DNA from: a virus
Virus record (IMG/VR): IMGVR_UViG_3300044814_000017
Span: 6,209-70,208 of that record
Strand: one strand, 5' to 3'
Length of the DNA stretch: 64,000 nucleotides
Both the position numbers and the translations under genes were made by a program. How positions within the stretch are numbered: the first letter of the stretch is position 1; each line of letters starts with the position of its first letter. Below the pieces are notes generated by a model. That model made no database searches. It was not told the DNA's origin and saw only the letters and a list, made by a program, of their open reading frames with translations. Of this stretch, positions 1-64,000 are shown piece by piece.

Positions 1-62
1 TCTGGCGCGTCGCCCTCTTCCACGGTCGCTAGGAGCAATATTATGTTCATCACCGCAGTCCG

Positions 63-1091
63 CTATCGCGGTATGACGCTGCGCTCTTCGGTCGTAATGC
101 CATCTACACGAATGCCGGCGGTAAGGGCGGCTTGGCATAGACGGGTGAGCAGTTCATGCACTTCGAAGTGGGTTTTGAAGTGCAGAAATGCCTTTTCCAC
201 ATCTATTTCTTTGATGAATTCCTTTGCCGTAACGCTGGCGGTACGACCGCTTGCACCCTTGATCTGTGTTGATGGCGGTGGCGTATTGACGATTGGTGCA
301 ACGATGACAGGCGTGGGCGGCTCGGGCGCTAACTCGCCAGCAACCAATGCGGCGGCTGCCTCGCGATCATATTTGGCGCGGGCTTCCTCGTTTTGCTCAT
401 CCGCCTTGCGCTTGGCCTCGGCTTCCGCTTTTCGGGTTGCCGTAAGTTTTACATCGTTCCAAGCCTCTTGGGCCTTGCGGATGCGATCGGCGACTGAGGC
501 CGCGCCATTTCGCAGCGGAAACCACGTTCGGCGAATAGAGCTAATCTCATCAAGAAGCGGCTGACTCAACGATTCGTATTTCTTTTGTGCCGAGCCCTTG
601 AGGGTCGTAAGGACCGATCGCAAGGTTTGAGCGCGTGCGGCTGCTTCGTCGGATTCGATTTTGTCGTAAGCTTTTGCGGCCTCAACAGCTTTGGATATTT
701 CTAGCTTAAGGGATTCTTCTGCGTTAGCGCCGTTGATACCCGGATCAATCTCTGGCCCTTTGGCGGCTTGCGCTGCAGCGGCGTCGTTATCTAGCCACTC
801 GCCAGTATCCATTCGATGCCAATATGCTTCCGACGAAATGACATTCTTGGTCCCGCAATACTCCCATATCCGTAGCGCTGCCTCTTCAGAAACGCTCTTA
901 CCGTTAACGTGGCAACGCAGCGGCGCGTCGGGATGGGTTCTGTCGTACCAAAAATATACCGGATATGCGGTTTTGTCTTTGTTGTAACAGCGGTATTCGC
1001 CCTCCGCAGGATGGTCCGCATAACGCGGTCCGACAACACCCTTGAGACAATCGTCGTGCCATTTTCTGGTTTTATCGGACTGGTAGGTCAT
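63..1091 (-). CDS. Phage hypothetical protein with coiled-coil C-terminal half
   Basis: 342-aa ORF, GGAGG upstream, part of a leftward operon. Confidence 0.75.
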   Translation of the reverse strand: MTYQSDKTRKWHDDCLKGVVGPRYADHPAEGEYRCYNKDKTAYPVYFWYDRTHPDAPLRCHVNGKSVSEEAALRIWEYCGTKNVISSEAYWHRMDTGEWLDNDAAAAQAAKGPEIDPGINGANAEESLKLEISKAVEAAKAYDKIESDEAAARAQTLRSVLTTLKGSAQKKYESLSQPLLDEISSIRRTWFPLRNGAASVADRIRKAQEAWNDVKLTATRKAEAEAKRKADEQNEEARAKYDREAAAALVAGELAPEPPTPVIVAPIVNTPPPSTQIKGASGRTASVTAKEFIKEIDVEKAFLHFKTHFEVHELLTRLCQAALTAGIRVDGITTEERSVIPR

Positions 1092-1317
1092 TTTCTACCC
1101 TCCCCCGGCGTCGACAACTTTGCGGAGCCGCGCAGAGATTTCAGTTAGCATGTCGTAGCGTTCTTGGACCGCCGCCTCAGAGAGGCCCGGCGGGTTGAGT
1201 TCGGCAAGCTCATCGCACCAGCTCGCTATTTCTTCGATTCCAGATTTCAGATCGGCCATTGTTTCCTCCTGCATTTAGTGGGTTTAAGCGTTTGCATGTC
1301 TTGACCGGATAAGCATG

Positions 1318-1563
1318 TCATTTCCTATCCTTTAATATCAAGCCCGCAAACTCTATCGCCAATTCAGCGCGGCGCATGTTTTTAACAAGGTTGTCCTCAG
1401 ATATTTCGTAGGTGGTGAAGCGATTAGGGCAGACACGACATTTGCGGCGACGAATGATTGTCTTTTCGCCCATAAACGTTGTCGGCCTGCTATCAATAAC
1501 TTTCAGCGGGTTGTTGCACTTTGGGCAAAGATATGAGCGCTCACTGAGGGGCGGATTTGTCAT
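1318..1563 (-). CDS. NrdR-N-terminal/Ogr-like zinc-ribbon protein
   Basis: CPKC...VIDSR...IIRRRKCRVC..RFTTYE matches the NrdR zinc-ribbon pattern; no ATP-cone follows. Confidence 0.75.
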   Translation of the reverse strand: MTNPPLSERSYLCPKCNNPLKVIDSRPTTFMGEKTIIRRRKCRVCPNRFTTYEISEDNLVKNMRRAELAIEFAGLILKDRK

Positions 1564-2075
1564 TTAACAAACCCTCGTTTCGGCCACGGATTTTTGCGGG
1601 CCGGAATCTTCACCTTGCGCCGTTTCTTGGTGCGCCCTTCAAGACGATTGAATTTGGCCTTGAGGCCGATATCAGAGCTTTTGGTCGTTATTGTGCGCTC
1701 GGCTCCCGGCTTGCGACCAGTTGTCTTTTGTTGATGATCGGCCTTCTCGCGATAGACCAACGCATTCGGCTCGTGCGCGTGCGGCGAGTATCTTGCCGCG
1801 ACGTTTTTGATTCGCGGATTGTATGGACGAAGGATGAGCGCGGGGTCGTGGTCAAGGTGAGGGTGCTCAAATCTTAAGTGCCGAAGTAGATAAGCGAGAT
1901 ATTGCGGTTTGGTGGTGCCGGGAACGAATGCTTCAATCGCATAGCGAATACGGCAAACCATCCAAACTTGATTTTCCGCCACCTGCACGCGCACTGCTAG
2001 CGGGGGCATGGGTGGACGCTGGCGTTTCATATGGAGTTGGCGCATCAGAAGCCGCCGAACCTTATTGGCCAACAA
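1560..2075 (-). CDS. HNH-like phage protein with basic C-terminus
   Basis: LDHDPAL...PNAL...HQQKT resembles a degenerate HNH motif. Confidence 0.5.
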   Translation of the reverse strand: MLANKVRRLLMRQLHMKRQRPPMPPLAVRVQVAENQVWMVCRIRYAIEAFVPGTTKPQYLAYLLRHLRFEHPHLDHDPALILRPYNPRIKNVAARYSPHAHEPNALVYREKADHQQKTTGRKPGAERTITTKSSDIGLKAKFNRLEGRTKKRRKVKIPARKNPWPKRGFVK

Positions 2076-2398
2076 GAACCAATTTCCTGCTGTTCTCTCA
2101 GGTCATCTGGAGGGCATGGATAATTAGGCGATGTTTCAATCGCACATCCGAATCGGCGGGCATCACGCCTTTCATCACGCGCGCGTTTTTCGATGCATAC
2201 CCTGCCGACATTCAAGCATATCAGGGTCCTAGGACTGTCAACCGTGCAATGATAGTTTTCGATATCAATTACCGTGCCTCTAGGAGATAGTGGCCCAATC
2301 TCAGGTTCCCTCCAGGGTGTTCGCTCGGCCGCATGTGCTACGCCGATGAGAAGCATTAACCAAATGGCGGCGATCCTCATGGTAAGGCCGTCCACCAC
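2045..2398 (-). CDS. Small Cys-containing protein with probable signal peptide
   Basis: MRIAAIWLMLLIGVAHA-A near the N-terminus. Confidence 0.5.
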   Translation of the reverse strand: MVDGLTMRIAAIWLMLLIGVAHAAERTPWREPEIGPLSPRGTVIDIENYHCTVDSPRTLICLNVGRVCIEKRARDERRDARRFGCAIETSPNYPCPPDDLREQQEIGSCWPIRFGGF

Positions 2399-2490
2399 CC
2401 GCAGAACACCGCAATCGCGAAACCAACAGCCAGCGCCTCTGCGGCGCAGATCGCTATGCGATTGGCTAGGGTGAGGTCAGGTTTCATGAG

Positions 2491-2733
2491 TTATTCTTTG
2501 GCATCTTCGATGTGGGAGAAAACACTTTCCAATTCTCCGATGGCATCTTCAAGATTGTTAATGGCGGATTCCATGGCAGAACCGCGCTCGCCTTCTTGCA
2601 TGTTTTTTGGCATGCCGACGAAGGCTTCCTGCTCTTCGTCCTTGGCGGCTTCGACGACGCTTTTTGCTTCCTCAATCAAGGAAAGCGCCTTATCCAGTTC
2701 CTTGCGTCTTGCGGCGTTCACATCGTTCTCCAA
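2491..2733 (-). CDS. Acidic helical phage protein, first gene of the leftward operon
   Basis: 80-aa ORF next to the divergent promoter region. Confidence 0.7.
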   Translation of the reverse strand: MENDVNAARRKELDKALSLIEEAKSVVEAAKDEEQEAFVGMPKNMQEGERGSAMESAINNLEDAIGELESVFSHIEDAKE

Positions 2734-2772
2734 TTCTTGATTTTTTGGCGGCGGTCTCGGAACATAAAATTA

Positions 2773-2840
2773 CTCTAAGGGGCGCCGTTGCATCCTGTCA
2801 ATAACTAATTTGACAAAGATATTTAGATCGGTTAATAAAT
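2773..2840. promoter_or_regulatory. Back-to-back divergent sigma70-type promoters
   Basis: TTGACA on + (2810-2815) with TAATAA 17 nt later; TTGACA on - (2796-2801); AT-rich gap between divergent operons. Confidence 0.6.
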
Positions 2841-2844
2841 CGCC

Positions 2845-3063
2845 ATGGCCAAGATAAAGACGATTGGTTACGAGAAAATTCTCAGGCAGTTCTACAAAGA
2901 TGGGAAGCGCCATGGGGCCAAATCCCGATGGGCGGATGCTTTGGGGGTAAGCCGTGCCGTGACCGATTCGTGGGAGCGGAATGGCATTCCTCTAAAGTAC
3001 TCGAATCAGCTTAAAAAGCTGACCGGATTGGAATTTGAGGACATTTGGAAGGTTTCGACATGA
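2845..3063 (+). CDS. Cro-like HTH regulator
   Basis: SRWADALGVSRAVTDSWERNGIP helix-turn-helix; first rightward gene. Confidence 0.75.
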   Translation: MAKIKTIGYEKILRQFYKDGKRHGAKSRWADALGVSRAVTDSWERNGIPLKYSNQLKKLTGLEFEDIWKVST

Positions 3064-3290
3064 ACAAGTCTTGGTTTATATGCGAGGCTGAATTGGTGCC
3101 GTCTGGCGCGGCTGATGCCGTGGCTGCGCTACGGGGAACGCCCGGAGCCGAGGGTTCTCAGTGCCGATTTCCGCTTGGTTCGGATGTCCGCGCTCCAGAT
3201 TTTCATTTCTGTGATAATAACGCCTACGCTGGCGTTTACTGCCGCGTACACGCCAAAATATCGTATCAACCCAGAGGAGCAACCGCATGA
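3060..3290 (+). CDS. GcrA C-terminal-domain protein
   Basis: CRFPLG...FHFC...YCRVHAKISYQP matches the GcrA C-terminal Cys/His motif; ATGA overlap with the upstream stop. Confidence 0.75.
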   Translation: MNKSWFICEAELVPSGAADAVAALRGTPGAEGSQCRFPLGSDVRAPDFHFCDNNAYAGVYCRVHAKISYQPRGATA

Positions 3291-4045
3291 CAGAACAGAC
3301 CAAAGTCCACAACTTAATCGACCCCGACCTCAAGAAAACCTTCATCGAAATGCGCGATGAATGGGAAAAACTGGATGAGCGTGCCAACTCGATTGCGGGC
3401 AAGCGGCGGCAATACCAGAAGGAGATCAAGACCGCCGGATATTCGATGCAGCAGATTAAGATATCGCTGCTCTTGCAAACGCCGGAGGGTGAAGCCGAAT
3501 TCAAGGCCGAAATGGCGAACCGGCTGCTGGCTGCGGCCTATTCCGACGCTGATATCGGGGACCAACTCTCGCTATTTCTGGATACGCCGCGAGTTCCCGC
3601 CGACGATCGGGCTTACAAGGAGGGCCAGTCCTGCGCTATGAAGAATGAGGCTGCGGTTCCAAAATATGACCCATCCACCTCTCAATATAAAAGTTTCATG
3701 GACGGGTACCATGATGAGCAGGGTCGTCAGGTCAAGACTGGCATCGGCAAACTTGACGCCAAGGCTGGAAATGGGAAATCCCCGAAGGCCAAGGCCGACA
3801 AGAAGCGTGGCCGTCCCGCCAAAGCGGCCGCTGGCGGGGCAGAGAAGCCCGCTGAAGCGACTTTGACCGCAGAGGCGGGAAAGGACGCCAAGGCAGCAGC
3901 GGACGCTCCCAAGGCCGATTCTGGCCCGCCGAGGCGTCCTACGGCACGGCCGGTAACGCGATCGTCACTGGCGGCAAGCAAGGAAGCGGCAAAGGAAAAG
4001 GCCGAAACTTATTTCACGGCCAAGCCGACTACGGACTTGAACTGA
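3287..4045 (+). CDS. GapR (DUF2312)-like DNA-binding protein with AT-hook and Lys/Ala-rich tail
   Basis: N-terminal coiled coil ending KEIKTAGYS...QLSLF; KKRGRPAK AT-hook; K/A/P-rich C-terminus. Confidence 0.55.
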   Translation: MTEQTKVHNLIDPDLKKTFIEMRDEWEKLDERANSIAGKRRQYQKEIKTAGYSMQQIKISLLLQTPEGEAEFKAEMANRLLAAAYSDADIGDQLSLFLDTPRVPADDRAYKEGQSCAMKNEAAVPKYDPSTSQYKSFMDGYHDEQGRQVKTGIGKLDAKAGNGKSPKAKADKKRGRPAKAAAGGAEKPAEATLTAEAGKDAKAAADAPKADSGPPRRPTARPVTRSSLAASKEAAKEKAETYFTAKPTTDLN

Positions 4046-4164
4046 GGGGTTTCCGCGTTAACACTTCCGTTAAAGTGACCTTTATGCATGACTTGTGATG
4101 GCCTCGGGTAAAACCGGGGCCGTTTCGCTTAGCGGCCCCCTCATTTGGAACCGAAAATATTAAC

Positions 4165-4638
4165 ATGCCTGATCCACTCGTAACGGTTACGCTTGTCGGA
4201 TCGCCCCGAGGTAAAGGCAGGCCCCGGTTCCGCATCGTCAAGCCAAAGTTCAAGCCTCAGTTCGTGACCGTTTACACGGATAGCGACACAGTGGCCTACG
4301 AGGCTGCGCTGGCAGCTTGCGGACGGCGAGTTATGGGCGCCCGCCCCCCATTCGAAGGCGCTCTTACGTGCTTCGCTGAGGCATTTATGGAGATACCAGC
4401 GTCATGGTCGGCCACGAAGCGGAGCGCCGCGTCTGCTGGCGAGATATTCCCGATTTCAAAGCCAGACGGCGATAATATCGCGAAATGTATTGGAGACGGC
4501 CTCAATAAAATATGCTGGGCCGATGATAGCCAAATCGTCATGTGGCAGGTGCTCAAAGCATATTCAGACTTTCCTCGGCTGCGGGTTTCCGTCTGGCAAT
4601 TCGACGATATCGGCCCTGCTGAGCCTGAGTTTATCTAG
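4165..4638 (+). CDS. rusA: RusA-family Holliday junction resolvase
   Basis: PRGKGRPRF, KPDGDNIAKCIGDGLN, WADDSQIV motifs. Confidence 0.92.
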   Translation: MPDPLVTVTLVGSPRGKGRPRFRIVKPKFKPQFVTVYTDSDTVAYEAALAACGRRVMGARPPFEGALTCFAEAFMEIPASWSATKRSAASAGEIFPISKPDGDNIAKCIGDGLNKICWADDSQIVMWQVLKAYSDFPRLRVSVWQFDDIGPAEPEFI

Positions 4639-4722
4639 TAATGGTATGCCACGCAGCGCGTCGTCTATTTGTTGATTTTAATTGGTGTTGACGTTTGTGC
4701 GTTCCGCGTTCTACAAAAGCAA

Positions 4723-4751
4723 ACGGTCCCGGGGGCTGATTTCCGGGACCG
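4723..4751 (+). promoter_or_regulatory. Hairpin just downstream of a putative promoter
   Basis: CGGTCCCGG / CCGGGACCG perfect 9-bp stem; TTGACG at 4688 with a -10-like TACAAA downstream. Confidence 0.45.
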
Positions 4752-5220
4752 CGCTTAACTACACCGATGTGTTCTTCGCGGGATCATCGGGCAGAGATTG
4801 ATTTAGGCAATTCTACCGCCCTAGTCAATATCCTCTCCCCAAAATCCGCAAAATTCCCATCGGTTCTTCGTCGAAGTCGGCGCGGGGTATTTTTGGCATG
4901 GGGTGGTCCCGTGTAGTCCTAGCCCTCGCACAGTTTGAGGTTGGCAGACTGCGGATAAGCATCGGATAGCGCACTACTCTTGAATAAGCAGTTTGGCGGT
5001 TTCTGTAGGGATAACCGTACCGATGTATAAACGCGCCTATTCCAACTGCCGTGATGTAGGTTTCGGTTCGATTTTTTCGCACCGGACGGCGCTACAGGAC
5101 TTTCTTTGAGTAATCAGTAGATAAGTAAATCTATTCTCTAACTGAGACTGTAAGAAAGATTGATGGTTACGCGCGAGGGGACGGGCAACGGTATCACGTC
5201 GGGCAGAAAAGCAGCAGCAA

Positions 5221-6612
5221 ATGGGTAAATACGAGGATTTTCTTACGGCGAAGCGATCAGTCGATCCGATGACTGGATTAGATAAGGTTGGGCGGCTACC
5301 GAAGTTTTTCAAACCACATCAATCGGATATCACAAAATGGGCACTACGGCGTGGACGTGCCGCAATATTTGCCGGTACTGGTCTCGGCAAAACATTGATG
5401 GAATTGGAATGGTCGCGTCAGGTTTCTAAATTCACAGGCAAACCAGTTCTGATTTTGGCACCGTTGGCGGTATCGGCCCAGCATGTTCGCGAGGGCGAAA
5501 AGTTCAATATTCAGACTAAGGTGGTCCGATGGCAGAGCGAGGTCGTCGACGGGTTTTCAGTTACGAATTACCATAAGCTTAATCATTTTGACCTATCGGA
5601 GTTCGGCGGCATCTGTCTGGACGAGTCGTCAATCCTAAAAAACACCGATGGGCATTACAGGTCGAAGCTAATCCGCGAGGCGGCGCAGATACCGTTCCGG
5701 CTTGCGGCTACGGCTACGCCAGCGCCAAATGATTTTATGGAACTCGGCAATCACGCCGAATTTCTCGGCATCATGTCTTACACCGATATGCTCGCGACGT
5801 TTTTTGTGCATGACGGTGGGGATACATCGAAATGGCGTCTCAAGGGTCATGCGGAGGATGCATTCTGGAAATGGATGGCGTCTTGGGCGGTGATGCTGCG
5901 GAAGCCATCGGACTTGGGATATGACGACGCCGGATATGACCTGCCGCCATTGCGGGAGTTTCAACACACGGTAGGCGTGCCATATGCGCCCAATATTGAT
6001 ACTGGATTATTATTCCCCATGGAGGCTACGGGCCTCGGCGAACGCATCAAGGCGCGGCGCGGATCAATTGATAGCCGGGTCGAGATGGCGATTTCACTGA
6101 CGCCGCAGGATAAGCCGTTCGTGTGGTGGTGTAATTTGAACGATGAGAGCGCGGCTATTACGACCGGAATTCGTGGCGCGGTTGAATTGCGCGGGTCGGA
6201 TGAGGATACAGAAAAAGAGCGAAAGATTATTGATTTTATCGAGGGGCGCACGCGGGTGCTTGTCACCAAAGCGTCGATCTGCGGGCATGGACTAAACCTG
6301 CAACATTGCTCCGATACGGGTTTTGTGGGGGCCAGCGATAGTTTCGAGCAGACCTATCAAGCGGTGCGGCGGTTCTGGCGCTTTGGGCAGGCCAATCCAG
6401 TTAACGTGCATTTTATTGCGGCCGAAACCGAAGGTGCGGTTGTCGCTAACTATCGCCGGAAAGAGGCGGACGCCGACCGGATGGCTGCGGCGATGGTTCG
6501 GCATATGGCAGACCTATCATCACAGAATGTTCGCGGACAGGTCAGGGATAAACTTGACTATCATCCGACCCTTAAAATGCAAATCCCGACATGGGTAGGA
6601 GTTTCGATATGA
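5221..6612 (+). CDS. SF2 (SNF2-like) helicase
   Basis: GTGLGKT Walker A, LDESS Walker B, ATATP, GHGLNLQ, QAVRRFWRFGQ. Confidence 0.93.
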   Translation: MGKYEDFLTAKRSVDPMTGLDKVGRLPKFFKPHQSDITKWALRRGRAAIFAGTGLGKTLMELEWSRQVSKFTGKPVLILAPLAVSAQHVREGEKFNIQTKVVRWQSEVVDGFSVTNYHKLNHFDLSEFGGICLDESSILKNTDGHYRSKLIREAAQIPFRLAATATPAPNDFMELGNHAEFLGIMSYTDMLATFFVHDGGDTSKWRLKGHAEDAFWKWMASWAVMLRKPSDLGYDDAGYDLPPLREFQHTVGVPYAPNIDTGLLFPMEATGLGERIKARRGSIDSRVEMAISLTPQDKPFVWWCNLNDESAAITTGIRGAVELRGSDEDTEKERKIIDFIEGRTRVLVTKASICGHGLNLQHCSDTGFVGASDSFEQTYQAVRRFWRFGQANPVNVHFIAAETEGAVVANYRRKEADADRMAAAMVRHMADLSSQNVRGQVRDKLDYHPTLKMQIPTWVGVSI

Positions 6613-7643
6613 ATGCTTTAGAGCATCCGAGTATCAAGGCGGTCGATCAGGTCATCACACCGGAATATGCGATTTATCAGGGCGATGCGTGCGAATTGAT
6701 CCGTGGCATTCCCGGCGACTCGATTCCTTACGGCATTCATTCGCCACCGTTCGTTGGATTATATAAATTTTCTAATTCCGACCGAGACATTTCAAACAGC
6801 GATGGTGTTGGGTTTTGGGAACATTACCAATTCATCATTTCAGACTTGCTGCGAGTAACCCAGCCTGGCCGGCTGCATTCGGTTCACTGCATGAATTTGC
6901 CGAGATCTAAAACGCGAGATGGATTTATCGGTATCAAGGACTTTCGCGGCGACGTAGTGCGGGCCTATGAGGACGCTGGTTGGTATTTTCACTCCGAGGT
7001 TTGCATCTGGAAAGACCCTGTAGTGGCGCAGCAGCGCACCAAGTCGATTCGGCTACTGCACAAGCAGATCGTGAAAGACAGTTCAATGAGCGGCCAAGGG
7101 CTGGCCGACTACATCGTGACGTTTCGCAAGCCCGGAGATAATCTTGAGCCAATCGCTGGCATGTTTGATGAATTCTATGGGGATGGGCTGGATATCAGCA
7201 GGGAAGCTTATGAGCGGCAGCGGCGATCTTGGACGGATGCGGGCGGTGCGGCTTGGTCTTACGAAATGTGGTGCTCGGTGTTGGTCTGGCAGCGGTACGC
7301 TTCGCCTGTATGGATGGATATCAAGCAGACAAACACATTGCAGTATCGGCAAGCGCGCGATGAGAAGGATGAGGCTCACATTTCCCCGCTGCAGCTTGAT
7401 GTGATTGAGCGGTGCATTGACCTTTGGTCAAACCCCGGAGACGTTGTGTTGACGCCGTTTCTAGGGATCGGTAGCGAAGTCGTTGGCGCAATTTCTGCTG
7501 GTCGACGTGGGATGGGGTTTGAATTGAAAGCCTCCTATTTCAAGCAGGCCATTCGCAATTGTGCCGATGTCAAGAAAAAGGAAGGTGGGCTTTTGGATTT
7601 TGTCGCTCGTGGCGATTTCGATGATGCGGTCGCGGCGGAATAG
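6609..7643 (+). CDS. N4-C/N6-A DNA methyltransferase (beta class)
   Basis: SPPF catalytic motif early, PFLGIGSE SAM-binding motif late; ATGA-coupled to the helicase. Confidence 0.9.
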   Translation: MNALEHPSIKAVDQVITPEYAIYQGDACELIRGIPGDSIPYGIHSPPFVGLYKFSNSDRDISNSDGVGFWEHYQFIISDLLRVTQPGRLHSVHCMNLPRSKTRDGFIGIKDFRGDVVRAYEDAGWYFHSEVCIWKDPVVAQQRTKSIRLLHKQIVKDSSMSGQGLADYIVTFRKPGDNLEPIAGMFDEFYGDGLDISREAYERQRRSWTDAGGAAWSYEMWCSVLVWQRYASPVWMDIKQTNTLQYRQARDEKDEAHISPLQLDVIERCIDLWSNPGDVVLTPFLGIGSEVVGAISAGRRGMGFELKASYFKQAIRNCADVKKKEGGLLDFVARGDFDDAVAAE

Positions 7644-7658
7644 GAGGGCACGAAGGGG

Positions 7659-8000
7659 GTGAAAAACATGAGACTGATCATCATAGAATCTCCCTACGCC
7701 GGCGACATTGATGTAAATATTAAATATGCGCGCCGCTGCGTTGGGGATAGCTTATCACGAGGTGAGGCTCCGATAGCGTCACACCTACTCTACACGCAGC
7801 CTGGAATCCTACGCGACAACGTTCCTGAGGAACGACAATTGGGAATCGGCGCTGGTTTAGCTTGGCTCGTGGTCGCGCAAGCTTGTGTTGTCTATACCGA
7901 CTTGGGCATCAGTAAGGGTATGGAATACGGCATTGCTGCCGCCAAATCTGCTGGAATTCCTATTGAGTATCGAAGTATAGGAGGAATGCGTGACACTTGA
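7659..8000 (+). CDS. Conserved phage protein, nucleoside deoxyribosyltransferase-like fold (DUF4406-like)
   Basis: IIESPYAGD...GEAPIASHLLY...DLGISKGMEYGI pattern. Confidence 0.65.
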   Translation: MKNMRLIIIESPYAGDIDVNIKYARRCVGDSLSRGEAPIASHLLYTQPGILRDNVPEERQLGIGAGLAWLVVAQACVVYTDLGISKGMEYGIAAAKSAGIPIEYRSIGGMRDT

Positions 8001-8241
8001 AACAACTCCAGAAACGGAACTATTCCAGCGCGGACGGCAAGTCTTGGGCAAGACTGGCGGCGGCTTGATCGCCAAACTACTCAAGGCAAAAAACAACCAA
8101 GTCCCTCTCGCGCGATCGGCAATAGAGATCGCCTCTACGAAAGAAAACCCACGCGAATATATCGGCGCGGTGATTCGTGGCGGGGAGCGCTCGGAAATGG
8201 GCGCGGCTCAGCAATCTGGGTATGGCGATGATTGGTGGTGA
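7990..8241 (+). CDS. Small helical protein resembling a replication-initiator C-terminal domain
   Basis: GGAGG RBS before a GTG start; GGLIAKLLKA...KENPREYIG. Confidence 0.5.
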   Translation: MTLETTPETELFQRGRQVLGKTGGGLIAKLLKAKNNQVPLARSAIEIASTKENPREYIGAVIRGGERSEMGAAQQSGYGDDWW

Positions 8242-8242
8242 C

Positions 8243-8521
8243 ATGATGGATATCGAGGCTGAGCTTGAGCATATCCTTCGCCGCGTTCCGGTTTCGAACA
8301 TGGCTACGCTTGAAGCCCTCAACAGCGATGAAATTCAGGAGGGCTATCGGGATGGATTCGATGGCGAGCCTTGCGGTGACAATCGCAGCCGTTCTTATTG
8401 GCATGGTTGGCGCAACGGGATGATCGACAAGGGACGACTTAGGCCGGATTGGGCGAGTATGTCGCTCGTTCGCGAATATGTCGAATCAACCAAACGCCAG
8501 ATGGCCCCTACGGACAACTAG
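8243..8521 (+). CDS. Phage protein with RMF-like motif
   Basis: EGYRDGFDG...SYWHGWRNG. Confidence 0.5.
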   Translation: MMDIEAELEHILRRVPVSNMATLEALNSDEIQEGYRDGFDGEPCGDNRSRSYWHGWRNGMIDKGRLRPDWASMSLVREYVESTKRQMAPTDN

Positions 8522-8522
8522 G

Positions 8523-8831
8523 ATGGACGACCACACAGAGAAGACCCTGCGCGAGGCCGGTATTCCGACCACGAAATTAAAACACGGTGAGAATCACCTG
8601 ACATGCCCGAAATGCTCTCATCTGCGAAAAAAGAAACACGTTCGCTGTCTTTCGGTGAGGCTGGAACATGACGGCTGGAAATGCTACTGCCATCATTGTG
8701 GATGGCACACCGGCTCGGGTCAGTCCAGCCGCGCTAAAATGGGCAAAAGAAGCGCGCGGGCTATCCCCGGCGACTTTGGGGCAACTGCCCGTCGCAAGCG
8801 GAATAACATTTTTTCCGGAAGTGGGAGCTAA
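8523..8831 (+). CDS. Primase zinc-binding domain as a separate ORF
   Basis: CPKCSHLRKKK..CLSV...CHHCGW, T7 gp4/Twinkle-type zinc finger. Confidence 0.8.
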   Translation: MDDHTEKTLREAGIPTTKLKHGENHLTCPKCSHLRKKKHVRCLSVRLEHDGWKCYCHHCGWHTGSGQSSRAKMGKRSARAIPGDFGATARRKRNNIFSGSGS

Positions 8832-10164
8832 ACGCCATGCGATATTTTTCCGCTACGCTGATGGATGGATGGCACGGTCATTCCCTGAAAAGGCGTTTGT
8901 GTCGGGCGGCGGCTTTAAGCGTTCGTTTTGGAACCTTGAGGCGGTTCTGCAGGCCAAGTCGGATACGGTCTATATAGTTGAAGGTCAGTTGGATGTTGGT
9001 GCCTTGGTTGAGTGCGGTATTTCGGTCGACGAAGTTTTAGGAGCGCATGGGGCCAAAGACAAGCCCACGATTGGCGACCCGAAGGAAATGGCTGGATATG
9101 CCTATGTCGAGGAAGCGCTTGAGGCGGGTTTAAATAGGGTAAAGCGTTTCGTTTGGTGCGGCGACGGAGACGGCGCTGGGCATATCCTGCGTGAGGACAT
9201 GGTGAAATTGCTGGGCGCGGCGCGGTTCTGGTTCATTGAGTGGCCAGAGGGGATCAAAGACGCCAATGACATGCTGCTCAAAGACGGTGCGGAGGCGCTA
9301 CGTGAGTTAGTTTCGGATGGGGCGCTACCATGGCCCGTCAACGGGCTGTACCGCCTCAGTGAGCTTCCTGAGCCCGCTCCGATGGTATTGTGGGAACCGG
9401 GCTTTCCTCAATGGGAGCGGAAGATAATGCTGGCACCGCGAACGTTGAGTGTGGTTACGGGGCATCCGGGGATGGGAAAGACTTTTTTGTGGAATCAAAT
9501 TTGGTTTAACGTTGTCCAGAAATACGGAATACCGTTTTGCGGGGCGTCATTCGAGACGCGACCCAAGCCTCATATTAGGCGTCAGATCAGGACGCTTCTG
9601 ACGGGCAAGAGAGAGTGGGAGTTGGATCAACCCGAAACAGTTGCCGCCGATCAATGGATAAACGATAGATATCTATTTTTGGTGCATCCTGATCAGCGAC
9701 CCAATTTGGAATGGTTTTTGGATATGGCTGAAGTAGCCGTCGTTCGTCATGGCGCGCGCATCATTCAATGTGATCCATGGAACCGTTTAGAAGGCGCGCG
9801 GGTGTCAGGTGAGAACGAAACCGATTATATTTTGCGTTGCCTGCGGACGCTTTATTCTTTTGCGGTTGATATGAATTGCCATGTCCAGATTCTGGCCCAT
9901 CCGTCCAAAATGGAAGGGGCGCGGCGTGGTCAGCCTCCGATGCTGGAGGACATAGCTGGCAGCCGTCATTGGGACAACATTGTTGACCAAGGCTTTACAG
10001 TTCACCGCCCCAAAATGTTTGAAAAAGGCGAGCGCAAAACGGAAGCCTCGCTCTATCAACGCAAGGCGAGATTCGAGGAATTGGGCTATCCCTGCAAGCT
10101 GGAATTGGACTTCAAGGTCAATCTTGGGAAATACGTTTCGGTCGATTATGAGATGGGAGGCTAG
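8668..10164 (+). CDS. TOPRIM primase-DnaB-like helicase (T7 gp4/Twinkle type)
   Basis: IVEGQLD, DGDGAG, KDAND TOPRIM motifs; GHPGMGKT Walker A; DPWN; DIAGS. Confidence 0.92.
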   Translation: MTAGNATAIIVDGTPARVSPAALKWAKEARGLSPATLGQLPVASGITFFPEVGAKRHAIFFRYADGWMARSFPEKAFVSGGGFKRSFWNLEAVLQAKSDTVYIVEGQLDVGALVECGISVDEVLGAHGAKDKPTIGDPKEMAGYAYVEEALEAGLNRVKRFVWCGDGDGAGHILREDMVKLLGAARFWFIEWPEGIKDANDMLLKDGAEALRELVSDGALPWPVNGLYRLSELPEPAPMVLWEPGFPQWERKIMLAPRTLSVVTGHPGMGKTFLWNQIWFNVVQKYGIPFCGASFETRPKPHIRRQIRTLLTGKREWELDQPETVAADQWINDRYLFLVHPDQRPNLEWFLDMAEVAVVRHGARIIQCDPWNRLEGARVSGENETDYILRCLRTLYSFAVDMNCHVQILAHPSKMEGARRGQPPMLEDIAGSRHWDNIVDQGFTVHRPKMFEKGERKTEASLYQRKARFEELGYPCKLELDFKVNLGKYVSVDYEMGG

Positions 10165-10166
10165 GC

Positions 10167-11183
10167 ATGGGCGCGAACAGCAAAATAGAATGGTGTGATG
10201 CGACTTTTAACCCTTGGGTGGGCTGCTCGAAAGTCTCGCCGGCATGCGACGGTTGCTTTGCGGAGCATCTGATGGACACGCGTCTTGATCGTGTCGAATG
10301 GGGACAGCGCAAGACGGAAACCACAAAGGCCAGCGTCGGGACGCGCAGTCGCACCTCTGCCGGAAACTGGAAACAGCCGATCAAGTGGAACAAGGAAGCC
10401 GGAATCGCCGGGACGCGCCCGCGCGTATTCTGCGCCAGCCTTGCCGACGTGTTCGACAACCAAGTCCCGCCCGAATGGCGCGCGGACCTGTTTGAGTTGA
10501 TCCGCGTCACGCCGAATCTCGTTTGGCTGTTGCTGACAAAGCGCCCGCAGAACATCGTCAAGATGGTTCATGCGTCAGGCGCCATCGCCGGCAACGGCAC
10601 ACGGTATCTGCCGCGCAACGCCGCGCTCGGCACCACGATTGAAGATCAGACCCGCGCGGACATCAACGTTCCGGCGCTGCTCGATGCGAAGTATAACTGC
10701 TTTCCCGCTTTCGTTTTCGTCTCATGCGAGCCGCTGCTTGGCGCAATCGATCTGAGGCGCATCTGCCTTCTTCCGCAAAAGCCCGGATCAATCCGTGCCG
10801 GCATTCACATCGATGCCCTCAGCGGCCGCTATTGCGAAAGTGGCCTGCGATACACCGGACCATGGGATATCCGCGGTCCCGCGCCGCCGGCGGATGCGCC
10901 AGCCGTTGTTATCGACTGGGTAATTGCTGGCGGCGAAACCGATCAGGGCAAGCACAAGGCGCGGCCGTCTCAAGTCGCGTGGTTTCGCTCCTTGCGCGAT
11001 CAGTGCAAGGCTTCCGGTACAGAATTCCACTTCAAACAATGGGGTGAGTACGGCCCCTCAACCAGTGGCTGCTATTCGCCGGACCTAGATTTTGTGCCGG
11101 TCGAGAGATTTGGCAAAAAGGTAACGGGCAGGATACTCGACAACCGTGAGCACAACGGTTTTCCTGAATTGGCGCACGCATAA
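10167..11183 (+). CDS. Phage Gp37Gp68 (DUF5131) family protein
   Basis: SKIEWCDATFNPWVGCSKVSPACDGCFAE, LLTKRPQN, WVIAGGE, FKQWG. Confidence 0.92.
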   Translation: MGANSKIEWCDATFNPWVGCSKVSPACDGCFAEHLMDTRLDRVEWGQRKTETTKASVGTRSRTSAGNWKQPIKWNKEAGIAGTRPRVFCASLADVFDNQVPPEWRADLFELIRVTPNLVWLLLTKRPQNIVKMVHASGAIAGNGTRYLPRNAALGTTIEDQTRADINVPALLDAKYNCFPAFVFVSCEPLLGAIDLRRICLLPQKPGSIRAGIHIDALSGRYCESGLRYTGPWDIRGPAPPADAPAVVIDWVIAGGETDQGKHKARPSQVAWFRSLRDQCKASGTEFHFKQWGEYGPSTSGCYSPDLDFVPVERFGKKVTGRILDNREHNGFPELAHA

Positions 11184-11539
11184 TGCCAACCCTATCCAAA
11201 AGCGACCACCGTGCCGTAGTTCGCTACGCAATGGACCGAATAGACGAAGCATTGGCGCAAGCATTAATGCAAGATTTTTGCGCTGCAAATGGCATCCTGA
11301 TCCACACCGTTCGGGATGCGAACAATTCGCCATGGGCGATGGATCAGCGTGTCCGGGTGGCGGTATTTCTCCGTAGCAAGCGCATCAAGCATGTCGTGAT
11401 CGCAAAGTGCATGCATCGGCACGTGGATATGATAAAATACTACACAAGTCCGACGCTGCGCCAGCGCAAGCGGGATTATAACCGGCTCAATACCGGACGG
11501 TGGAGGGAGAGTGTCCAGCCCTTGGAGACGCGCCCGTGA
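11183..11539 (+). CDS. Hypothetical protein, possible HTH
   Basis: Coupled by overlaps on both sides; VIAKCMHRHVDMIKYY is HTH-like. Confidence 0.55.
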   Translation: MPTLSKSDHRAVVRYAMDRIDEALAQALMQDFCAANGILIHTVRDANNSPWAMDQRVRVAVFLRSKRIKHVVIAKCMHRHVDMIKYYTSPTLRQRKRDYNRLNTGRWRESVQPLETRP

Positions 11540-12423
11540 ACGTACTAGATTTATTCAGCGGCATTGGAGGATTTAGTCTTGGCCTCGAAAGAGCAGGAAT
11601 GCGAACCGTCGCATTTTGTGAAATTAATCCATTCGCCCGACACGTCATCGCAAAGCATTGGCCAACTGTCCCTTGCTATGATGACATCCGAACCCTCACT
11701 TACGAGCGTCTCGCCGCCAACGCCGCAACTGGCGACATCCAAATTGATGTCATCTGCGGAGGCTTTCCATGCCAAGACGTATCGTTCGCGGGAAGAAGAT
11801 TGGGGCTGGACGGCGAGCGCAGCGGACTATGGTCTGAATACGCCAGACTTATTGGCGAGATTCGACCCAAAATCGTCATCGTGGAAAACACACCAGGCTT
11901 GCTTTCTCTCGGAATGGGAATCGTTCTCGCAGACTTGGCCGCGCTCAGGTATGATGCAGAATGGCATTGCATACCAGCTTGCGCCGTTGGTGCGGATCAT
12001 CTCCGGGATCGCGTCTGGATCATTGCTTGGCCCAGTGAGGCATATGCTTCCAACGTTGACGGTGAAGGGCAATTACAACGTCAAAGGCATGTCAAAAACC
12101 AGCGGAGACGGGCTGGCGACGGTTTTGCGGAGAACGCTTCCGACTCTGGTTGCTCACGATTACCGGGGAGGAGCGAAGCCGGAATCGGCGGAACGCAAAC
12201 AACTAGATACGGCTCGTGGATTAGACTTGCCATCAAGTCTGCGAATGATTTTCCCCGAGAGCACTGGAATCATAAACCCGTGCTGGGCCGAAGGTTACAT
12301 GGGGTTTCCGATGGGAACTATATACATGACTCCCTTGGCTCATTGTAACACTTCGTGACTGCGCGGTACTTGCGTATACGCAGGATTAGCGTATGTTGTG
12401 TCTATCAGAACCGGAGCAAGCAA

Positions 12424-12711
12424 ATGGACAGCCCATGGGATAGACATCAGGAAATTGAGGACATCCCGCTTATTGAGCGCACCTTTCTTGCTCGGTGTCC
12501 GAACGGAAGAATGACGGCGGTCAATCGCTTTGACTACAATCTGTCGATCTGCACAGGCGGCGATAGCTACGTCCAATGCGTCGATACCGGGCATATACAA
12601 TCCAAGCGGCTTACCTTGTTGACGGAAGAAGAACAGGCTGCCTTTGTGGCGCTAAATGACCGACCTACATACGATGACTGGATTATAGAATTGCGCGGGG
12701 CACCCTTGTGA
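12424..12711 (+). CDS. Cassette cargo hypothetical protein
   Basis: GGAG RBS before ATG 12424; GTGA overlap with the next gene. Confidence 0.6.
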   Translation: MDSPWDRHQEIEDIPLIERTFLARCPNGRMTAVNRFDYNLSICTGGDSYVQCVDTGHIQSKRLTLLTEEEQAAFVALNDRPTYDDWIIELRGAPL

Positions 12712-12899
12712 CCGCCACCCAATACAAAGCCACTATAAAGGCGCTGGGCTTGTCCCAGCACCTCGCGGGCGATTGGCTTGGCATCGGCCGGCGAACCTCT
12801 CAGGGCTACGCGCTGGGCGAGTATCCCGTGCCAGAACCGGTGGCCAAGCTGTTGCGGCTTTGTGTGAAGTTGAAACTTAAACCTGCCGACGTGAAATAG
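12708..12899 (+). CDS. Cassette cargo HTH (Xre/Cro-like) protein
   Basis: LGLSQHLAGDWLGIGRRTSQGYALGEYPVP. Confidence 0.8.
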   Translation: MTATQYKATIKALGLSQHLAGDWLGIGRRTSQGYALGEYPVPEPVAKLLRLCVKLKLKPADVK

Positions 12900-12908
12900 G
12901 AGAGATAG

Positions 12909-13085
12909 ATGGCCGAACTCCACCTTGTGGTTGGGAAAGACAGCTACGGCGTACAGCGTGTCTATGGGGAGCATCGATCCCTTGATGTTGCCGAGACGAT
13001 GGCAAAGGAAGAAGCCGCTACTTACGTCAGGTCTAGGCCAGATACCGGCCCGCTATCGCGTTGGGAATTTGAAATTCTGGAATAG
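12909..13085 (+). CDS. Cassette cargo 58-aa protein (not in the ORF track)
   Basis: AGGAG RBS; reads MAELHLVVGKDSYG...WEFEILE*. Confidence 0.6.
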   Translation: MAELHLVVGKDSYGVQRVYGEHRSLDVAETMAKEEAATYVRSRPDTGPLSRWEFEILE

Positions 13086-13089
13086 GTGC

Positions 13090-13227
13090 ATGGGCGACGA
13101 ACGCGACATTATCGAAAAGCTGCTAGACTTCGAGCGTTGCGGTCAAACGGCAGGAACGCGGGTTAGCCTGCGAGAATGCGCGGCTGTCGAGATATTCAGG
13201 CTCAGGCAAGAAGTCGAACGACTTTAG
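13090..13227 (+). CDS. Cassette cargo 45-aa phage-type protein
   Basis: DIIEKL...AAVEIFRLR resembles DIVERL...AADEIERLR of the ORF at 26712. Confidence 0.55.
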   Translation: MGDERDIIEKLLDFERCGQTAGTRVSLRECAAVEIFRLRQEVERL

Positions 13228-13381
13228 CCACAAAGGACGTAAAATGAGCCAAGGGAGTCATGTATATAGTTCCCTTTCCGATAGGCTGGACAGAATTGAA
13301 GCTCTCGGCAATGCCGTCGTCCCGCAAATTCCGGAAATCATCGGGCGGGCAATCATGAAATACAATTCCGCAAAATAATAA

Positions 13382-13409
13382 TTGACATTCCATTTTACCC
13401 AGCTATTCT
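13382..13409 (+). promoter_or_regulatory. Putative sigma70 promoter of the accessory gene array
   Basis: TTGACA-N16-TATTCT. Confidence 0.55.
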
Positions 13410-13462
13410 AACCATACGCCAAGGAGGCAGCGAGCCTCAGCCCCCACGGATGGGAGATTTAG

Positions 13463-13723
13463 ATGGTTCCAGCCAAAACAATGTTCCTAGACATCGGCCA
13501 GCGCCGATATCAGGTCGCGTCTTTTGAGCAAGCCTCAGTCATGTTTTGCTGCGCCCGCGACAAAATGGGCGAAGGCGCTTCGAAAACTCCCTCTCCCCAT
13601 ATCACGGGAGAGGATGGTTCCGTTATCGGCTACATCGCCTATAATGGGCGGGTGTTCGCGGGAAAGGCTAGGGCATGGACCGTCGAAACGCCGCTGCTGT
13701 TTGATAATCGCGTGGAGGCCTGA
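13463..13723 (+). CDS. Phage hypothetical protein
   Basis: GGGAG RBS; first gene after the promoter. Confidence 0.7.
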   Translation: MVPAKTMFLDIGQRRYQVASFEQASVMFCCARDKMGEGASKTPSPHITGEDGSVIGYIAYNGRVFAGKARAWTVETPLLFDNRVEA

Positions 13724-13902
13724 GTAATGGGCGTCCTAATCACATCCTCCGACCCGCAGGACATCATTGCGCTATTCGTTGGCGAGCGCCAGCATGACGC
13801 GCACGTCAGCGCTCGGAAATGGCATCTGTATATGGTGCAATTCGACGCGAACTATCTGGTCGCCATCGCGCGGCGGCAGACTTACAAGCGGAGCATCGGG
13901 AA

Positions 13903-14208
13903 ATGACTGAGGGCATGACCTGTTACGAGCGCGACGAAACCCTTTGCGAGGATGGTATGTGCCTTCGCACTGGCTGTCGGCTTCGCAATCAGCGGTTGGC
14001 GGCTAGTATTCCAGAGCGCCTAAATCCGCTACTCAAAGTGGACGCGATACGCGCCGCAGATGAAGCTGCCTGCCGTCGTGACGGTATGTTTCGCGATCTT
14101 TTCAGCGAAGATGATCGGCTTGACCTGATCGTCACCATAATTCGGGCGGCAACGACCGTTGCTTTAGGCGCGCCGTCGCTTTCTACAGCGGAGCCGCCCG
14201 ATGCCTGA
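13903..14208 (+). CDS. Phage hypothetical protein, Cys-rich N-terminus
   Basis: ATGA overlap with an upstream 59-aa ORF (13727-13906). Confidence 0.5.
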   Translation: MTEGMTCYERDETLCEDGMCLRTGCRLRNQRLAASIPERLNPLLKVDAIRAADEAACRRDGMFRDLFSEDDRLDLIVTIIRAATTVALGAPSLSTAEPPDA

Positions 14209-14371
14209 CCGCAAGATAATCACCAAATACGACCCGCCGCCGATACCTGCGCGGTTCTGCGATTGGAGCGCGGTACGCGATGGCTGGGATTTGGGAGACC
14301 ATATCGGTTACGGCGAGACTGAATCTGCGGCGGTTGCCGATCTAATGGTGTGGGAGGAAATGGACGAATGA
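14201..14371 (+). CDS. Small phage protein (56 aa, not in the ORF track)
   Basis: PPPIPARFCDWSA...IGYGETESAAVADL; overlapping starts and stops on both sides. Confidence 0.6.
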   Translation: MPDRKIITKYDPPPIPARFCDWSAVRDGWDLGDHIGYGETESAAVADLMVWEEMDE

Positions 14372-14992
14372 GCCATGGTCGCAGGTTAGGTTTTATGTGG
14401 GGGAGCGCTTTCGGGGCTGGGCTTGCTTTAGCCTTGACTCTGCATTGGGCATTTATTGGAGCGGCGTTTGTAAGCGCATTTGGTGTGGTTGCTTTTAGTC
14501 GCAATGATACGGATGCGCTCCTATGACCCAAGCCGCCATAGCCGCTGCCATAGCCCACAAGGTATACGAGGCAGAGCAGATCAACGCCGCCATGTTAGGC
14601 CACGACCGAGTTGACCGCGCCTTACTTAGTTATGGGGCTTGGACGGAAACATTCGCCCGTGCGTTTGAGGCGGATAGGCCAGCAGTATGGCCGCGCGGAT
14701 GTGAGCCGCAGTAATGCGCAGCGCGATCCTCATAGTTTTAATGGTCATCGCTGTTGGCGCGTCGCTGTTGGTGCATTGTGCGGCATGCGAGCTTCACGTT
14801 TGGGCTGTCGACCGAATGTCCAACGCAGATGAAAAGAAGAAGTATCAAGGTTGGTTTTATCGCTACGCTCAAAAAGTCAGCCGCCCCGTCCTGTGGCTTG
14901 AAAACAAGGGGTGGATTTGATGCCCGATAACCCCCTCCAGCACCATCAGCGAGCCGAAGTAATTATATTTCAGCAACAGAAAGGATAAGATC

Positions 14993-15859
14993 GTGAAAAA
15001 GAGAATTGAGGTTCATTCGCAGGTGGAATTCGACGCCTGCGTAAAACTCGGCAACATCGCCGTTGTGGTCAACTGTAGCGTCGTGGCGTGGGAGAATTCC
15101 AGCGTCGAGGCGTGGGAGAATTCCAGCGTCGTGGCGCGGGGGAATTCCAGCGTCGTGGCGCGGGGGAATTCCAGCGTCGTGGCGCGGGAGAATTCCAGCG
15201 TCGTGGCGTGGGGGAATTCCAGCGTCGTGGCGTGGGAGAATTCCAGCGTCGTGGCGCGGGGGAATTCCAGCGTCGTGGCGCGGGAGAATTCCAGCGTCGT
15301 GGCGTGGGAGAATTCCAGCGTCGAGGCGTGGGGGAATTCCAGCGTCGAGGCGCGGGGGAATGTGTTCGTCCGGCTTTGGTCCGCGCTTTCGATCAAGGCT
15401 TCGCTGCGCGTCGCGATCATGGTGCATGGCACCGCCGCAACGCTTGAAGGCGGCAATCAAATCCAGGCGCTCAATCCGCAGATCGGCTCGGAATGGTGCG
15501 AGTATTTCGAAATTGATCCGGCGACCACGCCGTTCGTGATTCCGGATATCGACGCCGCCATCTTAAAATCCATCGAGGCCAACAAAGCTGCGGGCACCAA
15601 CGGCCTAGATATGGGCAGTTGGCACGGCCAGGAGTGCGATGAAACCAACTGGTGCGACACGACGCATTGCCGCGCTGGCTACGCCATCTGTCTCGCTGGA
15701 AAGGCTGGATTTGAATTGGAGCGCAAAGTTGGGGCTGAAACTGCTGGTAAAATGATCTATGCGGCAAGTCGACCGGACAAACCGCTTCCGGATTTTCACG
15801 CCAGCAATATGCAAGCGATGGAAGATATCATTGCTAGCGCGCGCAATGGCGGTAGTTGA
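14993..15859 (+). CDS. Octapeptide-repeat (beta-solenoid-like) protein with C-terminal Cys/His domain
   Basis: 12 x NSSV(V/E)A(W/R)(E/G); C-terminal LDMGSWH...CDTTHCRAGYA. Confidence 0.85.
   Translation: MKKRIEVHSQVEFDACVKLGNIAVVVNCSVVAWENSSVEAWENSSVVARGNSSVVARGNSSVVARENSSVVAWGNSSVVAWENSSVVARGNSSVVARENSSVVAWENSSVEAWGNSSVEARGNVFVRLWSALSIKASLRVAIMVHGTAATLEGGNQIQALNPQIGSEWCEYFEIDPATTPFVIPDIDAAILKSIEANKAAGTNGLDMGSWHGQECDETNWCDTTHCRAGYAICLAGKAGFELERKVGAETAGKMIYAASRPDKPLPDFHASNMQAMEDIIASARNGGS
15071..15358 (+). repeat. 24-bp coding tandem repeat, 12 units
   Basis: Unit AATTCCAGCGTCG(T/A)GGCG(T/C)GGG(A/G)G; the first unit is divergent. Confidence 0.97.
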
Positions 15860-16131
15860 TGACGCCTCAAGAATTCAGCGACATACGGTCAACTTTCGGC
15901 TTAGGCCGAAAAGAATTTGCGTTGCTACTTGGGTACACGGGCGAGCCTCGGAACAATTGGGTTACCATCAAGCGGTACGAAACCGGAGAACGTGACATTC
16001 CACCAACAATTGGACGCTTGGCATTAATGCTATCGTGGTTCTATTGTGATTTTGGGAGACTGCCTGATCTAGATGCGGGGGAGCGGAACCCTCCATTAAC
16101 ACACTCGGAGTTTTTGGAGCGCAGGACATGA
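15856..16131 (+). CDS. Xre-type HTH protein
   Basis: MTPQEF..IR..FGL.RKEFALLLG...IKRYETGERDIP. Confidence 0.8.
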   Translation: MMTPQEFSDIRSTFGLGRKEFALLLGYTGEPRNNWVTIKRYETGERDIPPTIGRLALMLSWFYCDFGRLPDLDAGERNPPLTHSEFLERRT

Positions 16132-16580
16132 CTAGAGCACAACGCAGAACGCTAGAAGCCGTCAAGGCGGGCAAGTCTCCCACCCTGGCAGGCAGAGCGC
16201 CGAAAGATGGCGAATGGTTTGTTTGCAAGGGCAGGTTTGGGTATTCGATCCATCAGGCAATCCGCGTTACAGCGGCACTGATTTTCTACAGGTACGAAAC
16301 GAACGGTCGCGATCATCGCGCGCGTCAAGATGAAATAGTTTTCTCGGGCGGCAAAGCCAGCGCTGAAAAACTAGCTGCCCAGCTAACGTCATCACGCGCT
16401 CAATATGACCATGAATGCCGAACGGCTCACGAGCGCAAAGAAAAACGCAACGCTGAGTTAATCGAAGCTGCCCGACAAGCCCTTAACGCATCCCTCTCAC
16501 CGCCTCTAGATTGGAAACAAGATCAGGCCGAAACTTCTTGCCTGCCCCGCTCACCGGCAGAGAGGGAGGGACAGCAATGA
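16128..16580 (+). CDS. Phage hypothetical protein
   Basis: ATGA-coupled on both sides. Confidence 0.65.
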   Translation: MTRAQRRTLEAVKAGKSPTLAGRAPKDGEWFVCKGRFGYSIHQAIRVTAALIFYRYETNGRDHRARQDEIVFSGGKASAEKLAAQLTSSRAQYDHECRTAHERKEKRNAELIEAARQALNASLSPPLDWKQDQAETSCLPRSPAEREGQQ

Positions 16581-16755
16581 GCCAAGACAAAAACGATATC
16601 GGCAACATGACCGAAAAGGAAATTCCCGGCGTCCTCGAATATTACAAGGGACGGCTTCTCGAGGTGAAGGATGCAAGTCGCGAGGGTTGGTGGCGCTTCC
16701 ATGAACATTACGACCGCCACGGTTATTGCGATAATCCGGCGCGGGGTTACTAGCC

Positions 16756-17208
16756 ATGACCTCCCCCACCCTCCTATCCCTGGCAGGCAGAGTAGAATCT
16801 CTGACGGGGCGCGATCGGAATATTGCGAACGACGTCCTGTACGCGTGCGGTTGGACGACGCATGAAATCGGTGAAGGTGATAATCGCACCACGATTTGGA
16901 CAGCGCCGCGTGGCGAAGAGTTTACTGACGGCGATCAACCCGACCCGACCGCCTCACTCGACGCCGCGATGACGCTGGTGCCGGAAGGCTGGGGCTGGAG
17001 CGTTGGCGATGTTCATGGGCCGCTAGAAGCATATTCTGGCAGCAGCGTACCTTGGGCTGAGATTTGGACCCGCGATGATCGCGACGTTCAAATCCCCGAC
17101 ATGAACTGGGATGGTTGCCGCAACCATCTTAATGCCGCCACGCCTGCGCTCGCACTAACCGCCGCTTCCCTCCGCGCCCGCTCCGCATTGGAGGCCAGTC
17201 ATGGGTAA
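16756..17208 (+). CDS. Phage hypothetical protein
   Basis: TASLDAAMTLVPEGW and AATPALALTAASLRAR, patterns common in alphaproteobacterial phage small proteins. Confidence 0.75.
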   Translation: MTSPTLLSLAGRVESLTGRDRNIANDVLYACGWTTHEIGEGDNRTTIWTAPRGEEFTDGDQPDPTASLDAAMTLVPEGWGWSVGDVHGPLEAYSGSSVPWAEIWTRDDRDVQIPDMNWDGCRNHLNAATPALALTAASLRARSALEASHG

Positions 17209-18298
17209 GGTGTTGACCTACAAATATCGCATTAAAGACCGGGGCACCCGTAAGGCGCTGCGACGGCATGCGATAGGCATCAATCAGGTCTGGAACTACC
17301 TCAACGGTTACCAGCGCGATATCGAGGAGCGCTATAAGGCCGGCAGGCCTAGCCGCAGATGGCCCAACCATTTTGACCTGACCGGCATGGTGTCCGGCGT
17401 TTCCAAAGAGCTTGAGGTTTCTTCCATCTCTATTGGAGAGGTCTGCCGCACCTATGTGCAGAGCCGGAACGCCAACAAGCGCTCGTTACGCTTCCGGTCC
17501 AGCTTCGGTGCCCGAAGGTCACTCGGTTGGATACCGTTCCGCCGCCCGACTACGGATGGCAACAGCATCACTTACTTGGGAAAGAAATATCGTTTCTTTG
17601 GAGCGAAACGTCGCCCGGTTCCTAATGTCATTAAGACCGGCGCGTTTGTCGAGGACGCGCGAGGCCGCTGGTACGTCTGCTTTACGGTCGAGGTGCCAGA
17701 GCTTCCCGCGGGCGTCGGAGCGATCGGCATAGACCTTGGTCTCAAGACGCTGGCGACCCTCAGCAACGGGGAAACCGTTCCGGCCCTCCAACACTACCGT
17801 CGATACCAGGACGCGCTAGCGACCGCCCAGCGGGCCGGGAATAAGCGTCGGGTATCCGCCATTCACGCTAAGATCGCGAACGCGCGCCGCGATCATATCC
17901 ACAAGGCGACCACCAAGATTGCGCGCGAAAACCGTTTGATCGTCGTCGGCGATGTGAACGCGGCTCAGCTTAAGCAGACCAAGATGACGAAGTCCGTCTC
18001 GGATGCAAGCTGGACGATGTTCCGTAAAATGCTTGAATACAAAGCCAGTAGGCACCAAGCAATTTACGTTGAAGCCGACGAACGATTCACTTCCGTAACC
18101 TGTTCTGAGTGCGGTGCGCTCAGTGGCCCGAAAGGTCAAAAAGGGTTGCGAATAAGACAGTGGGAATGCTCGGACTGCGGAGCGTCGCATGATCGCGACG
18201 TGAACGCAGCCCGAAATATCCTACGTGTCGGGCAAAGCACTTTGCCTCATGCAGATGAAAGCCGGGCGTTCCGGATAGGTGCGACTCATGCCGGATAG
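17201..18298 (+). CDS. tnpB: TnpB-family RNA-guided nuclease, no tnpA adjacent
   Basis: TYKYRI N-terminus, IGIDLGLKTLA (RuvC-I), CSECG/CSDCG zinc finger, HDRDVNAARNI (RuvC-III). Confidence 0.93.
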   Translation: MGKVLTYKYRIKDRGTRKALRRHAIGINQVWNYLNGYQRDIEERYKAGRPSRRWPNHFDLTGMVSGVSKELEVSSISIGEVCRTYVQSRNANKRSLRFRSSFGARRSLGWIPFRRPTTDGNSITYLGKKYRFFGAKRRPVPNVIKTGAFVEDARGRWYVCFTVEVPELPAGVGAIGIDLGLKTLATLSNGETVPALQHYRRYQDALATAQRAGNKRRVSAIHAKIANARRDHIHKATTKIARENRLIVVGDVNAAQLKQTKMTKSVSDASWTMFRKMLEYKASRHQAIYVEADERFTSVTCSECGALSGPKGQKGLRIRQWECSDCGASHDRDVNAARNILRVGQSTLPHADESRAFRIGATHAG

Positions 18299-19375
18299 GG
18301 TGAAGCGCATCAAGACCGTTGAGCACGAACCGGGAGAGGGCTGGATCGCGAGAAACCCATGGACCGGACAAGAAATTTTAGAGACCGGCTGGCGATGGAA
18401 TAGCCGAGCGGTTGCGCGAACCGTCGTCGCCGAATGTCGACTGTTTCGCGAGAAATTCGAGGTCCGCCATGGATAGGGTGAAGCTGACGGAGGCGGATAA
18501 GGAACTGATGCGAGATGTTCGGATCGTAAGGTTCGCGCGATTGTTTGGGGATGAAGATTCTCAACATCTGCAGCGGCTGATCAGCGACAAACTTGTGTCA
18601 TGGCGATGGAACGCTGGCCTGCCGGTTTACGAACTCACCGAATCCGGCCGCGCCCTACTCGCATCCAATGCAGGGGATTCGAAATGACGTTATCCGAAGC
18701 GAGAATGTTCGGCGAAGAAATAAATCAGAGATGCGGCGCCACTATCATATTCCGCGAGCCATCCAAGCGGCTGAGTTTCCAAGCCATAGCCGGTGACGAT
18801 GAAAGCTGCCTCCCGCCTGGGGCCGTCATCATCGAACTCATCCTCGCATCCAATGCAAAGGGAGATTGAGATGGGATCGAAATTGAAGCCGGGAAATTTT
18901 GACTGTTACGCGAACGCTCTACCCGATGAGCCGATGTTTGTGCTTTTGGGACGCGATCGGCTTGCGCCGCCGCTCACTGCAATATGGGCAGCAATCCGCG
19001 CGGGCAATCGAACGGAAGCGAGGCGAATTTTCAGCGAGCTAGTCGAGGGACGATTAGCCGCGGGCTACGTATTTCAACCTGAGCCCGAGAAGGCCCTCGA
19101 AGCCTCCGACTGCGCCATGACGATGGTCCAATGGCGAAAAGAGAACAACGGCAAGTGGCGCCCATCCAATGCAAAGACGGGGGAGTAGGATGAGACGACG
19201 CGAACTTATCAGGCGACTACAGAGCGACCACAACGAATTGCGAGCGGCGTCCGGCGGTTTCTTCCCCGGAGGTCAACGGCGGGCGCAGGAAATGTCAGCC
19301 CGCCGCCTTGAGTTGCTTCACGCCCTCGAAAATCTACTGCCTGAAATTATCGAAAAGATGGAGCCCCAACCATGA
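18288..19375 (+). other. Array of five short coupled ORFs (18288-18476, 18469-18687, 18684-18869, 18871-19188, 19190-19375)
   Basis: Overlapping or adjacent stops and starts, most with RBSs; the 18871 ORF has the common phage motif DEPMFVLLGRD. Confidence 0.7.
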
Positions 19376-20022
19376 CAGCCGCCATCACACCGGGGAGAGA
19401 TGAGTTGCTGGCGCTTGCGATTGAGCATTTGCGCGGGACCGAGCCCAAAGCGCCGCGCTGCAAGACATGAGGAGACGGTAAAGTGAAGCTACCTGTCTGC
19501 TTCGAATGCAATGGCACGGGTGCGTCACAGCCTGATTGCTGGCTGTGCAAGGGAGAAATGTTCATATCTGTCCGCAAGGCAAAGCGAAACGGATACGCCG
19601 TCGAGGATTTAGAAGACATCTACAGGGGCTCATGTCGCTGCCCGACGTATGAATGCAGTGGCAATACATGCGATTGGTGCGAAGGTGATGGGCGCGTTGA
19701 TCCTGGTCTATTCGAGCGTGAAGTCACTCGCGTTTTGATCTGCGCCGCCACCGGCCGCATTCCGGATATTCCCGTTCCCTATTATGGCGGCTGGAGCAAA
19801 TCCGACTACCTGCTTCTCAGTAGCGTTGCTGGTCGGCATTGCCGCGAGCGTCACTGGATACATTGGTCAACGAGCATTTTAGGTGACGATTTATCGTTGA
19901 CCGATGCTGGGACCGTCGAATTCGAGCGCCGTCATCCGGCGTGGCTGGCGCAATTCGATTCCAACTGGATGCCCTATGACAGCGCCGGTCGTTGGGCGGA
20001 TGACGGAGGAAAATCGCCATGA
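19372..20022 (+). pseudogene. Multi-CxxC zinc-finger protein with an in-frame TGA at 19468-19470
   Basis: ATGA-coupled start at 19372 is in frame with ORF 19483; CKT*GDG then CFEC, CWLC, CDWC. Confidence 0.55.
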
Positions 20023-21047
20023 CCAACTCTCACCCACCCCGCCCGAACCCCGACGCACTCGACATCCTCAAGACGGCTCGCTCTCGAATCCATGCAATGA
20101 AAGTCGCGCCGTGCTCGGGGCTCGCCAGCAGCCGCAAGGCCGCTGAAGAATTGGAGGAAGCGCTGGATTACCTCGCCAGCGAGCGAGATGAATGGAAATC
20201 GCGGTGCGTCTCGCTTGATGATCTAAGACGTGAACAGCAAGCGGACGTTGAGAGCTTGCAGGCAGTAGTCGCCGCTCATCAGTCAAGCCGTGATGCCGCA
20301 GAGGGCGCGGCCGAATATGAAACTGGCGACGAAATCGTTTTTCTTGACAGCAGCGGTGAGCAGCACAGGGTCGTTTACAATCTTACTGAAGATCAGTCCG
20401 GTCTTGGCAGTGGATGGTTCGTTCACCCGGACGATCCGTTCGAGGACGCCCCACCGAAGCCAGCGCCTGATGCCCCGGGACATACCGATTTAATGGTCAC
20501 ACCAGAAAGCCTAGATGCTTGGCTGGAGAAAAATCCGTTGCCCGCGCCTGATGCGATGCGGGGGGCGCTGGAGCGGTTGCTCGCTGCATTCAAGGGACTG
20601 CAGCCGTTTCCTTTAATTGTACAGGCCGTGGCGGAAGGTTTGATCCGCGATGCTGAAGCCGCCCTCTCCGCACCCGCGCCGTCACCCTATGGGGCAGGCA
20701 ACGCGCTGAAAATATACGTCGATGGAATGACGGCCGACAACTGGGCCGGTATGCGCCTTCGATGCGAACGGCAGTTAAACGAACTCACCGCAGCGCTACC
20801 AGATCAGGTTGTGGTGGACTCCATGCAATGGCTTGGTGGTGATTACCGACGCCTCCAAAAGTTTTGCGGCTTGAACTTTGGCCGAGCAGATGCCCACGAT
20901 GTGGCTTGGTTGGGACCGAACGACGGTGAGCAAGTGGTGATCTGGAATACAGCGCTGGATAAATGGCTGTGCTGCCCAAAAGGGCTTTGGATTGATCGAC
21001 ATCGCGATGGCGCTCTATTTCTTCGAACTCCGGAGCCTGGCGAATGA
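20019..21047 (+). CDS. Mosaic phage hypothetical protein
   Basis: 342 aa with Pro/Ala linkers separating short modules. Confidence 0.7.
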   Translation: MTNSHPPRPNPDALDILKTARSRIHAMKVAPCSGLASSRKAAEELEEALDYLASERDEWKSRCVSLDDLRREQQADVESLQAVVAAHQSSRDAAEGAAEYETGDEIVFLDSSGEQHRVVYNLTEDQSGLGSGWFVHPDDPFEDAPPKPAPDAPGHTDLMVTPESLDAWLEKNPLPAPDAMRGALERLLAAFKGLQPFPLIVQAVAEGLIRDAEAALSAPAPSPYGAGNALKIYVDGMTADNWAGMRLRCERQLNELTAALPDQVVVDSMQWLGGDYRRLQKFCGLNFGRADAHDVAWLGPNDGEQVVIWNTALDKWLCCPKGLWIDRHRDGALFLRTPEPGE

Positions 21048-21502
21048 TCCCATACCAGAACGCAACGAGCGGTCAAAAGGCGCGCGGCGAAATAACCAAA
21101 ATGCTGCAAGCCTTCGGCTGCGAATCTGTTGGGTTCATGGACGACTTCGCCGCGCGAACGGTCATCCTGGCATTCAAGCATCGCGGCCGTCCGGTGCAGC
21201 TCAGGGCGTCGGCGAAAGGATGGGCAACGCTCTACCTTAAAGAAAACCCGTGGTCGCCGCAACGGCGATCCACCAGACAACAATGGGAAAACTCTGCGCT
21301 AGAGCAGGGCCTTCTCGCCATCAACTCGATCTTGCGCGATTGGGTCAAGGGACAAATTACAGCAGTCGAGTGCGGTATTCTTTCGTTCGAATCCGTGTTC
21401 ATGCCGTACATGCTCACAAACGATGGCTGCACTGTCATCGAACGAATTTCCTCAATGGACCTATTGCCCGCGCCCGCCTCTACTGCCGGAGAGGTGGAAT
21501 GA
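21044..21502 (+). CDS. Conserved phage hypothetical protein
   Basis: ATGA-coupled; SILRDWVKGQITAVECG motif. Confidence 0.75.
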   Translation: MIPYQNATSGQKARGEITKMLQAFGCESVGFMDDFAARTVILAFKHRGRPVQLRASAKGWATLYLKENPWSPQRRSTRQQWENSALEQGLLAINSILRDWVKGQITAVECGILSFESVFMPYMLTNDGCTVIERISSMDLLPAPASTAGEVE

Positions 21503-21939
21503 CGGACAACGAACAAGAAATTATTGAGATTGCACGCGACCTTGTAGCACTTTGGGAAAGTCCTGCTATAAAAGGACTTGCGCGCTCGGATCGCAACGCG
21601 GCTATTGAAGATACGCGCAACGCTTTAATTCAGGCCTGTAGCTCAACGGTAGAGCCAAGCGCTCGTAACGCTTTGGTTGCTGGTTCGAGTCCAGCCGGGC
21701 CCACCAATGCCACTGTAGCTCAATCGGCAGAGCGGCGTCTTTGTAAGGCGAAGGTTGGAGGTTCGATTCCTCCCGGGGGCACCATTTATTTTGCGCTTCG
21801 CGATAGCGTTCTTGAGCAAGCAGCAAAGAACCTCGCGAAATGGTATCCAGAAAACAATAGCACGAATGCATTCTGCGCGGCTATTCGTTCGATGAAATCG
21901 CGTCCCTCCAGCTTGGCGGGGGATGAGCGGAATGGGTGA
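21499..21939 (+). CDS. Phage protein whose reading frame runs through two tRNA genes
   Basis: GAGGTGG RBS and ATGA overlap; open through 21632-21784; phage-like C-terminus RDSVLEQAAK...CAAIRSMK. Confidence 0.55.
   Translation: MTDNEQEIIEIARDLVALWESPAIKGLARSDRNAAIEDTRNALIQACSSTVEPSARNALVAGSSPAGPTNATVAQSAERRLCKAKVGGSIPPGGTIYFALRDSVLEQAAKNLAKWYPENNSTNAFCAAIRSMKSRPSSLAGDERNG
21632..21706 (+). tRNA. tRNA with CGT (Thr) anticodon on an Ile2/Met-like body
   Basis: TAGCTCAACGGTAGAGC D arm, AAGCG-CTCGTAA-CGCTT anticodon arm, GCTGG-TTCGAGT-CCAGC T arm, 3' ACCA; A1.C72 mismatch. Confidence 0.85.
21709..21784 (+). tRNA. tRNA-Thr(TGT), slightly degenerate
   Basis: GCCACTG/CGGGGGC acceptor with one mismatch, loop TTTGTAA, GGAGG-TTCGATT-CCTCC T arm, 3' ACCA. 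Confidence 0.85.
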
Positions 21940-22045
21940 GCGTGGATTCGGAGCGCCGCTTGAAGGCACCCATGTCATTAAGTTGATTGAACGAATGCGC
22001 CGCGAAGGGCCTCCGAAAATCAAACGAAAGGGAGCAAAATAGAAA

Positions 22046-22612
22046 ATGCCCCGTATATCCAAAGCCGAAGAAGCCTGGCCGGTTGCCAACATTGAGTGGC
22101 GCAAGACTGGCACACTCAAGCAATCCGCTGGTAACCCCAAGGATCACCCTCCGCAACAAGTTGATGAAATCGTAGCCTTAATCAAGGCGTTTGGCTGGAC
22201 GCAGCCCATCCTTGTTAACGAAAGGGACGAAATTATAGCTGGCCACGGCAGGGATTTGGCGGCAATCAAGATGAAGCTGCCACGTGAGCCCGTGATAGTT
22301 GCGCGGGGTTGGAGCCCAGCTCAGATATTGGCCTATCGGCTCGCCGATAACCTCGTCCCGACCAAAGCACCATGGAAGCCGGAATTCGTCTCAGCGGACC
22401 TTGCTGCGTTATCGGAGATGAATTTCGATATTCGGCCATTTGGTCTCGACAACATCGAAATACCGGAACTTGAGGCGATCATTCCTGTCGCACCCAAGTC
22501 AAACCGTTCAAAAACCACGATATTTGTGAGTGTGCTCAATCAAGATGTTGAGAAAGCTCGCAGGGTCATATCAGCGGCGCTGGACAAAGCGCGTTTGGGG
22601 CATAATTTATGA
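22046..22612 (+). CDS. ParB/Srx-domain protein
   Basis: NPKDHP..QV..I..FGWTQPILV...IIAGHGR...AYRLADN. Confidence 0.9.
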   Translation: MPRISKAEEAWPVANIEWRKTGTLKQSAGNPKDHPPQQVDEIVALIKAFGWTQPILVNERDEIIAGHGRDLAAIKMKLPREPVIVARGWSPAQILAYRLADNLVPTKAPWKPEFVSADLAALSEMNFDIRPFGLDNIEIPELEAIIPVAPKSNRSKTTIFVSVLNQDVEKARRVISAALDKARLGHNL

Positions 22613-22870
22613 AACACCCACCGTTCTTTTGCATGAAAACACTTATGGGCTTTGGTGGCCAAGATTTGAACCGCATTACGCTGAACTGCCCAGACGGCTC
22701 GGAATTCGTCTTAATGGAACTCGGCGAGGCTCGCACTGAGAAGGCTAACTACCGCGCCAATGAACTCGCAACCCATCTCTCTGCTCTCTGGGCCAAAACC
22801 GCACCAGCGCCCTCCCCAGCCCTATAGGGAGGCTATTGGGAGCGCGTCAAACCAGTGATAAGCTGAGGGA

Positions 22871-23422
22871 ATGCCCGCTTTTACGAACCCGCGCTGGGAA
22901 AAAGCCTGTCAAGCTCGTGCCGCAGGCACTGAGATTGCCGCCAGCTACGCGCATGGCGGCTTTGTCAGCAAACCTGCTGCCGCAACTAGGTTTTTCAAAC
23001 GCCCAGATATCCGCGCTCGTGTGGATGAAATAATCCAACAGCGTTATGACGGAGAGCACAAAGCCCGTGAAATCGCTACGAAAAAGGCTGGTTTGGAGGA
23101 GTCGTGGATTATTGAGCGGACCAAGTATGTTGCGGAGATTGCGATACGTGGCACGCCGATATTGGACGCGCAGGGCAGACCTACTGGCGGGTTTAGCGGC
23201 AAGCCTAATTTGCGGGCTGCGGTGTCGGCGCTGGCGTTATTAAGTGATTTCAAAGGGATGCGCATCCACCGGCTTGAGTTGGGCGCGCCAGGCGACTTTG
23301 CCCGCATGTCTGATCAAGAGTTGGATGATTCGCTGGTAGAGCAGGCGCGGAAGATCGGGCTTCCCGAGCAGGCCGTGACGCGGTTGCTGGAACTTCGGGC
23401 GAACGAGCCGGCGGCGGAATAG
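22871..23422 (+). CDS. terS: Terminase small subunit
   Basis: N-terminal HTH-like pattern (ASYAHGGF...AAATRF...IRARVDE); upstream of terL. Confidence 0.7.
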   Translation: MPAFTNPRWEKACQARAAGTEIAASYAHGGFVSKPAAATRFFKRPDIRARVDEIIQQRYDGEHKAREIATKKAGLEESWIIERTKYVAEIAIRGTPILDAQGRPTGGFSGKPNLRAAVSALALLSDFKGMRIHRLELGAPGDFARMSDQELDDSLVEQARKIGLPEQAVTRLLELRANEPAAE

Positions 23423-23461
23423 AGGCTTGTTTAGTCTTAACGGACGTGTTAGGGCTAAACA

Positions 23462-23956
23462 ATGGATTTGCCGACTTGTAGGACATGCAACACAAAGCAC
23501 CGCTTAGGAGCGATGTATTGTCCTGCACTCAAATCTCGCGGCGGCGGGGAAAGCAGACCCGCACTTAAAAAAGTTGGGATTAAAAAACGTCCCCGTATGG
23601 AGGTGGATTCCTCTGTGGCTACCCAACGCCACACAGCCGGAGTAGCGCCCAGCCCGCGAGATGCCAATCCCGTAGCGAAAGCAACCAAAGGCAAAACCGG
23701 AACGGCTGAGGTCATAGGCCTCGTAAGACGATCTACCGCCGGAACGGGGTTGCGAGTAGGCGAGGCTGACGCGGTTCAGCCTGCAACGTCTGAGATTATG
23801 GGCGTGACAGCCGGAGAGACGGCACCTAAATTCGACCGCGCCACCTATCACCGAAACTACATGCGCGACTACATGCGCAAGCGCAGAGAGGCTGGCAAGG
23901 ACTACCAACGCAAAACGACCAATCCGAATTATAAGGGGAGACCTCGTGATGCTTAG
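23462..23956 (+). CDS. Hypothetical protein (CxxCxxxH N-terminus, basic C-terminus) with hairpin-rich middle
   Basis: CRTCNTKH...C and FDRATYHRNYMRDYMRKRR. Confidence 0.55.
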   Translation: MDLPTCRTCNTKHRLGAMYCPALKSRGGGESRPALKKVGIKKRPRMEVDSSVATQRHTAGVAPSPRDANPVAKATKGKTGTAEVIGLVRRSTAGTGLRVGEADAVQPATSEIMGVTAGETAPKFDRATYHRNYMRDYMRKRREAGKDYQRKTTNPNYKGRPRDA

Positions 23957-24537
23957 CGTCTGGTATCGACGCCAAGCCGAACGCAAGGCAGAACAGAAAT
24001 GAAAACTCCCCGTCAAGGGCAACCCGGCTGGGAATGCCCAGAGTGTCATCTGAAGCGCGGCAAGGATAGGCATGATCCGTGCTTAGGGGAATTGCCGGGA
24101 GTTCTATCCGCGTGCTGTGGGCATGGCGGCAAGTCGTCATTGTCGACGATTGGTCATATTTCTTTTGAGAACGGGACTGTCATTCGGTTTGCCAGCCTAA
24201 CCGAAACAAGGCATCGCCGCCGCCAAGCCAAAAAGTTGGAGGCTGGGGAATGAGAAACTTTTTGATCTTGGTGCTTATGCTGATGGTATGGGCCTCGATC
24301 TGCGTGTGGGTAGAAGTCAGGGATATTCCGCGCACCTCAGCAATGTGTATTGCGTTCTTTTATGGAGGCTTGGTCAGCCTTGTCACCATTTTTGTAATAA
24401 TGAACGCAAGTTGACGCGCCGCAAGGCAGAGGAGGCCGAATGACACTAGAGATGAGAAAGATGCCATACGGGTCCCCATCCAGCCGAACTCATCAAGCAG
24501 GGCAGGGCTAAGCGCAAGAGCCAGTAGGGGCCGGTTT

Positions 24538-26244
24538 ATGAACCACCATGTACCGCGAGAAGATATAGAGCGCTTCACCGCACAGCTAGCCGAGAAGCGC
24601 CGCCGCATGGCGAAGCAGGAGCACTCCCGTCGGGGCTATCGGGATGAAAACGGCGTGTGGCAAGGCGGGTTGTTGGCGTTTGTGCGGTACTTCTGGCATG
24701 TGCTGGAGCCGGGCACGCCGTTCACTGAAGGGTGGATTTTGGAAGCTATTGTAGAGCACCTAGAAGCTGTCACTTTTGGTGAGATAACAAATCTCTTGGT
24801 CAATGTACCCCCGGGCTGCTGCAAAAGTCTTTTGACGAATGTCTACTGGCCGGCGTGGGAGTGGAGCGCAATGGAGCTTTCACATATTCGCTATGTGACG
24901 TTCTCCTACAGCGCCAGCAATACAGAGCGGGACAATCAGCGCTTTGGCGATCTCGTTACGTCGTCCGAATTTCAACTCATGTATCCAGAGGTGAAGATTC
25001 GTCAGAACGGAATGACGATGGTTTCCAACTATAACCACGGTTGGAAATTGGCGTCGTCAGTCACAGGCAGCGCTACCGGAAAAAGAGGCAATCGGGCGAT
25101 TTGTGACGATTTGAATAACGTGAAAGAGAGCGAATCAAAGCCTGTCATGGAAGAAACTAATAGGTGGCTGAGGGAGTCGCTATCCTCACGCCTCAACAAT
25201 ATGGAGACCGATGCGAAGATCGTTATCGCCCAACGTGTAGGGGAGGGGGATGCCTCGGGCGAGATTTTGTCTCTTGGCTTGCCGTATTGCCACCTCTGCA
25301 TTGCGATGGAGTACGTTTGGAGCGCCGACGAAAACGGGCAGCCATATGCGACACAGATAGGGTGGGTTGATCCGCGCTGGCGACCGACGCCGGAAGAGTG
25401 CAACGGCGAGTTGGCGTGGCATGAAAGATTTTCTGAAAATGCCGTTCGCGCTCTAAAGAAAGAGCTTGGCCCCTACGCAACCGCAGCGCAGCTCCAACAA
25501 ACCCCTGAGGCACGCGGTGGCGGCATATTCAAGCGTGATTGGTGGCAAGTATGGGACCCGCCAGATGGGAAATTTCCACCGTTCTCATACATCGTGGCAT
25601 CCCTTGACGGCGCATTTACCTCCAAAGAGGAAAATGACCCTTCGGCTCTCACGGTGTGGGGTATTTTTGAAAACGAGATGGGCTACAACCGGGCCATGCT
25701 GATTCACGCATGGAGCAAGAAGCTTCCGTTTTCTGGCGTGAAAGTGGATGTCTTGCCCGGCGAGCATGATTCCGTATACCGCAGGCGCGCAATGCCGCAT
25801 TGGGGCTTGATCGAATGGGTTGCCGATACCTGCAACCGCTTCAAGGCTGATAGACTGTTGATTGAAAATAAAGGACCAGGCATTTCGGCGGCCCAATCGT
25901 TGAGTAATTCGCACGGGCGCTCTGGATGGGCTATTGAATTGGTCGAACCAAAAGGCGATCACACAGCCCGCGCCCTTGCGGTACAGCCGACGTTCTCTCA
26001 ACTCATGGTGCATGCGCCTGACCGGGAATGGGCTGACGATACGATTGATGAAATGGCTGTGTTCCCCAAGGGTAGGCACGATGACCGGGTAGATTCCGCC
26101 ACCCAAGCCATCAAGCACTTACGCGACAATGGCATTCTGCGGTCTGATGAGGAGCGACGCGCAGAGGAAATCGAAGCAGTGACGCACAAGGGTAAGCAGA
26201 TGCAGAAGCGGCCGCGATATCCCGGCATGCGGGCTACTGGCTAG
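24538..26244 (+). CDS. terL: Terminase large subunit
   Basis: VNVPPGCCKS Walker A variant, ICDD Walker B, QLQQTP, SLDGA, IENKGPG, FPKGRHDDRVDS nuclease motifs. Confidence 0.95.
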   Translation: MNHHVPREDIERFTAQLAEKRRRMAKQEHSRRGYRDENGVWQGGLLAFVRYFWHVLEPGTPFTEGWILEAIVEHLEAVTFGEITNLLVNVPPGCCKSLLTNVYWPAWEWSAMELSHIRYVTFSYSASNTERDNQRFGDLVTSSEFQLMYPEVKIRQNGMTMVSNYNHGWKLASSVTGSATGKRGNRAICDDLNNVKESESKPVMEETNRWLRESLSSRLNNMETDAKIVIAQRVGEGDASGEILSLGLPYCHLCIAMEYVWSADENGQPYATQIGWVDPRWRPTPEECNGELAWHERFSENAVRALKKELGPYATAAQLQQTPEARGGGIFKRDWWQVWDPPDGKFPPFSYIVASLDGAFTSKEENDPSALTVWGIFENEMGYNRAMLIHAWSKKLPFSGVKVDVLPGEHDSVYRRRAMPHWGLIEWVADTCNRFKADRLLIENKGPGISAAQSLSNSHGRSGWAIELVEPKGDHTARALAVQPTFSQLMVHAPDREWADDTIDEMAVFPKGRHDDRVDSATQAIKHLRDNGILRSDEERRAEEIEAVTHKGKQMQKRPRYPGMRATG

Positions 26245-26491
26245 ATTAATGGCGGCGGATGTGATATCGTCGACGCCGCAACGGATTGCCAAGAATGCGG
26301 CTGGGCGTGGTCGTCCCGCCCAATGTGACGGCAAAGGTCGCGTTTAAGCAATATCGTCGCAACAATCGCGATGTTTACCGATGCGAGCATTGCTTCCTTT
26401 GGCATGTCGGCACGCCGGAGCCCAAGATCAAGAAATTCATCAAGCGCCAGAAGTTGGTGCGTCTAGTCGTCGAACCGGAATGGAGATTTGA

Positions 26492-26710
26492 ATGAGCGAT
26501 ATTGTTGATAGATTATGCCATCCAATACGCATTAGGGTGGCGAAAGTCGCCTCAGCCCTTGACGCATCGGACATTGGCGGGCCGTTGCCCTTGCATGAGC
26601 CGCAGATTATAGCCGATATGGCGGAAGCTGCGGCACTAATTGTGCAGTTGCGTGCCACCATTGAGCAACTGCGCTCCGTGGCTGGCAGCACAAGAAGCGA
26701 GAGGATGTGA
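26492..26710 (+). CDS. Small phage protein (MSDIVDRL family)
   Basis: Paralogous to the adjacent ORF. Confidence 0.65.
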   Translation: MSDIVDRLCHPIRIRVAKVASALDASDIGGPLPLHEPQIIADMAEAAALIVQLRATIEQLRSVAGSTRSERM

Positions 26711-26711
26711 A

Positions 26712-26942
26712 ATGAGCGATATTGTTGAGCGGCTAAGGGAAGTTGCGAATATCAAAAATGGCGGCCCGATCCCCGATGAACTGGCCCCAAATGTTTGGGG
26801 GGCTGCCCTCAACGATCTTTGCGCTGGTGCCGCCGATGAAATTGAGCGCCTTCGTGCCGATATTGTGCTGCTGCGATCAATGGCAGGCTCAGTATCATCG
26901 GGCCCAGCCTTCGTTGAGATCAAGAAGGATGCGCGTGGATGA
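26712..26942 (+). CDS. Small phage protein (MSDIVERL family)
   Basis: GAGGA RBS; AADEIERLR motif. Confidence 0.7.
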   Translation: MSDIVERLREVANIKNGGPIPDELAPNVWGAALNDLCAGAADEIERLRADIVLLRSMAGSVSSGPAFVEIKKDARG

Positions 26943-27196
26943 ACAAGCCCCGCATCATCACAGGCCAAGGCCCGCTAATTATCCCTAAAACAATGCCAGC
27001 AGGCGGCGACGAATGTGTTGAGTTGCTGGAAAGCATGCTCGCCAGCGCCAAGAAGGGCGATATGTCATGGCTCGTGGTTATTGCGGGCGGTCCAAGCGAT
27101 TATGGCGTGGCGCACGTCGGCAACAATGCGGCCCAGATGAACTTGGGCATTGATGTTGCCAAAGAGGCCATCCTCAAGCGGGTCAAGGTGGGATGA
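26939..27196 (+). CDS. Phage hypothetical protein
   Basis: ATGA-coupled 85-aa ORF. Confidence 0.65.
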   Translation: MNKPRIITGQGPLIIPKTMPAGGDECVELLESMLASAKKGDMSWLVVIAGGPSDYGVAHVGNNAAQMNLGIDVAKEAILKRVKVG

Positions 27197-27426
27197 TGTC
27201 ACGCAACTTTGGCCTTAGCCGCTCCCCGACGTACCGCATTGAAGGTCGATTTGGTGTGATGGGAGGCGTATCGGCAGAGGATGCCGATTGGTACGGCGCA
27301 ACAGTGCCAGATGCCAAAATCTACCCTGAGCGGGCACGTTTGGCGGGCTGGGTTTACATCCCTCTTATGGTTTTGCTGGTTTCTGTGTTAATCATCGGGC
27401 TCCGCATCCTCTTTGGGGGCTGAGCC

Positions 27427-29700
27427 TTGGCAGAGCCGCAACTTTCCGAACCTATCAACGTCCAGATTGTAGACGATGATAACAGCGCTGCCCGCGTTGT
27501 GGACGGGAATCTGGAAATCCCGACTCCGGACGGTGGCGTGGTGATCAAGTTCAATCCCACGCCCGATTCTGATCCAGATAACGACGATCCAGCCAAGTTC
27601 TACGAAAACATTGCCAGCAAAATACCTGAAGCCAAGCGAATGACGATCGCTGAGGAACTGATGGAAGCCATTGAGGCTGACGATCAGTCCCGCGCCGAAT
27701 CGCTCGCCAATCGTGCCAAAGGCATGGATTTACTTGGGCTGCAGATACAAGACCCTAAAGCGGGCGATGGCGCTGCGGCTGCGGACGGTATGTCTGTGGT
27801 GACCAATCCGTTGCTGCTCGATGCCATCCTGAAAGGTTGGGCCAACGCGCAGGCTGAATTCTTGCCGGCGGATGGCCCCTGCAAGGTTGAGGATTTTGGA
27901 ACCAATCCCAGCCAACAGCGCGACGAACTAGCCGACGCTTATGAGCGGGACATGAACTACTTTCTGACCTCAATTGCGACGGAATATGCGCCAGAGACCT
28001 CGCATATGCTGTTGTGGGGGACATTTTTCGGCGGGGCTGGCTTCAAGAAGGTGTACATGCACCCGATGAAGAAGCGGCCTACCTCGGAGAAGGTCGATAG
28101 CAAGGATTTGATTGTTTCCGATGCCACCACGGACCTGAAGTCGGTGGAGCGTATCACCCACGTTATCTCAATGCGCCAATCGGTTATGAAGCGCATGCAA
28201 ATGAAAGAGTTTTATCTTGAGGTGACGCTGACACCGCCGACGCCGACGCCGAATGCGGTTGATGAAAAGACAGCCGCTATTCAGGGAGTATTTGCCAGCA
28301 AATCGCGACCGGAAGATCAGCCCTATACGCTATGGGAAACGCAGTGCGAGCTTGATCTAGAAGAGTTTGCACCGAAGGATTTCAAAGGCAAGGGCATCCC
28401 ACTTCCGTATCTGGTCACGATCGAGAAGGATTCGCGAGTTATTCTGGCGGTGCGCCGAGATTGGAAACCGGAGGATGAGGACTGCATGCGGAAGCGCATG
28501 TACGTCAAGTATCCTTACGTGCCGGGACCGGGTTTTTATGGCACTGGCCTGCTGAATATCTTGGGCAATTCCACTGCGGCGATGACGGCGGCGTGGCGGA
28601 TGTGCCTTGATGCCGGCATGTTGGCGAACTTCCCGGCGTTCTTGATTGCGAAACTGGCGGGGCGGCAGAATACCAGCGATTACACACTCAACGCAGGGAC
28701 TGGCACGCCGATTGAGACAGGCGGCCGTCCAATCAATGAGGTGGTCGCGGACCTTCCGTACAAGGAGGCTGGCCCCGGCCTAATGGCGCTGATTGACAAG
28801 ATCACGGAGCAATCCAAGAGCGTAGGAGCGGCGGCTGAAATTCCTGTCGGAGAGGGCATTCAGAACATCCCCGTAGGCACCATGCTTGCCCATATTGAGA
28901 TGGCTACCAAACTGATGGCGGCCACGCACAAGGGTATGCATAACGCTCAGGATGAGGAACTTGGGCTAATCGCGGACTTGTTCCGGGAGGCCCCCGAATC
29001 GTTTTGGAAGGCCAACAAATCGAAGGCGTCGCGGGCGTTCGGATGGACAGCGGATAAATTACTGCAAGCGCTGGATACCGTGACGCTGGTGCCTAAGTCG
29101 GACCCAAACATTCCGAGCCATATCCATCGAACCATGCGGGCCGTGGCGTTGGTAGAACTGCAATCCGGCCCGCTAGGCGCGTTGATGGACCCGGTTGAAA
29201 CGCTCAAGCGGACCCTGCGGGCCATGCGTGAGGACCCGAACGGCTTGGTCAAGCAACCGCCGCCCTCGGATGGCAAGCCATCGCCAGAGGAAACGACGGC
29301 CAACGCCAAGATGCTTGATGCTCAGACCAAGGCCAAGAAACTAGAGGTGGTTGAGGCGCCGGAGATGGCCCAGAAGGCGCAACTAGACCAGCAAAAGACC
29401 GAAGGCGTCATTAAAGGCAAGACAATTGATCTGGCGCGCACGCTGGTTACCCATGGCGGGGAGCGTGAGGATGCGGCGCATCAGCGCCAAGTCGATACCG
29501 TTGACCATGGTGTGAAAGTTGCGGACCACCTCCACACCCGCGAAATGGATCACAAGACGCATGACCTTGAAGAGCGCAAACATGGTTTGAATATGCAGAC
29601 CGCAGCGTCTGATGCTGCACTTGGGGCGCAGAAAGCGACAACGGAAACCGCGAAAGCGTTTGCACCGAACTCCGAACCGAAACCAAGAGGCAAGAAATGA
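27427..29700 (+). CDS. Portal protein
   Basis: 757 aa downstream of terL; GAGFKKVY, PGPGFYGTGL, DAGMLANFP, PVGTMLA motifs of podovirus-like portals. Confidence 0.88.
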   Translation: MAEPQLSEPINVQIVDDDNSAARVVDGNLEIPTPDGGVVIKFNPTPDSDPDNDDPAKFYENIASKIPEAKRMTIAEELMEAIEADDQSRAESLANRAKGMDLLGLQIQDPKAGDGAAAADGMSVVTNPLLLDAILKGWANAQAEFLPADGPCKVEDFGTNPSQQRDELADAYERDMNYFLTSIATEYAPETSHMLLWGTFFGGAGFKKVYMHPMKKRPTSEKVDSKDLIVSDATTDLKSVERITHVISMRQSVMKRMQMKEFYLEVTLTPPTPTPNAVDEKTAAIQGVFASKSRPEDQPYTLWETQCELDLEEFAPKDFKGKGIPLPYLVTIEKDSRVILAVRRDWKPEDEDCMRKRMYVKYPYVPGPGFYGTGLLNILGNSTAAMTAAWRMCLDAGMLANFPAFLIAKLAGRQNTSDYTLNAGTGTPIETGGRPINEVVADLPYKEAGPGLMALIDKITEQSKSVGAAAEIPVGEGIQNIPVGTMLAHIEMATKLMAATHKGMHNAQDEELGLIADLFREAPESFWKANKSKASRAFGWTADKLLQALDTVTLVPKSDPNIPSHIHRTMRAVALVELQSGPLGALMDPVETLKRTLRAMREDPNGLVKQPPPSDGKPSPEETTANAKMLDAQTKAKKLEVVEAPEMAQKAQLDQQKTEGVIKGKTIDLARTLVTHGGEREDAAHQRQVDTVDHGVKVADHLHTREMDHKTHDLEERKHGLNMQTAASDAALGAQKATTETAKAFAPNSEPKPRGKK

Positions 29701-29971
29701 CAGGATCGTCACCCGCAGCGGTATTGCGCTCAATTGCCCACCGGCTGGGCTGTTCTTATGCTGATATCGAATCGGTCATAAACGAAAAAATGGGCGGGAA
29801 ACCAATTGTGGCGGTTTCGGATGCTGATGTTAGATTGGACGCGATCCGCAAAAAGCTGATGACCCCAGAGGGCGAGTGCGTGGTTAAGCAAGCTGCAAGG
29901 ATGATTGCTAAAACCTGATTTTGGTGCGATATAGAGCCATACAGCTACGTTGCCACACAAAGGAGACCGAT

Positions 29972-30652
29972 GTGGGACACCCTTTTGCAGCTCATAGGCA
30001 AGGCAAGGTCGAGAAATCCCGCGTCGGTCATATTACCAGAGGCTACGCGAGTGGCGGTGCTGTTCATAGCGACGAAAAGCAGGACCGCAAGCTGATCCGG
30101 AAGATGGTTGGCGAGATGGTCCCGGACGGGGACAAATCCAAACATCGCGCGGATCGTCCTCATCGCGCTAAGGGTGGTCGCGTCAAGGGGAATTCACGCA
30201 CCATAGTTAATGTTATCACGGGCGGGAATCCGGCAACCGGAACCCCGCCGCCCCTGCCCCCAGCGCCGCCCATGGGCGGTGCTCCCGCTGGCGCTATGCC
30301 GCCGCCCCACCCGCCGATGGCACTACCGCCCGGCGCTGGCCCGGGGATGGCCCCTCCGATGCCGATGCGGGCCAAGGGCGGTCGGGTCAATGCTGGTAGC
30401 AAAGTATACGAGGAAGGCCGCCGCAACGGCACTCAGGTCCAGCATGATGCTGGCAAAAACGATATCAGCCCGAAGAACCTCAATCGCCCCCGTGTCGTGA
30501 CATTCAATACTGGCGGTGGCGTGAAATCGTTCAAGGTTGGCGGTCGCGTTGAATCGCCTGATGGCGTAGCCAAGGCGAGCAAATTACCGGGAGGCGCAGG
30601 CGGCGGCGAGGCGCGGCTTACGAAGGCCCACCGTCAGGCGCGCAAGGGCTGA
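29972..30652 (+). CDS. Basic Pro/Gly-rich virion-associated protein with five GG motifs
   Basis: AGGAG RBS before GTG 29972; YASGGAV, RAKGGRV x2, FNTGGGV, FKVGGRV. Confidence 0.75.
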   Translation: MGHPFAAHRQGKVEKSRVGHITRGYASGGAVHSDEKQDRKLIRKMVGEMVPDGDKSKHRADRPHRAKGGRVKGNSRTIVNVITGGNPATGTPPPLPPAPPMGGAPAGAMPPPHPPMALPPGAGPGMAPPMPMRAKGGRVNAGSKVYEEGRRNGTQVQHDAGKNDISPKNLNRPRVVTFNTGGGVKSFKVGGRVESPDGVAKASKLPGGAGGGEARLTKAHRQARKG

Positions 30653-30882
30653 TGGCTGGTGTTCGACCATTGGCGGCATCTCTGGTCAACATGCAGGCCG
30701 ATGACCACCCGCAACTCGTTAGCCATCTTGAGGCTGGTTTGCTTGAAGAGCGCCAAAGCCAAGTACTGAGCCTGATCGAATCGAAAGACTGGCCAGATTT
30801 TGAGAAGCGCCGGGGCCTGATATTAGGGTTGGACGCTGCGCTTGCGCTTTGCCAATCCGCGCGAAAGAAGCTAGAAGGCTGA
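30652..30882 (+). CDS. Small head-region protein
   Basis: DWPDFEKRRGLILGL pattern; coupled to the upstream gene. Confidence 0.65.
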   Translation: MAGVRPLAASLVNMQADDHPQLVSHLEAGLLEERQSQVLSLIESKDWPDFEKRRGLILGLDAALALCQSARKKLEG

Positions 30883-30915
30883 AACCGTTCCATGCTGGGA
30901 CGGTAATACGCAGGG

Positions 30916-31311
30916 ATGCACCCTTTGAAGGCCACGAAGGCAAATCAATCCGCGCAACCCGTCAGCGACGATCTGCCGGACACTGCGGTTAAAATTTACG
31001 CCAACAATTGGGTGGCTACAGTTATCGCCTCGCCTGAGGCGGATGAAAACGGATTTTTCAACGTATATGCCACCACTATCGGCAATACGCTTACCGATGC
31101 TACGACTGCAGCAATGTTTGTTCTGAATGCGTTTGCTTTTGGTAGAACCGCATTTATTCGTGCAGTTCCTGAGGCTCATTCGGAAACCTCATTTGATGGT
31201 AAAATCACACAACATCGCGGGTTTGTTCGGTTCTGCTATAAGCTGGAACTTGGCACTTGGCGTTATCCTGATCCAGCAGTTAAAATTCCCCTAATCGGAG
31301 AGGCGTCTTAA
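30916..31311 (+). CDS. Hypothetical protein
   Basis: 131-aa ORF filling the gap before groES. Confidence 0.55.
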   Translation: MHPLKATKANQSAQPVSDDLPDTAVKIYANNWVATVIASPEADENGFFNVYATTIGNTLTDATTAAMFVLNAFAFGRTAFIRAVPEAHSETSFDGKITQHRGFVRFCYKLELGTWRYPDPAVKIPLIGEAS

Positions 31312-31734
31312 ATGGCTCGTTCCAATGCCATCGGCAAAATGCGTGAGATTGCCGAATCCAGCGACGACCCGCGCACAGCCCTGCTTAATGCCATCGGCAA
31401 AAAGACGTTGCGGGAATTTACCGTTCTGCATTCTCAGGTGTTGATAGCGACCTACGTCCGTGCCGCCAAGACTGCTGGCGGTATTTTTATGCCCGATAAG
31501 GTGATTGAGGAAGATCGCTGGCAGGGCAATATCGGCCTTGTGATAGCGCTCGGTAAAGGCGCGTTCAAGGACGACGGGGTGGCTCAATTCCACGGCGATA
31601 CGCTCGAAATCGGCGATTGGGTGATGTATGTTCCGGCCGATGGTGTATCGCTGTTCATCCGTCAGGTGCCATGCCGTTTGTTTCAGGATAGCCGCATTCT
31701 GATGAAGGTCACCAATCCGGAGATTTATTACTGA
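31312..31734 (+). CDS. groES: GroES-like co-chaperonin
   Basis: KTAGGIFMPD mobile loop, GLVIALGKG, IGDWVMY. Confidence 0.85.
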   Translation: MARSNAIGKMREIAESSDDPRTALLNAIGKKTLREFTVLHSQVLIATYVRAAKTAGGIFMPDKVIEEDRWQGNIGLVIALGKGAFKDDGVAQFHGDTLEIGDWVMYVPADGVSLFIRQVPCRLFQDSRILMKVTNPEIYY

Positions 31735-32021
31735 TGGATGGGCGAATCGAAGCGAAGATTAAAGCGTTTGTTGCTGAGCGTGACGAGATGCTGCTGGAAT
31801 GCGATATCGACCGCATGAAGGCATTCCACGCTAAGTATAACCCCAACACAAAACCATTCTCCAATGATGAGGTGGCATGGTTGAGTCTTCATAAGGCGCG
31901 AACTGGCGCAAAGTCTCTCCCGCTGGAGGCACGACTGCAATCTTATAATTGGCTGAAAGAGCGCGGTTTTTCGTCATTAGACGACGGGGAATTGGCTGCG
32001 GCTGCACAAGGAGTAAACTAG
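31734..32021 (+). CDS. Hypothetical protein
   Basis: Coupled 95-aa ORF. Confidence 0.65.
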   Translation: MDGRIEAKIKAFVAERDEMLLECDIDRMKAFHAKYNPNTKPFSNDEVAWLSLHKARTGAKSLPLEARLQSYNWLKERGFSSLDDGELAAAAQGVN

Positions 32022-32024
32022 CCC

Positions 32025-33011
32025 ATGCCCGATCTTGACGATGAAGTAGTAACCGTCACCATCCCGCTTGAGGAAGGGGCTGGGACCATAACGAAAATCG
32101 AAGGGGATGGCGGGGCTGCGAAGTCTGCCGACGAAGCCGATCCTATCGCGGACCTAAAGGGTCAATTCGAAACCCTCAAGGGAACGCTGGGCCAGACCAC
32201 CCAACGCCTTGCGGGAGCCGAGCGGCAACTTGTAGTCAAGGACCAAGAGATTGCCGAAGTCCGGGGCCAAGTCGTCGAAAGCCAATTGGATACGGTTACG
32301 AGCGGCATCGCGGCGGCTGAGGCAGAGGCGGCAAGTGCTGAAGCGGCCTTTATCGCGGCGGCTGAGGCTGGCGACTTCACTGCACAGGCCAAGGCGCAAC
32401 GCAAGATATCGGCTGCTGAGACCCGTATCCAGCGGCTTACGGAGGCCAAGGCGGACCTTGAGGACGCCAAGCCCGCCAAGATCACGGCGCGCACAGAAGC
32501 GAGTCCTGAGCGCCAAGCCCAGCAAGACCCCGTTGAGGCGGTAGCATCCGGCATGGCCCCCCGCGCAGCGGCATGGATACGGTCGCATCCGGAATGCATC
32601 ACGGACAAAGCCAAGAACTCCAAGATGATGGCGACGCACTATGCGGCGCTTGCGGACGGGCTGGAGGAAGGCGGCAACGATTATTTCGCTCGGCTTGACG
32701 CTATGGTGAATGTTGCTCCCGTCAAACTCGAAACCAAGCCAGCCGCGCAGCAGTCGACCAATGGCACGCGACCCATGTCAGCGGCGGCATCGGGGGCTGG
32801 TGCGGGCGGCGGCATGAATGGAGGCGGTACTACCGTAACGCTAACGCGGCGGGAGGTCGAAGCGGCCACGGACGGCAGCTTGGTTTATAATTTCGATGAT
32901 CCGAATGGGAAATTCAAGAAAAATGACCCGATCGGTATACAGGAATTCGGTCGCCGCAAAGCCGCTCTCACCAAGCAGGGGGCTTACGACCGTTCGTATA
33001 ATGAATCATGA
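32025..33011 (+). CDS. Probable capsid scaffolding protein
   Basis: Acidic Ala-rich coiled coil between portal and capsid genes. Confidence 0.65.
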   Translation: MPDLDDEVVTVTIPLEEGAGTITKIEGDGGAAKSADEADPIADLKGQFETLKGTLGQTTQRLAGAERQLVVKDQEIAEVRGQVVESQLDTVTSGIAAAEAEAASAEAAFIAAAEAGDFTAQAKAQRKISAAETRIQRLTEAKADLEDAKPAKITARTEASPERQAQQDPVEAVASGMAPRAAAWIRSHPECITDKAKNSKMMATHYAALADGLEEGGNDYFARLDAMVNVAPVKLETKPAAQQSTNGTRPMSAAASGAGAGGGMNGGGTTVTLTRREVEAATDGSLVYNFDDPNGKFKKNDPIGIQEFGRRKAALTKQGAYDRSYNES

Positions 33012-33715
33012 AACGCGCCCGCGATATCATTGACCGCGAGATAATCGACGACCTATGGGGCGCTGGCTACACGATATTGCCGCGCAATAGGCACGTCGAT
33101 CCGTTCTTTGTGCCGCCAGAGATTATCCCGCAGGGGCGAGCATATCAGTGGATGCACCTTGTTCATGATAAGTTTTGGATTGCCAACGGCTGGGCTGCGG
33201 TGTCGGCATCGCGCCATGACGGCTATTTCATGCCGGCGGGCTTTGTCGGCGATATCGAGGTCAATGGCCTAGGGTTGTTCGAAAAGCCGAAGTTTGAGGT
33301 TGATCGGGACCGCGCTGAGCAGACTGCGACGGCACATAAGCAGGTTGACGACTGGAAAGAGAAATGGGGCGGTCAATTCTCTGGCGAAACCGTTGTAAGC
33401 GGCGAGCGTACTGAAATTGGAGCGACCAAGACGATTGAGGACACGACCAAAATCCCACGCGACCTTACGCCGTACATTGCCCAGATATTCGAGGAGAGGG
33501 ATAGGCTTGGCCGTATAGCCGCCGAATGCCTGCAGGACGGCACCGGCGATTCCGAGGTTGACGCTGCGGTAGAGGCCTATAAGAACGCCGTAGAAAACGA
33601 CGAAAATCTATCAAAATGGCCAGCCATGAACGCCCTTGTGCTGCCCAAGGCCATCGAAAACGTCCGCAAACGAATCACTAAGGAGGCCAGCCATGGCGAC
33701 GACCGCGCGACTTGA
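33008..33715 (+). CDS. Head-region protein, paralog of the next gene
   Basis: PQGRAYQW...NGWAAVSASRH...GLGLFEKP. Confidence 0.7.
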   Translation: MKRARDIIDREIIDDLWGAGYTILPRNRHVDPFFVPPEIIPQGRAYQWMHLVHDKFWIANGWAAVSASRHDGYFMPAGFVGDIEVNGLGLFEKPKFEVDRDRAEQTATAHKQVDDWKEKWGGQFSGETVVSGERTEIGATKTIEDTTKIPRDLTPYIAQIFEERDRLGRIAAECLQDGTGDSEVDAAVEAYKNAVENDENLSKWPAMNALVLPKAIENVRKRITKEASHGDDRAT

Positions 33716-34427
33716 GATTGACCAGTTAACCCCGCCAGCCCCGAAGGGCGGCAAGACGGCAGAAGCGCCATGGGGGTACAAGGCGGATGGTGTTACGCCC
33801 CGGGGTCGACCCGGCAGACAAGCCAAGGCGCATCCGTCAACGGTGCCGAGCGCAGCGCACGCGGCCCCGCCGCTACGTCGCAATAATCCGCGCCCCGTGC
33901 CGCGAGAGCAGCCCCGCGAAATGGTGCGTGAACCAACACGAGGAAACGCCTCTGTGCTGGGGCGCAACGGCGAGGAACTGACCCGCATGCGGCCTGAGGC
34001 TGGCGGCGATATTTACGATAAGGTCAAGGCTCCTGCCGGATGGTCATATCAGTGGAACACGATCACCGTCACCGGCAAGGAGATGGACGAAATAGAATTG
34101 CAGATGTTTGCGAACGGCTGGCGACCTGTGCCAGCGTCGCGGCATCCAGGCGTGTATACCCCGACTGGATATGATGGTGCGATCATCGTGCGCGGGCTGC
34201 GACTTGAGGAACGCCCTGAGACATTGACCCTTGAGGCAATGTATGAGGATCAGACCCGGGCTCGCCAGCAAACGCGGGATCAGACCGATGCACTACGACT
34301 TACCCAAGCAAAGTTACCGGGGGCTAACGTTGGCGCGCGGGGCAACAAAGTTGCCATCCAGGTGGATGCATCACTGACACGGGATATCCCGCGTCCGCAG
34401 CATATGATCGATGACGACGGGGAATAA
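33693..34427 (+). CDS. Head-region conserved protein
   Basis: AAGGAGG RBS; PAGWSYQW...NGWRPVPASRHP...GLRLEERP. Confidence 0.75.
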   Translation: MATTARLEIDQLTPPAPKGGKTAEAPWGYKADGVTPRGRPGRQAKAHPSTVPSAAHAAPPLRRNNPRPVPREQPREMVREPTRGNASVLGRNGEELTRMRPEAGGDIYDKVKAPAGWSYQWNTITVTGKEMDEIELQMFANGWRPVPASRHPGVYTPTGYDGAIIVRGLRLEERPETLTLEAMYEDQTRARQQTRDQTDALRLTQAKLPGANVGARGNKVAIQVDASLTRDIPRPQHMIDDDGE

Positions 34428-35136
34428 TTTGGCCAACGTTCTAGTTTTTGTCCCCTGTTACGGCCATCAGGTGTCGGCTGCGACGTTTCAGTCTACGCAT
34501 CGTATGATGCCAGTGCTCCACGCCAAGGGGCATTCGGTGGCTATTTCGACGGCCTCGAGTCCAGACATCAGCGAAGTTAGAAATGTCGCGTTAACACATT
34601 GGTATGACGGCATGGAAGGGGCTAGCCATCTACTCATGATCGACGCAGACATGGGGTTCCCCCCCGAAGTCGTGATCGACATGCTGGCCCTGAACGAGCC
34701 GATGGTGGGTGTGATCTACCCCAAAAAGCTGCTGGATATCGAATGGGCAGCGTCGGGCTGGGGCAAGGATGCCAATGCCGGCGGCAAAGGCCATTTCGTG
34801 AAGGTGCGTGGGTTAGGGATGGGGTGTTTCCTGATCCGGCGCGATGCCGTCACGACGATGTTGGGGAAGTTGCCGGATATCGTTGATACAGGATTTGATC
34901 CAGGGTCGCATCCGAAGGATCGGATGATTCGCGCGTTTGACCCGATGCGTAACGCCATTGGCCATCGCATGTCTGAGGATATCTCGTTCTGCTATCGCTG
35001 GGAACTATGCGGCGGCGAGATATGGGGCGCTGGCGGGTATGAAATCGAGCACGTCGGCATGCATTCGTTCAAAGCGTGCTATGCCAAATGGGCCGATGAG
35101 AAGGCTAAGGCTGAGTTAGTGCAGGCAGCAGAGTGA
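34411..35136 (+). CDS. GT-A fold glycosyltransferase
   Basis: VFVPCYG, RN, LLMIDADMGF (DxD), GMGCFLIRR, SEDISFC. Confidence 0.85.
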   Translation: MTTGNNLANVLVFVPCYGHQVSAATFQSTHRMMPVLHAKGHSVAISTASSPDISEVRNVALTHWYDGMEGASHLLMIDADMGFPPEVVIDMLALNEPMVGVIYPKKLLDIEWAASGWGKDANAGGKGHFVKVRGLGMGCFLIRRDAVTTMLGKLPDIVDTGFDPGSHPKDRMIRAFDPMRNAIGHRMSEDISFCYRWELCGGEIWGAGGYEIEHVGMHSFKACYAKWADEKAKAELVQAAE

Positions 35137-35811
35137 TCCAGTACGATCCCAAGCAGCCTTTCGCCATCAAACGCTGCAAGCACGGCCTGATGGCCTACAG
35201 CAGGAATGATACGCTAATCGGCCGCTCGCTGGATTCCTACGGCGAATGGTGCGAATATGAGATTGAGCTGCTGCAGACGGTTATTAAGCTGGGCGATGTT
35301 GTTATTGATGTTGGGGCCAACATCGGCACGCACGCGGTAGCGTTGGCGGGATTGGTAGGGCCTACCGGTCATGTTTTTGCTTATGAGCCGCAGCCTCGCT
35401 TGCACAGGTTTTTGGCGGCGAACATCGCGTTAAATGAAATTGATAATGTTTCTGCGTACCAAATCGCCATAGGGGCGCAATTTGGGCATGTATGGCTGAT
35501 TTGCCGCCCGATCATACTGTTTTTAATTTCGGAGCACTTCCACTCAATGCCCCTACTTCTGCCCATGGTCGCACCATGGTCATGGGTATTGACGCGACAC
35601 GAGCCAAACCATCCTTGATCAAGATTGATGTTGAGGGCATGGAGGCCGATGTTATTCGCGGTGCGCGCGAGACAATAGCGCGGCATTCCCCGGTTCTGTA
35701 TCTAGAAAACAACGGCGATAACTCGACTGCCATCGCACCAGTGCTAGACGAAATAGGATATCGGGTGCTGTCCTAGTTAGGACACTCGCGACCGGGAATT
35801 AGGACAGTCTG

Positions 35812-36153
35812 CTACTCAACGATGCGCGGCTTCAGTATGGCCTTTAAGGTCATCGAAACCTCAGTCCTAGTCGTGGACGGAGCGGTCGCAACGATGAAGT
35901 CGGAGAGTAGGTCCACAATCTCGCTGGAGTCATAGACCAGCTGATTTGGGTATCGGTCAGAAATGTAATCCGGATGCCGAAAGGTGATTACCTGGGGCCA
36001 GTATTGGGCGGCGGCCTCATAGCCCGTCGGCGACGAGCCGTCCTTTTCAAATTGCAAAACTGGATAGTCGTCGATCACGCATTCGTATGAAAAGCGCTTC
36101 ATAACGCTTTTCAATGACGGAAGCGGAATAGGGATCAGCGCAATAATTGGCAT
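35812..36153 (-). CDS. Cargo hypothetical protein, possible toxin partner of the HicB-like gene
   Basis: Downstream of the HicB-like ORF; N-terminus only loosely HicA-like. Confidence 0.5.
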   Translation of the reverse strand: MPIIALIPIPLPSLKSVMKRFSYECVIDDYPVLQFEKDGSSPTGYEAAAQYWPQVITFRHPDYISDRYPNQLVYDSSEIVDLLSDFIVATAPSTTRTEVSMTLKAILKPRIVE

Positions 36154-36272
36154 GACGCCTCGACGGGAACCCAACTCAAGGGAGATCTGCCATAGCAGAA
36201 AGCCGACCCGCGGGCTGCGAATCGGCTGTTGCCCAAAGTCCTAGCAGGGAACCAGAAACTCTAAAAGGCGCT

Positions 36273-36599
36273 TTAACAGTGCATTTCAGGCGATTTTGTC
36301 GCTATCACCACATTTTTAAGGAGTAGTTCGGACGCATCTTCTTCGTCGTCCGCGCTCAAATGATCTTTGAATGCTGAAAGCGAGGAGTCTAGATGATAAT
36401 CGGTATGAACCTTATACAGGCGTGAAATGTGCATGCTCAGGGCTTTAGCGGCCTCATTGAACGTCTTTTCAAGAGACGTGCTGCCGTAATAGAAGCCTCC
36501 CACGCTCGGGGCGGTGAAAACGTGGGACTTGCCAATCTGCTTGTAGATCAGTTCTATCTCGGCAGGCGGCGCCCCGTGTGGGGTATGTTGACCGGTCAT
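36273..36599 (-). CDS. HicB-like protein
   Basis: IELIYKQ...VFTAPSVGGFYYGSTSLEKTFNEAAKAL resembles the HicB N-terminal fold pattern; GAGG RBS. Confidence 0.55.
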   Translation of the reverse strand: MTGQHTPHGAPPAEIELIYKQIGKSHVFTAPSVGGFYYGSTSLEKTFNEAAKALSMHISRLYKVHTDYHLDSSLSAFKDHLSADDEEDASELLLKNVVIATKSPEMHC

Positions 36600-36768
36600 T
36601 TTTTCCTCGGCGAGAACAACTCAAACGGGGCGGGCTAGTTCCTGAGGAATCGCGCCATATGCGCGGGGACTCCGTTCGGCAGTTCTGTCAAGCCCTTTTG
36701 CGAAAAAAGATTGTATAGGAACTGCCAAATCCACACAATCGGTATGTTTACAACGCCTCATGTGGTGC

Positions 36769-36784
36769 TTAACCGAGCGTTAAC
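36769..36784 (+). promoter_or_regulatory. CtrA-consensus box
   Basis: TTAA-CCGAGCG-TTAAC is an exact TTAA-N7-TTAAC match in an intergenic gap. Confidence 0.55.
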
Positions 36785-36869
36785 CGTCTATATCTAGCTG
36801 CATGGCTGATTCTGCAAGTGTGGATACTGTGGACAACCGCTAGATTTGGTGATTAGGGACCTAGATTCC

Positions 36870-37625
36870 CTACATCTTGCCCCCTTGAATTACAACGAAG
36901 TTGCGCTTGGTGCGAATCGGCCGGTTCGGTTCCAGCGCGAGGGTGGCATCCAGCAAATCGCCAATCGTCCACACGCGATCTGCGATACCCAGGGCGACGC
37001 CCGGGGTGGTCCGCAGGGCCTCGTGAACGCGGCAGAGGTTGTAGTGGGCCACGTACAGGCTCACAGCGGCCTCATGGTGCGCCAGCTTCTTTGAGAAGCC
37101 GCTGGTTAGCCGGGTGAACCGCCGCGACGACATGCGCAGCGTGAGGTTCTGGCGCTCAACGTAGCTCGTACTGATATGCGAGGGGATGCCGCTTACTACC
37201 TCACGGCTTACCGCTACTACAGCGGCGGGGCTGTAGCGAGTCACGGCGTCTTTTGCGAGGTTGGTTACGCTGTAGGTCTTTACGACAACGCCATGCGTGG
37301 CGCGGTTATTGAAGGCGTCACGGATGGCGTTGCGGTAGGGATGGAAACCGTCCGTGCTGATTTCGGGATTGCCAATCACACGTTCCCGAAGGTCAAAGAG
37401 AAATTCCTGGGTGGTGTCACTGTCGCGCTTGCCGACGCGGTAGCTGATGATCGCTTTGGCGGACGCTGACATTCCGATGAAGGTGTATTGGTCGCCCTTG
37501 TGGCTGATCTCATGGCGCTCAACGCGCTTCTGCTTCTTGCCGACATATCCCCAAATCTCATCGAGTTCTAGGCGGCCGGCGCGAACGCCAACCATCATCC
37601 GATCGTGCAATTCAGCGCATCCGCG
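36870..37625 (-). pseudogene. IS1-family DDE transposase lacking its N-terminal HTH
   Basis: LELDEIWGYVGKK, STDG, STSYVERQNLTLRM..RRFTRLT.GFSKK; transposase-like sequence starts abruptly at RGCAELHD. Confidence 0.88.
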
Positions 37626-38042
37626 CCAGCCGATGCCGCTTGTCTGGACGAATTGCTCTTCACCCATAAGTTTACTGAGGCCGGAGCCCGCGATTTTTTG
37701 AAGGTTTATGACGCGACTATCGCCTTTGCAGGGCTCACGAGTTCTGATAAACCTGACCAGAATGCAAGCGAACAGCCGGACACAGACGAGGCCGAAACGG
37801 ATGGGCAGGATGGAGAAGTTCCGCCGCTCCCGCCACCGCCTCCACCGCCGGGCAACAAGGTGAAAATCATGGCAGGCGAGCGCGAGTTAACAACCGGAAT
37901 GCTGGCAAAGGAAGCGAGCTTCCGCTTGATCGTGAGCGGCAATATCGGCGTGAAGGAAATTGAGCGATTGATTCAGAAGCTTGAAATTGACAAAGAGATT
38001 TTGGCCGACACGACGGACATCACTCCAGAGCTTGAGCAATGA
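37626..38042 (+). pseudogene. C-terminal remnant of a cargo gene
   Basis: Protein-like sequence starts at the same junction as the transposase truncation; no RBS; followed by a hairpin. Confidence 0.55.
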
Positions 38043-38045
38043 AAG

Positions 38046-38067
38046 AGGCCGCCAACTGAGGCGGCCT
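38046..38067. terminator. GC-rich hairpin
   Basis: AGGCCGCC-AACTGA-GGCGGCCT directly after the stop codon. Confidence 0.55.
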
Positions 38068-38122
38068 GACTCGACTCCCGGTAGTGAATTGTGATCCAGT
38101 CTCCAAAACCGGGAGGGTGGCA

Positions 38123-38470
38123 ATGTCTTGGAATAAGGGTAAGGCGAGCGGTTACACGTTGAAGCGATCGGACGCGCCCATAATTTTTGGGATGGTTGCG
38201 CGAGATGATCGAGATCATGACATCGCGGCTTGGTTCGGGGTCAACCAAGGCCGTATCGCAGAAGTGAAGGACGGCAGCAAGTTTGGCACGCCAGCGGCGG
38301 CGCATACATCTACGCTACCACCGAGCGGACCTCCCGGCATCAAGGGCCGGCGACTGCGAAATTCTTGCGAGGCGATCGCGGCAAGCCTGTCAAAAGGGCC
38401 GACGGGATTGGCCGAAGCCCAAAGCGTGCTCAAGGCCGCGATTGATGCTTACGACGCTAATGAGGCGTAA
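38123..38470 (+). CDS. Cargo HTH protein
   Basis: GGGAGG RBS; HDIAAWFGVNQGRIAEV. Confidence 0.75.
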   Translation: MSWNKGKASGYTLKRSDAPIIFGMVARDDRDHDIAAWFGVNQGRIAEVKDGSKFGTPAAAHTSTLPPSGPPGIKGRRLRNSCEAIAASLSKGPTGLAEAQSVLKAAIDAYDANEA

Positions 38471-38473
38471 GAC

Positions 38474-39100
38474 CTATTCGGCTGCGCCATAATCGGATTT
38501 TCGCTCTAGGTTTTTACGGCACGGTGGCACCCACATAAGTCGTGGCAGGCCGTCTGTTTGCTTTTCCCAAACCAACCAAGCGTAGCCGGTAGCTGTCGAG
38601 GCTTTAATATCTAAGCGACCCCGTACCATGGGGACCCGCTCGACAAATTGAGCAAATTTCGTTGGCGGGAACTCGCGAAAAATACCCTGATAGCGCCCGA
38701 CACTTTCAAGGAAAACGGTTCGCGCTAAAATCGCAACGCCTTTTCGGGCGATCGGCAATGCAAGCCTGACAAAATCCTCAGCTAGGCGAAATGGCGGATT
38801 GGTGATCACCCAATCAAAGGCCTTATCGTCGTAAGGGTCATCTACGAAATCCCGGATTTCTCCATACCCATAGGAGAAAGCGTCCGAGGATTGGACGCTT
38901 CTGAAATATTCTTTCAAAACCTTTGCCATGTGCCCCGCACCACATGCAGGCTCAAGGCACGTCAGCTTAGATAGCGACGCCGTATCGGCCACAATATGTT
39001 CCAGTAGACCCCGCGTTGCCCATGGCGGAGTGGGAAAATCATCCGGGCTGTCCTTTGGCTCTGTGCGCTGAGCCATCACAGCATGGGACGTGTTCTGCAT
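38474..39100 (-). CDS. Cargo N6-adenine DNA methyltransferase (small, gamma-type motif order)
   Basis: DDFPTPPW, LEPACGAG, VITNPPF; GAGGAG RBS. Confidence 0.88.
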   Translation of the reverse strand: MQNTSHAVMAQRTEPKDSPDDFPTPPWATRGLLEHIVADTASLSKLTCLEPACGAGHMAKVLKEYFRSVQSSDAFSYGYGEIRDFVDDPYDDKAFDWVITNPPFRLAEDFVRLALPIARKGVAILARTVFLESVGRYQGIFREFPPTKFAQFVERVPMVRGRLDIKASTATGYAWLVWEKQTDGLPRLMWVPPCRKNLERKSDYGAAE

Positions 39101-39451
39101 GGTGCTCCTCGAATCAGTTATGCAAGCGTCGGTTGCTGAGGGTTAACAAAATTCTAATTAGGACAAGGCCTTCGGCAAATTAGGACACCGACGGTCAAAT
39201 ACGGACAGCACCGGATATCGCGCATGGTGGTCGATCGGGCCGTACTTCAATCCAGCGAATCACTTCGGCAATCCGGTCAATATCTGGCCACCGAAACCTT
39301 GTGCCGAGCGCCAACCTGATCGCGGTGCCGCGCAGTTCGGATCGGACATTTGATCTGCCGGAATTTGTCGGCGTGGACGATTCGTGGCATAAGCACTACG
39401 GAACCAAAGTCGCTTGACTTCGTTCCGCCCATTCACCCTGAGGGCTACGCC

Positions 39452-39670
39452 ATGCTAGCTACAGTGGTCACGTTTCTGATTTATCTATGCATCTTCGTGT
39501 TGGTCATATACCTCGCGTTGTGGGTAATCCGCGATGTTCTTGGTATTCCGATTCCGGAGAAGGTTGTTCAAATCTTGTGGGTTATTGTGGCACTTGTCGT
39601 CATCCTTTGGCTGGTGCAGACGGTAATGGGAGGCGGTGGAGGTGCCTTGCGCTTTCCCTCCCTCCGATAG
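39452..39670 (+). CDS. Small two-TM membrane protein
   Basis: Two long hydrophobic stretches. Confidence 0.7.
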   Translation: MLATVVTFLIYLCIFVLVIYLALWVIRDVLGIPIPEKVVQILWVIVALVVILWLVQTVMGGGGGALRFPSLR

Positions 39671-39732
39671 TCGGGTAGAACAGCTTCCACCGTATCCGCC
39701 GCCACCGCCATCAATATGCAAGGGATGCTGAA

Positions 39733-40113
39733 ATGCGTAGGCGATGGTATCATCGTTTCTTGCCGGATTACGAGGTCTTGCGCCGGCTAGATACGCTAGA
39801 GGACAAGCTGGACCTCATAATTCAAGGACAGGAAACAGTCATCATGCCCACTCTTGACGAACTACAGGCCAAAGCCAAAGCCACTCTGGACAAGGTTACC
39901 AGCGATACGGACATCGACAATGCCATCGCCAAGGTCGTCAATGACCAGAACGCGACCATTGCCGATCTCAAGGCGCAGCTTGCCGCAGCTGGCACCGACC
40001 CAGTAAAGCTTCAGGCGCTCTCCGATACGCTGGACGCAATTCTCAAGACCGATACGTCTAACGCCGCTATCGTGGCCGATGCTGTAACGGCAGGAACGCC
40101 AGCCGCCGTATAA
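39733..40113 (+). CDS. Coiled-coil phage protein
   Basis: ORF followed by a terminator; alternative start at 39844. Confidence 0.65.
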   Translation: MRRRWYHRFLPDYEVLRRLDTLEDKLDLIIQGQETVIMPTLDELQAKAKATLDKVTSDTDIDNAIAKVVNDQNATIADLKAQLAAAGTDPVKLQALSDTLDAILKTDTSNAAIVADAVTAGTPAAV

Positions 40114-40136
40114 TCCGGGCATTACATCAATATCCC

Positions 40137-40163
40137 AGCCGCCCTTCGGGGCGGCTTTCGTTT
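40137..40163 (+). terminator. Rho-independent terminator
   Basis: AGCCGCCC-TTCG-GGGCGGCT then TTCGTTT. Confidence 0.85.
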
Positions 40164-40169
40164 GGGCTA

Positions 40170-40198
40170 TTGACGGTTCCAAATTCTTAGGGTATTGC
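40170..40198 (+). promoter_or_regulatory. Putative promoter of the capsid operon
   Basis: TTGACG-N17-TATTGC directly after the terminator. Confidence 0.5.
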
Positions 40199-40368
40199 GG
40201 AATTGCATAACACACCGTGCCGGTGGGAAATTTCTTCTAAGTTGAGACTGAGCAGCGTTCTCTTTCCTCCTTAGATTCGATCCGCTCCAGCGCTGAGCGG
40301 CACCTAAAGGCACCACACTCCAGCGACGCGCGCCGGACGCCTCCACGCAACAGGGAGCGGTTCTGGCT

Positions 40369-40953
40369 ATGGCCAACACGCAAAGTGCCTTCGGATTTCG
40401 GCATATTGGCTTTACGTCCGGTGCCGGTCCCGACTATCAGCTTGCAACGGCGCTGATTTCATCGGCAAACACCACCAAGATTTACCGTGGCGATCCGGTG
40501 GTCAAGATCGCATCATCCAAATATATCGGCCAAGGCGCGGACAATACTACGACATTGGTAGGTATATTCGACGGGTGCGTTTACATTCCGGTCGGCGGCG
40601 GAACACCTCAATGGTCGCCGTCTTGGCCCGGGGCCGCAGCATCTGATGTCACGGCGTACATCATCAACGCGCCGAACGCTTTGTTCCTCGCAGCCGCACT
40701 CCTCACGTCCATCGTTGCCTCGAATATTGGCGAGAACGTCGGCTACGCCATCGGCACCGGCTCAGCGGTTGGCGGCGGCTTCTCGGGCGCGACCATCGAC
40801 CAATCCACCCTTGCCACGACGCTCACCCTGCCCTTCCAGCTTTACAGCCTCTATTCGGGCATCGGGAACGGTGCAGATTCGTCAACGAATTACGGTTGGG
40901 CCGTTGTCGCCTTCAATAACCAGCGGCTCAAGACCCAGACGGGAGTTGTCTAA
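40369..40953 (+). CDS. Capsid decoration/cement-like protein
   Basis: MAN..AFGFR, IYRGDPV, GIFDGC; immediately upstream of and coupled to the capsid gene. Confidence 0.7.
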   Translation: MANTQSAFGFRHIGFTSGAGPDYQLATALISSANTTKIYRGDPVVKIASSKYIGQGADNTTTLVGIFDGCVYIPVGGGTPQWSPSWPGAAASDVTAYIINAPNALFLAAALLTSIVASNIGENVGYAIGTGSAVGGGFSGATIDQSTLATTLTLPFQLYSLYSGIGNGADSSTNYGWAVVAFNNQRLKTQTGVV

Positions 40954-41867
40954 TGCCCATCGCTTTAGCCTCAATCCGATCTGAGCTTCTGCCGGGACTG
41001 TTCGATGTTCGCGGCTCCTACGACATGATTCCTAGACAATGGGACAAAGTTTTCAAAACCCACAAGTCAGCGATGGCGGTCGAGCGCTCCACGCAGATGG
41101 CGTTCGTGGCCCTACCGTTCCTCAAAGACGAGGGCGCGGCTACCCAATTCGATAACAATGCCGGCGAGCGCTTCACGTGGGCATTCGTGCATATCGAGGT
41201 CGCGCTGGGCTACGCGATTACCCGCAAGGCCATCGACGACAACCTCTACAAGGCGCAATTCAACCCGACGAACCTGAAACTGCAGGAAGCCTTTGCGCAG
41301 TTCAAGGAAATCCAGGGCGCCAACGTTCTCAATCTCGGGAATGTCTACAATTCCAGCCAGATCGGCGACGGGAAGGCCCTGTTTGCCACCGATCATCCGA
41401 TCGATGGCGGATCGTGGGCCAATACATCGGCTACACCGAAGTCGCTCAATGAATCGTCTCTGCTCGCCAACATGACCAATGTGCGAACCTCATTCGTCAA
41501 TGAACGGGGATTGCGCATCATGGCCCGGGCGCGTCGGCTGATCGTCCCGCCGAACCTTGAAGCGGTCGCGATCCGGTTGATGAAAACAGAACTACGGCCC
41601 GGAACGGCAATGAACGACGTGAACGCCATCCTGACGCTATCCGGAGGTCTCCCCGAGGGCCATCTTGTGATGGACTTCCTCACCTCCAATTTCGCGTGGT
41701 TCCTCACCACCAATATCGAGGGCTTCATTCATATGCTCCGCATTCCGTATGAGAGCGATATGTGGGTTGATAATATTACAGATAATCTTCTTGTAAAAGC
41801 GTATGAACGTTATTCGATGGGCTACAACGATCCACGCTGTTCTTGGGGCGAATTCCCCTCCAGTTAA
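40953..41867 (+). CDS. Major capsid protein (Mu gpT-like, HK97 fold)
   Basis: ELLPGL, ALGYAIT, GDGKALFATDHP, LIVPPNL, KAYERYS.G..DPR. Confidence 0.9.
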   Translation: MPIALASIRSELLPGLFDVRGSYDMIPRQWDKVFKTHKSAMAVERSTQMAFVALPFLKDEGAATQFDNNAGERFTWAFVHIEVALGYAITRKAIDDNLYKAQFNPTNLKLQEAFAQFKEIQGANVLNLGNVYNSSQIGDGKALFATDHPIDGGSWANTSATPKSLNESSLLANMTNVRTSFVNERGLRIMARARRLIVPPNLEAVAIRLMKTELRPGTAMNDVNAILTLSGGLPEGHLVMDFLTSNFAWFLTTNIEGFIHMLRIPYESDMWVDNITDNLLVKAYERYSMGYNDPRCSWGEFPSS

Positions 41868-41931
41868 ATGCTCATAGACATTCCTTCGTATTGGTGCTAA
41901 TAGTCGGCAATCAATCCGAAGGAGGGATGAA

Positions 41932-43065
41932 ATGAAGGCGATGAATTCCAAGCTGACCATTGATGCCGTGAGGGATGCGCTGGATTTTGATCCAGCCATT
42001 GGCGTCTTTGTGTGGCGTAATCCGCAATCCAATGCTGTGCAATCTGGGGAGGCCGCTGGCGTCATCGCCGCGAACGGGCGGCGCTACATCAACATCGGCG
42101 GTGAGAAGCATATGGCTCACCGGCTGGCATGGTTCTACATCCATGGAACATGGCCGTCCGGTGATGTGAAGCAACCCAATGGTGATTACGATGATTGCCG
42201 CGAGACCAATCTCGTTCTGCAAACGCGCCAAGAGACCGCCTCCAATCGTAGGGTGAATGCAGCCAGCAAGAGCGGGTATCCGGGGGTTAGTTGGGATTCG
42301 AAACGAAACCGTTGGCAGGCTCACATTACTCAGAATTACAAGCAGGTTGCGCTCGGTAACTTCAAAGAATTGGAGGACGCTATTGCTGCGCGCAAGGAGG
42401 CTGAGCAATCGCTGGTCTTAAGCGTTTCCGATGCCGACAAAGAAAAGGCCGCACATGCAATCTCGCGCCGTCGTCGGCAGCGCACCGCATGGACGCGGCT
42501 AATAGTCTTGGGTCAGCCGTTGGGGTGGGTGTCACTGGATGAATTTTGCAGAGATATCGGCGATATCCCGGAAACCAGAACCACCATTGTAGCGGTGGAT
42601 GCATCTCTTCCCATTGGCCCCGGCAACTTCCGATGGTCTCTACCTCTGGACAAGAAGTACGACTTCCAGACTAGGGATGGACGTATTGCGCATGGACGCG
42701 ATCATCGCAAGGCGAACCCTGATATTTATCGCGAACGCGAACTGCGCAAGAGTTTCGGTATCGGGATAGACGATTACAACGCCACGCTAGAGGCGCAAGG
42801 CGGCGTGTGTGCCATTTGCGAGCGTCCAGAGCGCGCTATGCGCGATGGGGAGCCTATACATCTCGCTCAAGACCATGATCATGCCACGATGAAGAATCGT
42901 GGCATTCTCTGTGGCAACTGCAACAAGGCGTTAGGCAAGTTCGAGGATAATCCCGACTTCTTGCGCAACGCCATTGTGTATCTCGCCAAGCATTCGTCGC
43001 CAGACGCGTTTGTGTGTGATGTGGCCGATGCTGACTGGTACACTGCGCCGATGGTTGGGACGTAA
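41932..43065 (+). CDS. Free-standing homing endonuclease: degenerate HNH + AP2 + degenerate HNH + endonuclease VII
   Basis: AHRLAWFY, SGYPGVSW..RWQAHI, CAIC...QDHDH...RGILCGNCNKALG. Confidence 0.85.
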   Translation: MKAMNSKLTIDAVRDALDFDPAIGVFVWRNPQSNAVQSGEAAGVIAANGRRYINIGGEKHMAHRLAWFYIHGTWPSGDVKQPNGDYDDCRETNLVLQTRQETASNRRVNAASKSGYPGVSWDSKRNRWQAHITQNYKQVALGNFKELEDAIAARKEAEQSLVLSVSDADKEKAAHAISRRRRQRTAWTRLIVLGQPLGWVSLDEFCRDIGDIPETRTTIVAVDASLPIGPGNFRWSLPLDKKYDFQTRDGRIAHGRDHRKANPDIYRERELRKSFGIGIDDYNATLEAQGGVCAICERPERAMRDGEPIHLAQDHDHATMKNRGILCGNCNKALGKFEDNPDFLRNAIVYLAKHSSPDAFVCDVADADWYTAPMVGT

Positions 43066-43125
43066 CGGTCGTCATGGCCCCCGAAGATCGGTGACGGGAA
43101 GTTCGCCGGATTAGGAGAATGAGCA

Positions 43126-44094
43126 ATGGCGACGCCCGGATTCAACACCGCAGGCAATAACATTTCATCTCAGTTCGGGATGCCTCTGTACGGCATCTCC
43201 GGACTTCTTCCGTTTACGGGAAATTTTTTCTTCGTTGACGAAACCAATGGCAGCGATGGCAATACCGGCGGTCCTGGGGACGCCCTCAAGACGATTGGTG
43301 CCGCCTATGGCAAGTGCGTGTCTGGCAATAGCGATGTGGTTCTGCTCACCGGCACGGCTCATGTCAGCGCCACTCTCACTTGGGCCAAGAATAAAACCCA
43401 TCTGATAGGTTTGGCTCCCAACCTTCGGTCTCAGGCGCGAGCGCGTATTTCGCAAACCGGATCAAGCGTGTTCACTCCGCTAGTGAACGTTACCGCGACG
43501 GAATGCATTTTCCGCGACATTGGTTCGTTTCATGGATTCGCCGATGCGTCGGCGCAAATCTGTTGGCAGGATGCCGGCGGGCGCAACGAATACACCCGAT
43601 GTCTATTCGGCGGCATGGGGGACGCGACGGCGGCGGCGCAGGCCGGCGGGCGGTCTCTCAAGATCACCGGGACCACGGGGGAGAACACGTTCCGTGAATG
43701 CCAGATCGGCCTAGACACCATTACCCGCAGTGCGGCCAATGCGAGCGTTGAGTTTGCTGGCGGCACGCCGCGCAACGTATTCGACCGTTGCGTGTTCCCG
43801 GCCCTGACATCAAGCGCTACCGCCTTGATGGGGATCGCCACGGGTGCCGCTGCGATGGATCGTTTCCAGCTATTCCAAGATTGCAGCTTCCTCAATGCAC
43901 TCAAGAGCACTGGCATTGCGATGACGGCGGGGTTTTCCTTCACCAGCGCGTCGCCGGGCGGCGAGTTGCTGATGAAAAGCTGCACAGCCATTGGCCTGAC
44001 GAAATGGGGAGATACCAACGCGCTGGCTAATATGTATGTTGACGGCGGCGCGCCGACGGCGGCGACCACTGGCCTTGCCGTAGCGCCGACTTAA
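43126..44094 (+). CDS. Virion structural protein, possible beta-helix
   Basis: FFVD..NGSDGN.G...LKTIGAA motif; AGGAG RBS; follows the capsid gene. Confidence 0.65.
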   Translation: MATPGFNTAGNNISSQFGMPLYGISGLLPFTGNFFFVDETNGSDGNTGGPGDALKTIGAAYGKCVSGNSDVVLLTGTAHVSATLTWAKNKTHLIGLAPNLRSQARARISQTGSSVFTPLVNVTATECIFRDIGSFHGFADASAQICWQDAGGRNEYTRCLFGGMGDATAAAQAGGRSLKITGTTGENTFRECQIGLDTITRSAANASVEFAGGTPRNVFDRCVFPALTSSATALMGIATGAAAMDRFQLFQDCSFLNALKSTGIAMTAGFSFTSASPGGELLMKSCTAIGLTKWGDTNALANMYVDGGAPTAATTGLAVAPT

Positions 44095-44119
44095 CTTGAA
44101 CCTGAAAGGGCATACCGAT

Positions 44120-44380
44120 ATGTCGAGATCACGTCACGCCAAGAATTGCAAAGCCAGCGGCGGTCGTCTGCCCGAAAGGGCTGGTGGCAATCCCGAAGTA
44201 TTCAAGGAAGCTGAGGAGAAGAAAAAGGGTGGCGCGGTCAAGAAGCAGGTTGGCATGGAGGGTGCGAAGTCCAAGCATCGCATGGACCGCCCGCGCAGGG
44301 CATCCGGTGGCCGTGTGGGCTCGGATAAGAACCCGATGAGTTCGGCGCATAGGACATCAGGTCCGGGCGGCGTGAACTGA
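44120..44380 (+). CDS. Small basic protein with three GG motifs
   Basis: KASGGRL, KKKGGAV, RASGGRV. Confidence 0.7.
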   Translation: MSRSRHAKNCKASGGRLPERAGGNPEVFKEAEEKKKGGAVKKQVGMEGAKSKHRMDRPRRASGGRVGSDKNPMSSAHRTSGPGGVN

Positions 44381-44387
44381 GGCGGCG

Positions 44388-44588
44388 ATGGCAAAACTTT
44401 CCGCATCGGATCGGAGGGAGTTGCCTACCAAGGATTTCGCGGGACCTGACCGTTCTTTCCCGGTAAACGACAGGTCTCACGCGAGAGTAGCGCTCGGAAG
44501 GGCGAGTCAATTTCATCCCGAGTTGAAGGCTAAGATTCGGGAAAAGGTCCGCAAGAAGTTTCCTGACATTGACGTGGACGGCGACTGA
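44388..44588 (+). CDS. Small conserved phage protein
   Basis: RRELPTKDFAGPDRSFPVNDRSHARVAL motif. Confidence 0.75.
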   Translation: MAKLSASDRRELPTKDFAGPDRSFPVNDRSHARVALGRASQFHPELKAKIREKVRKKFPDIDVDGD

Positions 44589-44611
44589 GGCGGTCTGAAA
44601 AAGAGGATCGC

Positions 44612-44938
44612 ATGGCGCTTACGCATGAACTCACCTATACGACCACCGGGACCAAGACATCAGTCAACCTTGATGCGTCCATTGTCCCATTCAACGTAAG
44701 CGTGGCATGCACGCTCGTTACTGGTCCCGTGTCCTATAAACTGCAGTACAGCCTATCGGACGTGAACGTGTCCGACGCTGATGCGATATGGTTTGATAGT
44801 ACCGATTTTCCAGCAGCTACGGCGGCAAGCAAGGTCGCGTCAATCACGTCTCCAGTGACGAGGGTTCGCGCCGTCATCGCAACACTCACGGCTGGTTCTC
44901 TCACTCTGCAAACGCTGCAGGGGTGGACCACGAACTGA
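44612..44938 (+). CDS. Beta-rich virion protein
   Basis: GAGGA RBS; Thr/Ser/Val-rich; structural context. Confidence 0.7.
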   Translation: MALTHELTYTTTGTKTSVNLDASIVPFNVSVACTLVTGPVSYKLQYSLSDVNVSDADAIWFDSTDFPAATAASKVASITSPVTRVRAVIATLTAGSLTLQTLQGWTTN

Positions 44939-44944
44939 GGTGGC

Positions 44945-45640
44945 GTGATGGCTTCTAGCGGCACGTCGGACTTTGCCCCATCGATAGGACAGTGCGTCCT
45001 ATCGGCGTATGAGCGTATTCAGGTCCGCGCACCTTCGATCCGTCAAGAGCACATGAATACTGCGCGCATGGAGAGCAATCTCCAGATGGTGCATTTTAGC
45101 AACTTGCAGCCGAATCTATGGAAGGTCGAACTGATTTCCGTAGCGATGGTCAGCGGGACTGCAGTCTACAATATTCCATCCCGTGTTGTGATGATTCTTG
45201 ATGCGTGGATCACCGTGAACCAAGGGCAGTCGTCGGCTTCTGACTTGTACATCACGCCGGTCAGCCGAACCGAATACGCATCTTTCTCCAATAAACAAAC
45301 TCCGGGTCGCCCGACGTGCTTTTGGTTTCAGCGAACTATTCCGGCACAGACGATCACGATGTGGCCTGTGCCAAACTCTAGCAGTACCCTTAACTACTAT
45401 GCGTGCTCTCAGGTGCAGGACACGAACTTACCTGGCGGTGAGACGCCAGACGTTCCATTTTTATGGCTTGATGCGTATGTTGCTGGGATGGCACATCGGT
45501 TTGCTCGCGTGTATAAACCTGAATTGGAGGCGGTTCGAAAAGCTGATGCAAAAGAGGCTTGGGATATTGCCGCTAGTCAGGGAACCGAAAACGTAAGCCT
45601 CAGCCTTTCGCCAAATTTGAGTTCGTACTACCGGAGATAA
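44945..45640 (+). CDS. Head-tail adaptor-like protein
   Basis: SRTEY...NKQTPGRP...TMWPVP pattern. Confidence 0.7.
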   Translation: MMASSGTSDFAPSIGQCVLSAYERIQVRAPSIRQEHMNTARMESNLQMVHFSNLQPNLWKVELISVAMVSGTAVYNIPSRVVMILDAWITVNQGQSSASDLYITPVSRTEYASFSNKQTPGRPTCFWFQRTIPAQTITMWPVPNSSSTLNYYACSQVQDTNLPGGETPDVPFLWLDAYVAGMAHRFARVYKPELEAVRKADAKEAWDIAASQGTENVSLSLSPNLSSYYRR

Positions 45641-45647
45641 ACCCACA

Positions 45648-46022
45648 GTGGCATGGCGTCCTCATCCCCGCAGAACACGCACAGACCCTTTGTCGCCCCA
45701 GGGCTGGGCTACGGATGATCGTAGCGGATTTATCGGTCAGGCTCGGGACTTGGTTGATCAAAAGCAATGGCGCGGCCTTAAATTGATGCCGACTGGCATC
45801 ATGACGTTTCCTGATTTTGTTGATCAGCCACAGCGGCAACTCGGTACAATAATCCTATCGCCTGACCCGATGCCGCTATCTAACGCTCGCCCTGAGAATT
45901 ATCCGATTGATGAAATCTGGCCACGACTCTTGCAGCGTGGGCAGCCTCGCTACTTGCAGCGATCGTCATGCACACGCTCAATGCAGGCATCGGTCTATTT
46001 CCAAACGCAGACAGATTACTGA
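45648..46022 (+). CDS. Conserved virion-region protein
   Basis: DDRSGF...DQPQRQL...DPMPLSNARPE. Confidence 0.65.
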   Translation: MAWRPHPRRTRTDPLSPQGWATDDRSGFIGQARDLVDQKQWRGLKLMPTGIMTFPDFVDQPQRQLGTIILSPDPMPLSNARPENYPIDEIWPRLLQRGQPRYLQRSSCTRSMQASVYFQTQTDY

Positions 46023-46510
46023 TGGCATTCAACCCGGCCCAGAATCCGCTATTGAATGATTTCCAAGGCGGTCAGATGACTGACCTCCCGGCTTATGCTG
46101 GGGGGGTTGATCTGACGGCATTGGTGGAAATTGTGTCTCCTGGCAATGCTGCGAACGGAGTTAATTATTCGATTACCTTAGCACAATTATTTGCCATTTT
46201 CAGTAGTTATCCAACTCCGACATTTATCATAGATGGATCAGTGTATCATTCCAGCGGATCGGATACGAGAATTCTGGTTAAGAAAACAATCGGATCAGCA
46301 ACGTCCGTTCTGCTCGCGAGCAGCACCGCATATTTGTTGCCTGTTCTGGTAAAGGATTTGAAGGGCGACGCCGACGCTAACCCGATTGCGGTTACGTTCA
46401 GTGGGGGTCAATTGTTGGACGGATTAGCGACGATAACGATCAACAATCCCTTTGGATATTTCTGGTTCAATCCTCTCGCTTCTGGGGGCTGGTATGATGC
46501 GGCGTTTTAA
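46022..46510 (+). CDS. Tail-associated protein
   Basis: VKDLKGDADANPIAV...DG...ITINN pattern seen in fibre-attachment domains. Confidence 0.65.
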   Translation: MAFNPAQNPLLNDFQGGQMTDLPAYAGGVDLTALVEIVSPGNAANGVNYSITLAQLFAIFSSYPTPTFIIDGSVYHSSGSDTRILVKKTIGSATSVLLASSTAYLLPVLVKDLKGDADANPIAVTFSGGQLLDGLATITINNPFGYFWFNPLASGGWYDAAF

Positions 46511-49500
46511 TATTCTGGTTGCTGCATTCCTGCTCGTTGGGGTGCCGGGCCAAGCCTTCGCGCAGTCGGGTTGCAGCGGTCAATTCCAGTCCGGGACGCT
46601 ATGTGGGAATCCTGCGGGAGCCTTGGGCATTCCGGGGCCTACCGCGTCGCCATTGCTAAAGGGCACGTTGACCATCACGCCGCCGTCTGGGGCCGTGCAA
46701 GCTCTCAACATTACGCAAACTGGCCCACCTAGCGGAACCATAAGTTCCGATTTTTCCTATAACATGATCACTATTACCGACACGGCGCGCATGGCGCCAG
46801 GAACCTTTACCAACGGGGTGCGCGTCCTCTACCAAGTAGACGGAATGCTTCCGCAGTCGGTCGGGAAGATCGCGCTGCAGGGTGATGTCTTTCATTTCAT
46901 CGCGGCCAGCGCCACCGGGGGCGACCTGATCGGCGTCGCCGGCGGGGCCAAGGCGGCGCAGCCAAATGGGGGCACCAATACCGGAGCGGGCGCCGGGGGT
47001 ACGCTGTACGCCAGCAGCTTTTCGGCGTGGGCCTTCGTCGGCGCGACGAACTACTTGGTGGTCTCAGGCGGCGAGGTCAACGCGCTGATCCTGCCCGGAG
47101 CGTCCGCCGCGCATCGCTGGGGCTGGAGCATCGTCGGGCTCGGCAACTTGCTGGGAGCGCAAACCGATGCCGCGCTGGAGATTGGTGCCGCTGGTGCCGG
47201 CGCACACAAGTTTGGCATCTTGCTCGACAGCGTACATGGAAGCGCGCCTATCACGTCCACCGGAACCGTTTTGGGTACGGATGGCGTTGCATTCAACGCC
47301 GCCAACGGGATTGACTTCAATGCGATAACGTTTTCTGGTTATATTTTCCGTGGACCGAACGCGAGGTTCTTTGTCGATAACAACGCCAACATTGGCGGTG
47401 CCACGCTCACGCTCGGGGTCGGCGGCAACGCGGCAACCGCCGCGTTCCTAGGAAGCGGGACCGGCGTTGCCACCATCGTCGCGCAGACCACAGCCGGGAC
47501 TCCAACCCTTGTTTTGCCAACATCAAGTGGAACGTTTGCGGTCAGCGCAACATCGCCATTGGCCATCAACGCGACGACGGGGGTTATCACTTGTACAACC
47601 TGCCTGACCGGCAACCAGACGATTACGCTTTCTGGCGACGTGTCCGGCTCCGGCACGACGGCTATTACGACAACGCTTGCGACCGTAAATACCAATGTTG
47701 GAACGTTTGGCAGTGCTACTCAGGTAGGTCAGTTCACCGTCAACGCAAAGGGGCTAGTTACTGCGGCGTCCAATGTCACGATTACAGGAGCGCCCCCGGG
47801 TGGTTCTGCCGGTGGCGATCTTACGGGAACCTACCCAAACCCGACGCTGGCCGCCATCATTTCCGCTGGCGGGCCTACGGGCAGCGCCACGGTTGCTCCC
47901 ATCATCACGTATGACGCCAAGGGGCGCCTGACTGCCGTAAGCTCAGCTACCGTCACCCCAGCGATTGGAAGCATCACGGGGCTCGGTACGGGCGTGGCGA
48001 CGGCATTGGCAATCAATATCGGCTCCGCTGGCGCTCCGGTGGTCTTTAACGGTGCAGGTGGAACACCATCATCGATCACACTGACGAATGCGAGCGGCAC
48101 GGCGGCGAGCCTGACGGCCGGCAATGTCACGACGAACGCTAACCTCACCGGAGATGTAACCAGCGTAGGCAACGCGACCACGCTGACCAATGCCCCGGTG
48201 ATTGCCAAGGTGCTCACCGGATATGTCAGCGGTGCAGGCACGGTTTCGGCGACAGACTCGATCCTGTCTGCATTCCAGAAGATCAACGGCAACGATGCGC
48301 TGAAACTTCCGCTGGCCGGCGGCACGATGTCCGGCGCGATTGCGATGGGCGGGAATAATATCACCGGCGTGCCGTTGATAACCGGAGGCGGTGCCGCAGG
48401 CTCAACGCTGGTGCTGGAAAGTACATCGGGAGTGGGCACGTCGGACAGCATTGTCTCCAAGACTGGCTCGCAGGTTACCCGTCAGACGATCGACACCAAT
48501 GGGAATTTCTCGTTCGGGGCTAACGTCCCCACGCCGTCGATCTTTGTCGATATCAACTCCAACGCATCGAATGCACTGGGGCCAGCGACTACACCGCTTT
48601 TGCGACTGGTGAATGCGGACGGCACCGATACAAAATTACAGATGATCTCGACTGGCGCCACAGGGGGAAATGGCATTCAAGGCGCCGTTGCAGGTGGCAC
48701 GTTGGCCTCACCATCCGCCACGGCCAGCGGCAAGACGATGCACAACTTAGTGGGCTACGCGTTCGGCGCGACGGCTTGGCATCTGAACTCCGCAATCCAG
48801 CTACTCACCGCCGAAACGCAATCGGACACGGCGTGGGGCAGCACGATCAAGTTTCTGATAACGCCAAACACCACTGCGACAATCGCAACGGCGGGGCAGT
48901 TTTATAACAGCGGAGGCCTAGCGATCGGCACCGCAGCCGATCCCGGCATCAACGCGCTTGGCGCCGCTACGGTTAAAACCAGCGCGCTTAACCTGCGCTC
49001 ATCCGGCGCCGCGTTCGATACAATCTTTGCGAGCACAGAAGTCCTCACCGCCAACCGCACGCTCACGCTTACGCTCAACGATGCGAACCGCACGCTCAAC
49101 TTGGGCGGCAATCTCACGACGGCGGCGGCATTCACCACGTCGGGCGCGAACTCCCTCACGTTGACCACGACCGGGTCAACCAACGTGACGCTGCCAACTA
49201 CTGGCACTTTGGCAACCCTCGCCGGGTCCGAGGAACTTACCAACAAGACGCTGAACGCGTCGATTGGGAAGGGCACATGGACCGCCTCCGGGACGTGGAC
49301 GCTGCCAGTCTTCACGCTGGGCGGCACGGTCTCTGGTGGCGGCAATCAAATCAACAACGTCATCATTGGCACTAGCACGCCGCTGGCTGGGACTTTCACG
49401 ACCCTGACTGCCACCGCTGGCTCGCTAACCGGTCTGACGACTTTTGCCATCCGCGATACTAGCGCCGCTTTTGATGTGACGATTGCGGCCACGTCATCAA

Positions 49501-50300
49501 GCGCGCTTTCTGCTGGACGCACGCTTACGCTTGATGTGGGCAACGTCGCGCATACCCTGAAGCTAGGCACTACGGCCAATACCATCACATTCCCCAACGT
49601 CGCCTCCGATACCGTGGCCATGCTTGGTGTCACGCAGACCTTGACTGGCGTTAACACGTTCACCAAGAACGCCCACTATCAGGTGGTGGGCGGCACAGGT
49701 GCAGGTTTCTGGCTCGATAGCGTGACGACTGGCGCGGATCGCTGGTTCTTTGGTTCTGATGCTGGTACCGCCGATGTCTTTCGTATTTTTAGCGTTCTGG
49801 CTGGCGGTAATATTTTGCAATATGCGGCAAATGCTACGCCATCTGCAGGGATTATGACAATTCAAGGCAACATCGTTGCAACCGGAGCATTGACCGCAAC
49901 TTTATCCAATGTAGCCACTACCAGCGCCGTTTGCTATAATACCAGCACGGGGGTAATTACCTATGACGGCACGATCGGAACTTGCACGGTCTCGGATGAG
50001 AGACTGAAGAAGCGAGTTGGGCCAATCCAGAATGCGCTGGAAAGACTTCTCACAATCGATGGATTCTATTACACATGGAAAGATGCGTCGCTGGGAACGG
50101 GCTTGCAAATCGGCGTTGGTGCACAGACAGTTGAGCGAGTATTTCCAGAATTGGTGCAGACAGACGCCAATGGACGCAAGAGTGCAGACTATCAGCGGCT
50201 AACGGCACCAATCATTGAGGCGATACGTGAGTTGAAGGCGGACAATGACAATCTTAGGATAGACGTTCTGGCTCTCAGGACTGCTATAGGAAAAAGATAG
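46494..50300 (+). CDS. Tail fibre with C-terminal intramolecular chaperone (Peptidase S74) and signal-peptide-like N-terminus
   Basis: Gly/Thr/Ala-rich; SDERLK...GVGAQTVERVFPELV...DYQRL...EAIREL. Confidence 0.88.
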   Translation: MMRRFNILVAAFLLVGVPGQAFAQSGCSGQFQSGTLCGNPAGALGIPGPTASPLLKGTLTITPPSGAVQALNITQTGPPSGTISSDFSYNMITITDTARMAPGTFTNGVRVLYQVDGMLPQSVGKIALQGDVFHFIAASATGGDLIGVAGGAKAAQPNGGTNTGAGAGGTLYASSFSAWAFVGATNYLVVSGGEVNALILPGASAAHRWGWSIVGLGNLLGAQTDAALEIGAAGAGAHKFGILLDSVHGSAPITSTGTVLGTDGVAFNAANGIDFNAITFSGYIFRGPNARFFVDNNANIGGATLTLGVGGNAATAAFLGSGTGVATIVAQTTAGTPTLVLPTSSGTFAVSATSPLAINATTGVITCTTCLTGNQTITLSGDVSGSGTTAITTTLATVNTNVGTFGSATQVGQFTVNAKGLVTAASNVTITGAPPGGSAGGDLTGTYPNPTLAAIISAGGPTGSATVAPIITYDAKGRLTAVSSATVTPAIGSITGLGTGVATALAINIGSAGAPVVFNGAGGTPSSITLTNASGTAASLTAGNVTTNANLTGDVTSVGNATTLTNAPVIAKVLTGYVSGAGTVSATDSILSAFQKINGNDALKLPLAGGTMSGAIAMGGNNITGVPLITGGGAAGSTLVLESTSGVGTSDSIVSKTGSQVTRQTIDTNGNFSFGANVPTPSIFVDINSNASNALGPATTPLLRLVNADGTDTKLQMISTGATGGNGIQGAVAGGTLASPSATASGKTMHNLVGYAFGATAWHLNSAIQLLTAETQSDTAWGSTIKFLITPNTTATIATAGQFYNSGGLAIGTAADPGINALGAATVKTSALNLRSSGAAFDTIFASTEVLTANRTLTLTLNDANRTLNLGGNLTTAAAFTTSGANSLTLTTTGSTNVTLPTTGTLATLAGSEELTNKTLNASIGKGTWTASGTWTLPVFTLGGTVSGGGNQINNVIIGTSTPLAGTFTTLTATAGSLTGLTTFAIRDTSAAFDVTIAATSSSALSAGRTLTLDVGNVAHTLKLGTTANTITFPNVASDTVAMLGVTQTLTGVNTFTKNAHYQVVGGTGAGFWLDSVTTGADRWFFGSDAGTADVFRIFSVLAGGNILQYAANATPSAGIMTIQGNIVATGALTATLSNVATTSAVCYNTSTGVITYDGTIGTCTVSDERLKKRVGPIQNALERLLTIDGFYYTWKDASLGTGLQIGVGAQTVERVFPELVQTDANGRKSADYQRLTAPIIEAIRELKADNDNLRIDVLALRTAIGKR

Positions 50301-50311
50301 GACGCAGAACA

Positions 50312-50476
50312 ATGACGAAGGTTCTTTTGATCTTACTATCCTTAGCGAGCGGGAAACACGAGCCAATCCCTAACCCCAATCCGTTCTTTGCCGACATGGC
50401 CGCATGCGGGGAGGCGGGCAAGGCCCATCAGGCGAAGAAGGCGGGCAACTCTTATGCCTGTGTTCCACTATCATGA
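50312..50476 (+). CDS. 54-aa protein with hydrophobic leader and two Cys (not in the ORF track)
   Basis: MTKVLLILLSLASG...C...YACVPLS*. Confidence 0.5.
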   Translation: MTKVLLILLSLASGKHEPIPNPNPFFADMAACGEAGKAHQAKKAGNSYACVPLS

Positions 50477-50534
50477 GGGGGACATCATATTGCCTGCACC
50501 CCCCTCCAACTGAACAAACCTTGGTGAGGCTGCC

Positions 50535-50981
50535 ATGATGATCTTGAAAGTGATTGCGGTGTTGATCGCGATGGTTTTGCCCTCTTTTGCCCAAGGGCCA
50601 GAGGGAACTTGCTACGGATGTTTCAGCCTAACCGTGACGTGTAATAAGGATAGTTGCTTAAGAGAATATATGACCATGGCGGGTGAAGAAATTGACGCGT
50701 CGCCGTGGGTTTTTGCGCAAGCAACATCGCCTCCAATACCCATCTCGCCAACCGATCAAGAAATTACTGAGGCCTATGCGCTCTGCAACAAGCCCGAGAA
50801 CCGCGTAGGCATCGGATCGGTTGGAAACAGGCCTTCCGGCGCTGGAGGGTACGAGTTGGAGATAAAGGACAAATGCAGCAAGGTCGATGCAGAGTACCAG
50901 CGGCGCGACATTGCAGCAAAGGCCAAGAAGGTTGATGATTTGAAGAGACTGGATTCGCTTATCGGGAGAATGTCGAAGTGA
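50535..50981 (+). CDS. Cys-rich protein with signal peptide
   Basis: MMILKVIAVLIAMVLPSFA-Q; six Cys. Confidence 0.65.
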   Translation: MMILKVIAVLIAMVLPSFAQGPEGTCYGCFSLTVTCNKDSCLREYMTMAGEEIDASPWVFAQATSPPIPISPTDQEITEAYALCNKPENRVGIGSVGNRPSGAGGYELEIKDKCSKVDAEYQRRDIAAKAKKVDDLKRLDSLIGRMSK

Positions 50982-51247
50982 AGAAGAATATCGCAGCATT
51001 TCTAGCACGGTGTGGGCTTGCTCTTGTGCTTTCGGCAACGCCGATCCTTGCTCAACAGCAACCCGCACCACGCCAAATGACGGCAACCGAAACCACGGGA
51101 GCGCTCACTGCGGCCCTTGATCAGGCCAACTACGCCCGGTCCATGCATATACAAGCTGAGGCGCGGGCGGCCGGGCTTGCGGACGAATTGGCCAAGGCGC
51201 AGGCTCGTATCAAGGAGTTGGAAGCGAAGCCTGAGGCCAAGCCGTAA
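50978..51247 (+). CDS. Coiled-coil protein with signal peptide
   Basis: MKKNIAAFLARCGLALVLSATPILA-Q. Confidence 0.65.
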   Translation: MKKNIAAFLARCGLALVLSATPILAQQQPAPRQMTATETTGALTAALDQANYARSMHIQAEARAAGLADELAKAQARIKELEAKPEAKP

Positions 51248-51945
51248 TGAGTATGACTTATGCCACGTTCACGGCGTCGACCGCTAACTTCTTGGTGGTT
51301 CCAGTTGCGGACGTGAACTACGTGGACGCTCTTCCGAATATCATTGATGATGCTGAGCAGCGGCTTTACCGTGACTTGGACTTGCTCAATACCATCGTGC
51401 AAGATTCCTCTCAATTTTTTACGGGTAACCAGATTACAATTCCGTCTGCCTTTCTTGTTGTGCAAGACATCAATGTCTATACGCCAGTAGGCCCCCCTAC
51501 GGGAAATTCTTCGCGCAATCCATTATTGCCTGCTTCAAAGGAGATGATTTACGCCCTCTTTCCAGGCACGGTAGGGAGCGCATTTCCTCTGTATTTCGCC
51601 CCGATCACGCAAAACACGTTCATCGTTGGGCCATTCCCAGATAGGGCATATTATTACGAGGTGGTTGGGACACAGCGGCCCGCGCCATTATCCCCATCCA
51701 ATACGACGACCCTGCTTACGGCCTATTTCCCAGACCTGTTTTTAGCGGCTAGCCTTGCGATGGGAGCCGGCTATCTCAAAGATTTTGGCGCTGCGACGGA
51801 TGACCCTCAATCCGGCATGTCGTGGGAGAAGAAATATACTACCCAATTGAAATCTGCTATTACGGAAGAGGCACGCAAGAAGTTTCAGGATGAGGGGTGG
51901 GGTTCGCTTTCGACGGGACCGGCTGCGACGCCACCAAGGACGTAG
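51247..51945 (+). CDS. Adaptor/tail tubular-like protein
   Basis: IIDDAEQRLYRDL, VGPFPD, PDLFLAAS. Confidence 0.7.
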   Translation: MSMTYATFTASTANFLVVPVADVNYVDALPNIIDDAEQRLYRDLDLLNTIVQDSSQFFTGNQITIPSAFLVVQDINVYTPVGPPTGNSSRNPLLPASKEMIYALFPGTVGSAFPLYFAPITQNTFIVGPFPDRAYYYEVVGTQRPAPLSPSNTTTLLTAYFPDLFLAASLAMGAGYLKDFGAATDDPQSGMSWEKKYTTQLKSAITEEARKKFQDEGWGSLSTGPAATPPRT

Positions 51946-51960
51946 CGCGAGGAGGCATCT

Positions 51961-52938
51961 GTGGTTGACCCGACTACGGTTAATGTTGCGCTAATTGTCC
52001 CGAACACAGGGGCCGATGTTGGAACTTGGGGAGTTGTAGCGCTAAATCCGGATTTTGTCTCCATTGATGGTTTCTTGGGTGGCGTGGTCACTATCGGCGT
52101 ATCCAACATCCCTGTTACGCTCACAGCTCCTGCGGGAGCCATCACACCATCCCAAGGGCCTACGCAATCTCAAAACGCTGTCCTGCGGTTCACTGGCGCT
52201 ATCTCTGCAAATGTGCAGGTTACCCTTCCGTTGCCGGGCTACATGATCATTGAAAACCTGACGACTGGCGCCTTCGTTCTTAGTTTTCGTGCGGTCGGGT
52301 CAGGTCAGGTCATAGGTACGGCGCAAGGGTCCATCCGGCATATTTATAGCGACGGCACGAATGTCAGATTCGTCAATTTGCCTGATCCGGGGACTTATTG
52401 GGATTTGGCTGCTTCCACGGTCCCGGCATGGGTCTCGGCTTGTACTGTGCCGCCATGGTTGAATTGCGATGGCAGTGTGTTCAGCGCGGCCACCTACCCA
52501 TATTTGAATGCTGTTTTGGGAGGGACGATTCTTCCTGATTTGAGAGGCCGTAATCGTTACAGCCTCAATCAGGGAACGGGGAGGCTTACTTCCGCTGGCT
52601 CTGGTATTGACGGCAACACGTTGCTGGCTGCAGGCGGCACAAACGGCGCAATGCTCGCTGCAAACCAGATACCGGCTGGCGTCCCATCTTCGAATGGGGC
52701 ACAGGTTATTGCCGTGACGAGTAATAGACTGCTGATTGATGCCACTGGCGTCTTACAGGATTTCAATCCGGTGACCGCTTCAGGATTTAGAGCACCAAAT
52801 AATACAGCAGCGTTGCGGGCTCAAGACTCGTCTGGCAGCAATGCGATTAGTGTCGTTTCCACTAATGCCGGACAAGTAGCCCTTGGGAGCACAACCCCAG
52901 GCGTTGCGGCGGGGATCACACTCATTAGAGCGGCCTAA
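51961..52938 (+). CDS. Tail protein with tail-collar domain
   Basis: WLNCDGSVFSAATYPYL...LPDLRGR. Confidence 0.85.
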   Translation: MVDPTTVNVALIVPNTGADVGTWGVVALNPDFVSIDGFLGGVVTIGVSNIPVTLTAPAGAITPSQGPTQSQNAVLRFTGAISANVQVTLPLPGYMIIENLTTGAFVLSFRAVGSGQVIGTAQGSIRHIYSDGTNVRFVNLPDPGTYWDLAASTVPAWVSACTVPPWLNCDGSVFSAATYPYLNAVLGGTILPDLRGRNRYSLNQGTGRLTSAGSGIDGNTLLAAGGTNGAMLAANQIPAGVPSSNGAQVIAVTSNRLLIDATGVLQDFNPVTASGFRAPNNTAALRAQDSSGSNAISVVSTNAGQVALGSTTPGVAAGITLIRAA

Positions 52939-52956
52939 GCCAAAGGTAAAAGACGG

Positions 52957-55017
52957 ATGCCTTTTGGTTCAGTCAGATTAGTTCCCGGCGTCAATATTGA
53001 GAGGACGCCGACCCTGCTTGAAGCTGGCTACAATGCCACTGCGCTTGGGCGGTTCCGGGATGGCATATTCCAAAAATACGGCGGGTGGTCATTGTTCTAT
53101 GGCCTCACCATCCCCGGTGTGCCGCGCGACATGCACGCATGGAGCGATCTAAATTCGGTCAATCGTCTTTTGGTCGGGACCACGACGCAACTTGGTGTTA
53201 TCACAAACGGATCATTGCAGGACATCACGCCGCAGACTTTAACGACAAACGGGCAGTTGTTCCAAACGATATTGGGCAGCCCTCTGGTCGAAGTCACGGA
53301 TACTGCAATCTCGAACGTTACCGTTTATGATTCGGCGCTTTTCGATACGCCAGTAGCCATCGGCGGTTTAATTTTGGCGGGCCTTTACCAAATCGTATCT
53401 GTGACTGGGGCCAACAAATATAAAATAAACGCTGGCGTAAATGCCGCATCAAACGCAGGCCCCGGAGTAAGTGTTCCGGTGTTCACGACTGCGGTCAGTA
53501 CGTCATTGATTAACGTCAATTTGACCGCACATAATGCGGCGTTGAACAGCACCGTTGTGTTCCGGACCCCAACAACTGGAAATGGGGTGACAATATCAGG
53601 TGCTTACACGGTAGCTTCGGTTGTGGATGCCAATAACTTCACGATTAACGGACCAACCATAGCATCGGCATCCGGATCGTTCTCGATGAACGGCGGGGCA
53701 TCACAACTGACCTACTACATTGCTTTGGGGCCGCCTCCTATAGGGTCTGGTTATGGTCTGGGCGGCTATGGTCTGGGGGGGTATGGGACTGGTGTCAGCG
53801 CTCCGAACCAGACCGGGAATCCGATTACGTCAACGGATTGCACAAGTGATAATTGGGGGCAGATAGCGATTGCTTGCCCAGAGAACGGAGGTGTTTATTA
53901 TTGGGACCCCAACGGCGGATTTACCAATGCGTCGTTGATTGCTTCTGGTCCGACATTCAACCGAGGAATTTTTGTCTCGACCTCACAGCAAATCCTTATC
54001 GCGTATGGTTCGACTATTAATGAGACAACCAATGGCGGATTCGGGCTACAGCAAGACCCGATGATTGTTGCGTGGTGCGAGCCGGAGGACTTCTTTACTT
54101 GGTTGGCTACGGATACCAACCTTGCCGGAAATTACCGGATACCTACCGGCTCAAGTATTGTTGTCGGACTTGCTGTTGCCAACCAAAACCTGATCTGGAC
54201 CGATCTTGACTTGTGGGTGATGAACTTCATTGGATACCCGGACACATTCGGATTTAACAAGATCGGGTCCGGTGCTGGCGCATGCTCCAGCCACTCAGTA
54301 CAGCCGTTGCGTGGCGGAGTATATTGGATGGGGAAGTCGAACTTCTATGCGTTCACTGGCGGGAACGTGACGGTTATTCCGTGCCCGGTATGGGATGCTG
54401 TGTTCCAGAATTTAAATACGGCTTACATCAAGAACGTGCGCGCCATGCCGAATACGCCGTTCAACGAGGCTGGATGGCTCTATCCATCGGCAGCGAGCGT
54501 CAATGGAGAGAACGATTCGTATGTAAAGTTCAACATCAGCGAGCCTGGTGCGCCATGGGATTATGGCCAGTTGGCGCGGTCGGCATGGATTGACCAGACC
54601 GTGCTTGGGCCTCCGATTGGCGCGCTGCCCGCAGGCGTGGTCTACCAGCACGAGACGGGGAATGATGCGGCCGGCGCTCCGATGTTCTCAGGGTTTCGAT
54701 CGGGTTATTTTGAATTGGGAGATGGCGAGGATTTTATTGAGGTTGACCAAGTGTTCCCGGACTTCAAATGGGGGACGTTTGCCGGTTTACAGACGGCGCA
54801 AGTCCTTCTGGTATTCTTTGTCCGAGATTCGGCGGGAGATGAAACAGGCACTGGCGTAAGGCAGTATGGTCCATATACAGTGACCGCCAATACGCCGTAT
54901 ATTTCGGTCAGGTTCCGGGGGCGGCAGATGGCCGTCGGCGCGGCGTCATCCGACCTTGGAAGCTTCTGGCGGTTGGGCCGGATTAGGTATCGCTACCGGA
55001 AAAGCGGGAGACGTTGA
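52957..55017 (+). CDS. Tail nozzle / DNA stabilization protein (P22 gp10-like)
   Basis: 686 aa beta-rich; PGVN, RFRDG..QKYGGW, terminal RFRGRQ...WRLG...GRR. Confidence 0.7.
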   Translation: MPFGSVRLVPGVNIERTPTLLEAGYNATALGRFRDGIFQKYGGWSLFYGLTIPGVPRDMHAWSDLNSVNRLLVGTTTQLGVITNGSLQDITPQTLTTNGQLFQTILGSPLVEVTDTAISNVTVYDSALFDTPVAIGGLILAGLYQIVSVTGANKYKINAGVNAASNAGPGVSVPVFTTAVSTSLINVNLTAHNAALNSTVVFRTPTTGNGVTISGAYTVASVVDANNFTINGPTIASASGSFSMNGGASQLTYYIALGPPPIGSGYGLGGYGLGGYGTGVSAPNQTGNPITSTDCTSDNWGQIAIACPENGGVYYWDPNGGFTNASLIASGPTFNRGIFVSTSQQILIAYGSTINETTNGGFGLQQDPMIVAWCEPEDFFTWLATDTNLAGNYRIPTGSSIVVGLAVANQNLIWTDLDLWVMNFIGYPDTFGFNKIGSGAGACSSHSVQPLRGGVYWMGKSNFYAFTGGNVTVIPCPVWDAVFQNLNTAYIKNVRAMPNTPFNEAGWLYPSAASVNGENDSYVKFNISEPGAPWDYGQLARSAWIDQTVLGPPIGALPAGVVYQHETGNDAAGAPMFSGFRSGYFELGDGEDFIEVDQVFPDFKWGTFAGLQTAQVLLVFFVRDSAGDETGTGVRQYGPYTVTANTPYISVRFRGRQMAVGAASSDLGSFWRLGRIRYRYRKSGRR

Positions 55018-55262
55018 TGGCGGAAAGCGACGATAGTGGCTTGAGTGGAATGCTCGGTACGCTCAATTCCACTCAAGCGCAGGGTGTTAAATATATCGGC
55101 CTGCTCATTCAGGCGATTCGCGAGGCATTTCCGAACTGGGTTAATGTGCCAGCGTCGGCGACTGCGCCGGGTGTAGCGGGGCAGGTGGCTTACGCGCCTG
55201 GATTCCTATACATTTGCGTTAGCTCGAACACATGGCAGCGCGTTGCCATAGCGACATTCTGA
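55014..55262 (+). CDS. Small tail protein
   Basis: PASATAPGVAGQVAY...LYICVSSNTWQR trimerisation-like motif. Confidence 0.65.
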   Translation: MMAESDDSGLSGMLGTLNSTQAQGVKYIGLLIQAIREAFPNWVNVPASATAPGVAGQVAYAPGFLYICVSSNTWQRVAIATF

Positions 55263-55693
55263 TGGCTGATGCACTAGAAATTGCCCGCAAGGTCCGCCGC
55301 GCCAAAGGTGGGGCTGTTCATGTTGGGCCGATTGACAGTGACGTTCCCGGCCGCACAGACAAACACGAAATGGACGTAGAGGAAGGCTCCTACGTCTTGC
55401 CCAGTGAGACGGTATCCCACCTAGGCGAGAACAACACTGAGGCGGGCTACAGGGTTGCCAAGCAAATGTTTCCCCATAGCGGGCGGCGTACCATCAAAAT
55501 CAAGCGAGCGAAGGGCGGCGCTGTCCCCGTGGTTACAGCCGGAGGCGAGTTCATAGTGAGTCCGCGCGACGTTAAACGCATCGGTGGCGGCGATCTGGCG
55601 CACGGCCACAAAATCCTAGACCACTTCGTTATCATGCAACGCAAGAACCATATCGAAACCTTAAATTCGCTTGAACCTCCAGCGCAGGACTAA
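55262..55693 (+). CDS. Conserved protein with two RAKGGAV motifs and a duplicated G(S/E)(Y/F)(V/I) module
   Basis: GRTD...EGSYVLP..VSHLG and GGEFIVSP..VKRIG. Confidence 0.75.
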   Translation: MADALEIARKVRRAKGGAVHVGPIDSDVPGRTDKHEMDVEEGSYVLPSETVSHLGENNTEAGYRVAKQMFPHSGRRTIKIKRAKGGAVPVVTAGGEFIVSPRDVKRIGGGDLAHGHKILDHFVIMQRKNHIETLNSLEPPAQD

Positions 55694-55695
55694 AA

Positions 55696-56238
55696 ATGGG
55701 TGCTACTTTACAAGAGCAAAAAGTCACTGGAACTTTGCTGGATATGTTTTTGTCCTACAATCCTGATACTGGGATGTTTATACGTAAGCTGTCTACCAAT
55801 TCCAAGTCTAGAGCAGGGGATTATGTTACAGTAAAAAATGACGAAGGCTACATCATCGTTACGGTGATGGGTGCTCGCCTGCGAGCGCATCGAGTGGCTT
55901 GGGTATGGATGACAGGAAGATGGCCAGAGCTAGACATTGATCACATAAACGGTGATCGATCTGATAACCGTTTCCTTAATTTGAGGCAGGCCACACGGTC
56001 GCAAAATCTGCAAAACGCTGGGTTACGTCTTAGCAACAAGACTGGGCATAAGGGCGTCCATTTCTGTCACGAGCGGCAGAAGTATGTAGCCCAGATAAAA
56101 ATCAACAAATGGCCCAAGGTTCTTGGACGGTTCCAAACATTAGAGGCTGCTATTGAAGCTAGGCAAGCGGCAGAGAAAGAATTCTATGGAGAGTTTGCGT
56201 CTCCAGCCCGACCTATTTTTGAAAAAAGGAGAACCTAA
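55696..56238 (+). CDS. HNH endonuclease with AP2 domain
   Basis: AHRVAW, IDHINGDRSDNRFLNL, GHKGV, YGEFA. Confidence 0.92.
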   Translation: MGATLQEQKVTGTLLDMFLSYNPDTGMFIRKLSTNSKSRAGDYVTVKNDEGYIIVTVMGARLRAHRVAWVWMTGRWPELDIDHINGDRSDNRFLNLRQATRSQNLQNAGLRLSNKTGHKGVHFCHERQKYVAQIKINKWPKVLGRFQTLEAAIEARQAAEKEFYGEFASPARPIFEKRRT

Positions 56239-56239
56239 A

Positions 56240-56491
56240 ATGAAAGATGCTGCGCCGATTACTTTCGTAAACACGTTGGCCGTTAGTGGCCACAATAATG
56301 GCGTTGTCAATTTGGCATTCTCCACCGCGTCCTTCGTTCCAAAACAGGATGGTGAGCAGACTATAGTGGCGATTGACGAGTTCATTTCATCCAATCTTCG
56401 GATGGATTTGTTCTGCGCCCAGCAACTTCACGATTCTTTAGGGAAAATTCTGGCGCAGCAGACAAAGCCGAACCCGCAAGGCATGAACTGA
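56240..56491 (+). CDS. Hypothetical protein
   Basis: AGGAG RBS; 83 aa. Confidence 0.7.
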   Translation: MKDAAPITFVNTLAVSGHNNGVVNLAFSTASFVPKQDGEQTIVAIDEFISSNLRMDLFCAQQLHDSLGKILAQQTKPNPQGMN

Positions 56492-56964
56492 TGCTGGTAA
56501 CGCTTCCCGTTCGCAAGGCCACTCCAAAGGACAGGCCTTCCATCATGGAGATGTGCGCGGAAAATCACCGCGACAACGGGCAATTCTCGCTCTCGCTTCG
56601 CAAGGTAGAAGCGACGGTGGATAAGGCATTTAATGGCGGCGGGGCCGTTATCGGAGTAGTAGGCTCCGGACAAGTTGAGGGCCTTATCCTCTTGGAAATC
56701 GGGCAGTTCTGGTACACTGACGATTGGTGTTTGGAAGAAAAAGAGAATTACGTCCGTCCTCAATATCGAAAATCAACTCACGCTAAGGATATGATCCGCT
56801 TTGGAAAGCGGTGTTCGGATGAACTAGGTATCCCTCTCGTGATTGGTGTGGTATCCAATGAACGTACACGGGCCAAAATGGAGTTGTACCGTAGGGAACT
56901 TGGCGACTCCGTTGGCGGATATTTTTTTCATCGCCCTGCAGGCGCAGCGGCATTGACAGCATAG
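56491..56964 (+). CDS. GNAT-fold protein preceding the ejection proteins
   Basis: VRKATPKD, YVRPQYRKS; usual podoviral position. Confidence 0.7.
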   Translation: MLVTLPVRKATPKDRPSIMEMCAENHRDNGQFSLSLRKVEATVDKAFNGGGAVIGVVGSGQVEGLILLEIGQFWYTDDWCLEEKENYVRPQYRKSTHAKDMIRFGKRCSDELGIPLVIGVVSNERTRAKMELYRRELGDSVGGYFFHRPAGAAALTA

Positions 56965-56988
56965 CGCGCCGCTATGTGAAAATGGACG

Positions 56989-59850
56989 TTGGGAAAAGGG
57001 TCGCAGACTACTACAAATCAAACATCGTCATCCGCTGACCCGCAGGCCGCACAAGCCTATCGCGATCTTCTGACCCGTGCGCAAGGCGTGGCATCGACGC
57101 CATATCAGGCCTACACGGGCGAGCTAACTGCTCCGGTCAACGCCCAGCAACAGTTAGGCATCGGCAACATTAATCAAAATGCCAATTTCGCGCAGCCGTT
57201 TGTACAGCAGGCGGCAGGAATTGCATCTGGAGCGGCGAATCCACTAACGCAGCAACAAATCCAGCAATACCAGAATCCTTATACGCAGAATGTTGTTGAC
57301 GCGACGCAGGCGCAGTTCAATCGGAACAATGCGCAGCAGCAGGAGGCGTTAAAGGGCAACCAGATCGCTTCTGGGGCGTTCGGAGGCAACCGGAACGGCA
57401 TTGGTGCGGCGAATCTATCGAGCCAACAGGCGACGCAGCAAAATCCAATCATCGCGGGGCTGTATTCCAATTCCTATAATCAGGGTGTGGCTACAGCCGG
57501 ACAGCAGTTCCAGCAGAATCCGCTTGCGGCGGGGAATGCCATTGCGAATTTTGGCTTATCTGGACAGGGTGCCGCGCTGTCTGGCGCTGGGGCACAACTC
57601 GGGGCTGGCACGCTGCAGCAGCAGACGCAGCAGCAGGCCGATACGGCGAGATATGGCCAATATGCGCAAGGACAGGCCTTTCCGTATCAGCAGGCTCAAT
57701 GGCTCGCCGGCATTGGTACTGGCGTGGGTTCGCAATTGGGCGGCACGTCCAGCGGTTCAACCACGGGGCCGGCTCCGAATCAATTCGCGCAATACGCTGG
57801 GGCTGGTCTGGCGGCGGCAGGGCTTTTCCTCAATCGCGGTGGACGTGTCGGCTATGCTGATGGCGGCGGCGTGGTGCCGATGCACATGGCGGATGGCGGC
57901 ATGCCGGGAACGCCATGGTCGCAAGGCGTCGGCTGGATTCCGCAGATGAATATCCATCCGGGGTCCGGTGCCCCGAAGGGAGTTGCCCCGTCTTTGCAGA
58001 ACCCGCAGTCCAATTTCGATCCGGTCAAGTTCGCGCAGGGAATTACCGGGCTTGGTACTAAGGGCGGTTCGGATGGATGGGGCAACCGAATAGGGTCATA
58101 TTTCAATCCAGATGCCTATGGCGGCGGGAATGGAGTTTACGGCGGGTCGAGTTCTAGCCCGTTGGCTGGCCTTGATGCGTCGGATTATGGGGCCGGATAT
58201 GCCCATGGTGGCGGTGTGGCGGCGGGCTACGCGGGCGGCGGTGCTCCCGACGACGTGATGAGCGGCGACCCGTCATGGACTTATCCGGACGTGGGAATGG
58301 GTTATCCCCAGCATGGCGTTGGCCCTATCTCGTTCAATGAACGGGCTGAACCTGTGCGGCAAGCCATTGCCGGTGGCAATTTTGACCCCATGGGGGGCAA
58401 TTCCACTGAATTTCGCGGAACTCGGGGGATGGAAACCGCCAATGCTGGCGTAGTCCCCCTTCCGAATGCCCGCCCCAAGGGCATAGGAGCGCCTGCGGTG
58501 GCTGAGGACGATGAGGAGGGAGGTGTACCTCCCCCAGCCGTTCGCAGCGCTGGCGTGGCTCCTGCGGGCGGCGTAGCGGCCTTTGCACCTGAGGGGGTTG
58601 GTTCCTATCGAAACATGCCGGACGCTGTTACTCGTCCTCAGGACAAGTCCGGCTTTGGGCTGGGCGTTTTGGCCCCGAATACCAAAACCGGCTTACTCGC
58701 CGCTGGCCTAGGCATGCTGGCGTCCAGGTCTCCGAACCTCGGCAACGCGATCGGGGAAGGCGGTATTGCTGGCGTGACGGCCTACGGCAATGCCAACGAG
58801 GCAGACCGCAAGGCTATCGCGGAGGCGGAAAAGTTATCCCGCGAGGCGTGGAAAACGTCGGAGGATTTGCGGTTGCGCGGTGCGACGCAGGCGGAAACTG
58901 GACGCCATAATTTGGCTACCGAAAAACAAGCTGTCATCAGTTCGGACAAGACAAAATTCATTCCGGCTGGATCAACCATTACCGCTGATGGGGCCTATCA
59001 TCCGCTGGTGCTTGATCAGGCGTCCGGCAAAGTTATCGACGCCGTTACCGGCAAAGCGCCAAATGCTGGTGACAAGGTTCAACCGAAAGACCAGAAGGGC
59101 GGTCCAATTAGTGACGAGGACGCCAAGTCGATTGCTGAATACTACGTCAAGACAGGCGACAATTCGCGGTTGAACGGTCTCGGCATCACGAGCGCGGCAC
59201 GGCAGGCGGTCCAGAAGCAAATTCGCGAAACGATGGACCGCGAGAAGGTTTCGCCTGAGGAAATGGGAACGCGCGTTGCGGAGTTTGCGGGCCGGAAAGC
59301 TGGCCAGCGTACTCTTAGCGTTCAGGAAGCCAAAATGGGCAGTGCGGCGTTCGAAGCAGAGGGCGCAATCAAGCAGGCCCGTGGCGTTATCGAAAGGTTG
59401 CCGCGCACTTCATTCTTGCCGCTTAACCAGTTGATCGAAGGATACAGCAACAAAACGCTCAATCCAGATCAGACAGAACTTTATGGACGTACTCAGGCCA
59501 TCGTAAACACTTACGCTGCGGTGATGGCACGCGGCTCTAACATCACGACCGTTTCTGCACAAAATCACGCTGAGAACTTGCTGAAAACGGCTGGTAATCC
59601 GGAGACGTTTAACCGCATGCTCGATACGATGCTGCAGGAAATTAATATGGCGAAACACTCCCCAGCAAAAATGCGGGAGTTTTATCGTCAACAGTATGGC
59701 GAGAAAGCCGTTGCGCCGGATGGCGGCTCTGCACCCGCCGCAGCAAGTGGTTTCACCCCCCCGCCCGGTGCGCTCCCCGGCAAGCCCGACCAAAACGGAA
59801 AGGTCTGGTACTATGATCCCGCCACCAAACAACCGTATCCGGGGCAGTGA
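56989..59850 (+). CDS. Internal virion / DNA ejection protein
   Basis: MGKGSQTT start, YQNPYTQNVV, GAFGGNR, Gln/Gly/Ala-rich, five GG motifs. Confidence 0.8.
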   Translation: MGKGSQTTTNQTSSSADPQAAQAYRDLLTRAQGVASTPYQAYTGELTAPVNAQQQLGIGNINQNANFAQPFVQQAAGIASGAANPLTQQQIQQYQNPYTQNVVDATQAQFNRNNAQQQEALKGNQIASGAFGGNRNGIGAANLSSQQATQQNPIIAGLYSNSYNQGVATAGQQFQQNPLAAGNAIANFGLSGQGAALSGAGAQLGAGTLQQQTQQQADTARYGQYAQGQAFPYQQAQWLAGIGTGVGSQLGGTSSGSTTGPAPNQFAQYAGAGLAAAGLFLNRGGRVGYADGGGVVPMHMADGGMPGTPWSQGVGWIPQMNIHPGSGAPKGVAPSLQNPQSNFDPVKFAQGITGLGTKGGSDGWGNRIGSYFNPDAYGGGNGVYGGSSSSPLAGLDASDYGAGYAHGGGVAAGYAGGGAPDDVMSGDPSWTYPDVGMGYPQHGVGPISFNERAEPVRQAIAGGNFDPMGGNSTEFRGTRGMETANAGVVPLPNARPKGIGAPAVAEDDEEGGVPPPAVRSAGVAPAGGVAAFAPEGVGSYRNMPDAVTRPQDKSGFGLGVLAPNTKTGLLAAGLGMLASRSPNLGNAIGEGGIAGVTAYGNANEADRKAIAEAEKLSREAWKTSEDLRLRGATQAETGRHNLATEKQAVISSDKTKFIPAGSTITADGAYHPLVLDQASGKVIDAVTGKAPNAGDKVQPKDQKGGPISDEDAKSIAEYYVKTGDNSRLNGLGITSAARQAVQKQIRETMDREKVSPEEMGTRVAEFAGRKAGQRTLSVQEAKMGSAAFEAEGAIKQARGVIERLPRTSFLPLNQLIEGYSNKTLNPDQTELYGRTQAIVNTYAAVMARGSNITTVSAQNHAENLLKTAGNPETFNRMLDTMLQEINMAKHSPAKMREFYRQQYGEKAVAPDGGSAPAAASGFTPPPGALPGKPDQNGKVWYYDPATKQPYPGQ

Positions 59851-62696
59851 TGAAACATCATGCGCCCGGCATATCGCAGCGGTTCCTAAAGTTGATCGCC
59901 TATGATCCGCTTGCAGGATTGTCTCGACCAAAGAAGCGCCGTGCGGATGGCGGTCGCGTAAGTCTTGCCGAGCAAATCGTCGAGCAGGCTAAGGCCGTTG
60001 ATACTGATCCGAGCGAAGGCCAGAAGATCGCAGGAAACTACAAAAAGGGGCATGTGAAGGTTCATGGCCTTGATATCTCAATTGAGAACCCGCGCGGGTC
60101 ATATCGAAGCGGAGTTGCTGATGGCAAGCCGTGGAAATCTCGCCTCCCGAATCACTATGGTTATCTCAGGAAAACGGAAGGCGGCGATGGACAGCACGTT
60201 GATGTCTATTTGGGACCGCACCTGAAAAGCCCGCATGTATTTGTGATTGACCAGCATGAACTAGGGTCTGGTCTGTGGGATGAGCATAAATGCCTCATCG
60301 GTTTTGGCAGTAAGACGCAGGCCCGTGAGGCGTATCATCGCGCATTCTCGGATGGGAAAGGGAAAGACCGTATCGGCCATATCGAGACGATGACGGTGGA
60401 TGGATTCAAATCGTGGCTACGCGATGGGGACACTACTAAGCCCGTCAAAGGCCATCGCGAACGCTTTGCTGCTGGCGGTGCTGTTGATGAGCCTGAGCCG
60501 ATGGCTGGCGGCGGTGCTCCTCCCTATGAACCGCCAGATGCGGAAGGACCGCCGCCGTATGAACCGGCCCAACCAGACATGGGCGGCATGAAGGCCGCAT
60601 GGCAGGGTGCAAAATCTGGTGCCACGTTCAATTTTAGCGATGAAATTGCTGGGGCGCGCGGTGCGGCTCCGAAAATACCAGGCACGGATAGGGACATCCC
60701 TGAATTTATTGGCCCCATTCCGGCACGCACTATCGCTGGCGCGGGTCGTCTTGGCCTTAACGCCATCACCGGCAACGACCATGAAGCCGTAGCCGCATAT
60801 GAGAGAGCGCGCGACGAGGAGCGCGCTGCGAATGAATTGGCCCAAAAGCAACATCCGTATTTGCATGGGGCTGGTCAAATCGCCGGATCACTTCCTGCTA
60901 TGGCCATATTACCGGAGTTAGGTGCAGCACGTGCGCTTGCGCCAACGGCTGGGCGTCTCGCCAAGTTTGGAGCCACGGTTGCCGATTCTGCCGCTTTGGG
61001 TGGTGAGTACGGAGCGCTATCTGGTGCTGGAGAGGGCAAGGATGTGGGCGACCGTGCCATGCATGCCGCAGAGGGTATCGTTTCCGGAATCGTTGGGGGT
61101 GCCGCAGCGCCAGTAGTAGGGGCTGGCGCTGGTGCGGCATACGATAAGTTCGGCAAACCAATCGTGGGTGCTGTACGAGGTTGGGTTAACCCCGAGGCTG
61201 AAGCAGCGCGGCGCTTGGCGACTGCGTTGCGGGCTGATCAAGAATTGATTGCGCAGGGCAAGGCGCAAGGCATGTCGTCGCAGGAATGGACTGCGGCACG
61301 TCAAGCCGGCGAACCCGTGACCTTAGCCGAACTCGGATCAAGCAATACGCAGGCGCTGTTACGGTCTGCTGCGAATACGTCTCCTGAGGGACGCGCGATG
61401 CTTGAGAAAGTAATCAACGATCGGTTCGCGGGGCAGTCCGAGCGGGTCGCCGAAGACGTGCGAGGGTTGGTCGCGGGCGGCGCCAATGCCCATAAGACCG
61501 GAGATCAGCTAATTGCCGAATATGACCGCGCTCGGGTGCCCGCCTATAAACAGGCGTACCGGGATGGCGATAGGGAAATCATTTCACCTGCGATAGAGCG
61601 GTTGATGGGTAGCCCTTTGTTCGAGGGGGCTATGAAATCGGCCGTTACCAGCGGTAAAGACCGCGCTGTTATGGAAGGATATGGCGCGTTCAATCCGGGC
61701 GTGAGTGTTGAAAACGGCATGATCAAATTCTCCAATACCAAGCCGAACGGCGTGCCGGTTTACCCAAACCTGCAGTACTGGGATGCGGTCAAGAAAGAGC
61801 TTGATGGCGTAGCCTCAATGGCAAGGCGCTCCGGAGACCCCAAAGGCGACGTTGCAGCCAATATGTCAAAGGTACTGCGAGGTGAATTAGACCAAGCCGT
61901 GCCGTCCTACGGCAACGCCAGGGGTATTGCGGCGCAATATTTCGGTGAAAGCAACGCGCTTGAGGCAGGACAGAAACTCGCCGGCAAGAAGGTTGATCCA
62001 AAAGTTATTCGCGATGTTATGGCGAAGATGAAACCGGATGAGCGGGAATTGTTTCGCGAGGGGTATGCCTCGGATTGGGCCGGCCGCGTAATCGGCAACA
62101 TCAGCGAAAGCCGCGATATCACCAAGGCGATGTTCAATTCTCCGAACGAGCGGGCTAGAGCAATGGCTGTGTTTGGTCCCGGTGGCATGGCGAAGATGGA
62201 AGCGCGGATGTCCTTGGAAACCATCATGGATGGTGCTCGCAAGGCGATGGGGAATTCTACCACGGCACGGCAATTGATTGAGGCTGGATTGGCTGGGGGC
62301 GCTATTGAAGGGTACATGACCGGCGATTGGCATAGTGCCGCTACACACGGGATCATGGGGGGTCTTGCTGGGGCGGGGCTTGGGCATAGTGCGATGGCAC
62401 GTGGTGCCGTAGGGCAAGTGGCAGCAGGAGCAAGCAAGTTGATTGGCAAGGTCAATGGCAAGATGGCCGCCCATGTCGCCGAACTGCTTACGTCGAATGA
62501 CCCCACCAAACTCCAGCAAGGCTTACGGATGGCGCAGAAAAATCAGAAGATTGCGGACGGTCTTCGTGATATAGCTAACCGGATGGCACTCGCTGGGCAG
62601 ACAAAGGCCATCCCTCACTTCAATATGTCGGGATGGTCTGGTAGCATACCAGCACACGGCGAAGATCAGCAGCAGGCTCCAAGGATAGTCCAATAG
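59847..62696 (+). CDS. Internal virion protein with N-terminal inorganic pyrophosphatase-like domain
   Basis: QKIAGNYKKGH, IENPRGS.RSG, HYGY, DGQHVDV, DEHK; Ala/Gly-rich helical remainder. Confidence 0.85.
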   Translation: MMKHHAPGISQRFLKLIAYDPLAGLSRPKKRRADGGRVSLAEQIVEQAKAVDTDPSEGQKIAGNYKKGHVKVHGLDISIENPRGSYRSGVADGKPWKSRLPNHYGYLRKTEGGDGQHVDVYLGPHLKSPHVFVIDQHELGSGLWDEHKCLIGFGSKTQAREAYHRAFSDGKGKDRIGHIETMTVDGFKSWLRDGDTTKPVKGHRERFAAGGAVDEPEPMAGGGAPPYEPPDAEGPPPYEPAQPDMGGMKAAWQGAKSGATFNFSDEIAGARGAAPKIPGTDRDIPEFIGPIPARTIAGAGRLGLNAITGNDHEAVAAYERARDEERAANELAQKQHPYLHGAGQIAGSLPAMAILPELGAARALAPTAGRLAKFGATVADSAALGGEYGALSGAGEGKDVGDRAMHAAEGIVSGIVGGAAAPVVGAGAGAAYDKFGKPIVGAVRGWVNPEAEAARRLATALRADQELIAQGKAQGMSSQEWTAARQAGEPVTLAELGSSNTQALLRSAANTSPEGRAMLEKVINDRFAGQSERVAEDVRGLVAGGANAHKTGDQLIAEYDRARVPAYKQAYRDGDREIISPAIERLMGSPLFEGAMKSAVTSGKDRAVMEGYGAFNPGVSVENGMIKFSNTKPNGVPVYPNLQYWDAVKKELDGVASMARRSGDPKGDVAANMSKVLRGELDQAVPSYGNARGIAAQYFGESNALEAGQKLAGKKVDPKVIRDVMAKMKPDERELFREGYASDWAGRVIGNISESRDITKAMFNSPNERARAMAVFGPGGMAKMEARMSLETIMDGARKAMGNSTTARQLIEAGLAGGAIEGYMTGDWHSAATHGIMGGLAGAGLGHSAMARGAVGQVAAGASKLIGKVNGKMAAHVAELLTSNDPTKLQQGLRMAQKNQKIADGLRDIANRMALAGQTKAIPHFNMSGWSGSIPAHGEDQQQAPRIVQ

Positions 62697-62776
62697 CACC
62701 CAAACCAGAGCGAAGAGAATAGCCATGGCCTTCATTAACACGTTATACAATTTGTGACCTCACGGAGATTCGGTCA

Positions 62777-62992
62777 ATGCCAATTGATCAACCGCCAGTA
62801 ATCGCAGAACAAGTGAAGCCGGGAAAACACTTTTCTGTTCACGATGGGCGTGGTGGATGGTGGGCACACATTGAAGGCCGGGCCTATCCATTCGGAGCAT
62901 GGCGCATGGATCGCGGTCCTTACCCGTTTAAATGGATGGCCGAACTAGAGTTTCCTATTGAACGGTTAACTCCGGATGGGCCGCGTCGATAA
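62777..62992 (+). CDS. Small Trp-rich hypothetical protein
   Basis: GGAG RBS; 71 aa. Confidence 0.5.
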   Translation: MPIDQPPVIAEQVKPGKHFSVHDGRGGWWAHIEGRAYPFGAWRMDRGPYPFKWMAELEFPIERLTPDGPRR

Positions 62993-63034
62993 TAACCCGC
63001 AGCGCGACGGTATCGCGTGAGACTGGAGAACAAA

Positions 63035-63397
63035 ATGACGCCGAACGTAGAACAGGTCAAAAGCGCCTTACGATGGTTGATAACCACGTTCGGCGGTTTA
63101 GTCGCCGGATGGTTTGCGGCCAAGGGCTGGTTTACCATCGATCAGGTTACCAGCGTACTCAACAGTCCCACGACGATATCGATCATCGCGTCGGTTGCCG
63201 CTGGCGTATGGGGGGTAGTTACGCACACCCAAACCAACGCCGTAGCGGTGGTGGATACGATCGCCAAGCAACCGGATTCTCCGGTCAAGGCTGTGGTAAC
63301 CGAACCGACGACAGAGGGTCGCGATCTTGCCGCCGCCATGCCGGGCAATACGACCGTGGTAGCGGGTTCGCAGGCAGCCGCAACGGTGGCGTCATGA
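63035..63397 (+). CDS. Putative holin
   Basis: Two hydrophobic helices; GGAG RBS; precedes a lipoprotein gene. Confidence 0.6.
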   Translation: MTPNVEQVKSALRWLITTFGGLVAGWFAAKGWFTIDQVTSVLNSPTTISIIASVAAGVWGVVTHTQTNAVAVVDTIAKQPDSPVKAVVTEPTTEGRDLAAAMPGNTTVVAGSQAAATVAS

Positions 63398-63777
63398 AAC
63401 GCATCATCCTCGCCGTCACGCTGGCGCTATCTCTCGGGGGCTGCGCCACGCTTGGCGTCATCCAGCAAGTCGGGACCGCTACCGTGCCGGCCACTGTGGT
63501 TATTCCCACCGCAAATGCTTTCGACGTGCTCAAGGGCACCGCGACGAATTACGGAAAATACTGTATCCAGCAGAAGATGGTTCCTGCGATATGTTCGGCT
63601 GCTGCGCGCCGCGCCGTCATCAAGTTTGTCCGCTCCGGAACTTCTGCGCGCAACCAACTGGAGGGCAGCCTAGACAGGGGAGAGCCTGCCGCAGCATCGG
63701 TCTATAATTTGCTGGTAGCCGCCGTGCAGGGCTTGCAAGGCACGCCAGCGGCCACATTCCAAAGGAGCACACCATGA
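63394..63777 (+). CDS. Lipoprotein, possibly spanin-related
   Basis: MKRIILAVTLALSLGG-C lipobox; ATGA overlap. Confidence 0.7.
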   Translation: MKRIILAVTLALSLGGCATLGVIQQVGTATVPATVVIPTANAFDVLKGTATNYGKYCIQQKMVPAICSAAARRAVIKFVRSGTSARNQLEGSLDRGEPAAASVYNLLVAAVQGLQGTPAATFQRSTP

Positions 63778-64000
63778 ACATCGCAGATATGATAGGTCCC
63801 GTTGATGTCTATTCCGCTGGCGTGGCAGTGGCATTCACCGGAGGCGCGACAATCACGTTGTCGATCTTGCTGGCACGTTTTCAGACGCGCCGCAAAACCG
63901 ATCAAGAGTTTGAGCTTGAGAAGCTAAAACTGATCAACCAAGAGGCCGTTAACGTTCGCCAATCAAATGTTGACCGCGAAGTGAAGCTAGGCCAGATCGC

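Follow-up and report, generated by a model that had tools for sequence, protein, structure and literature searches.

Transporter ISs (tIS) of the IS1595 family were reportedly described by Siguier, Gagnevin and Chandler in 2009, and MIC231, a cassette derived from IS231 of Bacillus cereus, is said to go back to De Palmenaer in 2004. In the ISNwi1 subgroup of IS1595 the ends have the form 'ggnnatTAT' and insertions are flanked by 8-bp repeats; our literature search found no IS1595 subgroup table. MPMEs are about 440 bp long and carry a putative transposase gene of their own. MPME1 and MPME2 are small mobile elements scattered in mycobacteriophage genomes (PMC5356059), and mobile insertion cassettes (MICs) hold passenger ORFs between IS-type ends, have no transposase and are presumed to depend on a cognate transposase acting in trans (PMC3129680). 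For acrIF8–aca2 of phage ZF40, an Aca2 helix-turn-helix (HTH) dimer binds two inverted repeats at the acr promoter (PMC6765145). A literature search on anti-defence genes carried by ISs or MITEs within phages returned nothing directly relevant. Here we analysed a 64,000-nucleotide stretch (the window) of virus record IMGVR_UViG_3300044814_000017, from a soil phage, and describe an element that we interpret as a MIC, a non-autonomous derivative of the IS1595 family.

The element measures 962 bp tip to tip (12313–13274) and has no transposase gene. Its arms (12313–12347 and 13240–13274) are 35 nt long and 97% complementary (34/35), with the outermost 32 nt perfect; the 32-mer occurs in exactly two copies in the window, one on each strand, and was absent from all of 100 dinucleotide-preserving shuffles. 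An exact 8-bp target duplication, TTTCCGAT, directly abuts both arms. Between them lie four ORFs, all on the plus strand, none of which (45–95 aa) matched a recombinase family in Pfam or PHROG, and Rfam at E ≤ 1 returned nothing over 12200–13400. A first-pass annotation, made from the letters alone, had described a 962-bp unit with identical terminal inverted repeats (TIRs), an exact 8-bp duplication and four small ORFs without a recombinase, and all of this was confirmed. Perfect arms and a perfect duplication are also consistent with a recent insertion. Coordinates are collected in Table 1.

The element sits in a C5 DNA methyltransferase gene and interrupts its two overlapping frames. In the methyltransferases of relatives the protein runs unbroken through ...HGV(P/S)xR(V/L)DRLxxLGNAVVPQIPEIIGRAIM, whereas the window reads ...HGVSD, then the element, then RLDRIEALGNAVVPQIPEIIGRAIM, with no residue gained or lost. 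The frame-1 tail 3′ of the element was matched in 78 of 80 relatives, and the frame-2 tail FPIGWTELKLSAMPSSRKFRKSSGGQS, which completes ...YMGFP–IGWT in the +1 frame, in 24 of the 80. The earlier proposal that removal of the element restores both frames was borne out. The left-flank 26-mer, used as a probe for empty and occupied sites, had 0 matches in viral contigs, and no contig of sequencing run X1 joined 12312 to 13283, a comparison of contigs only in which an empty allele could be missed. TIR-bearing loci, the flank probe and the X1 contigs yielded neither a second copy of the exact cassette nor this phage's site without the insert.

Table 1 Features of the interrupted methyltransferase gene and of the inserted cassette (window positions).
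Feature	Position	Strand	Basis
Methyltransferase 5′ part, frame 1 (motifs I–VIII and low-complexity middle)	11500..12312	+	PF00145 (7.6e-38), phrog_363 (2.3e-67)
Nested frame-2 ORF overlapping frame 1	from 11564	+	phrog_1008 (4.2e-16)
Left target-site duplication TTTCCGAT	12305..12312	.	Identical 8-mer against arm
Left TIR, perfect over 32 bp and reaching 12347 with one mismatch	12313..12344	+	Shuffles, 22-mer matches
Captured leader	12343..12426	+	72–92% nucleotide identity at up to 53/116 ORF2-bearing loci
Putative promoter: TTGCGT, 16-nt spacer, TATGTT	12370-12375 and 12392-12397	+	Reading of leader
Palindrome TGCGTATACGCA in leader	12371-12382
Dyad ATACGC-N7-GCGTAT in leader	12376-12394
ORF1, 95 aa, orphan small protein in the module's variable slot	12424..12711	+	Database searches
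ORF2, 63 aa, XRE-type HTH (Aca2/Aca10/MqsA-like), GTG start overlapping ORF1 stop	12708..12899	+	Homologues, PDB profile, model
ORF3, 58 aa, near-orphan small protein, GGAG RBS	12909..13085	+	90% cluster
ORF4, 45 aa, 3′-truncated relative to 54-aa cluster mate	13090..13227	+	P0022 comparison
Right TIR, perfect copy of left	13243..13274	-	Repeat comparison, shuffles
Right target-site duplication TTTCCGAT	13275..13282	.	Identical 8-mer against arm
Methyltransferase 3′ parts, both frames	13275..13378	+	Match to relatives
Frame-1 3′ part, SDRLDRIEALGNAVVPQIPEIIGRAIM...	13277-13378	+	78/80 relatives match
Frame-2 3′ part, FPIGWTEL...	13275-13358	+	24/80 relatives match

The first approximately 23 bp of the left TIR are an IS1595-type end that is conserved in the family. 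The terminal 22–23 bp were identical or nearly identical to the ends of 20 elements that contain PF12762 (DDE_Tnp_IS1595), all 20 of which also contain PF12760, a zinc ribbon located N-terminally in the transposase (6.7e-46 and 1.2e-9, respectively, for the phage-borne copy L006); autonomous members encode a DDE transposase of approximately 305 aa. In the cassette these bases match exactly the IRR, that is, the transposase-distal end, of the phage-borne elements L003 and L009, and the ends match GGGAATTAT, which we take to be the ISNwi1 group type (ggnnatTAT). The inner 9–10 bp of the 32-bp arms were found in no sampled family member. Together with the 8-bp duplications that these relatives make, the shared ends support the assignment to IS1595 that had been put forward in the first-pass annotation.

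Searching with the ends uncovered the same terminal 22-mer in 11 viral contigs and a degenerate end pattern in at least 138 genome stretches from diverse bacterial MAGs. Among 41 unique paired elements, 20 combined a PF12762/PF12760 transposase with variable passengers, 11 were transposase-free with ORFs, 8 were MITEs (110–173 bp) and 2 retained transposase remnants; their 8-bp duplications were perfect in 28 cases (mean AT 0.81), carried one mismatch in 7 and four or more in 6. Three solo ends (L005, L007 and L008) had no partner end, whole records included. Phage-borne copies with a transposase gene were L003/L006 (1900 bp, duplication TTAATTTT), L009 and L013 (5′-truncated), and many soil MAGs, like other phages, contain autonomous relatives. 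Among transposase-free members that have these ends, G004 (678 bp, duplication CAGAATAG) holds a Mom-like gene, L038 a PAPS-reductase-like gene, L021 a nucleoside deoxyribosyltransferase and L067 DUF1643, and the nameable passengers of the family are mostly DNA-modification or nucleotide-metabolism genes. Other copies of the terminal sequence and autonomous relatives therefore exist, and the earlier suggestion of a family of cassettes that carry phage-type genes is supported by these four members. Because transposase-bearing and transposase-free members share their ends, we read the cassette as a MIC moved in trans. PF12762 had no match at E ≤ 1 in the complete 70-kb virus record, which favours the mobilization in trans proposed earlier, and we regard this mechanism as highly probable.

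One finding goes beyond the first-pass annotation: as cargo the element carries a regulatory module that is common to many phages lacking the TIRs. Relatives of ORF2 (37–92% amino acid identity, most 56–92%) were located at 116 loci, 41 viral and 75 metagenomic, and 115 of these had no TIR within the flanks examined. The module consists of an approximately 83-bp leader, then a slot (113–717 bp long in 41 unique modules) with small genes of diverse kinds, then the 63-aa HTH gene; the homology of the window cassette to these loci begins directly inside the left TIR and stops at the end of ORF2, and ORF1, ORF3 and ORF4 were present at none of the 116. In run X2, which covers only parts of the stretch, joints from about 12394–12426 to 12709 came from relatives, as confirmed on the module loci. 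The 63 slot ORFs had no Pfam match above cut-off and no PHROG match. No second leader, palindrome or ORF2 was found elsewhere in the phage. The occurrence of the leader–ORF2 module in TIR-free phages, its single copy in this phage and the truncation of ORF4 mark the cargo, as judged by sequence comparison, as foreign to its phage.

The leader ends in a GGAG ribosome-binding site followed by the ATG of ORF1. Of the 12 positions in its putative −35 and −10 hexamers, 7 agree with the sigma-70 consensus, and a scan for consensus promoters gave no call here. In 25 aligned leaders TACGC, TTGCGTATACGC and GCGTAT were invariant and the 7-nt spacers variable; these arms with their variable N7 overlap the putative hexamers and would, at the sequence level, constitute operators. 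The first dyad of the window copy has a left arm of TGCGC where the others have TACGC, and co-variation of operator variants with ORF2 variants was not visible by eye.

The ORF2 model (pLDDT 91) is a plain four-helix HTH; the predicted fold of this protein is clear. Its PDB profile matched Aca10 (7xi5, 2e-4) and Aca2 (7ezy, 4.8e-4), and the best Foldseek match was Aca2 (TM 0.80, rmsd 1.2 Å); by E-value these Aca matches are weak (2e-4 to 3e-3 for sequence, 1.2e-2 for Foldseek), and the antitoxins MqsA and HigA2, which have the same HTH subtype, score similarly. An ORF2 dimer would most likely bind the conserved dyads over the −35/−10 hexamers, and from this overlap we propose that the operon is autoregulated; ORF2 is probably, on balance, the repressor of its own leader.

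The remaining cargo proteins are orphans or nearly so. ORF1 had no Pfam, PHROG or PADLOC match, a single relative (P0002, 79% identity, encoded on a 75,831-bp contig) in a search of 5.8 billion clusters, only chance-range scores (all ≤0.82) in the protein atlas and no relative in viral contigs. The 90% cluster of ORF3 has 3 members (P0019 and P0020 among them), and four 9-residue matches in viral contigs included no real relative. P0022, the mate of ORF4 in its 90% cluster, runs on (...EVERL-RKLVSPPQS) and shares a 4,785-bp contig with P0020; by this comparison, the end of ORF4 is cut by the capture boundary. PADLOC matched none of the four cargo ORFs, and no cargo relatives were found within 149 TIR-bearing loci at meaningful E-values. 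No known anti-CRISPR, defence or anti-defence family matched the cargo (Pfam, PHROG, PADLOC) or the slot proteins (Pfam, PHROG). The cargo possibly plays an acr–aca-like, anti-defence role; that ORF1, ORF3 or ORF4 in particular acts against defence is a tentative suggestion and somewhat doubtful.

We propose that the two identical ends of the 962-bp unit were bound by an IS1595-type DDE transposase, supplied by another copy in the host cell or in a co-resident phage, and that this enzyme put the unit into the C5 methyltransferase gene through the 8-bp staggered cut typical of the family, which would have truncated both overlapping frames. The cargo would be a fragment of the accessory region of another temperate phage, captured from just 5′ of the conserved promoter/operator leader to within the 3′ end of ORF4 and thus comprising the variable-slot ORF1, the conserved HTH gene ORF2 and two further small genes; the orphan genes may be accessory, possibly with anti-defence or host-takeover functions. 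Taken as a whole, this reading, a MIC moved by an IS1595-type transposase in trans with a foreign phage operon as cargo, appears likely to us.

The strongest competitor concerns what the cargo does. It could be a hitch-hiking regulatory and accessory piece of a temperate phage, a Cro/Cox-like regulator with orphans, that has no anti-defence role and brings no benefit, in a selfish insertion that merely knocks out the methyltransferase. Of 9 native loci examined, 4 (L233, L239, L241 and L250) have the module next to a tyrosine integrase gene, twice directly upstream of int; the cargo proteins have no functional match (Pfam, PHROG and PADLOC, and the atlas for ORF1); and truncation of ORF4 is what an arbitrary capture boundary would produce. 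We consider this a real possibility, if somewhat less than even, since the captured piece nevertheless includes the complete promoter/operator, with ORF1–ORF3 intact and provided with ribosome-binding sites, and resembles anti-defence operons in its conserved operator promoter, hypervariable small genes and conserved small HTH gene, whose nearest structures are Aca2 and Aca10. The same HTH fold could also belong to a type II toxin–antitoxin pair in reversed gene order (MqsRA/HigBA2-like), with ORF1 as toxin and ORF2 as antitoxin stabilizing the cassette: ORF2 compares with the HTH domains of HigA2 (TM 0.74–0.76) and MqsA (TM 0.80, sequence E of 6.5e-3) and weakly matches PF15731, and YjhX_toxin was matched by 2 of 63 slot ORFs at a sub-threshold E of about 1e-3. 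However, ORF2 is 70–92% identical at loci where the upstream slot holds 1–3 unrelated genes of 39–142 aa, so ORF2 cannot be the cognate antitoxin to all of them, and neither any of the 63 slot ORFs nor ORF1 reached a toxin family cut-off, which makes this pairing improbable.

That the element is autonomous, with one small cargo protein as an unrecognized recombinase, is very improbable: ORF1, ORF3 and ORF4 have no assignable function, but they are only 95, 58 and 45 aa long next to the DDE transposases of autonomous members, and ORF2, a plain HTH, occurs without such ends at 115 of its 116 loci. Equally remote is a non-transposition origin, as an assembly chimera at the inverted repeat or as two independent solo ends around resident genes; in run X1 the contig graph (k=31) is broken at each of the 32-bp arms, and those contigs alone therefore do not fix the orientation of the element, but the duplication is exact against both arms, the relatives' protein is continuous over the site, the cargo occurs just once in the phage, and X1, which may be the source sample and hence gives assembly support that is not independent, has contigs joining each flank to a TIR at about equal depth (17.5 and 17.8 for the flanks, 19.2 for the element).

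Gene-calling pipelines would report this locus as a broken methyltransferase and four hypotheticals and overlook the mobile unit. One IS1595-type group, with ends conserved over many phyla, inserts into phage genomes, and its members grade from MITEs, by way of cassettes without a transposase, into ISs that carry passengers. The passenger in the window is an operon with the architecture used for finding anti-defence genes. If the cargo is functional, the ends offer an inexpensive sequence tag by which candidate accessory and anti-defence genes of phages can be gathered from metagenomes, and they would also supply direct evidence of transposition moving such genes between phages. A broader and rather unlikely extension is that IS1595-type transposases are a shared vehicle for ready-to-express accessory cassettes among unrelated phages, with counter-defence repertoires reshuffled by transposition and not only by recombination; the cargo would be an acr–aca-like anti-defence operon here, whereas sister elements would bring DNA-modification genes, among them Mom-like, methyltransferase and PAPS-reductase-like ones, and this phage would have traded its methyltransferase for another anti-restriction device.

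Compared with described systems, the cassette resembles MPME1/2 in being a small mobile element in a phage genome; it differs in its IS1595-type ends, its lack of a transposase and its four-gene cargo. With acrIF8–aca2 the cargo shares two inverted repeats in the promoter and variable small genes that precede a conserved small HTH gene; unlike acr–aca operons, it has no known Acr among its upstream genes and two more genes after the HTH gene, and ORF2, unlike Aca2, is without a C-terminal dimerization domain. Like the tIS of the IS1595 family, it has terminal GGGAAyTAT..., an 8-bp duplication and passenger genes, which in its relatives accompany the transposase, whereas the window element lost, or never had, a transposase; it may belong to the ISNwi1 subgroup. 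The closest fit is to MICs, with which it shares IS-type inverted ends, a target duplication, passenger ORFs, the lack of a transposase and presumed activation in trans. In contrast to MIC231, its ends belong to the IS1595 family and not to IS4/IS231, it resides in a phage genome, its two ends are copies of one end type, and its cargo is a promoter-equipped phage operon.

The virus record (70,208 bp, the window being bases 6209–70208) has direct terminal repeats and a completeness estimate of 100%. The inverted arms of its cassette match at 97% over 35 nt, perfectly over the first 32 nt; this 32-mer has no third site in the window or the rest of the record, and 100 shuffles never produced it, and the target duplication TTTCCGAT immediately adjoins both arms, confirming the 962-bp unit with perfect 32-bp inverted ends and an 8-bp duplication described in the first-pass annotation. 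Four tiny open reading frames without a recombinase were also as described: none matched a recombinase family and only ORF2 gave weak matches to HTH families. The ORFs are closely packed, with the ORF1 stop overlapped by the GTG start of ORF2, and GGAG motifs lie 5′ of ORF1 and ORF3. Reading outward from the right arm, an ATG at 13244 shares its frame with the C-terminal piece of the interrupted methyltransferase.

Positions in the window of the cassette, its cargo and neighbouring features
Feature	Position	Strand	Description
Cassette	12313–13274		962 bp, bounded by inverted repeats
ORF1	12424–12711	+	95 aa
ORF2	12708–12899	+	63 aa
ORF3	12909–13085	+	58 aa
ORF4	13090–13227	+	45 aa
Conserved block 1 (leader)	12343/4–12426		up to 53 loci, 72–92% identity
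Conserved block 2	12708–12900		up to 86 loci
C5 methyltransferase, dual-coding	11500–12312 and 13275–13378		relatives L152–L231
DUF5131 gene (Gp37/Gp68-type)	10167–11183		PF07505, 4.6e-72
Tandem-repeat ORFs	14963–15859	both	NSSVVAWENSSVVARGNSSVVAR on +, DAGIPPRHDAGILPRH on −

Upstream of the cassette, frame 1 (11500 onward) encodes a C5 DNA methyltransferase (PF00145, 7.6e-38; phrog_363, 2.3e-67). Its 80 viral relatives (identity at most 71%) are single ORFs ending ...HGV(P/S)xR(V/L)DRLxxLGNAVVPQIPEIIGRAIM, and the window reads ...HGVSD, element, RLDRIEALGNAVVPQIPEIIGRAIM; because frame 1 resumes as in the relatives, the element and one 8-mer copy were inserted cleanly. Another reading frame, +1 and running from 11564 (phrog_1008, 4.2e-16), is likewise cut, between ...YMGFP and IGWTEL.... 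Relatives match the frame-1 tail in 78 of 80 cases and the frame-2 tail in 24 of 80, which bears out the claim that removal restores both frames. That the cassette arose as an assembly artefact is unlikely, because the exact duplication abuts both arms, the methyltransferase continues across the site and there is contig evidence for the element (from a sample that is possibly the source sample itself). Elsewhere in the region, a DUF5131 gene lies upstream of the methyltransferase with a 118-aa ORF between them, and a separate stretch has long ORFs on both strands made of short tandem repeats.

The first 22 nt of the cassette end recur exactly in 11 other viral contigs, and a degenerate consensus of the ends from these contigs matches at least 138 stretches of bacterial genomes, mostly soil MAGs among the matches listed (labelled Alphaproteobacteria, Acidobacteriota, Dehalococcoidia, Planctomycetota, Patescibacteria, Fibrobacterota and others). 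Accepting partner ends with up to 5 mismatches, we found among the matches listed 41 distinct paired elements of 110–2511 bp, and 94 loci lacking a partner end within the flanks examined. Eight of the 41 are MITEs (110–173 bp) and seven (311–780 bp) carry one ORF and no transposase; among the 26 of at least 1098 bp, 20 encode a ~305-aa protein with PF12762 (DDE_Tnp_IS1595) and a PF12760 zinc ribbon, 2 have transposase remnants and 4 lack a transposase match. Their 8-bp duplications are perfect in 28 (mean AT 0.81), have one mismatch in 7 and four or more in 6. The conserved end of ~23 bp, GGGAATTATATACTTGACTCCCT, and the 8-bp repeats are probably of the type that characterises the ISNwi1 group within the IS1595 family. 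Together, these transposases (20 of 41 among the matches listed) and duplications substantiate the proposed IS1595 link, and the search of viral contigs and MAGs yielded both further copies of the terminal inverted repeat (TIR) and autonomous relatives. Positions 14–16 of the conserved end (12326–12328) form an inward-reading ATG (…ATACATGACTCCC); the longest ORF of several medium-sized elements begins there, as do some transposase genes. One of the two remnant cases (L028, 2501–4670) has its transposase gene split by an IS630-like insertion (DDE_3, 6.9e-33, plus HTH_32), giving nested ISs.

Among phages, a complete 45.7-kb virus record (L003/L006) has a 1900-bp element, flanked by the duplication TTAATTTT, that encodes a transposase (6.7e-46) together with a PAPS-reductase/SspD-like passenger; a 62.7-kb viral contig (L009) has a 1703-bp element with transposase, and locus L013 a 5′-truncated transposase-bearing copy (PF12762, 1.3e-48). 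In 3 of 3 transposase-bearing phage copies, the window's exact 22-mer is the transposase-distal end. Over the 5 kb that were aligned, the L009 DNA, IS included, shows 100% identity to a contig from a Pseudorhodoplanes sp. MAG bin (L036/L037), a sequence-based lead to the host of one IS-bearing phage. Two virus records (G004 and G001) share a transposase-free element of 678 bp, flanked by the duplication CAGAATAG, whose Mom-like ORF (PF25680, 6.9e-10; phrog_1384, 1.8e-13) is truncated. Also in both (L008, 3001–3605; G004 from 4095), an N6/N4 DNA methyltransferase fragment (PF01555, 5.8e-15) has its 3′ end immediately next to a solo exact end for which no partner was found; the fragment is placed where the passengers of complete elements sit, beside the distal end. 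At L005 (2967–3663), a 34-nt direct repeat (91% identity) takes the place of a second TIR on either side of one family end and a Mom gene (PF25680, 4.7e-29), which may reflect one-ended or recombination-mediated insertion.

PHROG matches were obtained for 6 of 40 passenger ORFs screened: nucleoside deoxyribosyltransferase (L021), phrog_3230/DUF1643 (L067), PAPS reductase (L038 and L003), HNH endonuclease (L079) and DNA methyltransferase (L015); the other 34 had none. When the Mom-like genes of G004 and L005 are added, most passengers that can be named are phage-type DNA-modification or nucleotide-metabolism genes, in line with the suggested family of cassettes carrying phage-type genes.

Both cassette ends are of the transposase-distal type and are perfect over 32 bp (34/35), against at most 26 bp in the 42 other paired elements, and their inner TTGGCTCATT is in no other sampled family end. 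The arms therefore look like recently made or homogenised copies of a single progenitor end, and not like left and right IS ends remaining after internal deletion. Because the complete phage genome has no PF12762 match, the cassette was very probably mobilised in trans. Its reading as an IS1595-family mobile insertion cassette (MIC), moved in trans and inactivating a two-frame methyltransferase, is well supported. According to PMC3129680, MITEs, MICs and 'transporter ISs' are recognised classes, and it was for IS1595 that the last of these was introduced; searches of open-access text turned up neither an IS1595-derived cassette in a phage nor an IS-borne acr-aca-like operon.

Loci with an ORF2 relative (37–92% amino acid identity, most 56–92%) number 41 in viral contigs and 75 in metagenomes, the two sets having some contigs in common; 115 of these 116 loci lack a family end in the flanks examined and none has ORF1, ORF3 or ORF4. 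Nucleotide comparison of ORF2-bearing loci revealed two conserved blocks with no shared sequence between or beyond them, the left homology limit being the inner edge of the cassette's left TIR. From the leader's ATG to ORF2, 41 distinct modules have a slot of 113–717 bp holding 1–3 unrelated small ORFs (39–142 aa), often abutting or overlapping each other and ORF2; 63 slot ORFs gave nothing above the Pfam cut-off and no PHROG match. In 25 aligned leaders, TACGC, TTGCGTATACGC and GCGTAT are invariant and the 7-nt spacers between them vary; two dyads overlap a TTGCGT-N16-TATGTT hexamer pair (7 of 12 positions agree with the sigma-70 consensus; a promoter scan gave no call), followed by GGAG and ATG. 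The phage has no second copy of the leader, palindrome or ORF2. One 48.6-kb phage contig (L235, 1335–3190; = L275) holds two tandem modules with differing slot genes. Nine native loci neighbour tyrosine integrases (4), methyltransferases (3), Mom-like genes (2) and a queuine tRNA-ribosyltransferase-like gene (1); these loci are temperate-phage accessory regions. On a metagenome contig (L339), a family end lies 47 nt downstream of an ORF2-like gene, so IS1595-type ISs do land beside such modules. ORF1 has one relative (79% identity) among 5.8 billion clusters, and the 90%-cluster mates of ORF3 and ORF4 sit together on one 4,785-bp contig, where the ORF4 relative extends 9 aa further C-terminally; the cassette's right boundary thus cuts ORF4.

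A model and profile of ORF2 were built from a 26-sequence alignment. The predicted structure has four helices with high confidence (pLDDT 91). Against PDB sequences the profile best matched 7xi5 (E 2e-4; named Aca10 by the fold search), then Aca2 7ezy (4.8e-4, residues 1–53), more Aca2 entries, MqsA and Aca1. The top four Foldseek chains are Aca2 (TM 0.80, rmsd 1.2–1.6 Å, 22–30% identity), with HigA2, MqsA, Aca1 and Aca10 lower, no E-value in the whole list being better than 1.2e-2. Aca2 is described in PMC6765145 as an HTH dimer that represses its own acr operon through two promoter inverted repeats. The cargo is unlikely to be a toxin–antitoxin module, because ORF2 is conserved while the genes upstream are unrelated; the reading that fits best is an accessory operon that was captured and regulates itself. 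The cargo proteins have no recognisable function, and operon architecture and ORF2's nearest structures suggest a possible anti-defence role.

The methyltransferase itself is dual-coding. Between motifs VIII and X, the +1 frame (…SSWKTHQ…WPRSGMMQNG…LPTLT…NPCWAEGYMGFPIGWT…) has the higher score in 74 of the 80 viral relatives, with 2153 summed bits against 502 for the annotated frame, the aligned stretches being free of stops. Judged from these alignments, dual-coding C5 methyltransferases appear widespread in soil phages. In M.EcoHK31I, according to PMC2836561, the alpha gene contains, in a different frame, the coding sequence of the beta chain (motif IX); the window methyltransferase and its relatives resemble it in having a second coding frame nested inside.

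Follow-up and report, generated by a model that had tools for sequence, protein, structure and literature searches.

A single phage gene in the viral DNA analysed here (a stretch of 64,000 nucleotides, referred to as the window) appears to consist of two small conserved protein modules connected by a linker, and this linker is a tRNA gene cassette. We consider it moderately probable that the gene has a dual use, with a transcript that would either be translated through the tRNAs or be cut to release them. Since the two ends of the ORF are conserved as protein, one stretch of DNA seems to function both as tRNA genes and as a protein linker. In phages or bacteria, such in-frame nesting of tRNAs is highly uncommon. 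The evidence is comparative and comes from metagenomes: the full DNA of the gene was available from the window and one other locus (L012, which encodes the protein P0003) plus a few short-read contigs, and the other 10 relatives are predicted proteins.

Organization of the locus and its tRNA genes

The tRNA-bearing ORF extends without a stop from ATG 21499 to TGA 21937–21939 on the plus strand and would encode 146 aa. It lies between a gene of unassigned function and the packaging module, in the following arrangement:

21044–21502, plus strand: upstream gene of 152 aa (phrog_17260, function unassigned), whose TGA overlaps ATG 21499 (ATGA)
21488–21498, plus strand: purine-rich, Shine-Dalgarno-like stretch (GGAG/GGTGG) directly 5' of ATG 21499
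21499–21939, plus strand: stop-free ORF across both tRNAs, with the relatives P0001–P0010, P0045 and L012
21499–21630, plus strand: N module, ~42 aa, conserved, predicted two-helix (alignments A1/A2)
21632–21706, plus strand: tRNA1, 75 nt, anticodon CGT (Thr by anticodon), read in frame 3
21707–21708, plus strand: 2-nt spacer between tRNA1 and tRNA2, which brings their open frames into register
21709–21784, plus strand: tRNA2, 76 nt, tRNA-Thr(TGT), read in frame 1
21784–21936, plus strand: C module, from the ATT codon whose A ends the CCA of tRNA2
21923–22042, plus strand: small downstream ORF of 39 aa (ATG 21923) or 36 aa (ATG 21932), overlapping the end of the tRNA-bearing ORF
22046–22612, plus strand: ParB-like nuclease/partition-type gene, which opens the packaging module
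22871–23422 and 24538–26244: TerS and TerL of the packaging module (matches in the ParB-like gene and this module: phrog_620, 2e-32; phrog_11494; phrog_38, 5e-74)

Exactly two tRNA genes were detected by ARAGORN in the entire window, both on the plus strand, 2 nt apart and with an encoded CCA. Their Rfam RF00005 scores were 62.5 bits for tRNA1 and 60.1 bits for tRNA2, compared with a gathering score of 29. These results agree with the first-pass annotation, which had described two tandem same-strand tRNAs of 75–76 nt with CCA; its further observations that the tRNAs lie inside a stop-free ORF with a ribosome binding site and an ATGA overlap, and that the tRNA block (21632–21784) measures 153 nt, a multiple of three, were confirmed from the sequence. 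Both anticodon loops have 7 nt with U33 (CUCGUAA and UUUGUAA, respectively), and the T-loops read UUCGAGU and UUCGAUU. By sequence and structure, both tRNAs are bona fide.

Each acceptor stem contains one non-standard pair, A1.C72 in tRNA1 and A4.G69 in tRNA2, and tRNA2 of the window also has G27.A43. The acceptor-stem mismatches noted earlier are thus present in both tRNAs, but by themselves they are not evidence of tRNA decay; tRNA2 of L012 has A4-U69 at the place of the A4.G69 in the window. The codon at the tRNA1 anticodon encodes His, not Arg, in P0001, P0005, P0013, and P0014, which implies CAT or CAC in these relatives. Because of the 1:72 mismatch and an anticodon unlike that of the relatives, tRNA1 of the window may be non-functional. 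Soil contigs carry a G>A change at 21665 within tRNA1. A thermodynamic fold of the single sequence 21600–21820 gave no signal (z = −0.81), and an Rfam match to YrlA at 21651–21768 (33.2 bits versus a gathering score of 69) was rejected as a by-product of two adjacent tRNAs. A DNA search of the phage database returned 128 records, all of which matched the tRNA block only (4% of the query), and contained no relative of the tRNA-bearing gene.

A sigma-70-like promoter was not found in 20800–22900, and neither of the two terminator-like sites (22193–22206 on the plus strand and 22065–22048 on the minus strand) adjoins the tRNAs, which are therefore probably carried on the operon transcript. A look-up of RNA sequencing runs containing the stretch returned none. 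Relatives of the upstream gene occur in nine viral contigs (64–77% identity), none of which has the tRNA-bearing ORF. The 10 viral loci retrieved through this gene (L001–L010) contain no tRNA and neither of the two flanks (best tblastn E value 0.73) and thus cannot show what the gene looks like without the insert. The small downstream ORF matched no Pfam or PHROG family.

Selection on the flanks, the reading frame and tRNA2

Compared with L012, the N flank differs at 2, 1, and 14 places in the first, second, and third codon position, respectively, with 12 synonymous and 3 non-synonymous codons and a dN/dS of 0.039. The corresponding values for the C flank are 9, 7, and 23 differences and 16 synonymous versus 10 non-synonymous codons (dN 0.225, dS saturated). 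When the two shifted frames were compared with L012, the counts of synonymous and non-synonymous changes were 1/15, 5/23, 1/16, and 1/26, and stop codons appeared. Third codon positions also account for 15 of the 18 differing places listed in the flanks of the soil contigs. As judged from these substitution patterns, purifying selection acts on the protein sequence that both flanks encode in the frame of the ORF. The codon-position signal, together with homologues of the C flank, bears out the earlier impression of protein-like sequence on both sides of the tRNAs.

The N module is homologous to 15 other proteins or loci, and it is located directly 5' of tRNAs in 12 of the 16 distinct sequences that carry it. 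Contig searches with the N module confirmed 0 of 143 candidates in genomes, 1 of 44 in viral contigs, and 4 of 190 in metagenomes. The first-pass annotation had proposed a comparison of flank homologues with and without the insert; the former are represented by 11 relatives with tRNA-like segments, but an uninterrupted N+C protein lacking tRNAs was not found among 15 matches spanning 80–256 aa, a range into which a form of ~95 aa would fall. Neither module belongs to a Pfam or PHROG family, and the best scores for their function in an Atlas feature search (0.87 and 0.82) were below the meaningful level. An AF2 model of the ORF product, which was used for the layout of the secondary structure only, places helices at residues 3–20, 29–48, 94–115, and 120–133 and none at 49–93 (mean pLDDT 49.6, low confidence).

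For the C module (WYPDN..TNAFCAAIRSMK type), 30 matches with E ≤ 1e-3 were obtained among 1.84 billion representatives. These are mostly proteins of 49–114 aa with the module at the C end, and the phmmer matches P0017–P0044 share 53–77% identity over the module, a conserved segment of ~35 aa that is located C-terminally, or nearly so, in small phage or prophage proteins. The single match to the C module in a genome is a Pseudolabrys prophage. An own start upstream of the C module is present in all five other loci inspected (L016–L020, four distinct sequences) but not in the window or L012. The window has no in-frame ATG, GTG, or TTG after tRNA2 until codon 132; in L012, the single in-frame start-type codon of this region is a TTG at codon 89, which is situated inside the module and is not common to the window. 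A separate, non-canonical start of the C module is possible, because the ATT codon 21784–21786 at the junction of tRNA2 and the C module aligns with the initiator methionine (Met1) of the stand-alone proteins P0024 and P0042. The Ile-Tyr right after the tRNA is invariant in 7/7 aligned sequences, and a G-rich stretch, which reads GGGGG in the window and GGTGG in L012, precedes the ATT by 4 nt. An A/U-rich site for 3' processing would be an equally good reading of the invariant ATTTAT.

tRNA1 is stop-free in the third frame only and tRNA2 in the first frame only, and exactly these frames are used by the ORF. The 153-nt block is open in just one of the three frames, which is the frame of both flanking coding segments, because the 2-nt spacer puts tRNA1 and tRNA2 in register. 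Read-through without a stop is seen in every one of the 11 relatives in which the N module is followed by tRNA-like segments (P0001–P0010 and P0045), which due to common ancestry are not independent trials, and the N module never ends before the tRNA (11/11). The underlying protein search favours open frames, and an additional search at shorter lengths, in which none of four candidates among proteins of 30–79 aa was an early-stopping form, removes this bias only in part, as very short ORFs can escape gene callers. The same database does contain spurious ORFs that run across tRNA arrays (P0015, perhaps also P0013 and P0014).

The number of tRNAs in the cassettes of the relatives is one, two, or three, and a single tRNA can be accompanied by a remnant. 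After the tRNAs, the C module follows in P0001–P0004 and partly in P0005 and P0006; P0007–P0010 have other tails, and P0045 continues with 166 other residues. L012 carries the same gene next to unrelated genes; ATGA overlaps are present at both of its ends there too, and a 57-nt internal deletion of tRNA1 has left 18 nt as an in-frame linker. One soil contig has 83 other letters instead of 74 nt of tRNA1, a net gain of 9 nt that retains the frame. Frame-breaking changes in relatives, which the first-pass annotation had named as evidence against its reading, were not found, and on this comparison no relative has lost the frame although tRNAs have been gained, lost, and swapped.

tRNA2 of the window is 93.4% identical to that of L012, compared with 82.5% and 67.2% for the flanks. 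Its differences at the three codon positions (0, 3, and 2) lack a third-position bias, and its dN/dS is 0.58 with both terms low. In the stems, forced two-sided changes keep the pairs 29:41, 49:65, and 50:64 in P0005, P0006, and P0045; these changes were deduced from amino acids, as 10 relatives are known as predicted proteins only. P0006 also implies one broken pair (31:39), the T-loop stays canonical, and tRNA2 is the one member of the cassette that every relative has. This pattern indicates that tRNA2 is constrained as RNA, with a cloverleaf kept by compensatory change.

A proposed dual-use transcript and alternative readings

In the mechanism that we propose, the operon transcript would have two mutually exclusive fates. 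Ribosomes coupled to the upstream gene would start at ATG 21499 and cross the tRNAs in the sole stop-free frame, giving rise to a 146-aa protein in which the tRNA DNA encodes residues 45–95, probably a disordered linker. Alternatively, the tRNAs would fold, and RNase P and 3'-end nucleases would excise tRNA-Thr(UGU) and the second tRNA, whereby that copy of the message would be destroyed. The core of the dual-use idea of the first-pass annotation is supported by the selection on the flanks, the lack of a canonical start of the C module, the conserved frame, and the structured tRNA2; from these comparisons we infer that cells would make the full-length protein and also mature and charge the tRNAs, with the two fates in competition. 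Its other suggestion, according to which the tRNAs are being absorbed into a protein, applies to one clear case, the tRNA1 remnant in L012.

An annotation coincidence, with intergenic tRNAs that are stop-free by chance between untranslated flanks, appears very improbable. Gene finders do call ORFs across tRNA arrays, as in P0015, and the ORF itself has no Pfam or PHROG family, but the strong codon-position and dN/dS signal is found in both flanks in this frame only, homologues comprise 30 proteins for the C flank and 15 other proteins or loci for the N module, and a ribosome binding site with ATGA coupling recurs in two contexts. The tRNAs could also be relics of a cassette that once inserted into two small genes or joined them and that is now only a decaying protein linker. 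The in-frame remnant in L012 would fit this scenario, as would the A1.C72 pair of the window's tRNA1, its anticodon CGT in place of the CAT or CAC implied in relatives, the A4.G69 and G27.A43 pairs of tRNA2, and the broken pair of P0006. However, the much higher conservation of tRNA2 than of the coding flanks, without third-position bias, is not expected of a pure linker, compensatory changes at three of its pairs occur in relatives that are just 50–65% identical as protein, and the T-loop, U33, and CCA are intact in tRNAs that both reach twice the Rfam threshold. We therefore regard the relic scenario as unlikely, although it may be true of tRNA1 alone.

A low probability also applies to separate products, with a C module started at ATT 21784–21786, an N module that is a short peptide, and a common frame that is a historical accident. 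The alignment of the ATT with Met1 of two stand-alone proteins, the invariant Ile-Tyr and the G-rich stretch upstream would all be in line with such a start. Yet this ATT takes its A from the last base of the CCA, and the G-rich letters make up the 3' side of the acceptor stem; as both lie in tRNA2, tRNA maturation would remove them, and an unprocessed tRNA would hide them in a helix. Moreover, ATT start codons are rare in bacteria, the lack of an N-module stop in the 11 relatives means that upstream ribosomes would enter the C module in frame anyway, and the frame-keeping of the −57 and +9 nt indels and of all cassette variants would be left unexplained. Finally, read-through might have been selected so that ribosomes travel to the stop at 21939, so that the downstream genes stay translationally coupled and the transcript is protected against early termination or decay, and the fusion and its linker would be incidental. 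The ATGA-type overlaps at both gene ends in the two unrelated contexts (window and L012), the quite different but always in-frame sequences after the tRNAs of relatives, and the absence of a terminator-like site next to the tRNAs are compatible with this possibility, which differs from the dual-use reading in the target of selection and not in the mechanism. It is nonetheless quite improbable, because purifying selection on both modules as protein indicates that their products matter, and the C module would be made by read-through only.

Several other explanations were rejected. Excision and re-ligation of the tRNA as an intron would break the frame in L012, where the single tRNA has 76 nt. 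Stop completion by A-tailing, as in mitochondria, would yield no stop, since the 5' cut of tRNA1 leaves ...AUUC. Ordinary intercistronic tRNAs of an operon do not match the lack of a stop between the N module and tRNA1 and of an ATG, GTG, or TTG from tRNA2 to codon 132. A spurious ORF over RNA genes was dismissed on the basis of the N-flank dN/dS, the third-position excess, the 30 C-flank homologues and the kept frame. Programmed translational bypass of the phage T4 gene 60 type involves a stop right after the take-off codon and, past the gap, a landing codon that matches it, and there is no stop anywhere in frame in 21499–21936.

Extending the dual-use reading, we tentatively suggest, at less than even probability, a phage gene family with tRNAs obligatorily nested in frame, in which translation and maturation would compete for each transcript. 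Ribosome traffic would gate tRNA release, and processing would gate both the protein and the reach of early transcripts towards the packaging genes. The N module would then be a dedicated switch partner, and the linker a landing pad on which tRNAs are swapped in multiples of three bases.

Relation to known transcripts with tRNAs

tRNAs and coding sequences share one transcript in the thrU-tyrU-glyT-thrT-tufB operon of E. coli and in the tRNA region of phage T4, where RNase P and 3' nucleases set the tRNAs free. In such co-transcribed operons, no reading frame includes the tRNAs, and start and stop codons are present for each cistron, whereas here no stop precedes and no canonical start follows the tRNAs, and the tRNA DNA lies in frame within an ORF. 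One RNA serves as message and functional RNA in SgrS/SgrT, RNAIII/hld, and tmRNA, but their coding and RNA-function segments are largely separate, and the tRNA-like domain of tmRNA is untranslated. In the gene described here, the whole tRNA sequence would be translated, and tRNA production would destroy the message.

In mitochondria, tRNA punctuation sets the mRNA ends by cuts at tRNAs. Same-strand tRNA overlaps that need alternative processing are described for the mitochondria of Armadillidium vulgare (bioRxiv 10.1101/2025.11.12.688142). As would hold for the present gene, such overlapping genes cannot both be matured from one transcript copy; however, these overlaps are partial, occur in organelle genomes, and have stops completed by polyadenylation, in contrast to complete bacterial-type CCA tRNAs nested in frame. 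A full-text literature search, judged by titles and abstract openings and covering few subscription journals and no supplements, retrieved no account of a phage or bacterial ORF with a tRNA nested in its frame, and the accessible text of PMC8785237 contained nothing on tRNA/CDS overlap.

If the dual-use reading is true, ribosomes can also translate a complete bacterial-type tRNA into a segment of a protein, selection holds RNA structure and reading frame together, and the transcript chooses between message and tRNA precursor. The gene would then offer a natural system for a race between ribosome and RNase P on one RNA and, as illustrated by the remnant in L012, a route from tRNA sequence to protein sequence. 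When an ORF and a tRNA overlap, annotation practice regards this as an error, and one of the two is dropped by the gene finder or the curator; a true dual use would justify a second look at "spurious" ORFs called over tRNA arrays of phages. The ORF studied here resembles such a case, P0015, in its stop-free frame through consecutive tRNAs and in similar peptide strings. Unlike P0015, it has conserved flanks under purifying selection, coupling signals, and a frame that is kept across rearrangements of the cassette.

Two tRNA genes in an open reading frame

ARAGORN detected exactly two tRNAs in the window, which scored 62.5 (tRNA1) and 60.1 bits (tRNA2) against an Rfam threshold of 29. Both encode CCA, are separated by a 2-nt spacer and form a 153-nt block within a stop-free reading frame of 146 aa (ATG 21499 to TGA 21939), whose ATG overlaps the TGA of the upstream gene (21044–21502) and directly follows a purine-rich stretch. 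The tandem tRNAs within a coupled open frame described in the first-pass annotation were thus present in all their features according to ARAGORN, Rfam and frame reading; the ARAGORN check it had proposed returned both tRNA calls, and each tRNA has the claimed acceptor-stem mismatch as its one non-standard acceptor pair (A1.C72 in tRNA1, A4.G69 in tRNA2). The window belongs to a virus record; all its recognisable genes are encoded on the + strand, and the tRNA pair sits where accessory genes give way to packaging genes.

Features of the window
4–12 kb, +, replication module with RusA-like resolvase, helicase, methyltransferases and primase/helicase (family matches)
Between replication and packaging modules, +, accessory genes, including an IS-type transposase
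21499–21630, +, N module
21632–21706, +, tRNA1, anticodon CGT
21709–21784, +, tRNA2, anticodon TGT
21784–21936, +, C module
After the accessory genes, +, ParB-like, TerS, TerL, portal, head, tail-fibre and ejection genes

The transposase (17201–18298; phrog_506, 1.2e-69) is located in the phage accessory region and precedes the tRNA-bearing gene by approximately 3 kb. A 377-aa ORF (41932–43065), placed between the major head gene and the structural genes that come next, joins an HNH endonuclease part (residues 2–161) to an endonuclease VII part (253–358). Residues ~46–204 of a 949-aa virion protein (59847–62696) match parts of very large DarB-like, endolysin-like and minor-head proteins (phrog_10089, 938, 4660). 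A sub-threshold YrlA (Y RNA-like) match across the tRNA1/tRNA2 junction (21651–21768; 33.2 bits, gathering threshold 69, Rfam) probably merely mirrors the tRNA-like module of that family.

Coding signal of the flanks

tRNA1 is stop-free in its third frame only and tRNA2 in its first only, and the 2-nt spacer aligns them, which leaves the block with one open frame out of three. By itself this openness could arise by chance at odds of about 1 in 9 to 1 in 27; artefactual ORFs across tRNA arrays do exist (P0015, a protein match). The case therefore turns on the flanks.

A protein search yielded 15 matches among 83 candidates. Ten (P0001–P0010) carry a segment of ~42 aa at the N terminus that is followed directly by a tRNA-like peptide, two (P0011, P0012) are longer proteins without a tRNA that end in this segment, and in three (P0013–P0015) the similarity is limited to the tRNA-encoded part. 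To escape the bias of protein searches toward open frames, contigs were searched with the N module alone, using an alignment of 10 sequences (the window, P0001–P0007, P0011 and P0012) out of 13 then known to carry it. This yielded one viral (L011) and four metagenome loci (L012–L015) and no N module in genome_contigs. In L011, L013 and L014 (identical ORFs) and L015, the N module terminates a protein of ~100 aa, with a stop 8–9 codons on and no tRNA. L012, which encodes P0003, has a 113-aa ORF with an in-frame tRNA-Thr(TGT).

Between the window and L012, differences in the N flank were distributed 2/1/14 over the codon positions (12 synonymous versus 3 non-synonymous codon differences; dN 0.043, dS 1.11, ratio 0.039), and those in the C flank 9/7/23 (16 versus 10; dN 0.225, synonymous sites saturated). 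In the two shifted frames of the flanks this signal was gone (1/15, 5/23, 1/16 and 1/26) and stops were present. Two short-read contigs from soil cover 21499–21932 ungapped with 28 differences. Among the best-supported differing places listed for four soil runs, beyond which there were 73 further ones, 15 of 18 in the flanks were third positions, and two places lay in the 153-nt block. These patterns argue that the flanks of the tRNA block are protein-coding.

A HMMER search of 1.84 billion representatives with the C flank gave 30 matches at E ≤ 1e-3. Except for P0001 and P0016, an odd 750-aa repeat protein, these are small proteins, mostly of 49–114 aa; a few are longer, and one, P0031, includes a fused HNH domain. 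Their N termini vary, and their C-terminal module (WYPDN..TNAFCAAIRSMK type), for which neither Pfam nor PHROG has a model, is strongly conserved. This unnamed module of ~35 aa closes many small phage and prophage proteins with unrelated N termini (P0017–P0044; L016–L020). An alignment of 26 sequences (the window C flank and 25 of the 30 matches, omitting P0001, P0016, P0028, P0031 and P0043) retrieved five C-module loci with four distinct sequences (L016–L020). In all five, start codons in frame precede the module, and no tRNA occurs within 1.5 kb. The copy in the Pseudolabrys sp. Root1462 genome (L020) encodes a protein identical to that of viral contig L019.

In the window, the first codon of the C module overlaps the CCA of tRNA2, and the stretch from there to codon 132 is free of in-frame ATG, GTG and TTG. 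The sole in-frame candidate in L012, a TTG inside the module, is not shared with the window. Purifying selection has acted on the C module throughout the divergence of the window and L012, and its junction with the tRNA is alike in the two; on these sequence grounds it would have to be translated, and its sole canonical entry would be ATG 21499, through the tRNAs.

State and turnover of the tRNAs

For tRNA2, identity of the window with L012 reaches 93.4%, compared to 82.5% and 67.2% in the flanks. The tRNA2 differences (0/3/2 by codon position; dN and dS both low) point to RNA rather than protein constraint. Pair 4:69 is A4-U69 in L012 versus A4.G69 in the window, and the T-loop is canonical. 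Where a relative is known from its protein alone, each amino acid determines the first two codon bases; inferred in this way, two-sided forced changes in P0005, P0006 and P0045 preserve pairs 29:41, 49:65 and 50:64. Pair 31:39 is disrupted in P0006, and 27:43 does not pair, as in the window. At least tRNA2 thus seems to remain a tRNA.

The status of tRNA1 is less secure because of its 1:72 mismatch, a differing anticodon and its reduction to a remnant in L012. Its anticodon coincides with exactly one ORF codon (21664–21666, CGT), read as Arg in the predicted protein and denoting tRNA-Thr; ACG is the commonest Thr codon (40%) in the 46 + strand ORFs of ≥150 aa in the window, unfiltered for overlap. 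This codon reads His in P0001, P0005, P0013 and P0014, implying CAT or CAC, and the soil contigs have G>A at 21665. If the anticodon were CAT, the tRNA1 of these relatives would be of the Met/Ile2 type. In the window, tRNA1 seems to have switched its anticodon by a single base, or to have begun to decay.

tRNA content of the cassette
One tRNA: P0004, P0007–P0010
One tRNA and a remnant: P0003
Two tRNAs: window, P0001
Two tRNAs, the first one different: P0002, P0006
Three tRNAs: P0005

A search among longer proteins (one match of 813 candidates) added P0045, known as protein only, in which a Lar-like zinc ribbon (PF14354, precomputed) leads into the N module and two tRNA-like segments, with 166 more residues in frame after them. 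The frame stays open across the tRNA in all 11 relatives joining the N module to one. Among proteins of 30–79 aa, the size expected if the tRNA were out of frame, none of four candidates scored as an early-stopped N module. In L012, a clean 57-nt deletion removed nt 9–65 of tRNA1, and the 18-nt remnant (L012 3114–3135), made up of the first 8 and last 10 nt of tRNA1, is read in frame as linker, a concrete instance of tRNA sequence becoming protein sequence. One soil contig has 74 nt of tRNA1 swapped for 83 other letters (net +9). The surroundings of the L012 gene are unrelated to those in the window: its upstream ORF differs, an HNH endonuclease lies on the downstream side, and an integrase follows 1.1 kb beyond. 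Here too, however, ATGA overlaps tie the gene to both neighbours.

One transcript with two possible fates

We cautiously favour a reading in which one transcript would have two fates. Translation from 21499 across the tRNA sequences would yield a two-module protein with residues 45–95 as linker, or the tRNAs would be cut out and that copy of the message lost. A low-confidence AF2 model has helices on either side of residues 45–95 and nothing within. Neither a sigma-70-like promoter nor an adjoining terminator-like site was found around the tRNAs, which fits their dependence on the operon transcript. Were the transcript cut at the 5' end of tRNA1, the N-module message would lack a stop and the downstream fragment both RBS and start; for this reason processing and translation would be mutually exclusive per molecule.

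Among the alternatives, an independent start of the C module at ATT seems improbable: this codon aligns with Met1 of P0024 and P0042, but shares its A with the CCA, and the putative SD before it falls within the acceptor stem. We give equally little credence to the tRNAs being decaying relics; for tRNA1 this is plausible, whereas the tRNA2 data contradict it. That selection favours an unbroken flow of ribosomes, not the fusion, is slightly less probable still, and an annotation artefact is very improbable.

The favoured reading of one transcript with two fates is built on two DNA sequences and predicted proteins from metagenomes. The gene would work like a dual-function RNA, but would go beyond it in that the sequence of the RNA gene would itself serve as codons. 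It would likewise resemble a co-transcribed tRNA-mRNA operon, yet lacks the separate start and stop per cistron that define the latter. A tRNA nested in frame in this way is nowhere described for phages or bacteria in the literature portions returned by our search; in logic, the closest analogue is the overlap of tRNAs with other genes in mitochondria. In P0013 and P0014 (proteins only), a different upstream Cys-rich, HNH-like-looking protein runs in frame into three tRNA-like segments, and their tail resembles that following the C module in P0002; they could be a second family of the same arrangement or a spurious call.
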